DNA of 36,305 bases, from positions 1 to 36,305 of the IMG/VR virus record IMGVR_UViG_3300025803_000037; one strand, 5' to 3'. The stretch comes from a virus. Its lineage: Duplodnaviria > Caudoviricetes. Below are positions 1-36,305 of this stretch, one piece after another; the stretch's first letter is position 1, and each line of letters starts with the position of its first letter. Position numbers and translations under genes: made by a program. The notes under the pieces were generated by a model. The model was not told where the DNA came from, did no database searches, and saw nothing but the letters and a program-made list of their open reading frames with translations.

Positions 1-32
1 CCTGATGTAGTCTCTTGAAAACCTAAAGCCAT
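1..32 (-). CDS. 5' fragment of SSB-like gene (cut by window edge)
   Basis: Reads MALGFQETTS, matching the N-terminus MALGFTETSS of 34279..34905. Confidence 0.8.
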   Translation of the reverse strand, partial: MALGFQETTS

Positions 33-54
33 TTTTAACTCCTAAACTTTAGAA

Positions 55-471
55 CTACCGCACGACCAGTGCGGCTTGGATCGGGAAATAGGCGCAAATG
101 TCTGCGTCTTGTGGGTCGCCCCTGTCAGACCTTCCGCCCTTCCCAATTTCGTAATCACCCGCAAAATCAAACCGGGCGATGTTATCCTTATAAACATTTA
201 ACAAATACGCTGGCAAGCCGGTGTGTTGCGTCAGCAGCCGCGCTTGTATAACTTTCGACAGGCTAATCATCGCTGTGTCGTACTGTAACAGGCGCACGTT
301 ACGATGCTTCACCTCAATAAATGCCTTTGCCTTGTTATCCTTAAACACCACAAAGTCGAGGCGATACTGTATCGGCAGCTTGTAAAAATCATAGCCGTGA
401 GCCGCAAAAGCATCGGCTACTGCCTGCTCTTTGCGTCTGTCGGCCTCGGTTTCGTACATTGGCCTAGCCAT
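55..471 (-). CDS. PD-(D/E)XK-family nuclease, copy 1
   Basis: LDFVVF...FIEVKHR motif. Start overlaps the MTase stop. About 90% identical to 34915..35343 (13 differences in 138 aa by hand). Confidence 0.7.
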   Translation of the reverse strand: MARPMYETEADRRKEQAVADAFAAHGYDFYKLPIQYRLDFVVFKDNKAKAFIEVKHRNVRLLQYDTAMISLSKVIQARLLTQHTGLPAYLLNVYKDNIARFDFAGDYEIGKGGRSDRGDPQDADICAYFPIQAALVVR

Positions 472-1513
472 TGTGCGCCTCCTTAATAGCCCACAATATA
501 CGCGCCGCCACTTGTGGCACGATGCTATTACCTAATTGTCTAAGGCGGTGTACCCGACCGGATACCCCATTAGCCACTCGACCCACTCCGGGTTCAGGGA
601 GCCAGAACTTACTTTTTCCCCACGGTAAACCCTCATCGCCAATTTGCTGTCGTCCCTTTTGCCTCGATCCTTTTGGTTTGGACTGTCTTTGAAGTCCCTC
701 GCTGTCGGCGTTGGATACATCTGCGCTTGATCCTTCAGTCGCGTCTGTTTCTTCTCGCCCTTGTGATCTATCCAATACAGACCTGTCCACGTCCAATCGT
801 CTCGCTTTGGCGGTTCCCCGCTGCTCGCGCTCGGCGTTGCCCACAGCACTGGCTCTATCACCTGATCCCGCAGATTGCTCGATCTTTTGCGTCTGCCTGT
901 CAAGCTCTCTTTGTATGCGCCCGATATCCCTGACGGCAGATGATCCATCGTGTTTGGCGTTGCCCACAATGGCTCGTTCCAGCCGCTGTTCATTGATGGA
1001 GCCATCTGGTTCGCCTTCGCTGTCGGCGTGTGCAATAATCCAGCATCTGTCTCTGCGGTGGTGGGCATCTGCGGCGACAGCCGGTATAACAAAGCATCTT
1101 GCTTGGTAACCTTGATTTTCCAAGTCAGATAGCACCGTGTCGAGGCCCATAGAGATGTGTCCAGCAACATTTTCTCCAATAACCCAAGTCGGCCTGACAG
1201 CTTGGATAATTCTAAGCATTTCCGGCCAGAGGTGTCGGTCATCTTTATCGCCTCGTCTGACCCCGGCAAGCGAGAAGGGCTGGCAAGGATATCCGCCACA
1301 AATAATGTCAACTGATCCTCTGAACCGTTCTGCGTCATTAGCTAACTCCCTAACGTCATCAATTATTTCTGTGTCAGGCCAATGCTTACGCAAGACCTTC
1401 TGCGCGTGTTTATCATACTCACAAAACGCGACTGTCTCATAGCCACCGACCAGCTTTTCGCCAGCGTAACTAAAGCCGCCAATGCCGCTGAATAGATCGA
1501 GCATTTTAAGCAT
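464..1513 (-). CDS. C5-cytosine DNA methyltransferase, catalytic (alpha) polypeptide, copy 1
   Basis: Motif I DLFSGIGG, motif IV GGYPCQPFS, motif VI ENV, motif VIII HRRDRCW, motif X LGNSIVPQVA. No motif IX in this frame. Confidence 0.93.
   Translation of the reverse strand: MLKMLDLFSGIGGFSYAGEKLVGGYETVAFCEYDKHAQKVLRKHWPDTEIIDDVRELANDAERFRGSVDIICGGYPCQPFSLAGVRRGDKDDRHLWPEMLRIIQAVRPTWVIGENVAGHISMGLDTVLSDLENQGYQARCFVIPAVAADAHHRRDRCWIIAHADSEGEPDGSINEQRLERAIVGNAKHDGSSAVRDIGRIQRELDRQTQKIEQSAGSGDRASAVGNAEREQRGTAKARRLDVDRSVLDRSQGREETDATEGSSADVSNADSEGLQRQSKPKGSRQKGRQQIGDEGLPWGKSKFWLPEPGVGRVANGVSGRVHRLRQLGNSIVPQVAARILWAIKEAHNG
532..1338 (-). CDS. Nested alternative-frame MTase beta polypeptide (motif IX plus four TRD-like modules), copy 1
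   Basis: 268-aa ORF wholly inside the MTase gene. AGGGAG RBS 7 nt upstream of ATG. C-terminus LNPEWVEWLMGYPVGYT is motif IX-like. Repeats LLHTP/LWATP/LWATP/MYPTP. Also open in the second copy. Confidence 0.85.
   Translation of the reverse strand: MTQNGSEDQLTLFVADILASPSRLPGSDEAIKMTDTSGRKCLELSKLSGRLGLLEKMLLDTSLWASTRCYLTWKIKVTKQDALLYRLSPQMPTTAETDAGLLHTPTAKANQMAPSMNSGWNEPLWATPNTMDHLPSGISGAYKESLTGRRKRSSNLRDQVIEPVLWATPSASSGEPPKRDDWTWTGLYWIDHKGEKKQTRLKDQAQMYPTPTARDFKDSPNQKDRGKRDDSKLAMRVYRGEKVSSGSLNPEWVEWLMGYPVGYTALDN
1346..1351 (-). promoter_or_regulatory. Internal Shine-Dalgarno site for the nested beta ORF
   Basis: Minus strand reads AGGGAG-ttagcta-ATG. Conserved in copy 2 as AGGGAG-ttagcaa-ATG. 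Confidence 0.7.
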
Positions 1514-1940
1514 CAGCTAGATGCTCCCTGATGATCATCATCGCTGTCATCTGGTCGCACTCGACCGCGTAACGCCAGTCGTATTGCTCGTGTATGTCAC
1601 CCGCTGGCAGGTAGTTGTCCATCCCGGCGACAGCAGCGACCGGGAAGCGCCAGCGGATTGGCAAACGGTCGTACTTGTAAACCAGCAAAGGCAGCTTGTG
1701 TGTCGCCAATGCACTAGCGCAGCATTGATCCCACCAAGCGGGCTGAATGCCGTACCCGGCGCGATACCGCTTCGCCTCAATGCTGAAGGGAAAGTCAGGC
1801 ATCTCAACGCAGATCAGATCGCCGTGATCCGCTGCGCGATACTGTTCTATGTCGCGCTTGAACGTCAAGCCAAGCTCCTCAAACAACAGCTTGGCAAGCT
1901 CGCGCTCAAAGCTGGCACCCTTGTTGCGGCTATTAACCAT
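1506..1940 (-). CDS. Holliday junction resolvase (Hjc-like PD-(D/E)XK nuclease)
   Basis: N-terminal SRNKGASFERELAK, then GDL and IEAKR motifs. Confidence 0.8.
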   Translation of the reverse strand: MVNSRNKGASFERELAKLLFEELGLTFKRDIEQYRAADHGDLICVEMPDFPFSIEAKRYRAGYGIQPAWWDQCCASALATHKLPLLVYKYDRLPIRWRFPVAAVAGMDNYLPAGDIHEQYDWRYAVECDQMTAMMIIREHLADA

Positions 1941-2136
1941 TGCGGTTAACCAGCGAGCGCATTGTCTCTGCCGCCTTGTCGGTGCTTTGTTCCATCAGCA
2001 TCCGGGTCAAGCCCTTATCTAGCACCTCATCGGCCAAGGCAGACATCGAGCGATGCGCTGATGCGTCCAAAACAGTCTTTAATTTGTCAACTGTGTCGCT
2101 GCGGAGCCTTAACATTTGGTTCTTTATCCCGGCCAT
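1933..2136 (-). CDS. Ribbon-helix-helix (Arc/CopG-like) DNA-binding protein
   Basis: Beta-strand MLRLR, helix, then RSMSALADEVL. First gene of the leftward operon. Confidence 0.6.
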   Translation of the reverse strand: MAGIKNQMLRLRSDTVDKLKTVLDASAHRSMSALADEVLDKGLTRMLMEQSTDKAAETMRSLVNRNG

Positions 2137-2246
2137 CTGTTTGATTTCCTTACATTTGTAAAATAATTTGCCTATACCCCTTGTAACATACCTATAGAAT
2201 TGTTAAATAGTTATTAGTCACTAGTAATCAAAAGGGAGACAGACAG
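2137..2246. promoter_or_regulatory. AT-rich divergent promoter region
   Basis: Only divergent intergenic gap in the genome. AT-rich, with an AGGGAG RBS before ATG 2247. Exact -10/-35 boxes not resolved. Confidence 0.55.
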
Positions 2247-2522
2247 ATGACTAAACTTACTAAAAAGCAAATTGAAGCGTTCGTTGATTATGCCTACCAA
2301 CAGCATATGGCTGAGAGTTTCGATAAACACGCCTCTTGTGCTATTCGTGACAAAGACGATCTCGGTGAATACCTCAAATGTGTTGGCATCCGCAACGAGT
2401 GTGCGGCTGAGGCTGTTCTTATTGCCCGCCACGAAATCGGCATGACTGATGACCAAATCAAAAAGTGCAGCTTGTCGCTAATTAGATGGGCTGAAGCAGC
2501 CGCAGAACAGGCGGCAGCATAA
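2247..2522 (+). CDS. Hypothetical protein
   Basis: Good RBS. TAATG coupling to the recombinase gene. Confidence 0.7.
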   Translation: MTKLTKKQIEAFVDYAYQQHMAESFDKHASCAIRDKDDLGEYLKCVGIRNECAAEAVLIARHEIGMTDDQIKKCSLSLIRWAEAAAEQAAA

Positions 2523-3169
2523 TGACCCAGTACATCGCTTATTACCGTGTCAGCACTCAGCGCCAAGGCCAATCAGGTCTTGGCCTTGAGGCACAACGCG
2601 CAGCCGTTGCCGGGTACAACATCATCGGCGAGTACACCGAGGTCGAGAGCGGCAAGAAAAGCCAACGCCCGCAGCTTGCCGCTGCATTGGCAGAGGCCAA
2701 GCGCACTGGCTTCACATTGATTATTGCAAAGATGGATCGTTTAACCCGCGCCGCTAGGTTTGCGCTTGAGCTATTAGACACAAACATCAATTTTACATTT
2801 GCTGATATGCCAAACATTGACAGCAGAACGCCACAAGGTCGTTTCTTTATAACGCAGTTTGCCGCAATGGCAGAGCTTGAGGGTGCGCTGATTTCCGAGC
2901 GCACCAAGGCTGCACTGGCTGCCGCCAAAGCTCGCGGTGTCAAGCTCGGCTCGCCTGACCCTGCCGCTGCTGGCCGGGCATCAGCAGCCAAGCGCGTGGC
3001 GCGTACCAATGTCGCCGCAAAGCAGGCTATGCCTATCGTCTCGGTGCTGCGTGAGGCTGGTGCCTCACTACGCACTATCGCCGCCAAGCTAAACGAAGCT
3101 GGCATTCCAACAGCACTGGGCGGGCAATGGTACGCCAGCACTGTGCGTAACATAATGGGAGCAAACTAA
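2522..3169 (+). CDS. Serine recombinase (resolvase family) with short C-terminal recombinase-type DNA-binding segment
   Basis: YYRVST..Q catalytic-serine motif, KMDRLTR, ISERTKAAL..AK.RG.KLG, and IAAKLNEAGIPT..GGQW..STV. Confidence 0.92.
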   Translation: MTQYIAYYRVSTQRQGQSGLGLEAQRAAVAGYNIIGEYTEVESGKKSQRPQLAAALAEAKRTGFTLIIAKMDRLTRAARFALELLDTNINFTFADMPNIDSRTPQGRFFITQFAAMAELEGALISERTKAALAAAKARGVKLGSPDPAAAGRASAAKRVARTNVAAKQAMPIVSVLREAGASLRTIAAKLNEAGIPTALGGQWYASTVRNIMGAN

Positions 3170-3285
3170 TGATTAAAGATACAATCGGGATGCTGTTTGT
3201 TACAGCATTTGTAATCACGTTTTTTACTAACGCCATCACCACCGAATACAACGTGTGGGCTTTGATGGTAAAATTTGGGAGCTAA
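3169..3285 (+). CDS. Small membrane protein (38 aa; not in ORF track)
   Basis: MIKDTIGMLFVTAFVITFFTNAITTEYNVWALMVKFGS. TAATG overlap with the recombinase stop, GGGAG upstream, fills the gap exactly. Confidence 0.6.
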   Translation: MIKDTIGMLFVTAFVITFFTNAITTEYNVWALMVKFGS

Positions 3286-3287
3286 AA

Positions 3288-4241
3288 ATGGTTGGAAAAC
3301 TTACACCGGATAATCAGTTGAGCGTCAGCCGGGTCGCTACATTGTTGAACGCATCACCGTGGCAAACGCAGAATGAATTGCTTGAGGAAATGATTAGCAT
3401 TGATGAGGGCAACCCGCCAACGCGCATACCTCAGAACGAACCAATGGAACTGGGCGATTTCTTTGAGCCAATGATATTGCGAAAGGCTGCCGAGCGTCTG
3501 GCCTTAACCAATGTCGAGACTGACATTACCGTGCCATACCAGCACGATCACCTGCCACTGGCAGCCAGTCTTGATGGCACTGGCGTTGGTCACGGCTCTG
3601 TCAGGGCCAACTGGGATAAGGGTATCTATGTGCCGCAGGGTGGCTGGATAGACACCACTGGCGTTGGCTTGATTGAAGCCAAGCTAACGTCAGCACGGCC
3701 AGAAGAGATCCCGGCACCGCATCGAGGCCCGCTGCAATTGCAGGGTCAGATGATGTGTACCGGGTATAAATGGGGCTGCGTTGCTGTTCTATACCAAAGC
3801 ACAACGCTGCGCCTGTTCGTTTATCAGGCTGATGAGGTAATACAAAACCGCATTCGCGAGGCGGTTATTGATTTTGAAAATCGCCGAAAAAATATTGACA
3901 AATACCCAGTCGTGTCACCGGCTGATGGGGTGGCGGCGTATGGCCGGGTTGATACTGACGCACCGCCATTGGAGCTTGAGGGTGACGATGCACTGTGGGT
4001 TGACCACCTGATGGCGGCAAAGGCTAACAAGTCAATGGCAGAGCGAGAGATCGACATTGCCACTGCTGCCTTGATGGACACGATGGGCAGTCACGACACG
4101 GCCTTTGCCTCGGTTGGCAATCGCCGGGTGCAAGTCAAATGGCCTACTCGCAAGATGCGGGCGCAGCCTGAGAAAGTCGTGCCTGCCAAGCCTGAGACTG
4201 TCATGCGCCAGAAAACATTAACGCTAAAGGAGATTGACTGA
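3288..4241 (+). CDS. YqaJ/lambda-exonuclease-family recombination nuclease
   Basis: S.VATLL..SPWQT..EL, ME.G..FEP, ASLDG, IEAK and QLQGQM motifs. Start placed at ATG 3288 behind GGGAG. Confidence 0.85.
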   Translation: MVGKLTPDNQLSVSRVATLLNASPWQTQNELLEEMISIDEGNPPTRIPQNEPMELGDFFEPMILRKAAERLALTNVETDITVPYQHDHLPLAASLDGTGVGHGSVRANWDKGIYVPQGGWIDTTGVGLIEAKLTSARPEEIPAPHRGPLQLQGQMMCTGYKWGCVAVLYQSTTLRLFVYQADEVIQNRIREAVIDFENRRKNIDKYPVVSPADGVAAYGRVDTDAPPLELEGDDALWVDHLMAAKANKSMAEREIDIATAALMDTMGSHDTAFASVGNRRVQVKWPTRKMRAQPEKVVPAKPETVMRQKTLTLKEID

Positions 4242-4456
4242 TGCCGCCAAAGCGCCAAGAAAGCTCGTGGAAGCCGGTTGTTAACGCGGTGGCCGCTTAC
4301 CACCATTACAACGGCTTCGGCCCTACAGTGGACGAAATAGCCTACGCAATAGGCAGATCTAGAACTGCCGTCAGGTTTCAGCTAGACAAGCTGATCGAGG
4401 ATGGCATCTTAACGCACACGCCCGGCAAGATCAGAACGATCAGGGTAGTTGAGTAG
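4241..4456 (+). CDS. LexA-like winged-HTH DNA-binding protein (no peptidase domain)
   Basis: NGFGPTVDEIA..IG.SRTAV...LDKL...G.L......RTI matches the LexA N-terminal domain pattern. Confidence 0.8.
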   Translation: MPPKRQESSWKPVVNAVAAYHHYNGFGPTVDEIAYAIGRSRTAVRFQLDKLIEDGILTHTPGKIRTIRVVE

Positions 4457-4485
4457 ATAAGGGGGCGAAAGCCCCTTTATTTTTT
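4457..4485 (+). terminator. Intrinsic terminator at the convergence of the two transcription units
   Basis: ATAAGGGGGC-GAAA-GCCCCTTTAT followed by TTTTT. Confidence 0.85.
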
Positions 4486-4842
4486 AGTGCGCTGCTGGAT
4501 GCTTTCAATTGTGCCAGCCCCAAAATAGAAACCAAGGATCACAAGCATAGCGTAATTTATTGTGAACTGTTCCATCACTTTTGTTACTGCGTCTGCGTCA
4601 CCCCGGCCAGTGATTGTCATAACAAGCACCAGCACATAGCTGCCCAAGAACGTAGCCCCAAACATCAAGGCGAGGTAACGCTGGGCAATTTTAAATGGTG
4701 CATAAGCGCCCATTAAGTCAATCTTGGCTTTACTCTTCGCCGCAATTTCTTCTTCTGTGCTGGTGTGCATATCATCAATGAGCTTCATGCCCTGACTGAT
4801 AACACTATCTGATCCTAGTATTTTTCCTAATACAGCTAACAT
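4477..4842 (-). CDS. Putative holin (3TM-holin-like)
   Basis: Hydrophobic segments, ILGFYFG motif, basic C-terminus, downstream of the lysozyme. Confidence 0.65.
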   Translation of the reverse strand: MLAVLGKILGSDSVISQGMKLIDDMHTSTEEEIAAKSKAKIDLMGAYAPFKIAQRYLALMFGATFLGSYVLVLVMTITGRGDADAVTKVMEQFTINYAMLVILGFYFGAGTIESIQQRTKK

Positions 4843-5054
4843 CACTCAACTCCTAACATTCTGGATAGGCCGAAAACTTCCATCAACATAAATGTAAAAA
4901 ACAAAAGCAGCACACCCCCGGCAATAAGTTTGCCGCTAAAATTTGTTGAGCCTATTTTGATAGCCACAAATTCGTTGCCTAAAATCCTCAGCACAAGCTC
5001 AAAACTATTTTCGCCTATCTTGGCTTGGATTGGTTTTTTGTTTTCTTCACCCAT
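4842..5054 (-). CDS. Small membrane protein in lysis module
   Basis: C-terminal transmembrane segment. Overlaps both neighbours. Confidence 0.6.
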   Translation of the reverse strand: MGEENKKPIQAKIGENSFELVLRILGNEFVAIKIGSTNFSGKLIAGGVLLLFFTFMLMEVFGLSRMLGVE

Positions 5055-5496
5055 CAGCCAGCGCCCGCATACGTTTGACCAGTCTCTCTGAGCGATTGGG
5101 GAGTTGACGCGCCCATTTACTGTCGAGCATCTCTAATGCAGCCCCAGCCCAATCACGCGCATCGACACAACGCTTCTTGCCCTTAAATTTTTTCATAGTC
5201 GGCAGACCCATATTAAACATCATGTTGGCAATGATGCGCTGCGCCTCTTCTGGTAGCTCGCTGAAATCTTGATAGAGCCGGTGACAATCCTCGCGCACGA
5301 TGGCAATGTCCAGATCGAATAGCTGCTTCATCCGGCGTTCTGTAATTGTGTAGCCCAGTGGCTTGCCGTGTTCTGCATCACCCTCAATGATGCGATGCCC
5401 CACGCCGACAGTCAAATACCCACTCGTGCATTTATACACGTCTAGCCGCATACCCTCATCAGCGATTAGCTCTTCGCGTAGCTTTTCAATATCCAT
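5047..5496 (-). CDS. Endolysin, T4-lysozyme-like (GH24)
   Basis: DEGMRLDVYKCTSGYLTVGVGH, MMFNMG and EMLDSKWARQ..NRS.RL motifs. Confidence 0.92.
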   Translation of the reverse strand: MDIEKLREELIADEGMRLDVYKCTSGYLTVGVGHRIIEGDAEHGKPLGYTITERRMKQLFDLDIAIVREDCHRLYQDFSELPEEAQRIIANMMFNMGLPTMKKFKGKKRCVDARDWAGAALEMLDSKWARQLPNRSERLVKRMRALADG

Positions 5497-5927
5497 TACA
5501 GCCTCATTTCTTTAGCCAGCGCGACAGCTTTGAGCCAGCTTTCTTCTTCAGCATCGCGAGTAAACGCATCGACCTGCAACCGCTTACTGTACTGCTGTAT
5601 CTGACTGACGTGGAAGAATAAGCAGCTTCTATGTTCCTTGCCACACAGCACCAGTATGTCATAATCTGCCCACTCCTTTGTGTTACGCGGTAAATACTTC
5701 TGCGAACAGCCAGACCCAAGCTGAAAATGATAAGCCGGATTTCGCTTACCTTTAGCAAGTATAAGGCTCGCAGTCTTAACTTGTATCCTAAGCACCGTGT
5801 TATCAGTCTTTGAAATAGCCACGCCATCTATTTTATCCTGTGCTGCTTGTGCATACGCCCACCCAGTCATGCCCAATATTACCCCGGCAGCAAAATGCTC
5901 ACCGGCTAGTCCAATCGTGGTACTCAT
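5496..5927 (-). CDS. PD-(D/E)XK-family nuclease-like protein
   Basis: G.AGE..A, IDGVA, RIQVKT and DYDILVL motifs. Confidence 0.65.
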   Translation of the reverse strand: MSTTIGLAGEHFAAGVILGMTGWAYAQAAQDKIDGVAISKTDNTVLRIQVKTASLILAKGKRNPAYHFQLGSGCSQKYLPRNTKEWADYDILVLCGKEHRSCLFFHVSQIQQYSKRLQVDAFTRDAEEESWLKAVALAKEMRL

Positions 5928-6430
5928 GTAAGGCCGATAGCCCCGGCTGTTGATACCATAACTGCTACAAACAATCCTACCACAACAACCACCAGCGCAA
6001 AAACAGCTAGGCCGATCTTCATGTTTTCGATTGCTTCATCGTGCGCGATGGCGGCAGCCTTGGCAGCAGCTAGTCTAGCCTCTCGCTGTTCGCGCAACGC
6101 CTTGTTATGATGGTTGATGATTTCCTGCCACGTTGATGGTTGGTCGGCTGGCTTCGGCCAACGCATGTTGATCATCGTGGCGATCTGCTGCATCTCTTCG
6201 TTGAGGCGCTTCGCCTCTAATACAGCGTCAATTGAACCCTTAAAGCTAACATCACTAACCCCGGCCTGCTTGTTGCGTTCCTCGTTTAGTTTTTTCTGCG
6301 CCGAGAACAACGTGCCAATCTGCTCCGACAAATCAGCCACTGATTGCACATCGTTCACTCGTGCTTTGATGAATGCTATCGCATTTGACGCAGCAGATAC
6401 CGCCATCAGCGCCGTGCTTATCGGTTCCAT
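5924..6430 (-). CDS. Hypothetical protein (coiled coil, C-terminal TM)
   Basis: Start at MEPIS (6430) coupled to the upstream stop. Hydrophobic C-terminus. Confidence 0.7.
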   Translation of the reverse strand: MEPISTALMAVSAASNAIAFIKARVNDVQSVADLSEQIGTLFSAQKKLNEERNKQAGVSDVSFKGSIDAVLEAKRLNEEMQQIATMINMRWPKPADQPSTWQEIINHHNKALREQREARLAAAKAAAIAHDEAIENMKIGLAVFALVVVVVGLFVAVMVSTAGAIGLT

Positions 6431-6633
6431 TATGACAGCATTCCTTTTTTCAAAGATTGGCATCGCCATTTTTTAGGCATCAGGCCGTGCGTCATTTCGC
6501 CAACGTCACGACCCATTTCCATAGCCCGGCGTTCACAGGCAGCGCGGGTATCGTATGGGCCACGAGTGTCGTGGAACTCGATACAATCGGCAGGGGTCGC
6601 TATCGCGCAAGCTATGACGATTGCCTTAAACAT
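6430..6633 (-). CDS. Small Cys-containing hypothetical protein
   Basis: Hydrophobic N-terminus, GPY.T...C..R pattern, coupled to neighbours. Confidence 0.65.
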   Translation of the reverse strand: MFKAIVIACAIATPADCIEFHDTRGPYDTRAACERRAMEMGRDVGEMTHGLMPKKWRCQSLKKGMLS

Positions 6634-6799
6634 TTCCTCGTAAGATCACGCTCAACAGCAGCAGGATTGTAGTGCCAGCAGTGCCTATCATAATATGTTC
6701 GATGCGCTTGATACGCAGGATGGTTTCACGCCAGCGTTCAGCACACACTGCCTCATGCGTGTCGATCTGGGCTTGCACTGATGAGGCTGTAGGTTTCAT
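6626..6799 (-). CDS. Small coiled-coil/TM protein (57 aa; not in ORF track)
   Basis: MKPTASSVQAQIDTHEAVCAERWRETILRIKRIEHIMIGTAGTTILLLLSVILRGNV. TGATG overlap with the upstream gene. Confidence 0.7.
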   Translation of the reverse strand: MKPTASSVQAQIDTHEAVCAERWRETILRIKRIEHIMIGTAGTTILLLLSVILRGNV

Positions 6800-7278
6800 C
6801 AGCCAGCGATTTCCATCAGAGTTAGCGTCATTGGAAAACTGTCGGTTCCAACCTTTGAACTAGAAGTATTACTTACCGCAAACTGCATTTGATAAGTGGT
6901 TGAAGATGTTGTTGCCGGAGAGTCTAAATACTGGTTACTAATTCTGCCGTGCATACCACCAGCACCAACGTAATTTTCAAATGGACGAAGATGATTATTA
7001 TAATACAATCTAGTAGTTCCATTGCGAATAGGTGCTATTGTTATACCAAAGCCACTACTCATGTAGTAATTTATAGACCACCAAACTAAGATTTTGGAAG
7101 TTGTAGAAACAGGCGTAATATCCAAAGTTAGTCCAGTAATATTTTCAAAAGTTTCAGCCGCCGAAATGCCTTGTTCACCTGTTTGTACAGTGTTTAAAAC
7201 CTTAAGCACACTACCACTAGGCAAACCAGCAGATGTGACTGCGGTGAGAGACTGATTGTTTAACTTTATAAGTGCCAT
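6799..7278 (-). CDS. Tail-fibre-cassette protein
   Basis: ITP.ST.SKILV, YLDSPATTS..TY and C-terminal LMEIAG. Beta-rich, in the tail region. Confidence 0.65.
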   Translation of the reverse strand: MALIKLNNQSLTAVTSAGLPSGSVLKVLNTVQTGEQGISAAETFENITGLTLDITPVSTTSKILVWWSINYYMSSGFGITIAPIRNGTTRLYYNNHLRPFENYVGAGGMHGRISNQYLDSPATTSSTTYQMQFAVSNTSSSKVGTDSFPMTLTLMEIAG

Positions 7279-7287
7279 ATCTGTCTC

Positions 7288-8178
7288 CTATGCCTCGTCT
7301 GTTTCGTAAGTTATATCAAACTGCATCTCTGAATCGTGCGCACGTGGAGTAGGGTCAAACGGATGGTCTATGGTTGCTTCTCCAACTGAGCCATTAGTTG
7401 TTGAATATCTAAATTTTACATACCTTTTATCAGGGGTTGCGAAACCCATCAAAGACATTTTCTCCCACCCCTGCGCTGCAAAATGAAAATATACAGTGCT
7501 AGTCTCAGGGAAATAAGTTGATACGTTTTTAACTTTAAAAGGCAAACCATAAATACTAAGCGATTGACCACCCGCAGAACCATTAGCATAGGAAGCTGCT
7601 GAATAATCTAATCGCAAATTAAAATTAGCATGAACTAAATTCCCTATCCTAATATAAGTACCTGCTTGCGTTAAATATGAACCCGACCCAAAAGCATCAG
7701 TTTCGTATGCCGTAGTAACATTAGCAGTGCTCCAATGCGGAACAAATGTACCAGTGCGATAAAACGCATTGCTGCTAAGATCAGTCATCTTAAATGTGGA
7801 TGCTGTTGTTTCTAAGTTCGTAGGAGCTATTGTTGCTGCTAGCTTTGCAGATGTAACAGCATTGTTACCAATCTTAGCAGTAGTAATAGCACCATCAGTA
7901 ACGCTGCCCACACCCAGCACATCACCAAGAGCCACAACAAAGTCTATGCTGTCGCTGCTTGTTAGTGCGCTGTCAAAGATGAGGTTGCTGCCGCTCACTT
8001 GGAAGCTATCTTGGCAAGCCTGAATGACACCATTGAGTGAAACCAGTAGCTGATTGGCAGTCTCTGGATAATATGCTGCGCCACCTAGCGTCAAAGCGTA
8101 GGTTGCTGTTGCAGAGGCGGTCAGGGCATCAAGCTTGTGGAAGCCACCTGAGATTGGAGCTTTGCCGACATAGGGCAT
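7288..8178 (-). CDS. Tail fibre / receptor-binding protein
   Basis: MPYVGKAP start, LLVSLNGVIQ, DGAITTAKI repeat, GTYIRIGNLVH and GLPF in the C-terminal domain. Confidence 0.7.
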   Translation of the reverse strand: MPYVGKAPISGGFHKLDALTASATATYALTLGGAAYYPETANQLLVSLNGVIQACQDSFQVSGSNLIFDSALTSSDSIDFVVALGDVLGVGSVTDGAITTAKIGNNAVTSAKLAATIAPTNLETTASTFKMTDLSSNAFYRTGTFVPHWSTANVTTAYETDAFGSGSYLTQAGTYIRIGNLVHANFNLRLDYSAASYANGSAGGQSLSIYGLPFKVKNVSTYFPETSTVYFHFAAQGWEKMSLMGFATPDKRYVKFRYSTTNGSVGEATIDHPFDPTPRAHDSEMQFDITYETDEA

Positions 8179-8384
8179 TAGTCAGCCTCCTCTATTGTAA
8201 AGTCATCATCAGCATCATTGTGTCTAGCTAAAAGATGGTCATATTTTTCATTGCCGACATTAGCAGGGATAATTGATTGACTGCCATCTGCGTTTACTGC
8301 AATTACTGTAGTATTAACCAGTGAGTCGCCATTCATATCCGTACCGCTAACATATTGTGCTGACGTAAAATTAAAATTAATCAT
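8178..8384 (-). CDS. Small tail-fibre-associated protein (possible chaperone)
   Basis: IP...GN..Y...L and acidic TIEEAD end. Follows a fibre gene. Confidence 0.55.
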   Translation of the reverse strand: MINFNFTSAQYVSGTDMNGDSLVNTTVIAVNADGSQSIIPANVGNEKYDHLLARHNDADDDFTIEEAD

Positions 8385-8386
8385 TT

Positions 8387-9427
8387 TTATAACTCCGCAC
8401 TAACTGAAGCAACCGCATCACCATTGCTTCCACCAGACTTTATAAATATCATTTGAGAACCTTTATAAAGAGTAAATCCATTTACCCCTATGCCTGTAGC
8501 TGTTGGAGATGGAACAGTGTAACTGTTAAAACTGTCGATAGATGAAGGTGCTGCTCTTTTTTCTACTTTAAACCCAACATCAAGCCATTGGTTGGCGGCA
8601 TTGCCGTTAAGTGAAACTGACATAAAAGAATAACCATCGCCACCACTTGAAACTGCGTGACCTAGCAATTCAAAATACCGCTGACACCTAGCCAACTCAT
8701 CGCCATAGCTGCGGTGTTCAAACGGCGTGGCCTGTTCGCCTACTTCTAGCTGGATGCCGGTGATGTACCAAGTTGCAGAGCCTGTGGCAATTAACTGAAC
8801 ACTGCTAGAGGCAGTATGATAATTAGCACCAGCCCAAGCATCGGCAGGACCTTGAAAGCTTGTGCCAGAACCTAAATCCAACATAAGTTTTAAGCCTGTG
8901 ACATCTGTTGTTAGCCAAGTACCTGATGTGTCTAATTGGAATGTCTTTGTGATTTTTTCCCAAGTGTTAGCTGTAGAAATATTATATTGGAAAGGGTAAC
9001 TACGGGTAGCCGCCCCGTTTTCCAAACTCGCACCGTGATTTCCAGTCAAGCTACTTTTTACCCAAAAACTAAGAGTAACTTTAACAGCATCGCTTGTGCC
9101 TAACATAAGGTGTGCTACATTCTGACCTTCAATTCTATATTGAATGACATAGTAATCTGAAGCCGCAATACTGCTGTCTGCTGTATCTACAGTAGCTTTC
9201 AAGCTGTTTTTGAAGCCTTGACCAGAAGGTGTGTCTGTTTCTTGACTAAGAGTAAAAGCACCGCCACCTGTAATGCTTGTCAAATATCTGTCAACAGACA
9301 CATAACTAGCATTAGCCGCACTCGCACTCGTACCCCGCTGTGCCACCTGCATCGCACCATTGATGATGAGGTTTCTTGCACCAGCAAACTGGGATTGTCC
9401 GGCTGGTAATATTTTAGATAAAGCCAT
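8387..9427 (-). CDS. Tail fibre protein with carbohydrate-binding-like domain
   Basis: RNLIINGAMQVAQRGT and QLEVGEQATPFEHRSYGDELARCQRYF motifs typical of phage fibre proteins. Confidence 0.75.
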   Translation of the reverse strand: MALSKILPAGQSQFAGARNLIINGAMQVAQRGTSASAANASYVSVDRYLTSITGGGAFTLSQETDTPSGQGFKNSLKATVDTADSSIAASDYYVIQYRIEGQNVAHLMLGTSDAVKVTLSFWVKSSLTGNHGASLENGAATRSYPFQYNISTANTWEKITKTFQLDTSGTWLTTDVTGLKLMLDLGSGTSFQGPADAWAGANYHTASSSVQLIATGSATWYITGIQLEVGEQATPFEHRSYGDELARCQRYFELLGHAVSSGGDGYSFMSVSLNGNAANQWLDVGFKVEKRAAPSSIDSFNSYTVPSPTATGIGVNGFTLYKGSQMIFIKSGGSNGDAVASVSAEL

Positions 9428-10554
9428 TAGCTTGCCTCCAGTGCCGTAATTCGGGCTTCTAACGCTGTGATTGTTTCTTGCTGCTCTTGGAGAGCCTTAA
9501 TTAATATCGGAACAAACACGCTGTACTTAACCGACTTTGTAGTTTCACCAGTTTCTTCACCTTCATTATTGGTGTCTGGTGATTCCTTAATCATATTTGG
9601 AAATATTTGTTCTAACTCTTGAGCGACTACGCCAATTTGTTTATCTGTTGTGCCAATCAAATTATAGTTACGAACTTGTACTTTCATTAAATCTGCAAGT
9701 TTTGGAGTTGTATCAACAATGTTTTCTTTTAGTTTTACATCTGAAAGTGCGCCATAAGAGTTGTTACTGTTTTCACAGTCTCCGTCACCCCGAACAATTA
9801 AGCTTTTAAGAGTAGAGGTTCCTAAAAAACGCGCAAGTACGTCACTTGCTGTTTTAGCAGCGTTAAGAACAGTAAAAGTAGCCCAATCAGCGTCAGTGCC
9901 GATGCCCACGTTGCCGTTGCTGCTGATACGCATTTTTTCACTAAAACCAGTTGCGTCTTTTGCTGTAGCGGTAGCAAACTTGAAGCCTGTGTTAGAATAC
10001 AAACTGGTGGGGTCTGATGCTGTCGCACCAGTAAACATAACTGCAAAATTAGACCCACCATCCAATGCTAGACTAGCACCTGATGAACCACCGTCTATAT
10101 TAAGGGTTTTCTGTAACCCGCTTGGGCTTACAGTGCCAATGCCCACGTTGCCGCTGCTGCTGTCAACTTTGAGAGTGCTAGTGTCAACAGTAAGGTCGCC
10201 AGCAATGTCGATGTTGGTATCTAGCTTTGCGCTAGTAACAGAACCATCAATAATCTTGGCTGTGCTTACAGACGCATCCGGCGTTACTGTCGTTTGCAAA
10301 GCCAGTGAGTTGTAGACCACATAGATGTCGTCTGTCGCTACAACAGAGCCAGTAAGCGTTACTGTTACGCCATCAGCACCAATAGAATATGCTGTTGTAG
10401 GCTCTTGCCTCACGTTATTGATAAAAAGTGAAATGCCTTCTGCGCTTGCGACAGCGTGTGTCAGCGTCAGGCTAGTGCCAGTAATATTAGTAAAGTCTTG
10501 TTTGGCAGGTACTTGGCTAAAGCCTTGCGTCTGTTGATTGCCTATGTAAGCCAT
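9427..10554 (-). CDS. Tail fibre with C-terminal intramolecular chaperone (peptidase S74-like)
   Basis: GNVGIGT repeats, SDVKLKENI autocleavage motif, IGVVAQELE..FP and terminal coiled coil. Confidence 0.85.
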   Translation of the reverse strand: MAYIGNQQTQGFSQVPAKQDFTNITGTSLTLTHAVASAEGISLFINNVRQEPTTAYSIGADGVTVTLTGSVVATDDIYVVYNSLALQTTVTPDASVSTAKIIDGSVTSAKLDTNIDIAGDLTVDTSTLKVDSSSGNVGIGTVSPSGLQKTLNIDGGSSGASLALDGGSNFAVMFTGATASDPTSLYSNTGFKFATATAKDATGFSEKMRISSNGNVGIGTDADWATFTVLNAAKTASDVLARFLGTSTLKSLIVRGDGDCENSNNSYGALSDVKLKENIVDTTPKLADLMKVQVRNYNLIGTTDKQIGVVAQELEQIFPNMIKESPDTNNEGEETGETTKSVKYSVFVPILIKALQEQQETITALEARITALEAS

Positions 10555-10565
10555 CAGTTAATTCC

Positions 10566-10910
10566 TTATGTTACCGGAGTGCTAATTGCATCAACTACAG
10601 ACACCCAAACATCTGCGGAAGCAGCCGTGTCTGACTTTACATAAAGCCTGTCACCAGACTTAACGACAACTTTTGCTCCACCATCCAAGATCTGAAGCGC
10701 ACCGCCAGCAGCAATGGGTGCGCCTAAAACCAGATGGATGTCGTTAGTGCCATCGTTAATATAACAGTCAACGGTGATAGCGTTAGTCGTTACATTGGCA
10801 ATGTGAATACCTACAATCGTATCCACACTATCAAAGTTCGCCCCATCAGGTATGTCAGCAGCGACAGTGCCTACTGCGTTTAATGTATATCTATGAAAAT
10901 TCTGTGCCAT
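10566..10910 (-). CDS. Virion structural protein (tail region)
   Basis: Beta-rich 114 aa with GGAG RBS, between fibre genes. Confidence 0.6.
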   Translation of the reverse strand: MAQNFHRYTLNAVGTVAADIPDGANFDSVDTIVGIHIANVTTNAITVDCYINDGTNDIHLVLGAPIAAGGALQILDGGAKVVVKSGDRLYVKSDTAASADVWVSVVDAISTPVT

Positions 10911-10919
10911 TATTAACTC

Positions 10920-12293
10920 CTATAAGGCAATCGCCATTGCAATGCTAAAGCCATTAGTGGCAAAACTTGTGGTGTCTGCCGCTGCATTATTCCAGTTAGT
11001 GCCATCATAAACTCTAAGAATGTTGTTACTGCTGTCAAAATACAAATCACCAGCATCTACTGTGCCAGCATTACCTGTTGGTGCAGCACTTGTTTGATAT
11101 GTTTCTGCGGCAGCATCATTAGTAAACGCTCCATAATACACATCACGCTGCGTCTGTGTTTCGTTCTTAGCCTGATTTGCCCAATACTTAGCTGAGTATT
11201 CAGCAGTACCACCAGAACCAGTAACAGCAGTGTCACGATCAAAACCTGTGCCGCCACCTATAGACCACTGCTTAGCAGAGCCAGTGTTCATACCTGTGTT
11301 GCCGCCAGTACCAATAGAATACTCTTTGGCTGAAAATTCTGTGCCATCGCAAGTGTTTGTTGTATCTGTTGCCCACTCTTTTGCAGAGCCACGACCAGAA
11401 CTATCAGTTACACCAGTACCACCAATGGCATAGGCTTTACTGCTATAGTCTGTGGTTGTGCCATCGTTAATAACGCCATCTGTTTTAACAGCCCAATCGT
11501 CAGCAAAAGCCGCAGTAAGCGCACTAGCTGCCGCAGCCGTAGCACTACTAGCCGCTGCTGTTGCACTATTACCAGCATTGGTTTCAGCGGTTGAAACTCC
11601 CGAAAGATCCAAGACCAAATCATAGTAAGCACTATTTGCGTTGGTGGTAAGTGGCACAGCGCCGGATGATGTGTGTGCAAAATTAACGCGATAGATATTG
11701 GAATTGCTAGTATCAACGACCTGATCACCAATAACATAAGCAGTACCAGCAGCCCAGTTTCCTTTCCAAGCCCCAACATCACTTGATGCGGATGGGTTGC
11801 CGTTAATGTCAAACGCCAAGAACTTACCAGCCCGGTCAGTTTTAGATGGCAATGTCATATCAACAACGCCGCCATCCTCGACTAGCGCCGGGTCAAACGC
11901 CGGGGCGCGTAGGCCGCGTTTGTTTTCTTCAGCCACCTGCTGGTCAAAGATCGTCAGCGCGTCTAGCTGCTCATTGAGACTAGATGCCAACAAGTCACCG
12001 GCTGTTACAAAGTCTGTGGTGCGCTCAATATCTCTCGCCCCAACAATAACAATTTGATCTGATCCAGTTGGCGTTGATGGCACGTTGCCACCAGTCACAA
12101 TGTTTACGCTGCCAGTACCGTTGGCGTTGATTGTCACAGTAAAGTCTGTCGTCAGCGTCAGTTTGGTTGCATTGAAATAGGCAACGATATCGGTGTTAGC
12201 CAAGATCTCAAACGAAAACGCATACGGCCCCAGCCCGGCTGATCCGGTAAACACGACCCTGCGTGTAATTGCATTGATGTTATAGTCAGCCAT
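10920..12293 (-). CDS. Main tail fibre (T7 gp17-like N-terminal adaptor)
   Basis: N-terminal YAFSFEI..., DF..G.LLA.SLNEQLD.LT. Ala-rich coil and SAKxW/Y repeats. Confidence 0.8.
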   Translation of the reverse strand: MADYNINAITRRVVFTGSAGLGPYAFSFEILANTDIVAYFNATKLTLTTDFTVTINANGTGSVNIVTGGNVPSTPTGSDQIVIVGARDIERTTDFVTAGDLLASSLNEQLDALTIFDQQVAEENKRGLRAPAFDPALVEDGGVVDMTLPSKTDRAGKFLAFDINGNPSASSDVGAWKGNWAAGTAYVIGDQVVDTSNSNIYRVNFAHTSSGAVPLTTNANSAYYDLVLDLSGVSTAETNAGNSATAAASSATAAAASALTAAFADDWAVKTDGVINDGTTTDYSSKAYAIGGTGVTDSSGRGSAKEWATDTTNTCDGTEFSAKEYSIGTGGNTGMNTGSAKQWSIGGGTGFDRDTAVTGSGGTAEYSAKYWANQAKNETQTQRDVYYGAFTNDAAAETYQTSAAPTGNAGTVDAGDLYFDSSNNILRVYDGTNWNNAAADTTSFATNGFSIAMAIAL

Positions 12294-12318
12294 TTTTGTG
12301 CCTCATATGATTGCCGTG

Positions 12319-12324
12319 ATTATA
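12319..12324 (-). promoter_or_regulatory. Possible -10 box upstream of the tail-fibre operon
   Basis: Perfect TATAAT in a 40-bp AT-rich gap with GAGG RBS. No good -35 box. Confidence 0.35.
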
Positions 12325-12333
12325 CATTATTTA

Positions 12334-15300
12334 TTACCTGCCGTATAGATTGACCTTTTGTTGGTTTTTGGCAATGTCTGCCGCAGTGCCGGGGTAAAGA
12401 ATAGGCGCGCCATCTTCTGTCTCTAGTGTGTAATCAACAAGCCCGGTGTCTCTGTCTTTAATTGTTTTGCCAAACATAACCTCTCGCGCTCTAGAACGAT
12501 AGTCAGATACCACAGTGTTAACATCATTTTGCAGTGACCCTATCGCCGGGGCAATCCCAAGCAGGTCAGCGTCATTGAGACGCTGGTTTATAACGTCAAC
12601 AATAGCCTCATCCATTGTCATCCCGGTGTCAGGGTCTGGGTCTTGTTGCAGCTTTAGATACATATTTTGCTGCTCTGCCGTCAGGCTAACGCCGTTGATT
12701 TTAAAGTTTGGATATGCAACGCCGTGATTGATTGCTGCTAAAATCTCAGACACCTCGTCACGTTTTCCCTTTTGCGTAGCCATAGGCCTCCAAGAATAAT
12801 CTGCGCTATACTCAATAGGCTTGCCGCGCTCATCTAGCTTTGGTGGCAGTTTGTTTGCCTTTGTTGGAACACGGCTCATCATTTTATTATAAGCCTCAAA
12901 GAAACCGCGAACACCAAGCTGCGTTGCGTCAATACCCAACACATCGTCTGCCCACTCTACCTGCGCCTGATTTACTGCTGTGTTACTTGCAGCCGGGTCT
13001 AGTATGCGCTCAATCTTGCCGACAATTGCGCTGTTAGCTAAACCAACGACAGGTGTTCCCGCAATAGCCACGTTACCCACCTGACGCACATAAGCATCAA
13101 GCATAGCAACGAGCCGGTCGCCGCTGTCTGTCTGGCGCTGGTTGGCAATGCGCATTAGCTCGTTTACCGACTGCATCGCTGGCATATTAGTGGAATACTC
13201 AGACAGTGACGCAGACATTGCGTCAAACATAATACTAAGCTGCGTGTCGTCTGGGTCATAGGCACGATACTTGACAGCGTCAGCATAAGCAGCGCCAAGC
13301 AACAATGGTATTGTCACCGGCTCAAGCCTCTTTAATGACATAAACGTGCTGCCCTCTAGGTTGCCGGTGCCGCGCTGAATTGTACCAGCGCCGAGGATTT
13401 TATTTACACGATCAATATTCTCATCCGACATTTCGTCATTATTTAGGCGCAAGCTAAAGTCTTGCCAACCGATGCGCTTTAGGTTGTTTCTGTCCTCTGT
13501 ATCTGCCGGGCCAGCGCCAGTGAGCCTGCCATTGTAAGCTAGATAGTAAGAGCCAAGCCCCATAGTGCCGCCGACAACAATACGGCTAATGGCTAGGTCG
13601 CGGTGCCTGCCGCCCTTTTCCCACTCGCTGTAAAAACGTGGCGACATAAAGTTTAAGATAGGCACACGCGCCGCGCCCTCAATGGCAAGGTTTGTGACTG
13701 ACTTACTAAACAACATGATCGGCTTAACTAGTGGGTTGTTCATAACCTTGAGCGCGCCGTGATACATACGGCCAAGGTTTGACTGGCGGTCAATGTCGGC
13801 CATTAATGTCGCTTGTTTTCTAAAGCTCTGAACACTAGCGTCAACCTCTGCCGGGCGCTCAGTCAAAAACCTGTTTACGGCCTCTTGTGAAACAGACAGA
13901 GCCTCATCTGCTGTACCGCCATCGGCCAGCTTCTTGTCATATATTTGCGCGCCGTAACGCCAAGCCTGCTCGTGCAATTCCATACGCTGCGCAATACCAC
14001 CAAAGAACTGGTCACCTGCGCCAAGGGCGCGCATAGGGATTGAGTAAATCATCCCCAAGCTATCAAGCACTTTTCCAGCCAGCGTGTTCTTTAGCTCTGG
14101 CGTTCTAGCCACCTCTTTGCCAAGCAGCATCAAGGGCGTGTTGCTAAAATACGCAGATGATATAGGGTTACGCGCCGCGTCTTTTGTTGATCCTGTCTTT
14201 GCGCCTTGAGCCATTAAAGACCAGCCATCCATAATGCCGTTATAAAATGCAGATGTTCTGGCGTAAATGTCCTGACGGTAATACTCATCCGGGCTGTACT
14301 CTAGGCCTAGTGTTTTGGCGATGCGCTTTCTTACCTTGCCAATTGGAACAGCAACGGCGCGCTCTGGAACGTCAGCGATTAGCGTTCCAAAGTTAGCGGC
14401 ACTGTTGAACAGATGCGTTTCCCAGTTTGTCAGGAACGTAGACTGCGCCGCATAAATGATGCTGTCATATGTTTTGCGGATAATGCCAACCTCAAGGACT
14501 TTGTTCTTGGCGGCGCGGGTTTCTTGTTTCATGTAATTATCAGCTAGGGCGCGCAATTGATCATCGCCGCCAGCGCCGTCAAGCACGGCGCGAATGTCTA
14601 GCGATGGCAGGTTGCGTTCACGCGCACCTTTAAACACATTCATGCTGCGAGCCACGTCACGCTTTGCGCCTTTTAACGTGCCAAGGATTACCTCATGCTG
14701 AGACAAAGCCTCGCGCAATTCAAACTTGCCCAAATCAGTTAAAAGGCCAGACGCAGCCTGCGTCATAAGCTCGTCAACCTTTTGTGCGCTAACATCATGC
14801 AACGCCTGCAATCCGGCAAGCTGTGTGGCTAACTGGTTGTTGCCAACCTTGCTTTGCATTGGTATGCCGCGAAACATTGCGTCTAGTGTTTTCTTGGGAA
14901 CGCCAGACATAAAAGCGCGTCTATATAAGCTCTCAACCGTTTGAGCTTGATAGTCAGGTTCAGTATCCCCGGCCACAGCCTTGGCTGTTGCTGCTAAACT
15001 ATCGCTATCATAAAAGCGAGTATTGACTGGCCCGGCTTCAATGCCCGCTTCTAATTGAGCTTTGCTGGGCGATGGCACTGTGCGCGCACCACCCATAGCC
15101 TCTTGACGCTCGGCCATTACCTCTTCGACACGCTCTTCTGTTGATGGCTTTGGCTTTTTTATAGGCGGCACAATTTCCGGCTCTATTTTTGTTTTTGCTT
15201 CAACAGGCGGCTGGATGTCCATAACATCTGTGGCGGTGCCGTCTGGGTCGATAACGTCAACCGGCTTTGTTATTTCTTCTGTTACCTTGTAATCAGGGTC

Positions 15301-15474
15301 AATACGCGCACCGCGCTTTGTTAGAGGCTTGATAATTTCCCCAGCGGCTTGACGGCCTAATGACCGGGCAAAACCAGCAGGCTGGATGCTGTCATCAGTC
15401 AGGTCGGCATCCGGCTCCTGCTTGGAAAGCTGGTCGAGCTTATCTTCTAAATCTCTTGGGCCGCGTATTGCCAT
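12334..15474 (-). CDS. Large internal virion (ejection) protein
   Basis: 1046 aa, helical, last of four genes between tail tubular B and the fibre, i.e. the podovirus core-protein position. Confidence 0.7.
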   Translation of the reverse strand: MAIRGPRDLEDKLDQLSKQEPDADLTDDSIQPAGFARSLGRQAAGEIIKPLTKRGARIDPDYKVTEEITKPVDVIDPDGTATDVMDIQPPVEAKTKIEPEIVPPIKKPKPSTEERVEEVMAERQEAMGGARTVPSPSKAQLEAGIEAGPVNTRFYDSDSLAATAKAVAGDTEPDYQAQTVESLYRRAFMSGVPKKTLDAMFRGIPMQSKVGNNQLATQLAGLQALHDVSAQKVDELMTQAASGLLTDLGKFELREALSQHEVILGTLKGAKRDVARSMNVFKGARERNLPSLDIRAVLDGAGGDDQLRALADNYMKQETRAAKNKVLEVGIIRKTYDSIIYAAQSTFLTNWETHLFNSAANFGTLIADVPERAVAVPIGKVRKRIAKTLGLEYSPDEYYRQDIYARTSAFYNGIMDGWSLMAQGAKTGSTKDAARNPISSAYFSNTPLMLLGKEVARTPELKNTLAGKVLDSLGMIYSIPMRALGAGDQFFGGIAQRMELHEQAWRYGAQIYDKKLADGGTADEALSVSQEAVNRFLTERPAEVDASVQSFRKQATLMADIDRQSNLGRMYHGALKVMNNPLVKPIMLFSKSVTNLAIEGAARVPILNFMSPRFYSEWEKGGRHRDLAISRIVVGGTMGLGSYYLAYNGRLTGAGPADTEDRNNLKRIGWQDFSLRLNNDEMSDENIDRVNKILGAGTIQRGTGNLEGSTFMSLKRLEPVTIPLLLGAAYADAVKYRAYDPDDTQLSIMFDAMSASLSEYSTNMPAMQSVNELMRIANQRQTDSGDRLVAMLDAYVRQVGNVAIAGTPVVGLANSAIVGKIERILDPAASNTAVNQAQVEWADDVLGIDATQLGVRGFFEAYNKMMSRVPTKANKLPPKLDERGKPIEYSADYSWRPMATQKGKRDEVSEILAAINHGVAYPNFKINGVSLTAEQQNMYLKLQQDPDPDTGMTMDEAIVDVINQRLNDADLLGIAPAIGSLQNDVNTVVSDYRSRAREVMFGKTIKDRDTGLVDYTLETEDGAPILYPGTAADIAKNQQKVNLYGR

Positions 15475-17573
15475 TACATTTCCTCGTTAACTTCTTGTTG
15501 CATTGCCCCAGTGTCCAGCAGCGTCAAGCCACCAAGAGACAGCAATGGTATCGACCCTTTCATAAATTTCTTAAACACTTCGTCTTTAGACTGTCCTAGC
15601 ATTTGAGACGTTACGTCCACGCGCTCATCAATTAACTCAACAATAGTTTTTGGCTCTGAGGCCAAGCCTGTTTTTTTGCCGTTGGCAAACCAGCTTAATG
15701 ATTGCGCTTCGGCTGGTCTTACACCAATTTTTTCAGCCACCTTCTTATATATGTCTGAAAATATAGCATACTCAGTTTGAGTTGGCTCGCCGTTAATTTT
15801 TTGCGTTGCCAACGTGTCATTAATCATTGTGGCTGGGTCAAGGCTTGATGGGTCAGCTAGATACTGGGCGCGCATTTCTTTTGTTGCTTTAGCATTTTTG
15901 CCCCCAATAAACTCAATGGGTATAGACCCCGGCTCAATTTCGTTCATTGCGTCAAAAACAGCACGAATTGCGTGTGTGTCGGCAGTAACGCCAGCCAGAT
16001 TTCCACTTACATTTTCAGCAAAAGTCGCTGGCTTGGGGTTTGTGTTAAAATTTAAACCATCGACAGCAGCTTCATCAACCAGCTTTTTATGTATCCCACC
16101 GGGGTTAATCATCATTGGATAACCCTTTTCATTGACGCCCTCACCGCCGGGGCCAATCATTTCTGTCAAATCAACGCCGCGTTTTTGTTTGGCGGTTACC
16201 AATGAGGCATTACGCAGATTTTGTTCAGTCATTGTGCGTGGGCTAGTAGCCGCATAATTTAACGCAAATTTCTTTAGTTGTTGCCGCGCCTCTTCTTCTG
16301 GGATGCCCAGTTCCACGGCCTTATCAATTAAAGGGCCGGTATGATAAAAATATTGCACATTAGAGCCAACTAATGGCCGCGCTCTGTCAGCCAAAACATC
16401 AGAAATTTTATCTGACATTTCTATTACTTTTGCGCCTCTGTTATTTAGAGGCAGCTTCACGCCTTCTGGCGCTCGCGGAACAGGGGTATCGCTTTGCTCT
16501 GGCATATTTAATTCATAAGGGCTTTGGTTGTCTCCGGGCTTTGTCTCTAAATTAAAAATCACATTATCAGTTGATGGCTGAACTCTTTGCCCAACAGGCA
16601 ATTTCATTTGTTCAGCCCTTAAATCAAGCACTGTTTTTAATTCGTCCTTGCCCCTAGCCAACTTGCCAGCCGCAGCTAACGCCGGGTCAATTACTTCCAT
16701 AGGATCAGCGCCAGACATAACGCGGTCAGTAATAGGCCCGCGCTCTGCCATCCGCGCCTCGGCTGACTGCCCCGCTTGGCTTATTGCCTCACCAACAACA
16801 GGCCCAAGTTCACGCGCTAACATCTCGCCGCCCTTGACTAAACCGCCGCCCATAGTGCCAGCAACGCCAGCAGTCAACGCAGTGCGCAGTGCGCCTGTTG
16901 CTGGGTCAATCTCTATCCCAGCTTTGCGCTCAACGCCCTGCGTTAGCTGGTCAGCAGCCCCAGCCTCAACGCCAGTATATACAGCGGCTGACGTGCCAGG
17001 GCGCTTTGCTATCTCAACTAATGCTTTTTTGATGCCAGTAGCCCCAGTCTTGCGAACCAAGAAACCAGCGCCTAATGTGCCAAAGCCAGTGTAAACGCTA
17101 GGGTCAGCAATCATACCGCGTATCATGCGAGCAGTGCCAGCTAGTGTAAAGTTAGGCAGTTGGTCATAACGATCCATAAGATAAACAAAAGACTTGGCTT
17201 GATCTTGTGAGCCGCTAGTCATTAAAGCTGCGGCCTGACCAATGGTGCCGGGCGAGCTAATGCCACTTTCGCCGGGGATGCCAGCCGGGCCAGCAAAGTT
17301 ATAATTAAACTCACCGATTGCATCTATGCCGTAGCGCGCCGCCATTTGATCGTCACCTTCAAACGGCTCACCCTCAAACAGCAAATGCACGTCACGCGCC
17401 GCTGCTGCAAACTGCGGATCAAGCAACAATTGCTTTTCAGTTACCTCTGGTGCCTCTGGCTGCACTGGGTCTGGCGGCGTATCCATTGATGGGATTTGCA
17501 GAACAGGCGGCGTGTCAACTATAACATTAGACGCAAACCTATCATCAAACGCTCTTGCAAAATCATCGGTCAT
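15474..17573 (-). CDS. Internal virion protein with a possible C-terminal enzymatic domain
   Basis: Position in the core-protein block, Gly/Ala-rich central segment, distinct globular C-terminal part. Confidence 0.65.
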   Translation of the reverse strand: MTDDFARAFDDRFASNVIVDTPPVLQIPSMDTPPDPVQPEAPEVTEKQLLLDPQFAAAARDVHLLFEGEPFEGDDQMAARYGIDAIGEFNYNFAGPAGIPGESGISSPGTIGQAAALMTSGSQDQAKSFVYLMDRYDQLPNFTLAGTARMIRGMIADPSVYTGFGTLGAGFLVRKTGATGIKKALVEIAKRPGTSAAVYTGVEAGAADQLTQGVERKAGIEIDPATGALRTALTAGVAGTMGGGLVKGGEMLARELGPVVGEAISQAGQSAEARMAERGPITDRVMSGADPMEVIDPALAAAGKLARGKDELKTVLDLRAEQMKLPVGQRVQPSTDNVIFNLETKPGDNQSPYELNMPEQSDTPVPRAPEGVKLPLNNRGAKVIEMSDKISDVLADRARPLVGSNVQYFYHTGPLIDKAVELGIPEEEARQQLKKFALNYAATSPRTMTEQNLRNASLVTAKQKRGVDLTEMIGPGGEGVNEKGYPMMINPGGIHKKLVDEAAVDGLNFNTNPKPATFAENVSGNLAGVTADTHAIRAVFDAMNEIEPGSIPIEFIGGKNAKATKEMRAQYLADPSSLDPATMINDTLATQKINGEPTQTEYAIFSDIYKKVAEKIGVRPAEAQSLSWFANGKKTGLASEPKTIVELIDERVDVTSQMLGQSKDEVFKKFMKGSIPLLSLGGLTLLDTGAMQQEVNEEM

Positions 17574-19339
17574 CGTAGAGCATCCCTTCTTTCAACAGCA
17601 CGGTTCATAGTGCTAATTCTAGATCTTACCAAATCCATTTGCGCAATCAATTTCCGGTCTTTCACACCTTTAGCGATTAAAGCGTCTCTTATGTCCTGTT
17701 CTGTTGTATCTTCGTCAATTAAAATATTAAGAGGTGTTTGCGCGCCTTCTGGCCCAAAGTCTCTAATAAAGTTAGTAACGGCAGCATTAACATCTTTTTG
17801 TTCATCACTGCGGCGATACTCTAGGTCAATTTCTTTTGCTATATCTAGTTTTGTTGGCATTAAAGTGACCCGCGTACTTTGCTCCCATTCTTGTATTCTT
17901 GCTGTGTATCTGTCGTCCAAAGTTCTTTCAAACTTAAAATATGCCTTGGATTGCTTTTGGCTTGCGTTTGACCCATCAACAATTTTAGCGTTACGCCGAA
18001 TAATCCGATCAACGGCTGTCGCTTCTGCTTTTACGTCTGTTTGTAAAAACGGCACAATTGAATAATAGTCCTTTGCGCCAACGCCAAGGGCATTTGCTTG
18101 CTGTTCTAAATCATCCATTGTTTGTATTTCGTTGCCCAGCACTCTGCGCTTTAATTCAAACATGCCAGCAAAATTTGACTTTGGGTCTTTGCTGGGATCA
18201 AGCGCCTTGTCTAGCGATGTGATAGATGATTGCGTTACAGCCTCTGGGTACAAAACGGCTAATGCCTGCAACTGATCAACCGCAGAGTTATACGCTGCGC
18301 CTTGGTAAGCGGTAGCCGCTAAGTCGGCCATTGTTGTTTGTATGCGCTGCACTTCTTTTTTAGCATTAGCAAGGCCAAGGTCTTTAGCAACCTTATTGTC
18401 AGCGATACGAGCATCGCGCTGTTTTCTAACTAAGTCGCGAACACCAGCTTTTTCTTTATCGTCAAGGACGCCATACAAGCTGGTGAACCTATCGCCAAAA
18501 TCACCTTTTAAAGCGCGGCGCGTGTTTTTGCTTGATTGCCCGGCCCAGTCGGCTAGGACGTTTTGATATTGCTCAGTCACAATATCTCTAATTTTAGTAC
18601 CGGCACTTTCTATAAACGCAGCATCACCAGTCTCAATGATTGCGTTATTTGCAACTTTTAGCTGTGTAGCAATTGTTCCGGTCGTAACACCAATGTCGCC
18701 AGCGTGGTTTAACAAAACACGTTTTACAATATTAGGCAGCTTGTCAAGTTCTGCATTTGCCCGGTCTTTTGTAAGGGCTTGGGCTATTTTAAAACTATGC
18801 TCAAGGCCTGATTTATATGTGGCCGCAGATAGCGTGTTCGCAGTCGCGTTATACTTTAGCGCAGCCTCTGGGTCTACGCCCGCGATTATTTCGCTATGGC
18901 CGTTAATCATAGCAGTTAAATCATTGCGCATAGATTGCGGGTTAAAGTTGGGGTCGCCGCCCTCAATCATTGCATTATAGACAGCAAGCTTTGATGTTAG
19001 CTGCGTTTGCAACTCAGTCGATAACTGGGTTGCGGTGGCCGCAGTTGTTACTGCACCAAACACTGTGTCAGGGTCGCCGACAACTTCACTCATGTCTCTG
19101 CCATCAGCAAGGGCTTGCTCAATTTGTTCAGCAGTTACTGGGTTCTCAAACGCATACTGCATCGCTTCGCGTTGTGTCTGGGCAACCTGTTTTTTGTACA
19201 AATAATCAGTCATGCTATTGAGGCCTTTAGTAACAGCATCAATTGCGCGAGCCTTAGCAGCGCCTGTCGCAACAAAGTCAACAGTCGGCACTGACGGTAT
19301 GCCTACACCTAAAGGTCTGTATTTTGGTAGCTCTGCCAT
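17570..19339 (-). CDS. Internal virion protein
   Basis: 589-aa helical protein starting MAELPKY, in the core-protein block. Confidence 0.65.
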   Translation of the reverse strand: MAELPKYRPLGVGIPSVPTVDFVATGAAKARAIDAVTKGLNSMTDYLYKKQVAQTQREAMQYAFENPVTAEQIEQALADGRDMSEVVGDPDTVFGAVTTAATATQLSTELQTQLTSKLAVYNAMIEGGDPNFNPQSMRNDLTAMINGHSEIIAGVDPEAALKYNATANTLSAATYKSGLEHSFKIAQALTKDRANAELDKLPNIVKRVLLNHAGDIGVTTGTIATQLKVANNAIIETGDAAFIESAGTKIRDIVTEQYQNVLADWAGQSSKNTRRALKGDFGDRFTSLYGVLDDKEKAGVRDLVRKQRDARIADNKVAKDLGLANAKKEVQRIQTTMADLAATAYQGAAYNSAVDQLQALAVLYPEAVTQSSITSLDKALDPSKDPKSNFAGMFELKRRVLGNEIQTMDDLEQQANALGVGAKDYYSIVPFLQTDVKAEATAVDRIIRRNAKIVDGSNASQKQSKAYFKFERTLDDRYTARIQEWEQSTRVTLMPTKLDIAKEIDLEYRRSDEQKDVNAAVTNFIRDFGPEGAQTPLNILIDEDTTEQDIRDALIAKGVKDRKLIAQMDLVRSRISTMNRAVERRDALR

Positions 19340-19872
19340 TACCCGCCGTATCCTCTAAAGCCTGCCCTTGACACCGTTGCTGACTGACCAGCTTGCAGCC
19401 CAGTGCTGCCGCCAGCGGGTGCGCCGCCCAGTGACATACCCATCATAGCGCCCTGCATTATTGTGCCAAATGCTTGCGCTCTTGATGCAGATATTGCTGA
19501 CTTTGCTTGAGACATATATTGCATTGCCTGCGCTTCGCCAGTGCCAAAGGCAATCTGTTCGCCGTCACGGCTTATATAAAGTTCGTTTGCGCCTTTTTTC
19601 TCAGCATACAAAGCCAAAGCCTTGGCGCTGCCACTGAATGGGTCAATCCCACCGGCTGCTGCTCTTGCGTTGATTGCTGCCTTTGTCGCTAAAATATTGT
19701 CCATAACGGCGGCACCTTGCTGCCTATACTTTAACGCCTCGCCGCGAGCCTGCACTTTTCTAAATGCTGCTTGCCTTGCCAGACCGCTAGCTTGCGCCTT
19801 GCCAGCTTTTAGTTGCTGGCTTGCGGTTAAAGCCGTCATTCCGGCAATCAAAAATGGGATAGCCTGTGCCAT
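19339..19872 (-). CDS. Small internal virion protein (T7 gp14-like position)
   Basis: Ala/Gly/Gln-rich, ARAAAGGID..SGS motif, directly after tail tubular B. Confidence 0.65.
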   Translation of the reverse strand: MAQAIPFLIAGMTALTASQQLKAGKAQASGLARQAAFRKVQARGEALKYRQQGAAVMDNILATKAAINARAAAGGIDPFSGSAKALALYAEKKGANELYISRDGEQIAFGTGEAQAMQYMSQAKSAISASRAQAFGTIMQGAMMGMSLGGAPAGGSTGLQAGQSATVSRAGFRGYGG

Positions 19873-19873
19873 A

Positions 19874-22228
19874 TTACTGTCCTACACTCACTTTATAATC
19901 AATGCCCAGCAGTGTCATTTTTAATGGCACTTCTTGGCCGATTGTTATTTGTCCATCATAAGTATAACCCAAAAGACCGTGCAATGTCTTGATGCCTGTG
20001 TACTCCGGCACTGCGCTGCCAAACACATTTGCGCCAAACTGGCGAAACGCGATTAACTTATTGTCGATTGTAAGCGACTGTGTTTCAAACAACTCGGCGT
20101 TTACCTCAAAGATGCGCTTCTTAAAGCCCTTTATTGAGCCGCTGGGCAGGTTTGGTTCAACCGGCAGTGTCTTTACCTCTGGCGTAAAGTTAAGGCCAAC
20201 CTCGTGGCTTGTAGACGCCGCAGTGGCAAAGGTAACGGTGAATGGGCTAATGCCCACAACTTGATCAGGCTCAACGATGCCATCGCGGATTACCTTAACG
20301 GTGTCGCCTTCTAGATGGCTCATGTCCACAGATGACGCCGCGCCGCCAACAACTGAACAATCAAGCAATGCGTTTGCATCAAATATTTCAACATAATATC
20401 TGTCAGTCGCAGAAACCGTAAAATCAACGTCAGTAAGTCTGACAGCATCGCTTGATGTGATTGTTAAATTGCTACCACCAGTAACCTTGCGAGTTATACT
20501 AACAACATTGGCCGCAGGGTTGGGCGCGTCATACCCAGCAACTGAGTTGATAGCTGTGGCTAAATTGTCTGCGACTTGATCGTTTGTAAGAGAGCCGCCA
20601 ACTTGAAACTGCAAGTCATTAGCCGGGGTGCCGGTAACAGCCGTAAATGTTGTTGACGTGCCAGCGTTGTCAGTCAAGACAACGGTTTCGCTGTTTGCAA
20701 TATTTGCAGCGTCAGTCACAGTAATCGTAGCAGTGGCATAAGGAGCAATAGTGCGCTTCACAACAGTGTATATGTCGTCAACGTCAACGCCAATATTTAA
20801 GAACTCTCCATCAGTTGTCCACTCTGACGGCGCAATAACATTTTGGCTTCGCAGCAACGTGTAACAAGCAATGCTGCCATCTTCGCCATTTACCAGCATT
20901 AGCCGGTCACCCTCGTCAGTTGACGTGGCAACGCGCACCGCCATTTCCTCTGGCGTCTTTAATAGATGCGATGACAGCAGCGAGATCTTAGCTGATGTGT
21001 ACGCTTGCACTGCGTCACTAAAAATAAACTCTTGGATAGCCTTGCCCTGCCTTTGAATAAACAAGGTTGAGCCGTCTACGTTTTGCAACCGAATGCCGGG
21101 TTTGCTGCCAAACGCAGTCTGCTGTTTGACGATTAGATTACTAGGCGTGATGGGCGTGTCTAGTGTTTGCGGCACATAGAACTCAGCGCCGGTCGTAAAG
21201 ATCTGCAAGTGACGACCAGAAAAGATATCAACAATTGCATTAAATGTGCCGGTGTCTAATGTTGCCTCAACCGCCGCATCATCAAGAGCCTCGCCAGGGT
21301 CAAAGTTAAAGAAGGTCGCAACCCTCGATCCAAAGATAGTTGATGGCCGTTGTTTAGTTCCACCAAAATACAACCGGCCTTCGTGGAATGTTACGCTGCG
21401 TGGGTATCCCCGGCTAGACGACCACACCTCTTCATAGCCACTTTCAAACTCCCAGTCAGCGTCATCAATGTTACTGGTGTCAAACAAAGGCACCTCAGCA
21501 AAACATTCTAGCTTGGCCGCTGATACCCTACGCACAATCCGCAATCGACCAAATGGCGTCACGTTTATATATTGCCCAATGTAGCTGGCGGCAGCACTGG
21601 TAAATATATTAGCGTCTGATCCGCTGTGCTTTGCTGTTAGTGTCAGGTTGCCAGATGCAGCAGACGGCTCTAGGTGGTCATGTGCCACACCAGTGTTATA
21701 TGCGGTTCCGGCAGTTACACTTAAAGTAAAAGCATACTTAGGCACAAAATCAAATGTGATTGTGCTGGCTGTCCAGTTTGTGTCGCCTGCGCCACGCACA
21801 ATCTTTGTCGGCGGCAGGTCTGGATGCACTACAATAACGGTGTCGGCAGACTGCACCCAATTCATCTCCGGCAAAATAGAGCTAGTCAAACTAGCCACAG
21901 CTAAAAAATCATCGCCGCTGCCGTTGATGTTTTTGATTAACGCACCGTCTTTGAAAACGTACATCTTACTGGGTGTGAAAACCAACATATAGCTGTCGCT
22001 GACACTAAACTCAAACGACACCATTCGCACAGCGTTAGCCGCGCCGCTATCTAATTCTTCAACAAACTTAGTGCCATCACGCCGCTTGGCACCGCCCTGC
22101 GGCTGGATGCTTACATTACGCGCTGTTGATAGGCCAGACTTATACTGACTGATGTCAGTACGCGACCGCAGCTTTGGATCTAGCTCGCCAGCGGTAAAAT
22201 CATTCTGGATCTGGATGATGCGGCTCAT
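19874..22228 (-). CDS. Tail tubular protein B / nozzle
   Basis: Q.DFTAGELDP.L..R.D...Y, NV.IQPQGGA.RR.GT.F and GYP.SVTFHEGRL.FGG motifs. Confidence 0.88.
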   Translation of the reverse strand: MSRIIQIQNDFTAGELDPKLRSRTDISQYKSGLSTARNVSIQPQGGAKRRDGTKFVEELDSGAANAVRMVSFEFSVSDSYMLVFTPSKMYVFKDGALIKNINGSGDDFLAVASLTSSILPEMNWVQSADTVIVVHPDLPPTKIVRGAGDTNWTASTITFDFVPKYAFTLSVTAGTAYNTGVAHDHLEPSAASGNLTLTAKHSGSDANIFTSAAASYIGQYINVTPFGRLRIVRRVSAAKLECFAEVPLFDTSNIDDADWEFESGYEEVWSSSRGYPRSVTFHEGRLYFGGTKQRPSTIFGSRVATFFNFDPGEALDDAAVEATLDTGTFNAIVDIFSGRHLQIFTTGAEFYVPQTLDTPITPSNLIVKQQTAFGSKPGIRLQNVDGSTLFIQRQGKAIQEFIFSDAVQAYTSAKISLLSSHLLKTPEEMAVRVATSTDEGDRLMLVNGEDGSIACYTLLRSQNVIAPSEWTTDGEFLNIGVDVDDIYTVVKRTIAPYATATITVTDAANIANSETVVLTDNAGTSTTFTAVTGTPANDLQFQVGGSLTNDQVADNLATAINSVAGYDAPNPAANVVSITRKVTGGSNLTITSSDAVRLTDVDFTVSATDRYYVEIFDANALLDCSVVGGAASSVDMSHLEGDTVKVIRDGIVEPDQVVGISPFTVTFATAASTSHEVGLNFTPEVKTLPVEPNLPSGSIKGFKKRIFEVNAELFETQSLTIDNKLIAFRQFGANVFGSAVPEYTGIKTLHGLLGYTYDGQITIGQEVPLKMTLLGIDYKVSVGQ

Positions 22229-22229
22229 G

Positions 22230-22844
22230 CTAGAACCTTATATCTGAAATCGGGAACTCTTGTATTTGCTGTGCCGGGCGGTCAGCGCCGTCAATGTTAA
22301 TAGACACACGCACCAAACCACCGCGCATATTTTCAGACGGTGACCCATAAGCCTTTGCGTGATAATAATCAGCCTTGGCTATCTGGTCGGTAACCGGCTC
22401 GGCAAACTCAGCGGCCAACGCCATCTTTAACAGACGCACAAAATACGGCGGGAATATTGCTGGCTCTGGCCGGAACTGGTAGTCAATCCAAACTGTTTCG
22501 TAATTAGTGTAAAGGCCAAGATTATAAAGCTCAAAATCGCGAACCGTATTTGAACCAACAGAGCTTGTGTTAAACACAGCCTTTGGGTTGCCCAGTATAT
22601 CGCCGGGCAGCGCGTAGGCGTATTTCCATTCATTGATTGGGGTGCTGGCAAGCTGCGCTAACTGCACTTTCTGCACAGACCAAGAATACGCATATTGCAT
22701 TAACAGAGTATCGCGAACATCGTCATAGAGGCGATCAGCGACCTGCGCTTCATCGGTGCCGGTTGCAAATGATGATAAAGGCGCTGCGCCCAACATAATC
22801 AAAGCATCAGAACAGATTGATAGTTTGGTATCACCAGCCGCCAT
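22230..22844 (-). CDS. Tail tubular protein A / adaptor
   Basis: ICS.AL..LGA.P, Y..VRD.LL..Y.W and W.YAY.LP.D motifs. Confidence 0.85.
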   Translation of the reverse strand: MAAGDTKLSICSDALIMLGAAPLSSFATGTDEAQVADRLYDDVRDTLLMQYAYSWSVQKVQLAQLASTPINEWKYAYALPGDILGNPKAVFNTSSVGSNTVRDFELYNLGLYTNYETVWIDYQFRPEPAIFPPYFVRLLKMALAAEFAEPVTDQIAKADYYHAKAYGSPSENMRGGLVRVSINIDGADRPAQQIQEFPISDIRF

Positions 22845-22861
22845 TGCGCTACTCCAGAATA

Positions 22862-22888
22862 GGGAAAGGGGGCCGGTTGCCCGGCCCC
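22862..22888 (-). terminator. Hairpin/terminator after the capsid genes
   Basis: GGGGCCGG-GCAA-CCGGCCCC followed by a short pyrimidine tail CTTTCCCT on the minus strand. Confidence 0.65.
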
Positions 22889-22895
22889 ACTTAAA

Positions 22896-23168
22896 TTAGT
22901 CTGCGTCACCCATTGCGATGGCGGTGCCATCGGTAACGTCAACAACACCAGCCGAATTTGATGCAACCATAACAATTGACATTGTTGGGGTCGCGCTGTC
23001 GTGAACAAAGATGATGTCGCCAACTGCCACTGTGTCTGACAGTGTGTTGAAATAACCTTCGGTGTTCACAGCATCAATCGCGTCTGCTGATGTGTAGGTG
23101 TACATTGATGGTGCGTTGCCAGATTTAGCTGCACCGATCACGTTCCAACCTGCTGAAGAGAAAGCCAT
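22896..23168 (-). CDS. Capsid-associated (decoration-like) protein
   Basis: 90 aa, strong AAAGGAG RBS, between the capsid gene and the terminator. Confidence 0.6.
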   Translation of the reverse strand: MAFSSAGWNVIGAAKSGNAPSMYTYTSADAIDAVNTEGYFNTLSDTVAVGDIIFVHDSATPTMSIVMVASNSAGVVDVTDGTAIAMGDAD

Positions 23169-23182
23169 TACTAATCTCCTTT

Positions 23183-24016
23183 CTATTCAGTCGCTGAGAT
23201 TTTGACAATACCATCGTCATCAATGGCAACCGCACCAGCGGAGAACATTGAAGAAACGAGGAATGACGTTTTCTCAGGAACGTAGTTGATTTCAGACTTT
23301 TGGTTCATGCCAATGCCCATACCGATTGCATCGCGATGGAACGCAAAGCAAGTGCGGGTTGATGGGATAGGCAGGCCACCTTCATCACGATCACCTAATG
23401 TGATAAATTTAAAGCCGAGGAAAGTGTCGATCTCGCCTGTTGAGAGAGCCTTCACAGTAGCAAAATCGCTGCTGGTGAGTTCTGTCTCATCAAGCAATGC
23501 TGACAAGCCGTTTGCGTGAATAATCATGCAGCGACCTTCTGCTGGCACGTTCTTCACATCCAGAGCCTTTTTAGCTGCAAGCAGCTTTGCAAGGTTCATG
23601 TTTGTGCCAGAACCACCAACAGTTGTTGCAACGGTTGACGGTGAGGAAGCTGCATTGAGCGCGTCAATAACAAGCTGATCCATACGGCGACCGATAGCTG
23701 CGCCAACTACTTGCACCAATTCCCGGCGCTCGTCAAAGTTGACTTTTTGCTGGTTAAAAATGTCTGAATACTCAGCAGCAATGAAATCTGACATTGTTGC
23801 TGTGACTTGTGAGTAAGTCACGTTCAGAGGTGTAACGTCAGTTTGCGGTACGCGAACTGTTGCGGTTCCTTTCCCGATCTTCGGGAACTTCACCTGATTG
23901 CCTTCGACACTTGTTCTTTCGCGAGTAACGCCAGCCAAAGCACGAGATGCTTGATATGCCTGCTTCACTTCCGCATCGAACAACTGCACAAAAGCGTTGG
24001 AAATGCCTACAGCCAT
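23183..24016 (-). CDS. Major capsid protein
   Basis: FVQLFDAEVKQAYQ, AIGRRMDQLVIDAL, FLGFKF and INYVPEKTSFLV. Follows the scaffold gene and has a dedicated promoter. Confidence 0.92.
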   Translation of the reverse strand: MAVGISNAFVQLFDAEVKQAYQASRALAGVTRERTSVEGNQVKFPKIGKGTATVRVPQTDVTPLNVTYSQVTATMSDFIAAEYSDIFNQQKVNFDERRELVQVVGAAIGRRMDQLVIDALNAASSPSTVATTVGGSGTNMNLAKLLAAKKALDVKNVPAEGRCMIIHANGLSALLDETELTSSDFATVKALSTGEIDTFLGFKFITLGDRDEGGLPIPSTRTCFAFHRDAIGMGIGMNQKSEINYVPEKTSFLVSSMFSAGAVAIDDDGIVKISATE

Positions 24017-24047
24017 TTTCCTATTCCTTTGTCAAAGTTAAAACACG

Positions 24048-24141
24048 ATTAGCGCCTAGCAGGTATCCTTTCGGGCTGCGGCTTGGGCATACACGCTACG
24101 CCCCCAAGCGTTTGCGACAGGTCGAAAGACGATTGTCTGTC
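24048..24141 (-). ncRNA. Putative structured 5' leader RNA of the capsid mRNA
   Basis: Three consecutive stems on the minus strand: GACAG/CTGTC with inner GTC/GAC, GCTTGGG/CCCAAGC, and GCAG/CTGC with a GAAA-capped inner stem. Confidence 0.45.
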
Positions 24142-24148
24142 AATAGGG

Positions 24149-24177
24149 ATTATATGTAAAAAAGAGAGAACTGTAAA
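24149..24177 (-). promoter_or_regulatory. Sigma70-type promoter for the major capsid gene
   Basis: TTTACA-N17-TATAAT on the minus strand. Confidence 0.8.
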
Positions 24178-24187
24178 CAGTTCCCTC
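24158..24187 (-). terminator. Intrinsic terminator after the scaffold gene
   Basis: GAGGGAACTG-TTTA-CAGTTCTCTC followed by TTTTTT. Confidence 0.8.
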
Positions 24188-24194
24188 TTGACCT

Positions 24195-24971
24195 TTATGT
24201 TGGCGAGTATTCGTCACTGCCAAAAGCCTGCTCAAACATTTTCTCAACCTTTATTCTGTAGCTTGGATCTGTTTGATATTCTGGCTTTCCGACCATTGCC
24301 ATCAACTCTTCTTTTGATGGCGCACCGGCCATAGGCGCAACGTCTACCGGGATAGCCTTGTCGCCGTAATAGCTGCGAACCTTTTGCAAAGCTCTCATGC
24401 CCTCGGCTGTACCACCCATAATCTTGAACTCTTCAAAGTCAGTCTCAGACCAAACGCCCTTGCGAACTAGGCTTGATGCCCAGTCAGACATTGACTTAAT
24501 TATTGCGTCAGCATTGTTGCCCAGTTTTTCATATTCTTCTTTATATGAAATCTCGGCTTCTTGTGCCTCATCACCGGCCATAGAAATAAACTTACCAGCA
24601 AGCTCTTCAAACGCCGACTGGCTGATGCCGTTTTCTTTAGCCCAGTCTCTGTATACTGTGTAAAGCTCGTCATCCTCTGGAATGCCAGCCTCGGCAAATA
24701 CGGCTTCATCGTATTCCTCTGGGGCTTTGTGCTTTCCTTGGCTAAACTTTTTCTGCAACTCAGAATAAGCCTTTGCCAAATCTTCGCCGGTATTAAACTT
24801 CTCGGGCAACCACTCAGGCTTTCCTTCTTCGGTTGCCGCCTCTGACGCTACTGCGTCACTAGATACAGTCTCGCCGTCAGGCTTAACGTGTGAGATTGCT
24901 TCTTCTGCTTGCTGCTGGTTATCGTCACTCTCAATTTGAGCATCGGCCAGCAGACCATCAGTTTCGTTCAT
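24195..24971 (-). CDS. Capsid scaffolding protein
   Basis: Acidic, KPEWLPEKF...LAKAYSELQKK motif, between portal and capsid. Confidence 0.85.
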   Translation of the reverse strand: MNETDGLLADAQIESDDNQQQAEEAISHVKPDGETVSSDAVASEAATEEGKPEWLPEKFNTGEDLAKAYSELQKKFSQGKHKAPEEYDEAVFAEAGIPEDDELYTVYRDWAKENGISQSAFEELAGKFISMAGDEAQEAEISYKEEYEKLGNNADAIIKSMSDWASSLVRKGVWSETDFEEFKIMGGTAEGMRALQKVRSYYGDKAIPVDVAPMAGAPSKEELMAMVGKPEYQTDPSYRIKVEKMFEQAFGSDEYSPT

Positions 24972-25237
24972 AGTGATCTCGCTCTTTTCATGCGCCGCTC
25001 AATTTCCCTGACCAGACTGTTCTGGCCTTCGCGAGCATAGCCGTGGCTGGCTTCTTCGCCGGGATACCACGTTGGCTGCTCTATCGTCAGTGCGCGTAGA
25101 TGAGTGAGCAGCTTTGCCCCATCGTCACTGGCGAATACGCGCAAATAAAGACGATCAATGTCGTCCTTATCTACCTGCTGTTTTTCTGCAATCTTTGGAT
25201 CTACAGAACGTAGACCATCCCAACCTTCTGGGTTCAT
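24968..25237 (-). CDS. Conserved small protein downstream of portal (Bbp19-like)
   Basis: VF.S.DG.KLL..L and REGQNSLV..I motifs. Confidence 0.65.
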   Translation of the reverse strand: MNPEGWDGLRSVDPKIAEKQQVDKDDIDRLYLRVFASDDGAKLLTHLRALTIEQPTWYPGEEASHGYAREGQNSLVREIERRMKRARSL

Positions 25238-25239
25238 TC

Positions 25240-26802
25240 TTATGCCCCTTCTGGCGGTGCCTCACCTTGTGGCATTTCACCGGCCTCTGCTTGCGCCGCC
25301 ATTTGGGCGGCTTCCATTGCTTGCTGCATCATCATCTCGCGCTCTTCTGGAGACGTGCGCAACTCAGCCGGGATGCCCAGCTTATCAGCAACATAATCTG
25401 CAATGCTGCCTGTCTTTACAGCCATTTGGCCTTCTGGGCCAAGGGCTGACGACATTTGCACCCACTGCATAATTTTTTCAATGTCACCCATATTTTGCGC
25501 TTGTGCAATCGGGCTTACCGGCGTGACCTTGACCTCAAGGCCATTGACGCGCAGCGGCATCTCAATCAAACCGCGCTCATCCATTACATATAAGATCCGC
25601 GCAATCATTGGCACCATAGTTTCGGTAATCAAACGACCGAAAGCGGAGCCAAGGTTCTGCGCCAGTTCTTTCATGCGTTCTGCAATCTCTGTCGCAGACC
25701 TTGCGCTCATATTGTCAGGCGGCAATGTGTCATCGAGCAGGATCTTCTTGACGTTCATACGCAGGTCATTGATGACAATCTGCGACACGTTAAAGTCGCC
25801 GGATCGTGGCATCTGACGCAGGCTCTCACCCTGTGGGCCACCATTACGCGCCACCGGGATAATCGCACCCGGCGCAATGCGGATTGCCTGCGGGTTTAAA
25901 ACACCGTCATCAGCGGCAGTGTAAACACCGGCAATCGACAAGCTGGCATTTTTAAGCAATAACTCTAGCGTTTTGTTTAGCGTCTTAATGTCTGGGATTG
26001 CAGTAACCAACGGCCCGCGACCATAGACCTCACCAGCTACTTTCATATAACGCGCCACGATCCAAGGGCTGGATTTCATGTAACGCTTCAATAGCTCGGC
26101 TTTGCCTTCCGGCCAAATGACGTGATAGCAAAACTCACCCATCTCAGGCTCATACAGTGTCGCCTCGATAAGCTCGATTTCTTCGGTTGGCTTTTCGTCA
26201 ATCATGCGCTGCATACGCTCTGGGATCTCGGCATCTTGCCAATGCTGGCTAATGGCTTCGCCCTTCATACGCATACGCCGGTAAACATTATCGACCTTGC
26301 CGTGTGCGCCCTCTTCAATGGCAACCAAATACTGCGGCACGGCAGTAAAGCGGATTGGGTTTAGTTCATCGCCGGGTTGGATCAGCATACAAGCCGTGCC
26401 AACTGCCAGATCTAGCAAGAACTCGCCCATAGCCAAATCAAAGTTAGATTGACGCAGCACACTAAACATTGTGTCGCTGTACATATCCAACGCCATTTGC
26501 GCTTCGATGCGCCGCTCTTCTGGGATTTCTACCCCCGGCTCTAAGCGGCACCACGGTGCATAAGGTGGGAATAACCCCGATTGAATGCGGTTGGCAAATC
26601 GCTGTGTTGCATTGATAGCTGTGCTATCGAACACGCGAACCATTTTGTTTTGCCCCGGAGAGCCACCGCCCTCGTAATAGCCATCATACAGATTGCGCTG
26701 TGGCAAGCCGAACTCATAACAATCTTCGTAAATCTGCCGCCAATTGTCTTTGCGGCGCTGCGCAATATCGTGACGTTTTAGGATTTCCTCAACACTACGC
26801 AT
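25240..26802 (-). CDS. Portal (head-tail connector) protein
   Basis: VFDSTA..A...FA..IQ.GL.PP..PW, GEVYGRGP and SATEI.ER..E....LG..FGRL motifs. Start placed at MRSVEE. Confidence 0.93.
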   Translation of the reverse strand: MRSVEEILKRHDIAQRRKDNWRQIYEDCYEFGLPQRNLYDGYYEGGGSPGQNKMVRVFDSTAINATQRFANRIQSGLFPPYAPWCRLEPGVEIPEERRIEAQMALDMYSDTMFSVLRQSNFDLAMGEFLLDLAVGTACMLIQPGDELNPIRFTAVPQYLVAIEEGAHGKVDNVYRRMRMKGEAISQHWQDAEIPERMQRMIDEKPTEEIELIEATLYEPEMGEFCYHVIWPEGKAELLKRYMKSSPWIVARYMKVAGEVYGRGPLVTAIPDIKTLNKTLELLLKNASLSIAGVYTAADDGVLNPQAIRIAPGAIIPVARNGGPQGESLRQMPRSGDFNVSQIVINDLRMNVKKILLDDTLPPDNMSARSATEIAERMKELAQNLGSAFGRLITETMVPMIARILYVMDERGLIEMPLRVNGLEVKVTPVSPIAQAQNMGDIEKIMQWVQMSSALGPEGQMAVKTGSIADYVADKLGIPAELRTSPEEREMMMQQAMEAAQMAAQAEAGEMPQGEAPPEGA

Positions 26803-27070
26803 TTTTCTTGTGCCTCTTCGCAAAGTTTCTGGCAGCTTGCTTTGACCTAAAGCCCCACGCACTCAACGCCTCTTTTAATCTGGTTGGCGATCCATCTGGT
26901 TTTGTCTCAGGGCCAGCCATACCGCCGAACCTGCCAGCAAAAGAAATACGGCGCGGCCCAGTGCCGGTTTTGACTGGACGTTTTAGGTTGCCGCCATCTT
27001 TAGCCTCGTGGTGCCTGCGACCGGCCTCGTTCAATCCACCGCCCGGAGCCTGATGCGCCTTCTTAGTCAC
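26795..27070 (-). CDS. Small basic phage protein
   Basis: GGLNEAGR...GGNLKRPV...RRISF..RFGGM. Overlaps neighbours. Confidence 0.7.
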   Translation of the reverse strand: MTKKAHQAPGGGLNEAGRRHHEAKDGGNLKRPVKTGTGPRRISFAGRFGGMAGPETKPDGSPTRLKEALSAWGFRSKQAARNFAKRHKKNA

Positions 27071-27224
27071 GCGCCGCCCTCATATTATCAACAAGGTTAG
27101 GGTATGGACGGCCAGCCTTTGCTGCGGCTCGCTGTGCCTTGCGCTTTTGTGCTGGGGTCAAACCCTTTGGCTTGCCCAAACCTTTTGGGCGCTTCTTATC
27201 CCAAACCTCTTTTTTCTTTTGCAT
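27063..27224 (-). CDS. Small basic protein (53 aa; not in ORF track)
   Basis: MQKKKEVWDKKRPKGLGKPKGLTPAQKRKAQRAAAKAGRPYPNLVDNMRAARD. Coupled at both ends. Confidence 0.7.
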   Translation of the reverse strand: MQKKKEVWDKKRPKGLGKPKGLTPAQKRKAQRAAAKAGRPYPNLVDNMRAARD

Positions 27225-27262
27225 TACTTACCGTAACCCTTACCTTTTTTCTTTGGCATCAT
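27224..27262 (-). CDS. Putative 12-aa basic micropeptide
   Basis: MMPKKKGKGYGK. AGGA upstream, TAATG overlap with the next gene, fills the gap exactly. Confidence 0.45.
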   Translation of the reverse strand: MMPKKKGKGYGK

Positions 27263-27263
27263 C

Positions 27264-27566
27264 TTATCCTAATGTTGTTTTGGTTTCTTCTTCTTGACCA
27301 CCGCCGCCTAGACGACCAGCCATCATTAGACCACGGCGACCAGCCCGGCGGGCGCGCCTCTTGGCCGCCTCTGTACGTTCAGCCCTCGTAACTCTACGCT
27401 CAGACGCAAGAGCCGTGGCAGTGGCTTTTTTAGCTTTATCTGTTGGATCGCGGCCTGCTTCAAGCGCGGCACCAGCTTTAACTAATGGCTGCACTATTTT
27501 AGGAACTTTTTTTATAAGCCCCGCAGATGTTGCAACTTTAGTAAAAATTTTTCCTACTGAACCCAT
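27264..27566 (-). CDS. Small basic virion-associated protein
   Basis: C-terminus ...TTLG resembles the adjacent gene. Lies between the GNAT gene and portal. Confidence 0.65.
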   Translation of the reverse strand: MGSVGKIFTKVATSAGLIKKVPKIVQPLVKAGAALEAGRDPTDKAKKATATALASERRVTRAERTEAAKRRARRAGRRGLMMAGRLGGGGQEEETKTTLG

Positions 27567-27570
27567 AATA

Positions 27571-27801
27571 CTATCCTAACGTTGTTTCATCTTCGTCTGC
27601 TGTGCCGCCGCGAATAGACGCCATCAGCATACGCCGACCGCCATACTGCCTAGCCCTGCGTTGCGCAGCAATCTTTCTGGCTTGACTTTCCTCTTGGGCT
27701 TCAATGCGTTTCTCTTGACGATCTTGTGCCTCGGTCACTTCCGGGGCAACTGCCGCCGCTGTCGGCATTACTACCTTTGGAGACTTAAAAAGAAAACTCA
27801 T
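27571..27801 (-). CDS. Small virion-associated protein
   Basis: MSFLFKSPK start, coiled coil, RRARQYGGRRML...TTLG end. Confidence 0.7.
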   Translation of the reverse strand: MSFLFKSPKVVMPTAAAVAPEVTEAQDRQEKRIEAQEESQARKIAAQRRARQYGGRRMLMASIRGGTADEDETTLG

Positions 27802-28268
27802 TTGTAAATCCTTGAGAACATCATGTAATCAAAACCGCCCGGCCCATACTTGCGGAGCAGCCCTTCTGGTTGGAATTTTAACACCTTTGCCCACCGCATC
27901 GCAAGCTCGTTTTCTACATCAACCGTGATCTGTAATCTTTTTAATTTATGTTTTGTAGAAAACTTATCAAAGTATCTAATAGCTGCTCGCGTTACTGTTA
28001 AAGATATATTAGGAAGTTCAACAGATGTTATCATCCAAGCCTCTGCCACCCCCGGCCACAACACGTTGCAGCCAGCACAGCAAACAATTCGGCCTTTCCA
28101 CATTGCTGTGATTGCGTCACCCTCGGCTTGAAACGCTTTGAGCATATCCTGATAATTAGGCACATACTGGAAAACCTTTTTATCATGCTCGCGCAAATCA
28201 GCCGCATAGGGGTGCGCCCAGTGAAACGGCACAATCCGAAACTTTTTGTTTGTCGTTATGTCAATCAA
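27798..28268 (-). CDS. GNAT-fold acetyltransferase-like protein
   Basis: LWPGVAEAW and RLQITV...N..A.RW...L.F..EG.LRKYG motifs. Confidence 0.75.
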   Translation of the reverse strand: MIDITTNKKFRIVPFHWAHPYAADLREHDKKVFQYVPNYQDMLKAFQAEGDAITAMWKGRIVCCAGCNVLWPGVAEAWMITSVELPNISLTVTRAAIRYFDKFSTKHKLKRLQITVDVENELAMRWAKVLKFQPEGLLRKYGPGGFDYMMFSRIYK

Positions 28269-29818
28269 AATATATTAAAATCCATATTAGCAGTGGCCTG
28301 TTTAAACTGATTGCTAAACTGGCTGTTGCGCGTAATGTTCCGCACCTCGCCAGCCCCAAGCATCAAATAGCCAAATGCGTCACCAACGTGCGAGTGTTGG
28401 TTTTTATTTGCCACATCGCGGAACCGTTCCTGACCAGCGCCAACAGCCATACGTTTAAAGTGATAACCACCAGCCAGCGACTTGCGCGTTTTAACACAAG
28501 AGCGATTAACCAGCAGGCCGGGCTTGCCGTCAATCAGCCTATTCATTGGCATAGCACCAGCTTCACGCCGAACCATAAAATCGTTGGTGCTGGTTGGCCT
28601 AGCATGTAAGCCCATAGTTCGCAAATGCTCAAACGCCGTTACCTCAAATATCTCGTCACGTTTTACACCAGCCGGATCACCCCAGATCAACACGTCTGAC
28701 TTTGGAAAGTGCTGCTGTATGTCAGCCAGCAGGTGATGGCAAAACCGCTCCAGACCCATATCAAAGGCCACCAGTTCATGCACAACGTGCCACCGCCCAT
28801 TCTGCATCTTCTGCCCAAAGACAGCCGCCGGCGTCAAACCAAAGTCAAGCCCAATGTGAACCGGCCAACCTTCCTCGATATGCACGTCAGCCGACATCAT
28901 ACTATCAACGAACTCGTGCCAGACCGGCTTGCCATCCTGCACATAAACATACTTAGCCCCGGCATAACATTGTATCCAGTCAATGGTCTTGCCCGCTAAC
29001 TGCTGCTCGTAATATCCGGGCGGCAAATTATTTACGTTCTCAGCCGCCGGGTTATTAATCCAATATTTATCAGCCGAGAATATAGCATCCTCGTGTTCTT
29101 TGGTTCCCTCAATAACTCCGCCGGGCTGCTTATAAAACTTCCAAGGATACTTTCCGCGAATAGGATTTTTCTCAGCCAACTGATGCCACCAGTGGTCACT
29201 ATCCATTGGGTTGGTACTCATCCACACGCCGCGCCAAGTGCAACCGCCATTCGCCCTAGTCGGGAAACGACCGACACGCGATGTCAAGCCATCAACCACC
29301 GCCTTTGGCAATTCCCTGGCCTCATCTATGAAGCCGCCGGTTAATTCTAAGGAAAGCAATTTACGAACATCACGCGGCTGATCCAACGCCAAGAAAATCA
29401 CCTCACAATCAAGCCCAGCCGCGCCATCACGCGGCGGCAGCTTGATGTGATGTGTAATAGGCGGCGACCAGCGCATTGGCCCCCACACATTCTCAGGGAA
29501 TAATTCCTGCCACGTCTTAATCGTGGTCGTGCGTAGTTCCGGGTAGCTGTTCCTGATAACTGCAAACCGAGTATATCTGATCCCATCTATCGGTGATGGT
29601 TCCTGCTTCACCGCCCGCAACATCACTTCCGCTAACGAACCGAATGTTTTGCCAGATCCTACTGGCCCCATTAGACCACGCACAAAGCTGTCGTCTTGCA
29701 AAAATTCCCATACGGTCGGACTTTCCGAAAAATCTAAATTCAACCCCGCCAAAGCCTCAGTGGTTGGCTGCTTCCTGCGCCGGGGTGATCTGTCTGTTGC
29801 TGCTCTAGCTCGCGCCAT
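28265..29818 (-). CDS. terL: Terminase large subunit
   Basis: Walker A GPVGSGKT, Walker B FIDEARE, STNP, nuclease motifs GLDFGLTP and SHVGDA. Confidence 0.95.
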   Translation of the reverse strand: MARARAATDRSPRRRKQPTTEALAGLNLDFSESPTVWEFLQDDSFVRGLMGPVGSGKTFGSLAEVMLRAVKQEPSPIDGIRYTRFAVIRNSYPELRTTTIKTWQELFPENVWGPMRWSPPITHHIKLPPRDGAAGLDCEVIFLALDQPRDVRKLLSLELTGGFIDEARELPKAVVDGLTSRVGRFPTRANGGCTWRGVWMSTNPMDSDHWWHQLAEKNPIRGKYPWKFYKQPGGVIEGTKEHEDAIFSADKYWINNPAAENVNNLPPGYYEQQLAGKTIDWIQCYAGAKYVYVQDGKPVWHEFVDSMMSADVHIEEGWPVHIGLDFGLTPAAVFGQKMQNGRWHVVHELVAFDMGLERFCHHLLADIQQHFPKSDVLIWGDPAGVKRDEIFEVTAFEHLRTMGLHARPTSTNDFMVRREAGAMPMNRLIDGKPGLLVNRSCVKTRKSLAGGYHFKRMAVGAGQERFRDVANKNQHSHVGDAFGYLMLGAGEVRNITRNSQFSNQFKQATANMDFNIF

Positions 29819-30029
29819 CATAATCCTCTGGGTCAAAAATAATAGTAGTTTCTCCAGCATAATCATCGCTGGTTAATTCAAGCATAGGCCCGCTGCACAC
29901 CGTGCAAACAATAGCCTCACCGCCATCATATACCCGGCCTCTCGTCAACTGATTACAATAGCCGCACAAAATATCGTTCTTAAAAAACCTGACGCTAATA
30001 TAATCCTTCATGTCGATGACCTTACCCAT
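29805..30029 (-). CDS. Small zinc-ribbon protein
   Basis: CGYC and CTVC pairs. Start uncertain. Confidence 0.6.
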   Translation of the reverse strand: MGKVIDMKDYISVRFFKNDILCGYCNQLTRGRVYDGGEAIVCTVCSGPMLELTSDDYAGETTIIFDPEDYDGAS

Positions 30030-30423
30030 CGTCACCATCAATCTCGACAATCTTCGCAGTCGGCCCAGTGATGTTAATGCCAATCATGCTAGGCTTCTGA
30101 TCATTCGCATTCGGCTCTAACAACCCGCGATGCTTCGCCAATAGCCGCAACGCCGACAACTTGTCGTGCATCTCAACCTCGATCTGATTGCCAAACTGAT
30201 TGGGCGTGACCTTGACCTTCTTAACCGACCGCCGGGCGCGATCCGACAACTGATCGCTCGGCGTCAGCGTCACCCTGCCCATATCATCCCACTGAATAAC
30301 GTCAGTCGCCTCACCAGCGCCAATGGCCTCTAGCTCTTGCACCACCGCTTCACGCCGAGCCTCATCGGATGAAGCCAGTGCTGCTCGCTGCTGCCTAATC
30401 GTTGGCGTTGTTTTGTCTGACAT
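30022..30423 (-). CDS. terS: Terminase small subunit (probable)
   Basis: V.QEL.AI and IEVEMHDKLSALRLLAKHRG motifs, just upstream of terL. Confidence 0.7.
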   Translation of the reverse strand: MSDKTTPTIRQQRAALASSDEARREAVVQELEAIGAGEATDVIQWDDMGRVTLTPSDQLSDRARRSVKKVKVTPNQFGNQIEVEMHDKLSALRLLAKHRGLLEPNANDQKPSMIGINITGPTAKIVEIDGDDG

Positions 30424-30676
30424 GCAAACACTCCGATCCAGTTGCGGCATAGCCAGCTAGATCCACCCAGCTATCCTGATGATCCGGCGTGGCCGCTAAC
30501 CTAGCCAACTTTACCCCGGCCATCATCATAGCCACATGCTCCGGCTCAATCTGTATGCCAATAAGCGCCGTCCAAATAATAGCAATGCGCTCGTGGTTTT
30601 CCCAAATGCTGCCGTAATCCTCGCCACGATCAGCGACAGTTTCCTTGGCGGCATCTAATAACTCGTATCTGTTCAT
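30395..30676 (-). CDS. DUF6378-like small phage protein
   Basis: DRGEDYG...N.ERIA..W...VAMMM..VKLAR...H.DSWVDLAGYA signature. Confidence 0.75.
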   Translation of the reverse strand: MNRYELLDAAKETVADRGEDYGSIWENHERIAIIWTALIGIQIEPEHVAMMMAGVKLARLAATPDHQDSWVDLAGYAATGSECLHVRQNNAND

Positions 30677-30840
30677 CCTTCGGTGTCTCCCTTAACGTCA
30701 ATAATTTTTAAGCTGCAAGCAGTGCATTCATATTCGCGCTTATGCTTCTCATCGCGCACAACCCTTATTGCGCTGCGACAGCGCGGGCATTGCCGGTTGG
30801 TTAGCTTTCGCTCAAAAGAGCCATCGCCCTCATAAATCAT
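30673..30840 (-). CDS. Small zinc-ribbon protein
   Basis: CPRC and CTAC pairs. Start MIYEGD behind AGGAG. Confidence 0.6.
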   Translation of the reverse strand: MIYEGDGSFERKLTNRQCPRCRSAIRVVRDEKHKREYECTACSLKIIDVKGDTEG

Positions 30841-31081
30841 CGGCCACTCCTGTTCCCCCACAAGAATAGCACGATGTCCACTGGACGCAACCATAGCCAT
30901 CCGGCTCGCGGATCATGCCACGGTCGCAGTCGCGGCAAGGTTTGGGGCGAAAATTTTGTGTGACACCCCCATCGATAAGCGGAGAGGGGCGGGGGGCAAG
31001 GGGTCGCTTTTGCTGTGGCCGGGTATCGTCATCGACCGCGCTGTACACCGACAAACCAACGTCTGTTGCGCTGTACATCAC
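30830..31081 (-). CDS. Small Zn-finger protein (DnaJ-like CxxCxGxG)
   Basis: CRDCDRG and CYSCGGTG motifs. Confidence 0.55.
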   Translation of the reverse strand: MMYSATDVGLSVYSAVDDDTRPQQKRPLAPRPSPLIDGGVTQNFRPKPCRDCDRGMIREPDGYGCVQWTSCYSCGGTGVADDL

Positions 31082-31734
31082 GACATCGCCTGCGCAACAT
31101 CGTAGAGCGATGGCACCCCTGCCCTGCGTTCAAGCGCAGCATCGCAGGTGTTCAGCGTTGCTGCCCTCACATCAGCCGCAGTAAAGCCAGCAGCAGACAG
31201 CCGCCGTGCGTGTGCTATCTCGTTGTCATACATCCTGACCTGACCTGTCGCCTGTTGCACGGCGCTGATGTAAGTGTGGGTGATGGCCTCGGCGACCGGG
31301 TCATCGGGTGTGTGAGAGACTGATTGTAAATCCCCCAGACCCCCTGTTTCCTTTATGGATGCGTCATCTTGGTCAGCCACAAGCTGCAATGGCTTGGCGT
31401 TGTGTATCTCTTCATATGTTGGCAACGCCTCGTCACCATCCCACAGCACCTGATACCTGTTGCTTTTCCAGCCACTTGCTGTCTCTTGGTAATCCTTCGG
31501 CTGCAACTGCCTGACGTACCGCTTGCGCTTCAACACCTTCATCGCTGCGTGTATCGTCACACGCTCTGCATAGCCTGTCACGGCGCACAATGTTTCCATT
31601 GACGGCCAACATACACCAGCCGCATTAGTGTGGATGCACAAAGCGCCTAACACCCGCAACTCGCGTTCCTTTAACTCGCGGTCATTGACGGCTCGTGACG
31701 GCATCACCGACCATTTCCTAAAAAGGGATTTCAT
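31078..31734 (-). CDS. Winged-HTH replication-initiator-like protein
   Basis: ELRVLGALC.HTN..G.CWPSMETL......TI..AMK.L...Y and SNRY motifs. Confidence 0.75.
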   Translation of the reverse strand: MKSLFRKWSVMPSRAVNDRELKERELRVLGALCIHTNAAGVCWPSMETLCAVTGYAERVTIHAAMKVLKRKRYVRQLQPKDYQETASGWKSNRYQVLWDGDEALPTYEEIHNAKPLQLVADQDDASIKETGGLGDLQSVSHTPDDPVAEAITHTYISAVQQATGQVRMYDNEIAHARRLSAAGFTAADVRAATLNTCDAALERRAGVPSLYDVAQAMS

Positions 31735-32287
31735 CGTTCAGTTCCTTTTCAATTCTTGTCCTTACCTTTTCAACAGCGGCACCCGGCCACATCTCTTTGG
31801 CTATGTCAGCCACTTGCCCAGCCTTGTCCTTGCGCCAGCCTGACACGATAGCTGCGATCTCATCAACACTATAGACCACCATCTCTCTATGCTCTTTCGC
31901 CACCTTACCGGCCTCATAGCCATTGCGCGTAATCGCCAGCACCTTGCCATCATCCATTGCCGCTTCCCAATAGTCACCACTCAACGGTTCATGCCCGGCA
32001 GCGATAGCAGCCTGCTCAAGCGCAGCCAATCCCCGCAATGTCACCGACACCTGATGCTCGACATCGTGCTGATCATCAATGGCCTTGTTCAACAGATCCA
32101 TCTGCGCTTCAAACCTGCCACGCAATCCCTCTGCCACCAGCCAGGGCAATCTATCAATGCCCCACTTTGCTTCCATTGCTGTTGCGGCTCGATCATATTC
32201 ATGCAGCGCATCCTGCATCCGGCGCATTGCCATCTGACTAGGCGCATAGTATTGCTTGCTTGGTTTTGGTACTTGTTTGCCCTTCAT
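31718..32287 (-). CDS. Hypothetical protein
   Basis: 189 aa, GGAGAGG RBS, acidic-aromatic tail LNDEIPF. Confidence 0.75.
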   Translation of the reverse strand: MKGKQVPKPSKQYYAPSQMAMRRMQDALHEYDRAATAMEAKWGIDRLPWLVAEGLRGRFEAQMDLLNKAIDDQHDVEHQVSVTLRGLAALEQAAIAAGHEPLSGDYWEAAMDDGKVLAITRNGYEAGKVAKEHREMVVYSVDEIAAIVSGWRKDKAGQVADIAKEMWPGAAVEKVRTRIEKELNDEIPF

Positions 32288-32304
32288 TTTACCTCTCCTA
32301 AACG

Positions 32305-32395
32305 TAGGGTGGGATGGTAGGGTGTGATCTAAAGATCATCACACCCCACCCACCTGTGCCGAAACGTGCGATATAGGTGGGATGGTCACCCCACA
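32305..32395. repeat. Direct and inverted repeat cluster (candidate replication origin)
   Basis: GGTGGGATGGT at 32308-32318 and 32376-32386. Inverted arms GGTGGG..GGGTGTGA / TCACACCC-CACCCACC around TGATCTAAAGATCA. Confidence 0.5.
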
Positions 32396-32397
32396 TT

Positions 32398-34197
32398 TTA
32401 CGCTAACCCCTTGTTAATCCACACTTTGCCCTCATGCACTGTCACCACACCCTTGTCCTGCAAGCCCTGCCGCGCATCCTTTCGCTGTCCGGGCGTTAAA
32501 TCGGGTGATTTGACCTTGTGCGCCTCATGCCATTGGCTCACTGACAAGGCATCTGTCGTTAGTTTTATCAGCGTATTTTGCAGCGATTGGAATGCGTGTT
32601 GCTGCCTCGCCGACAGGTTTTGTTTCTTTGTTGCACCCTGCGCCTCAATGGGTTTCATCACGATGCTGGTGTCGTCAACCAATGCCACTGGCGTCATCTC
32701 AAACGTGATCTTGTCGATTGGCTCTGCATCCTTTTGCTTATCCATTGACAACGCCACGATGCTTTCGGCCTTGCCCACCGCCAGCACAGTATCAGCGGCA
32801 CCAGCCAGTGCCGAGCTACCGCGCATAGAGTTGATGCCCCGGCTCGCATCCTTGCCAGCGTGATGTATTGCCAACAAGCCGCAGCCGGTGTGATGCTTTA
32901 CCGCGTCACAGCCCCTGATGAATGACGACATATCTGTGGCGCTGTTCTCTTCGCCGGTCATGCTGCGAGCCACAGTGTCAATCACTAGGCAGCTAAACTG
33001 CTCATCAAGGCTGTCAATAGTACGCAGCAGCTTGTCGATGCTTTCCTCGTCCATCATATCAACGGCCATAGGCAGGACGCGCAGCAAGCCGGTATCCTCA
33101 ACCTGATTGTGCAGCTTCCACGCCTTGACGCGCTTTCCCAGCCCGCCAACGCCCTCACCGGCAATGTACAGCACAACGCCCTGCCTAGTCTGCCTGCCGT
33201 GCCACGCCAAGCCGTGTGACATACACAATGCCATATCAATAGCTATGAATGACTTGCCAGTGCCGGGGGCGCCATACATGACGCTGAAACCGTGCTTAGT
33301 TAGTACATCGTCAATCATCCACTCAACTGGCGGCATCGTCATTAGGTAATGCTCATCATACAGCGGGTAAATGTCAGGCTTGACATCTGGCGCTGTCTCA
33401 ACCACTGGCGCTTGACGTGCTAGTTCAAGCAATACCTTCTTGCCGTTGCCTGCTGCCAGCCAATCAGCCACGTCACCCTTGTGCGGCAGGTTTGGCAAAT
33501 CCAGACGCTTGATCTTGTCCACCGTGCCGTGCAGCGCCGCTATCACTGTGTCTGCGTGTGCTTGCCCGGCCTCATCGTTGTCGGGCAGCACTACGACATT
33601 GCGATCAGCGAAATACTGCGCTAGCTCCGGCTTCCAGTTCTTTGAGCCGCCACTGTTTGTCGTGGCGATCAGGCCAAGCTCGATCAGTGCATCGGCGCAT
33701 TTCTCGCCCTCAACAATAAACACTGGCGCTTGTGGATTAGTCACGATGGCTGGCAGGTTATATGGCAGCGGGTCAATGTCTTTGATGCTGTTGATCCAGC
33801 CACCGCTGTTATCCGGGCGTCTTTGTCTGAATGTCTTGGGGTTATCGAACCGCAATACCTGATAGGCCAACACGCCATCGCTGTCATAATAATCATAAGC
33901 GCGAGACATCTTCGGCGTCACTGGCAGGGCTCTTTGTTGCTGCTTGCTGATGCCAAACTTTCGCTCTAGCACGTCAGGTATGTTGCCGTTGATGCTGGCT
34001 GGCTCGTTTGCCTTCACCATATCAATTACACCGCCGGATTCCCCAGTCTCAAAATTACTCCAAACGCCTTTGCGCGTACAAACCGACAGGCTGCCGTGTG
34101 TACCCCAACGCAATTCTGTGCCTTTTGACAGGCGCGGGTTTGGCTCACCCCAGTAATGGCGGGCAACCTGTTCTATATATGCTGCTATGTTTGTCAT
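32398..34197 (-). CDS. Primase-helicase (TOPRIM plus RepA/AAA_25-type helicase)
   Basis: IVEGEKCAD and PDNDEAG TOPRIM motifs, Walker A GAPGTGKS, LVIDT, IHHAGK and RGSSAL. Confidence 0.92.
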   Translation of the reverse strand: MTNIAAYIEQVARHYWGEPNPRLSKGTELRWGTHGSLSVCTRKGVWSNFETGESGGVIDMVKANEPASINGNIPDVLERKFGISKQQQRALPVTPKMSRAYDYYDSDGVLAYQVLRFDNPKTFRQRRPDNSGGWINSIKDIDPLPYNLPAIVTNPQAPVFIVEGEKCADALIELGLIATTNSGGSKNWKPELAQYFADRNVVVLPDNDEAGQAHADTVIAALHGTVDKIKRLDLPNLPHKGDVADWLAAGNGKKVLLELARQAPVVETAPDVKPDIYPLYDEHYLMTMPPVEWMIDDVLTKHGFSVMYGAPGTGKSFIAIDMALCMSHGLAWHGRQTRQGVVLYIAGEGVGGLGKRVKAWKLHNQVEDTGLLRVLPMAVDMMDEESIDKLLRTIDSLDEQFSCLVIDTVARSMTGEENSATDMSSFIRGCDAVKHHTGCGLLAIHHAGKDASRGINSMRGSSALAGAADTVLAVGKAESIVALSMDKQKDAEPIDKITFEMTPVALVDDTSIVMKPIEAQGATKKQNLSARQQHAFQSLQNTLIKLTTDALSVSQWHEAHKVKSPDLTPGQRKDARQGLQDKGVVTVHEGKVWINKGLA

Positions 34198-34228
34198 CTC
34201 ATTACCCCAATCCCTTGCCCCTTAAAGC

Positions 34229-34269
34229 GTGACCGGCGGCAGCCAAGGGAGGAAACCGCCGCCGATCAC
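34229..34269 (-). promoter_or_regulatory. Long GC hairpin with anti-SD-like loop between SSB-like and primase genes
   Basis: Minus strand GTGATCGGCGGCGGTT-TCCTCCCTT-GGCTGCCGCCGGTCAC. Confidence 0.6.
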
Positions 34270-34278
34270 TAACCGCCG

Positions 34279-34905
34279 CTAGAACAAATCAGCGCCCTCG
34301 ACTACCGAAGGGGTTGCAGCAACCGGGGCTGCTACGGCGGGTTCTGGGGCAGGTTCTGCCTTATCTAAACCAGCAGGGCGATCAACCCAGCCAGTTATTG
34401 CCCACTTAGGCGAGCGAAAGGTTTGTGTGCCTTGTGCCTTAGTTTCGATCTGGATGCGATCAGAGCCGGTGATCTCAACCACTGGCACCTTGCCGGGGTT
34501 GTCAGCTTTGCCAGCCAGATATGCATCGTGCAAATCATTCATCTGATTACGCACGATCTTGCTGCTGCTGCTCATCTCGCGCAGGCTGATCTCTTTGTTG
34601 TACATCCGAATGCGGAAGCCTTCCTTATGCTCATCACTAGGCTTGACCGGCATTGGCTCGCCAACCTTAACAAAACGAAAGTCAGGGCCAGTCGTGGTAA
34701 AGGCAATAAACCCAACCTCAATTGCGTCCATATCCATTACCACCTTAAAAGGCAATTCCATTTCGGTTTCGCTCTTTTCCCAAGTTCCCTCGCTAGTCTG
34801 GTGCCGGTCTTGGCGCACGAATGAGCCATCCTTTGCACTGAATTTCATAATAGGCAGGAAATCCCCGCCGCCGGAACTGCTAGTCTCTGTAAAACCTAAA
34901 GCCAT
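34279..34905 (-). CDS. Putative ssDNA-binding/annealing protein
   Basis: Beta-rich core, Pro/Ala linker and acidic-Phe tail (EGADLF), directly upstream of the primase-helicase. Confidence 0.55.
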   Translation of the reverse strand: MALGFTETSSSGGGDFLPIMKFSAKDGSFVRQDRHQTSEGTWEKSETEMELPFKVVMDMDAIEVGFIAFTTTGPDFRFVKVGEPMPVKPSDEHKEGFRIRMYNKEISLREMSSSSKIVRNQMNDLHDAYLAGKADNPGKVPVVEITGSDRIQIETKAQGTQTFRSPKWAITGWVDRPAGLDKAEPAPEPAVAAPVAATPSVVEGADLF

Positions 34906-34914
34906 TTTAAACTC

Positions 34915-35343
34915 CTAAACTTTAGAACTACGCAAAACGGTTGCGCCACCGATTGGAAAATAGGCACAGATATCTGCGTCTTGGGCATCGCCCCGGTCAG
35001 ATCTACCACCCTTCCCCAATTTGTAATCGCCAGCGAAATCAAAGCGGGCGATGTTATCTATATATACGTTCAGCAAATACGCTGGCAAGCCAGTGTGCTG
35101 CGTCAGCAGCCGGGCTTGTATTACTTTCGACAGGCTCACCATCGCTGTGTCGTACTGCAACAGCCGCACGTTGCGATGCTTTACCTCAATAAATGCCTTG
35201 GCCTTGTTGTCCTTAAACACCACAAAGTCGAGGCGATACTGCACCGGCAGTTTGTAGAAATCATAGCCGTGTTCAGCAAAAGCATTGGCTAGTGCCTGCT
35301 CTTTGCGTCTGTCGGCCTCGGTTTCGTACATCGGCCTAGCCAT
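34915..35343 (-). CDS. PD-(D/E)XK-family nuclease, copy 2
   Basis: Homolog of 55..471, 4 aa longer because of a 1-nt indel at the stop. Confidence 0.7.
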   Translation of the reverse strand: MARPMYETEADRRKEQALANAFAEHGYDFYKLPVQYRLDFVVFKDNKAKAFIEVKHRNVRLLQYDTAMVSLSKVIQARLLTQHTGLPAYLLNVYIDNIARFDFAGDYKLGKGGRSDRGDAQDADICAYFPIGGATVLRSSKV

Positions 35344-36305
35344 TGTGCGCCTCTTTGATAGCCCACAATATCCGCGCCGCCACCTGAGGCACGATGCTAT
35401 TTCCTAATTGTTTAAGTCTGTGTACCCGACCGGATACCCCATTAGCCACTCTACAAATTGCGGGTTCAGGCTCCCAGAAACTCTTTTGCCATCTGGCTTC
35501 TCCACTGCGTAATCCAGCCGATCCCTCATTGTCTCGTTTCTGCCCGACCCCTTGAAGTCGTTGGCTGTCGGCGTTGGGTACATTTTTATCTGATCTGATA
35601 GGTTCGCCCCGAATACCAGATTTGGGTTTGTCTTGCTGATCCTTTGACCCTTCTCGTTCAGTGTCCTGCCGGACGCTACGTCTGACGTTCTCGGCGTCGC
35701 CCACAGTTTTGGCTCTTGCGCCTCTTGCCACTTCCTGACCGTCTCTGGGTCTACCTGTTCCCTGAGGTTGCTCGGCAACGCCCTGCCCTTCCGATGACCT
35801 TCCGCCATCTTCTTGAGGCTCTCCTCTGACCGCTGCGGCAGATGATCCATTGAGTTCGGAGTAGCCCACAATCCAGCATCTGTCGCGTCTATGTCTGGCG
35901 TCTGCGGCGACAGCCGGTATAACAAAGCACCTTGCTTGGTATCCTTCGGCTTCCAAGTCAGATAGCACCTCGTCGAGGCCCATAGAGATGTGTCCAGCAA
36001 CATTTTCTCCAATAACCCAAGTCGGCCTGACAGCTTGGATAATTCTAAGCATTTCCGGCCAGAGGTGTCGGTCATCTTTATCGCCTCTGCGCTTCCCGGC
36101 AGACGAGAAGGGCTGGCAGGGGTATCCCCCGACAACAATGTCAACCAATCCTCTAAATCTATCTGCGTCATTTGCTAACTCCCTAACGTCATCAATTATC
36201 TCTGTGTCAGGCCAATGCTTACGCAAGACCTTCTGCGCGTGTTTATCATACTCGCAAAACGCGACTGTCTCGTAGCCACCCACCAGCTTTTCGCCAGCAT
36301 AACTA
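35336..36305 (-). CDS. C5-cytosine DNA methyltransferase alpha polypeptide, copy 2 (5'-truncated by window edge)
   Basis: GGYPCQPFS, ENV, HRRDRCW and LGNSIVPQVA motifs. The frame runs off the window end. Confidence 0.92.
   Translation of the reverse strand, partial: SYAGEKLVGGYETVAFCEYDKHAQKVLRKHWPDTEIIDDVRELANDADRFRGLVDIVVGGYPCQPFSSAGKRRGDKDDRHLWPEMLRIIQAVRPTWVIGENVAGHISMGLDEVLSDLEAEGYQARCFVIPAVAADARHRRDRCWIVGYSELNGSSAAAVRGEPQEDGGRSSEGQGVAEQPQGTGRPRDGQEVARGARAKTVGDAENVRRSVRQDTEREGSKDQQDKPKSGIRGEPIRSDKNVPNADSQRLQGVGQKRDNEGSAGLRSGEARWQKSFWEPEPAICRVANGVSGRVHRLKQLGNSIVPQVAARILWAIKEAHNG
35404..36171 (-). CDS. Nested alternative-frame MTase beta polypeptide (motif IX plus three TRD-like modules), copy 2
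   Basis: AGGGAG RBS, LWATP/LWATP/MYPTP repeats, LNPQFVEWLMGYPVGYT. Confidence 0.85.
   Translation of the reverse strand: MTQIDLEDWLTLLSGDTPASPSRLPGSAEAIKMTDTSGRKCLELSKLSGRLGLLEKMLLDTSLWASTRCYLTWKPKDTKQGALLYRLSPQTPDIDATDAGLWATPNSMDHLPQRSEESLKKMAEGHRKGRALPSNLREQVDPETVRKWQEAQEPKLWATPRTSDVASGRTLNEKGQRISKTNPNLVFGANLSDQIKMYPTPTANDFKGSGRNETMRDRLDYAVEKPDGKRVSGSLNPQFVEWLMGYPVGYTDLNN

Follow-up and report, generated by a model that had tools for sequence, protein, structure and literature searches.

The methyltransferase locus

The window analysed here spans an entire virus record (36,305 bases), which holds podovirus-like head, tail and internal virion genes as well as a serine recombinase, a RecE-like exonuclease and a primase-helicase. 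A methylase gene lies on its minus strand among replication genes, between two small PD-(D/E)XK nuclease genes that it overlaps by 8 nt each. The initial annotation had described this gene as a split C5 methyltransferase, with motifs I-VIII and X but no motif IX in the main frame (alpha) and with a second subunit (beta) nested in another frame of the same strand. The genes and the alpha motifs are:

1506..1940, minus strand: upstream PD-(D/E)XK nuclease gene (PF24608; RusA-like phrog_244), 8-nt overlap with the alpha start
1513..464, minus strand: alpha chain, 349 aa; C5-methyltransferase large domain, long linker, motif X
1492-1475, minus strand: alpha motif I
1297-1280, minus strand: alpha motif IV (catalytic PC)
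1174-1166, minus strand: alpha motif VI (ENV)
1063-1046, minus strand: alpha motif VIII
535-524, minus strand: alpha motif X (LGNS, chain end)
1338..532, minus strand: beta chain, 268 aa, +1 frame, nested in alpha (phrog_1008, E 1.8e-32)
55..471, minus strand: downstream PD-(D/E)XK nuclease gene (PF24579), 8-nt overlap with the alpha end; single-frame control

Alpha matched PF00145 over residues 2-203 (E 2e-40) and the M.HhaI sequence over residues 2-162, and its structure model aligned with M.HhaI at Z 17.2 and rmsd 3.1 (173 of 327 residues). Motifs I, IV, VI, VIII and X and the large-domain fold of C5 methyltransferases are present. The usual single-chain layout is absent: the segment resembling motif IX lies in the +1 frame, and the middle of alpha is unselected (see below) and predicted to be disordered, with pLDDT below 50 at residues 166-199 and 212-331 and no folded small domain in the model. 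The main frame had been read correctly, including its low-complexity 'variable region'.

The second open reading frame was also found as described, with its own AGGGAG ribosome-binding site (RBS) and a motif-IX-like end, both ORFs being on the minus strand:

1351-1346, minus strand: beta RBS AGGGAG, 7 nt before the ATG and within the alpha codons V-R-E
1036..1338, minus strand: dual-coded N-terminal part of beta, aa 1-101
547..597, minus strand: LNPEWVEWLMGYPVGYT, beta segment resembling motif IX, with predicted packing against motif X and the motif I-II region of alpha

Beta starts at alpha codon 59, before motif IV, and stops 71 nt before the end of alpha. Its RBS and start, 290 nt before motif VIII, are conserved: 29 of 31 alleles use AGG for the Arg within the RBS, whereas all 31 use CGN for the Arg that lies 13 codons upstream. 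Besides phrog_1008, beta matched 1,475 of 1,831 candidate proteins. No Pfam model matched beta, and no Pfam family was common to more than two of 87 betas. A structural identity for beta alone was given up, as its model (pTM 0.22) had no Foldseek match at E≤0.001 and a PDB sequence search found no match. In the ESM Atlas, the neighbours of beta were unnamed and the recognition value was low (1673).

A second copy of the gene lies at the other end of the record:

35336..36304, minus strand: second alpha allele, 5' end cut by the record end
36171..35404, minus strand: second beta allele, 255 aa (RBS 36184-36179; motif IX 35469-35419)

Both frames are open in this copy and both are 13 codons shorter, after motif IV, in agreement with the earlier reading. 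Over ~1.47 kb the two record ends match each other at 87-90% identity (8-607 versus 34880-35478, 87.2%; 1037-1472 versus 35869-36304, 89.9%), and one contig of run X1, with loose ends, continues from 34931 in the end region into the sequence of copy 1. Because of this overlap and this contig, a single locus is probably represented by two alleles from co-assembled sister strains rather than by paralogues, and a true gene duplication was set aside. What had been called a divergent copy is therefore present with both frames open but is probably a sister-strain allele. An assembly error in the cassette row (see below) was also rejected: contigs of 377-501 nt spanned 568/575-946 with zero differences in four of four runs. 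Six RNA runs, likewise made up of contigs, contained only 0.10-0.16 of the sequence words.

Both reading frames are conserved among relatives

Viral relatives found with alpha comprised 54 loci, of which 37 were complete and parsed by script, eight were cut at the 3' end and seven were cut by contig ends; the remaining two, L049 and L050, belong to a divergent subfamily that the search pattern missed. In 37 of 37 script-parsed complete loci the +1 frame was open from the same start through motif IX, and in the eight 3'-cut loci it was open up to the contig edge. L049 and L050 are complete and also carry the nested +1 gene, which brings the complete alpha-found relatives with an open beta frame to 39 of 39; the third frame did not exceed 79 codons in any alpha-found locus. 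Frequent stops among homologs, which the initial annotation had named as evidence against its reading, were not seen.

The reverse search, by a beta profile, gave 160 loci (80 genome, 80 viral; a few of them repeat earlier contigs). An intact alpha with motifs IV, VI and X surrounded beta in 149 of the 160, from many phyla (148 by script, L158 by eye). The other 11 comprised four loci that were 5'-cut but consistent, four without a motif-IX match and three in which alpha was interrupted (L076, L106, L206). A cassette+IX profile matched 28,353 representatives at E≤0.001 and 9,532 at 1e-10.

Amino-acid selection switches from alpha to beta

We compared nucleotide diversity at alpha codon positions 1/2/3 among 32 unique alleles (37 loci plus the two window copies; L045 was left out of three N-terminal segments on account of an indel). 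The alpha-only start before beta gave 0.017/0.014/0.287, the dual part (first 95 shared codons) 0.123/0.083/0.178, the cassettes (pooled within 11 types) 0.241/0.069/0.037, motif IX 0.206/0.062/0.059 and motif X 0.082/0.074/0.377. Since alpha position 1 is the wobble position of beta, beta is the selected protein in the middle of the gene. At the two ends of alpha, amino-acid selection is on the alpha frame; over motifs IV-VIII it is on both frames, and across the cassettes on beta, with alpha there kept only stop-free. The synonymous-site comparison that had been suggested gave a flip of codon-position variation from the alpha to the beta frame across the alpha 'variable region'.

The absence of stops is itself far from chance. 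Given the alpha protein, 8.7 beta-frame stops were expected (log10 P of none: -4.5); given the beta protein, 19.8 alpha-frame stops were expected (log10 P of none: -10.8). Beta codons ending in T before AA/AG/GA codons, a combination that creates an alpha stop, numbered 0 of 726, compared with 396 of 1647 elsewhere; in a wider set of 141 unique loci the counts were 0 of 2967 and 1777 of 7307. With one representative for each of 26 cassette types, 72.8 alpha stops were expected and none was seen. The third frame of 92 cassettes held 149 stops, and the +1 frame upstream of the beta start held 71 in 1,376 codons. An alpha frame that is kept open, together with the conserved RBS codon of beta, points to separate translation of two chains rather than to double frameshifting.

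The initial annotation had also pointed to a 116-nt run (1139-1254 and 35972-36087) that is identical between the two copies. The run is real, but it is weak evidence of double constraint when taken alone, because the dual-coded 5' part is no more similar between copies (87.4% identical) than the nuclease gene (88.3%). The informative part is the spread of differences over the codon positions, 12/7/17 in the dual-coded part versus 9/2/31 in the nuclease gene.

The beta chain carries a row of cassettes

Beyond what had been noticed before, beta consists of an N-terminal part of ~100 residues, a row of cassettes and motif IX. The earlier view of beta as the carrier of motif IX holds for its IX-like end but is incomplete, as beta also contains this selected, cassette-built variable region. 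The cassettes begin with [ML]-W-[PA]-T-P and often end with L-x-x-x-V-[KR]; we split them by pattern and typed them at 60% identity. The arrays in the window are AEMI in copy 1 and BGF in copy 2:

970..1035, minus strand: cassette A, beta 102-123, 22 aa; short, always first in the array
847..969, minus strand: cassette E, beta 124-164
721..846, minus strand: cassette M, beta 165-206
598..720, minus strand: cassette I, beta 207-247; last-slot type
35871-35707, minus strand: cassette B of the second beta allele
35706-35584, minus strand: cassette G of the second beta allele
35583-35470, minus strand: cassette F of the second beta allele

The 32 alleles contained 92 cassettes of 26 types in 28 different arrays, with one to five cassettes of 21-60 residues per beta. 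In the wider set, 137 betas contained 347 cassettes (median length 39). A separate scan gave up to 10 junction matches. Free reordering of the cassettes was rejected: among 60 ordered type pairs, none was found in both orders. Types C, F, I, K, L and N occurred in the last slot only, and some other types in the first slot only. Among 28 allele pairs whose flanks were at least 95% identical, 11 had no cassette in common and one had the same array. A kept order combined with different arrays between near-identical flanks fits gain, loss or replacement of cassettes, which may proceed by recombination at the conserved junction DNA. The cassettes are rich in G, K, R and S, and their bodies were of low confidence in the models.

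Co-folding of alpha and beta

Co-folding of alpha with beta (with alignments) gave an ipSAE of 0.91 in three runs, compared with 0.00 for the best of three controls; of 157 solved complexes 116 attained the mark used, as did two of 215 mismatched pairs. Contact agreement between the runs was at least 79% and partner pLDDT at least 58. This result, for which the earlier reading had called, supports the binding of alpha and beta as a predicted heterodimer. In the model, beta 244-267 is in contact with motif X and the motif I-II region of alpha; this part may pass by likeness because a similar contact exists inside solved monomeric C5 enzymes. In a beta hairpin (aa 70-90), residues 82-89 are predicted to pair with the alpha strand 140-144, and the predicted joining strands, alpha 141-143 and beta 85-87, are encoded by the same 16 bases (1093-1078). 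Alpha 165-290 made no confident contact.

Comparison with M.EcoHK31I and other split enzymes

M.EcoHK31I is an E. coli C5 methyltransferase for YGGCCR. As described in PMC2836561 and PMC3404938, its alpha carries motifs I-VIII, motif X and the recognition domain, its beta carries motif IX in another frame, and both are needed. We found the gene by a published primer in 81 of 5,426 E. coli genomes, and a primer search in plasmids gave no match. The E. coli gene matching the primers (L219) encodes a 309-aa alpha and an unannotated 176-aa beta in the +1 frame.

The alignment to M.EcoHK31I suggested by the initial annotation bore out the likeness in layout. In both systems alpha holds I-VIII and X, beta is fully nested in the same +1 frame, and motif IX lies just before alpha motif X; the alphas are 36% identical over 166 residues. 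The betas, in single comparisons, aligned at motif IX only (E about 0.01), in register and with 8 of 19 residues identical for L049; beyond motif IX, phage beta and EcoHK31I beta showed no significant similarity. Beta starts at alpha codon 59, before motif IV, in the phage gene but at codon 104 in M.EcoHK31I. The genes also differ in their setting: EcoHK31I adjoins a 318-aa restriction nuclease, whereas the phage gene sits in a replication operon with 138- and 144-aa PD-(D/E)XK nucleases as neighbours, for which a cognate activity is conceivable.

Selection differs as well. From the 48 loci examined of the EcoHK31I family (taken from the better-matching part of 80), 44 were intact and 35 unique. 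In these 35 genes, alpha 213-257 gave 0.25/0.18/0.43, 0.05/0.08/0.47 and 0.21/0.09/0.32, so that the alpha frame is selected, and only motif IX (0.43/0.14/0.13) flips to beta; this agrees with the published location of the recognition domain on alpha. The recognition-like stretch is therefore selected in alpha in the EcoHK31I family, whereas here it is selected in beta, as a cassette row. Because of this difference we do not file the phage enzyme as a plain member of the M.EcoHK31I type, although the layout is alike. The nested layout is known from M.EcoHK31I; what sets the phage gene apart is a recognition-like region that is selected in beta and built of cassettes.

Split C5 methyltransferases of the M.AquI type are described in PMC3404938. 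Such enzymes, e.g. gp79/gp78 of Mycobacterium phage Twister, likewise have two chains, the second with a distal variable region and motif IX, but they carry motif X on the second chain and are encoded by adjacent genes, whereas here motif X is on alpha and the genes are nested. Twister gp78 combines a pair of such cassettes with motifs IX and X in a single chain (profile E 8e-10 among five test proteins). The nested pair phrog_363/phrog_1008, with BLOOM_56/BLOOM_57 of a Paenibacillus larvae phage, belongs to the same family as the gene in the window, and the Bloom beta has two cassettes. Nested genes of the BLOOM_56/BLOOM_57 type are both labelled 'DNA methyltransferase' without comment on the nesting, and the tables of PMC6070908 list two methyltransferases with no mention there of nesting. 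An out-of-frame HNH nuclease in another methylase is described in PMC11855218. A literature search of partial coverage found no account of phage C5 methyltransferases that are nested or built of cassettes. We rejected a monomeric form that would combine motif IV, cassettes, IX and X in a single frame, as motif IV was present in none of the best 150 representatives. Five of these 150 have cassettes, IX and X together, yet carry an alpha-frame 'W..EP..RV' shadow after IX, and for that reason we read them as derived rather than ancestral.

Cassettes as candidate recognition domains

The phage-borne enzyme M.SPR (OM236515 spr_161) resembles the cassette row in having tandem short units between motifs VIII and IX with a T-x-T/S-A-x-D-like core. 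M.SPR is one 439-aa chain in a single frame, whereas the units here are on a separate, overlapping chain and the DNA is stop-free in two frames; the phage gene thus differs from a monomer of the M.SPR type but shares the tandem units, with one to five cassettes per beta. A junction profile built from 226 cassettes ranked three TL-like sites of M.SPR first to third, and shuffled sequences reached the top score in 6 of 1000 cases and the second in 1 of 1000, in a test that was designed after the SPR sequence had been seen. On the published consensus, we take these three sites to be its TL motifs. The profile also picked two sites in a related Bacillus plasmid enzyme and found nothing on a chain with motifs I-VIII only. 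The cassette+IX profile HMM scored M.SPR at 1.2 bits, which is not significant, and found no methyltransferase in the PDB; the cassettes had no fold match to solved recognition domains.

The TL consensus that we used, (YFW)X(RK)X5P(STCA)PT(ILV)(TASV), was rarely found in its strict form (7 of 286 junctions): P[STCA]PT occurred in 103 junctions, followed by I/L/V in 7, with an aromatic residue at -8 in 11 and R/K at -6 in 27, and the hydrophobic position of TL is taken by Pro. From the last junction to motif IX the median distance is 38 residues (n=110), which is within the 10-50 published for the TL motif (PMC2413257). Multispecific C5 methyltransferases of Bacillus phages have tandem recognition domains (PMC8936443, PMC2413257). 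On this evidence the cassettes are likely target-recognition domains, although cassette A, at 22 aa, seems too short for one. Multiple specificity is a shown property of SPR; for the phage beta cassettes we propose it.

Proposed mechanism and alternatives

Conservation of both frames, the conserved start and RBS, the selection switch and the co-fold all favour the alpha/beta heterodimer of M.EcoHK31I layout that the initial annotation had proposed. We are confident that the enzyme is made of two chains, and the recognition part is probably located in beta. In the mechanism that we propose, a 1050-base phage gene that is open in two frames would yield two separately translated chains of one C5 methyltransferase. 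Beta would dock on alpha, with its hairpin extending the alpha sheet and motif IX packing on motif X, while the middle of alpha would be a disordered stretch tethering motif VIII to motif X. Each cassette would act as a target-recognition domain, with a single one in use at any moment, like those of the multispecific enzymes of Bacillus phages, and one enzyme could thereby methylate several sequences. We consider it reasonably probable that the gene, as a whole, encodes a catalytic alpha together with a beta that bears motif IX and exchangeable recognition cassettes; that the cassettes confer several specificities is, on balance, also a fair expectation.

A two-chain enzyme could instead have one fixed specificity, with the last cassette alone reading DNA and those upstream being spare or silent until activated by recombination. 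Silent recognition domains occur in multispecific enzymes, single-cassette betas exist (three of 32 alleles; 16 of 137 in the wider set) and six types are confined to the last slot, all of which would fit. The first and middle types A, B, E and G, however, are under amino-acid selection in the beta frame (diversity 0.19-0.49 at beta third positions versus 0.00-0.10 at the other two), first and middle types never occupy the last slot within the family, and a relative of type M is recognisable in the distant locus L132. We therefore regard a fixed specificity as unlikely. Less likely still are cassettes that read no bases but bind a host or phage protein, or DNA non-specifically, in an enzyme that is promiscuous or draws its specificity from elsewhere. 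Such a role would agree with the G/K/R/S-rich, poorly predicted cassette bodies and their lack of an HMM or fold match to solved recognition domains, but the cassettes occupy the recognition region of C5 enzymes, their junction profile picks the TL-like sites of SPR, and with the middle of alpha unselected no other candidate region is left.

The order of the motifs along the DNA is that of a monomeric enzyme, as would be expected if two programmed frameshifts produced a single polypeptide from alpha I-VIII, beta cassettes with IX and alpha X. A ribosome on that path would skip alpha across the cassettes, and yet alpha stops are avoided there (0/726; 0/2967); moreover, the beta RBS and start are conserved well before motif VIII, the N-terminal part of beta is selected and M.EcoHK31I is active from two separate genes (PMC2836561), which makes double frameshifting very improbable. 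We give equally little credence to an alpha that works alone, with beta either open by chance or an unrelated gene that was overprinted. The missing Pfam match and the low ESM Atlas value of beta would suit that reading; selection for the beta frame, an alpha without a folded small domain, the co-fold result and the tens of thousands of representatives that match the cassette+IX profile at E≤0.001 all count against it.

Phage DNA, restriction and annotation

Many restriction-type sites are depleted in the genome: GCCGGC occurs twice (54.7 expected), CCAGG four times (49.7 expected) and AGCGCT not at all (31.1 expected). The depletion shows restriction pressure and says nothing on what the alpha/beta enzyme methylates. 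Together with the setting among replication genes, it suggests that the enzyme likely shields replicating phage DNA from host restriction.

If the two-chain reading with recognition cassettes holds, one described oddity, M.EcoHK31I, becomes a common phage design in which the hidden chain likely sets the methylated sequence. There is perhaps an even chance that this is a very large phage family in which the whole recognition function has moved to an overlapping gene as a plug-in row of cassettes under a two-frame rule, such that sister phages in one water sample would have different methylation programmes. If the cassettes are recognition units, the reading of DNA by C5 enzymes could be tested directly, phages would have a fast route to track host restriction systems, and split or multispecific methyltransferases could be assembled from ready-made parts; a library of new DNA specificities would then be available in thousands of natural cassettes.

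The initial annotation had expected standard annotation to miss half of the enzyme. This applies to OP869848 and the RefSeq E. coli gene, in which alpha is given and beta is absent, and to Pfam, but not to GenBank, where MH454077 and the entries of some Paenibacillus phages give both CDS, or to PHROGs, in which beta has its own family (phrog_1008). Where a pipeline retains alpha alone, specificity is assigned to a region without amino-acid selection. The gene is also a clean natural example of long in-strand dual coding, in which indels respect both frames.

Core replacement and single-frame variants

In two related viral loci of a divergent subfamily (L049, 2501-3250; L050, 1521-2270), the first 59 and last ~35 residues of the methyltransferase are the same as in the window's alpha chain. 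The motif IV-VIII core between them differs from that of the window and carries its own nested +1 gene; the whole core appears to have been exchanged within the gene. In five of the best 150 representative proteins matching the profile of cassettes plus motif IX (P0261, P0270, P0283, P0371 and P0376), a single frame encodes cassettes together with motifs IX and X, and motif IX is followed by its own alpha-frame shadow. This arrangement suggests that they escaped nesting through duplication of motif-IX DNA.

Across the motif-IX DNA (window 561-640) the contig depths added up to 400-2170, compared with 6-33 over the cassettes, and contig loose ends were numerous at 596-604. The motif-IX segment thus seems to be common to many different phages.

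A cassette-bearing chain was also found in a split enzyme:

L302, 1189-2182: gp79/gp78 of Mycobacterium phage Twister, an AquI-like split methyltransferase

In its second chain, motifs IX and X come after two cassettes like those of the window's beta chain.

A possible source of cassette-exchanging recombination is transcribed away from the methylase operon:

2522-3169 and 3255-4241, plus strand: serine recombinase and RecE-like exonuclease genes

EcoHK31I-like genes

For the EcoHK31I-like gene of E. coli (L219), RefSeq lists alpha only, leaving the 176-aa beta (2808-3338) unannotated. EcoHK31I beta matched 183 plasmid records in total. In the entries H128-H157, from E. coli and Salmonella plasmids of 80-100 kb, the match falls in two pieces (~40% identity) that lie under genes labelled as Dam-family methyltransferases.

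Record ends and site depletion

The record ends (1-1472 and 34870-36305) overlap by ~1.47 kb at 87-90% identity and differ in their cassette rows. Probably two strains were merged in a single assembly, which would make the genome ~34.9 kb.

Between 1500 and 34800, strong depletion was found for CATG (92 observed, 297 expected), CGACG/CGTCG (0 observed, 46 expected), GGCC, GCCGGC, CCWGG, AGCGCT, GAATC/GATTC and many 6-base palindromes.

Follow-up and report, generated by a model that had tools for sequence, protein, structure and literature searches.

Cytosine-5 (C5) DNA methyltransferases make their specific DNA contacts from the small domain, formed by motif IX together with the variable region (PMC3404938). 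The multispecific C5 enzymes of Bacillus phages array several target recognition domains (TRDs) in tandem (PMC12707154; PMC8936443). By their descriptions (PMC8936443, PMC12707154, PMC2413257), these are orphan phage enzymes formed by single chains, with tandem differing units in the variable region between motifs VIII and IX, TL-consensus TRDs, multiple measured targets and a proposed anti-restriction role. In M.phiBssHII, the TRDs are reported to be situated at separated locations (cited in PMC8936443). Two-chain enzymes have been described as well. The beta chain of M.EcoHK31I (YGGCCR) is encoded wholly in another frame inside the alpha gene; alpha carries motifs I-VIII and X together with a predicted TRD, and beta holds motif IX only (PMC2836561, PMC3404938). 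M.AquI consists of one chain bearing motifs I-VIII plus a portion of the variable region, and a second with the distal variable region and motifs IX-X (PMC3404938). Finally, recognition units of the type I and IIG specificity genes are gained, lost and exchanged by recombination at short flanking repeats, a process named domain movement (DoMo), which concerns specificity subunits of host restriction-modification systems with two TRDs reading one bipartite site (PMC3077401).

The window analysed here, i.e. the whole stretch of 36,305 nt of virus DNA (IMGVR_UViG_3300025803_000037:1-36305), comes from an aquatic phage. A single gene region in it, read in two frames, would give rise to a two-chain phage DNA cytosine-5 methyltransferase (a heterodimer), in which alpha (motifs I-VIII and X) would be responsible for SAM binding and catalysis, with beta contributing motif IX. 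Each module of 30-55 residues on beta would act as a small target recognition domain with one target apiece, and several DNA sequences would be shielded from host restriction enzymes by one enzyme. The probability of this reading, under which the C5 methylase has two chains, serves against restriction and is made multispecific by small recognition domains that can be exchanged, is put at about 65%. Both the existence of the array and the constraint on it from two frames are established; its likely function is multispecificity.

In gene layout the enzyme probably works like M.EcoHK31I, in the logic of its array like the Bacillus phage enzymes, and it belongs to neither type, because the conserved variable part is located on beta and neither the TL consensus nor the single chain is found. 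The distribution of motifs between the chains is the same as in M.EcoHK31I, compared by description; in contrast to that enzyme, the alpha variable region drifts, conserved variable modules (1-6) are placed on beta, and the gene is an orphan phage gene. Among the Bacillus phage enzymes, SPbeta MtbP was examined and SPR, phi3T, rho11 and H2 were compared by description; unlike in these, the modules lie in a second frame, fall into hundreds of families and have no detectable sequence similarity to the MtbP TRDs. With M.AquI the locus shares a second chain with variable-region sequence and motif IX, but in the window alpha retains motif X and the whole of beta is nested. M.AquI-like variants, whose beta carries the modules as well as motifs IX and X, have been observed (P0175, P0261-P0265, L231, L427, L434, L438), and their alpha mostly stops early. 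The differences from DoMo comprise (i) units of about 40 residues; (ii) a phage C5 enzyme; (iii) the two-frame constraint; (iv) an order that is mostly kept. In the literature covered, mainly open text, no account was met of a nested methylase chain that carries an array of modules. A report on a P. larvae phage lists two cytosine methyltransferase genes, in passages without comment on nesting (PMC6070908).

Organization of the locus at the contig ends

The methylase gene is present at both ends of the window, and the features identified are listed below. The motif names and numbering are those in general use for the C5 methyltransferase family.

8..1472, no strand: contig-end overlap of about 1.47 kb, left copy (strain 1); the partner is 34881-36305 (strain 2)
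464..1513, minus strand: alpha ORF of copy 1, 349 aa; has motifs I-VIII and X of C5 methyltransferases and a low-complexity insert across the array
532..1338, minus strand: beta ORF of copy 1, 268 aa; open frame nested in alpha in the +1 frame; phrog_1008, E 2e-32
1346..1351, minus strand: AGGGAG, a Shine-Dalgarno-like sequence 7 nt 5' of the beta ATG; copy 2 has one too
970..1038, minus strand: module 1 of copy 1, 23 aa, LLHTP; the head overlaps the end of alpha motif VIII
847..969, minus strand: module 2 of copy 1, 41 aa, LWATPNTMDH...SNLRDQV; wider family of 73 members, single-chain enzymes among them
721..846, minus strand: module 3 of copy 1, 42 aa, LWATPSAS...RLKDQAQ; family of 11, internal in every case
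598..720, minus strand: module 4 of copy 1, 41 aa, MYPTPTARDFK...KLAMRV, last before motif IX; family of 7, all terminal
547..597, minus strand: motif-IX-like element of the beta frame, LNPEWVEWLMGYP; hardly varies among 142 relatives
515..535, minus strand: motif X core LGNSIVP in the alpha frame; L327 and G328 invariant in 66 alphas
35336..36305, minus strand: alpha ORF of copy 2, from the other strain; truncated at its 5' end, where the contig ends
35404..36171, minus strand: beta ORF of copy 2, 255 aa; motif IX at 35469
35707..35871, minus strand: module 1 of copy 2, 55 aa, LWATPNSMDH...SNLREQV
35584..35706, minus strand: module 2 of copy 2, 41 aa, LWATPRTSD...NLSDQIK
35470..35583, minus strand: module 3 of copy 2, 38 aa, MYPTPTANDFK...RLDYAV, terminal

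Alpha of copy 1 matches PF00145 (E 2e-40), TIGR00675 above the cut-off, and M.HhaI (E 1e-14 over residues 2-162). Its motifs I (FxGxG), IV (PC), VI (ENV), VIII (RxR) and X are all intact and invariant in 66 alphas. Pfam and NCBIfam searches with beta returned no match. Across both beta ORFs, the alpha frame contains no stops and the third frame 17 and 18. In single-chain relatives the motif-IX-like element, which is confidently modelled there, immediately precedes motif X.

The modules have characteristic features: (i) a head, [LM]W[PA]TP; (ii) often an aspartate at position 9; (iii) a variable Gly/Arg/Lys-rich stretch; (iv) a tail, xLxxx[VIA]; (v) a median length of 40 aa. The tail is not due to chance: of 175 non-redundant modules 144 have it, and shuffled ones give 35 ± 5. 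Through the conserved W-x-T-P head, modules would dock singly at the DNA-binding cleft, and the variable Gly/Arg/Lys-rich loop of the docked module would read the bases. Module 1 of copy 1 belongs to a short family (110 members, terminal in none) and is atypical, without the tail; it is maybe structural and not a reader.

The original prediction had placed four modules in copy 1, with heads at 1038, 969, 846 and 720, and three in copy 2, at 35871, 35706 and 35583, and these coordinates proved exact. It had further described one module as shared but diverged, one as absent from copy 2 and the others as having unrelated cores. Residue identities were counted past the 5-residue head. The shared pair has 17/36 identities; the short first module of copy 1 has no counterpart in copy 2; the third module of copy 1 and the second of copy 2 have 3/36, and all module pairs within one array have 3-9. 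The last modules of the two copies share 14/33.

Both alleles are real and come from two strains joined at the contig ends by assembly, not from one phage. Outside the array, the contig-end copies are 87.2% and 89.9% identical by blastn. Copy 2 has a 100% identical DNA counterpart in L032, over window positions 33407-36087, and the array of copy 1 was recovered in its greater part (568-946 or 569-1069) on single contigs with zero differences in 4/4 runs from four studies. The copies are regarded as alleles of two strains because each of five near-complete relatives (5/5) has one methylase gene; a true gene duplication within one phage is rejected on this and on the L032 match. Once the contig-end overlap is removed, the genome has about 34.8 kb. 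Its terminase is 62.6% identical to that of the related Methylophilales phage MEP301 (34,774 bp), in which the annotated structural genes form a comparable series.

Selection in two reading frames

The viral loci sampled numbered 140 (138 from IMG/VR and both window copies), and 95 of them were parsed by strict motif patterns. In all 95, beta is in the +1 frame and alpha is open to motif IX; motif X is on alpha in 94. Among 80 loci examined in bacterial genomes of many phyla, alpha is open in 67 of the 68 parsed. A beta profile search matched 42,403 clusters at 50% identity.

Codon changes have been counted along minimum spanning trees inside module clusters. The module cores show 671 synonymous and 211 non-synonymous changes in the beta frame, and 32 and 851, respectively, in the alpha frame. 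The alpha-only region shows the reverse, with 376 synonymous and 51 non-synonymous changes in alpha. Motifs IV-VIII give a mixed picture (alpha 325 / 220, beta 175 / 401), and the beta N-terminus is therefore only weakly constrained. A TRD on alpha, as predicted for M.EcoHK31I, has no counterpart here, given the alpha counts over the array, the alpha length of 40-168 aa there and the lack of a TL core in alpha over 79 arrays; the locus raises the question whether the TRD of M.EcoHK31I has been assigned to the right chain.

The overlapping alpha frame had been expected to be kept open, and this was confirmed with one representative of each of 59 module types: alpha contains 0 stops against 156 ± 10 expected from 1000 synonymous recodings, and the third frame of the same representatives contains 104. 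A natural control is given by loci with motif X moved to beta, where alpha stops before motif IX in 4 of 5, compared with 1 of 104 loci (58 + 1 + 45) with motif X kept on alpha; 25 and 43 loci were unparsed. The module cores are conserved for the beta sequence, whereas alpha, 40-168 aa long over the array, drifts there yet stays open. Since alpha is without stops over the array and gains them when motif X leaves, it appears to be a filler, which would pass through the array as a passive linker solely to deliver motif X. The locus represents a clean natural example of asymmetric dual coding, with one frame selected for sequence and the other only for staying open, and derived relatives show release of the open-frame constraint.

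Module exchange among relatives

Array composition was analysed in a viral set of 79 unique arrays (231 modules in 59 clusters, 1-5 modules per array) and in a wider set of 388 arrays (1121 modules, 316 families). Close relatives were defined as the 28 arrays with upstream DNA at least 84% identical to that of copy 1. These 28 represent 25 array layouts built from 23 module types, so that module content is far from invariant, in line with the original prediction. Recurring modules form 105 pairs, and 47 of these display all four presence/absence combinations. Different arrays also sit on backbones that are at least 97% identical (22 such pairs). Assembly chimeras may account for some layouts. 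The arrays of cultured Lacticaseibacillus phages also differ, with two modules in R23.9 and R9.1 and one in Lc-Nu; in all three phages beta is without annotation.

L457:1177-1782: unannotated beta ORF, phage R23.9
L458:1159-1764: unannotated beta ORF, phage R9.1
L459:1177-1725: unannotated beta ORF, phage Lc-Nu

Where a module is followed by differing ones, identity reaches into these by a median of 14.5 nt (38 junction types), and where the previous module differs, by a median of 3 nt (22 junction types). Past the head, shared 20-mers occur in 0 of 1711 family pairs, and no chimeric cores were seen. By these comparisons, it is the whole module that is exchanged. A crossover within the head of about 15 nt can only be inferred, because conservation of the head at the protein level would give similar boundaries. 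Co-infecting phages would recombine at these heads and at the conserved flanks, whereby specificities would be added, dropped or replaced. The shuffling of modules that had been proposed mostly takes the form of gain, loss and replacement, and their order is largely kept: among the 79 viral arrays it is acyclic with no pair reversed, and in the wider set 10 of 821 ordered family pairs are found in both orders.

Repeats of a family within an array are absent from the 358 multi-module arrays at 50% identity, against 11.6 ± 3.1 expected with position classes kept. The deficit shrinks with looser clustering (26 vs 39.9 at 40%, 63 vs 72.7 at 35%), and repeats could instead vanish through deletion between similar copies.

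Among the 43 families with at least five members, 20 are internal only, 8 terminal only and 15 both; the first two figures indicate that the array positions are not fully equivalent. They agree with an alternative in which only the last module, adjoining motif IX, reads DNA, and those upstream are accessory (affinity, stability, docking) or a reserve. Such an enzyme would be monospecific and would switch across the population, a reserve module becoming active once a deletion puts it in the last slot. The 30 single-module arrays among the 388, the acyclic order in the viral set and the tail-less first module fit this scheme too. However, families never seen last are under purifying selection in the beta frame (376 synonymous and 114 non-synonymous changes, a hand sum over families), so that a silent reserve is disfavoured; moreover, 15 families occur both internally and last, arrays avoid repeats, and modules are also found behind motif IX (P0160, P0209, P0419). 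The last-module scheme is thus held to be unlikely.

The methylase gene of L003, L007, L015, L016, L081 and others is 90-96% identical at the DNA level to that of the window in its 5' part, and the flanking proteins of these relatives are just 36-53% identical. The comparison suggests that the methylase gene itself may move between divergent phages. Near the methylase, on the opposite strand, are placed a serine recombinase (PF00239; 2522-3169, plus strand) and a YqaJ-like exonuclease (3255-4241, plus strand). Such a phage recombination system could be a candidate driver of short-homology module exchange.

Relation of the modules to recognition domains

The TRD consensus given in PMC2413257 has a full match in 0 of the 79 arrays, and its core PT[ILV][TASV] has one in 8; SPbeta MtbP itself fits only its short form. 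By HMM, hhalign and PSSM, the modules show no similarity to the TRDs of MtbP, the sole Bacillus phage enzyme compared, and sequence comparison of the motif-IX-like element with MtbP and with the PDB gave no significant score. Sequence searches of the PDB with beta, the last-module alignment and P0175 gave nothing significant, and the ESM Atlas contained no named cluster, hypothetical viral ones only. Beta alone was modelled poorly (pLDDT 54, pTM 0.21), with no fold match. The threonine of the last-module head lies 27-53 residues before motif IX, and the spacing given for the TL motif is 10-50 (PMC2413257). The predicted modular specificity array therefore stands as an array of beta-selected units exchanged whole, but not as one of TRDs with the published consensus or with similarity to those of SPbeta MtbP.

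Modules that are short, Gly/Arg/Lys-rich, with a net charge of about +1.7, and devoid of the canonical consensus could also be basic, non-specific DNA-binding loops tuning the activity of an enzyme with relaxed or dinucleotide-level specificity; relaxed orphan methylases are a known strategy of mobile elements (PMC12707154). Against this stand the hundreds of dissimilar families, each conserved (316 in 388 arrays), the occurrence of some families in both aquatic phages and single-chain enzymes, with identities of about 57-59%, and the avoidance of family repeats within arrays. The genomes, furthermore, retain a strong site avoidance that would be needless under blanket methylation, and relaxed specificity is considered quite improbable.

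The window is without or nearly without CGWCG (0 against 50 for CGACG), CCWGG, GANTC, GGWCC and most 6-bp palindromes; the avoidance further covers ACGGG and CATG, and CCGG and CCSGG are over-represented. The 6-bp palindromes are avoided in all of 14 genomes (O/E 0.34-0.55), and the figures for 25 kb of MEP301 are 550 / 755. The avoided motifs vary by genome: among the 14, CGWCG has a value of 0.00 in the window alone and GCWGC in L005 alone. Compared by eye, the avoided motifs of these 14 genomes showed no link with module content, which a sample of this kind could not bring out. Site avoidance fits a strong restriction pressure and, because many sites are still avoided, a protection that would be at best partial; the targets are not revealed by it. 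GANTC is the CcrM site, and its avoidance may indicate an alphaproteobacterial host.

The strongest support for modules as recognition domains is their position in single-chain relatives, where they are placed between motifs VIII and IX, the location of TRDs. Of the 120 listed relatives of P0295, 47 are single chains in which motif VIII is followed by a linker, then by 1-4 modules and by motif IX, and all but two of the 47 visibly run on to motif X. The linker has 31-90 aa (45 measured). The two forms have 11 of the 43 larger module families in common, and the second-module family of copy 1 is also found in single chains, at about 57-59% identity.

L418:601-1659: single-chain derivative with a fossil-module linker (old alpha frame)
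L423, L424, L425, L428: further loci of this kind
P0295, P0388: proteins of this kind

In 5/5 distinct loci of this type, the linker reads as a module in the +1 frame. Over motifs IV-VIII no stop has yet closed the +1 frame, and stops have been gained within the array by the former alpha frame in 4/5. The single chains were considered as the ancestral state and rejected as such on account of the linker; being derived from the nested form, they do not represent independent ancestral evidence.

P0388, a one-module single chain, was modelled with a pLDDT of 82.8, falling below 50 only at the linker (168-191) and the module core (202-219). The model aligns with M.HhaI end to end (Foldseek E 5.5e-16; Z 26.6, 244 of 305 residues, rmsd 2.5), and its VIII-IX interval contains just the low-confidence linker and the module. 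In chains of this type, the model leaves no candidate but the module for the variable region of the small domain. The placement of the modules in the VIII-IX variable region was shown by these single-chain relatives and the alignment of P0388 with M.HhaI.

The same interval bears on the idea that the modules are decoy or inhibitor peptides against host defence proteins, borne on beta. A fast turnover, as in arms-race elements, the lack of homology to known TRDs and the tolerance of modules behind motif IX would suit such peptides; but the VIII-IX interval of one-module single chains holds nothing else, and of 221 parsed beta proteins all but one (220) have one or more modules ahead of motif IX, which makes a decoy function very improbable. 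Hardest to credit, and already largely refuted, is an artefact, with array differences produced by assembly chimeras or beta as a mere shadow of alpha: the window does join two strains at its ends and metagenomic assembly can recombine alleles at shared heads, inflating the layout count, but most of the copy 1 array recurs on single contigs in four runs of four studies, L032 matches copy 2 at 100%, the cultured phages R23.9, R9.1 and Lc-Nu carry different arrays, and substitutions are synonymous in beta and not in alpha.

Extra modules, up to about five of them, also follow motif IX or else precede the N-terminal region of beta (P0160, P0209, P0419, P0446, P0240); those behind motif IX recall the separated TRDs of M.phiBssHII. 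P0053, P0111 and P0120 have alpha motif I at their start and then pass into the beta frame, by a natural frameshift or an assembly error.

The balance also tilts slightly towards a broader reading, namely that phages of many bacterial phyla hold, hidden in the second frame of a methylase, a library of hundreds of DNA-recognition modules of about 40 residues, far smaller than known TRDs and unrelated to them in sequence. Each would add one protected sequence, and the anti-restriction shield would be rebuilt by swapping, the catalytic frame above passing through the modules as filler. Were this so, recombining specificities would be the answer to host restriction of a phage family that is very large and for the most part unannotated, and the 316 module families would be a ready set for the study of C5 sequence reading and a source of new 5mC specificities.

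The methylase has PD-(D/E)xK proteins as neighbours on both sides. Near-identical downstream nucleases (76-100%) accompany at least 7 different arrays, and shared modules also accompany nucleases about 50% alike. The methylase behaves as an orphan because near-identical nucleases accompany many different arrays; a cognate restriction enzyme of a type II pair was rejected, as the flanking nucleases do not co-vary with the array. Promoter matches upstream of the locus are at chance level, and RNA runs gave small shares only, 0.10-0.16. Elsewhere in the window, a 32-bp direct repeat (94%) is situated at 9894-9925 and 10131-10162, inside a tail-fibre-like ORF (9427-10554).
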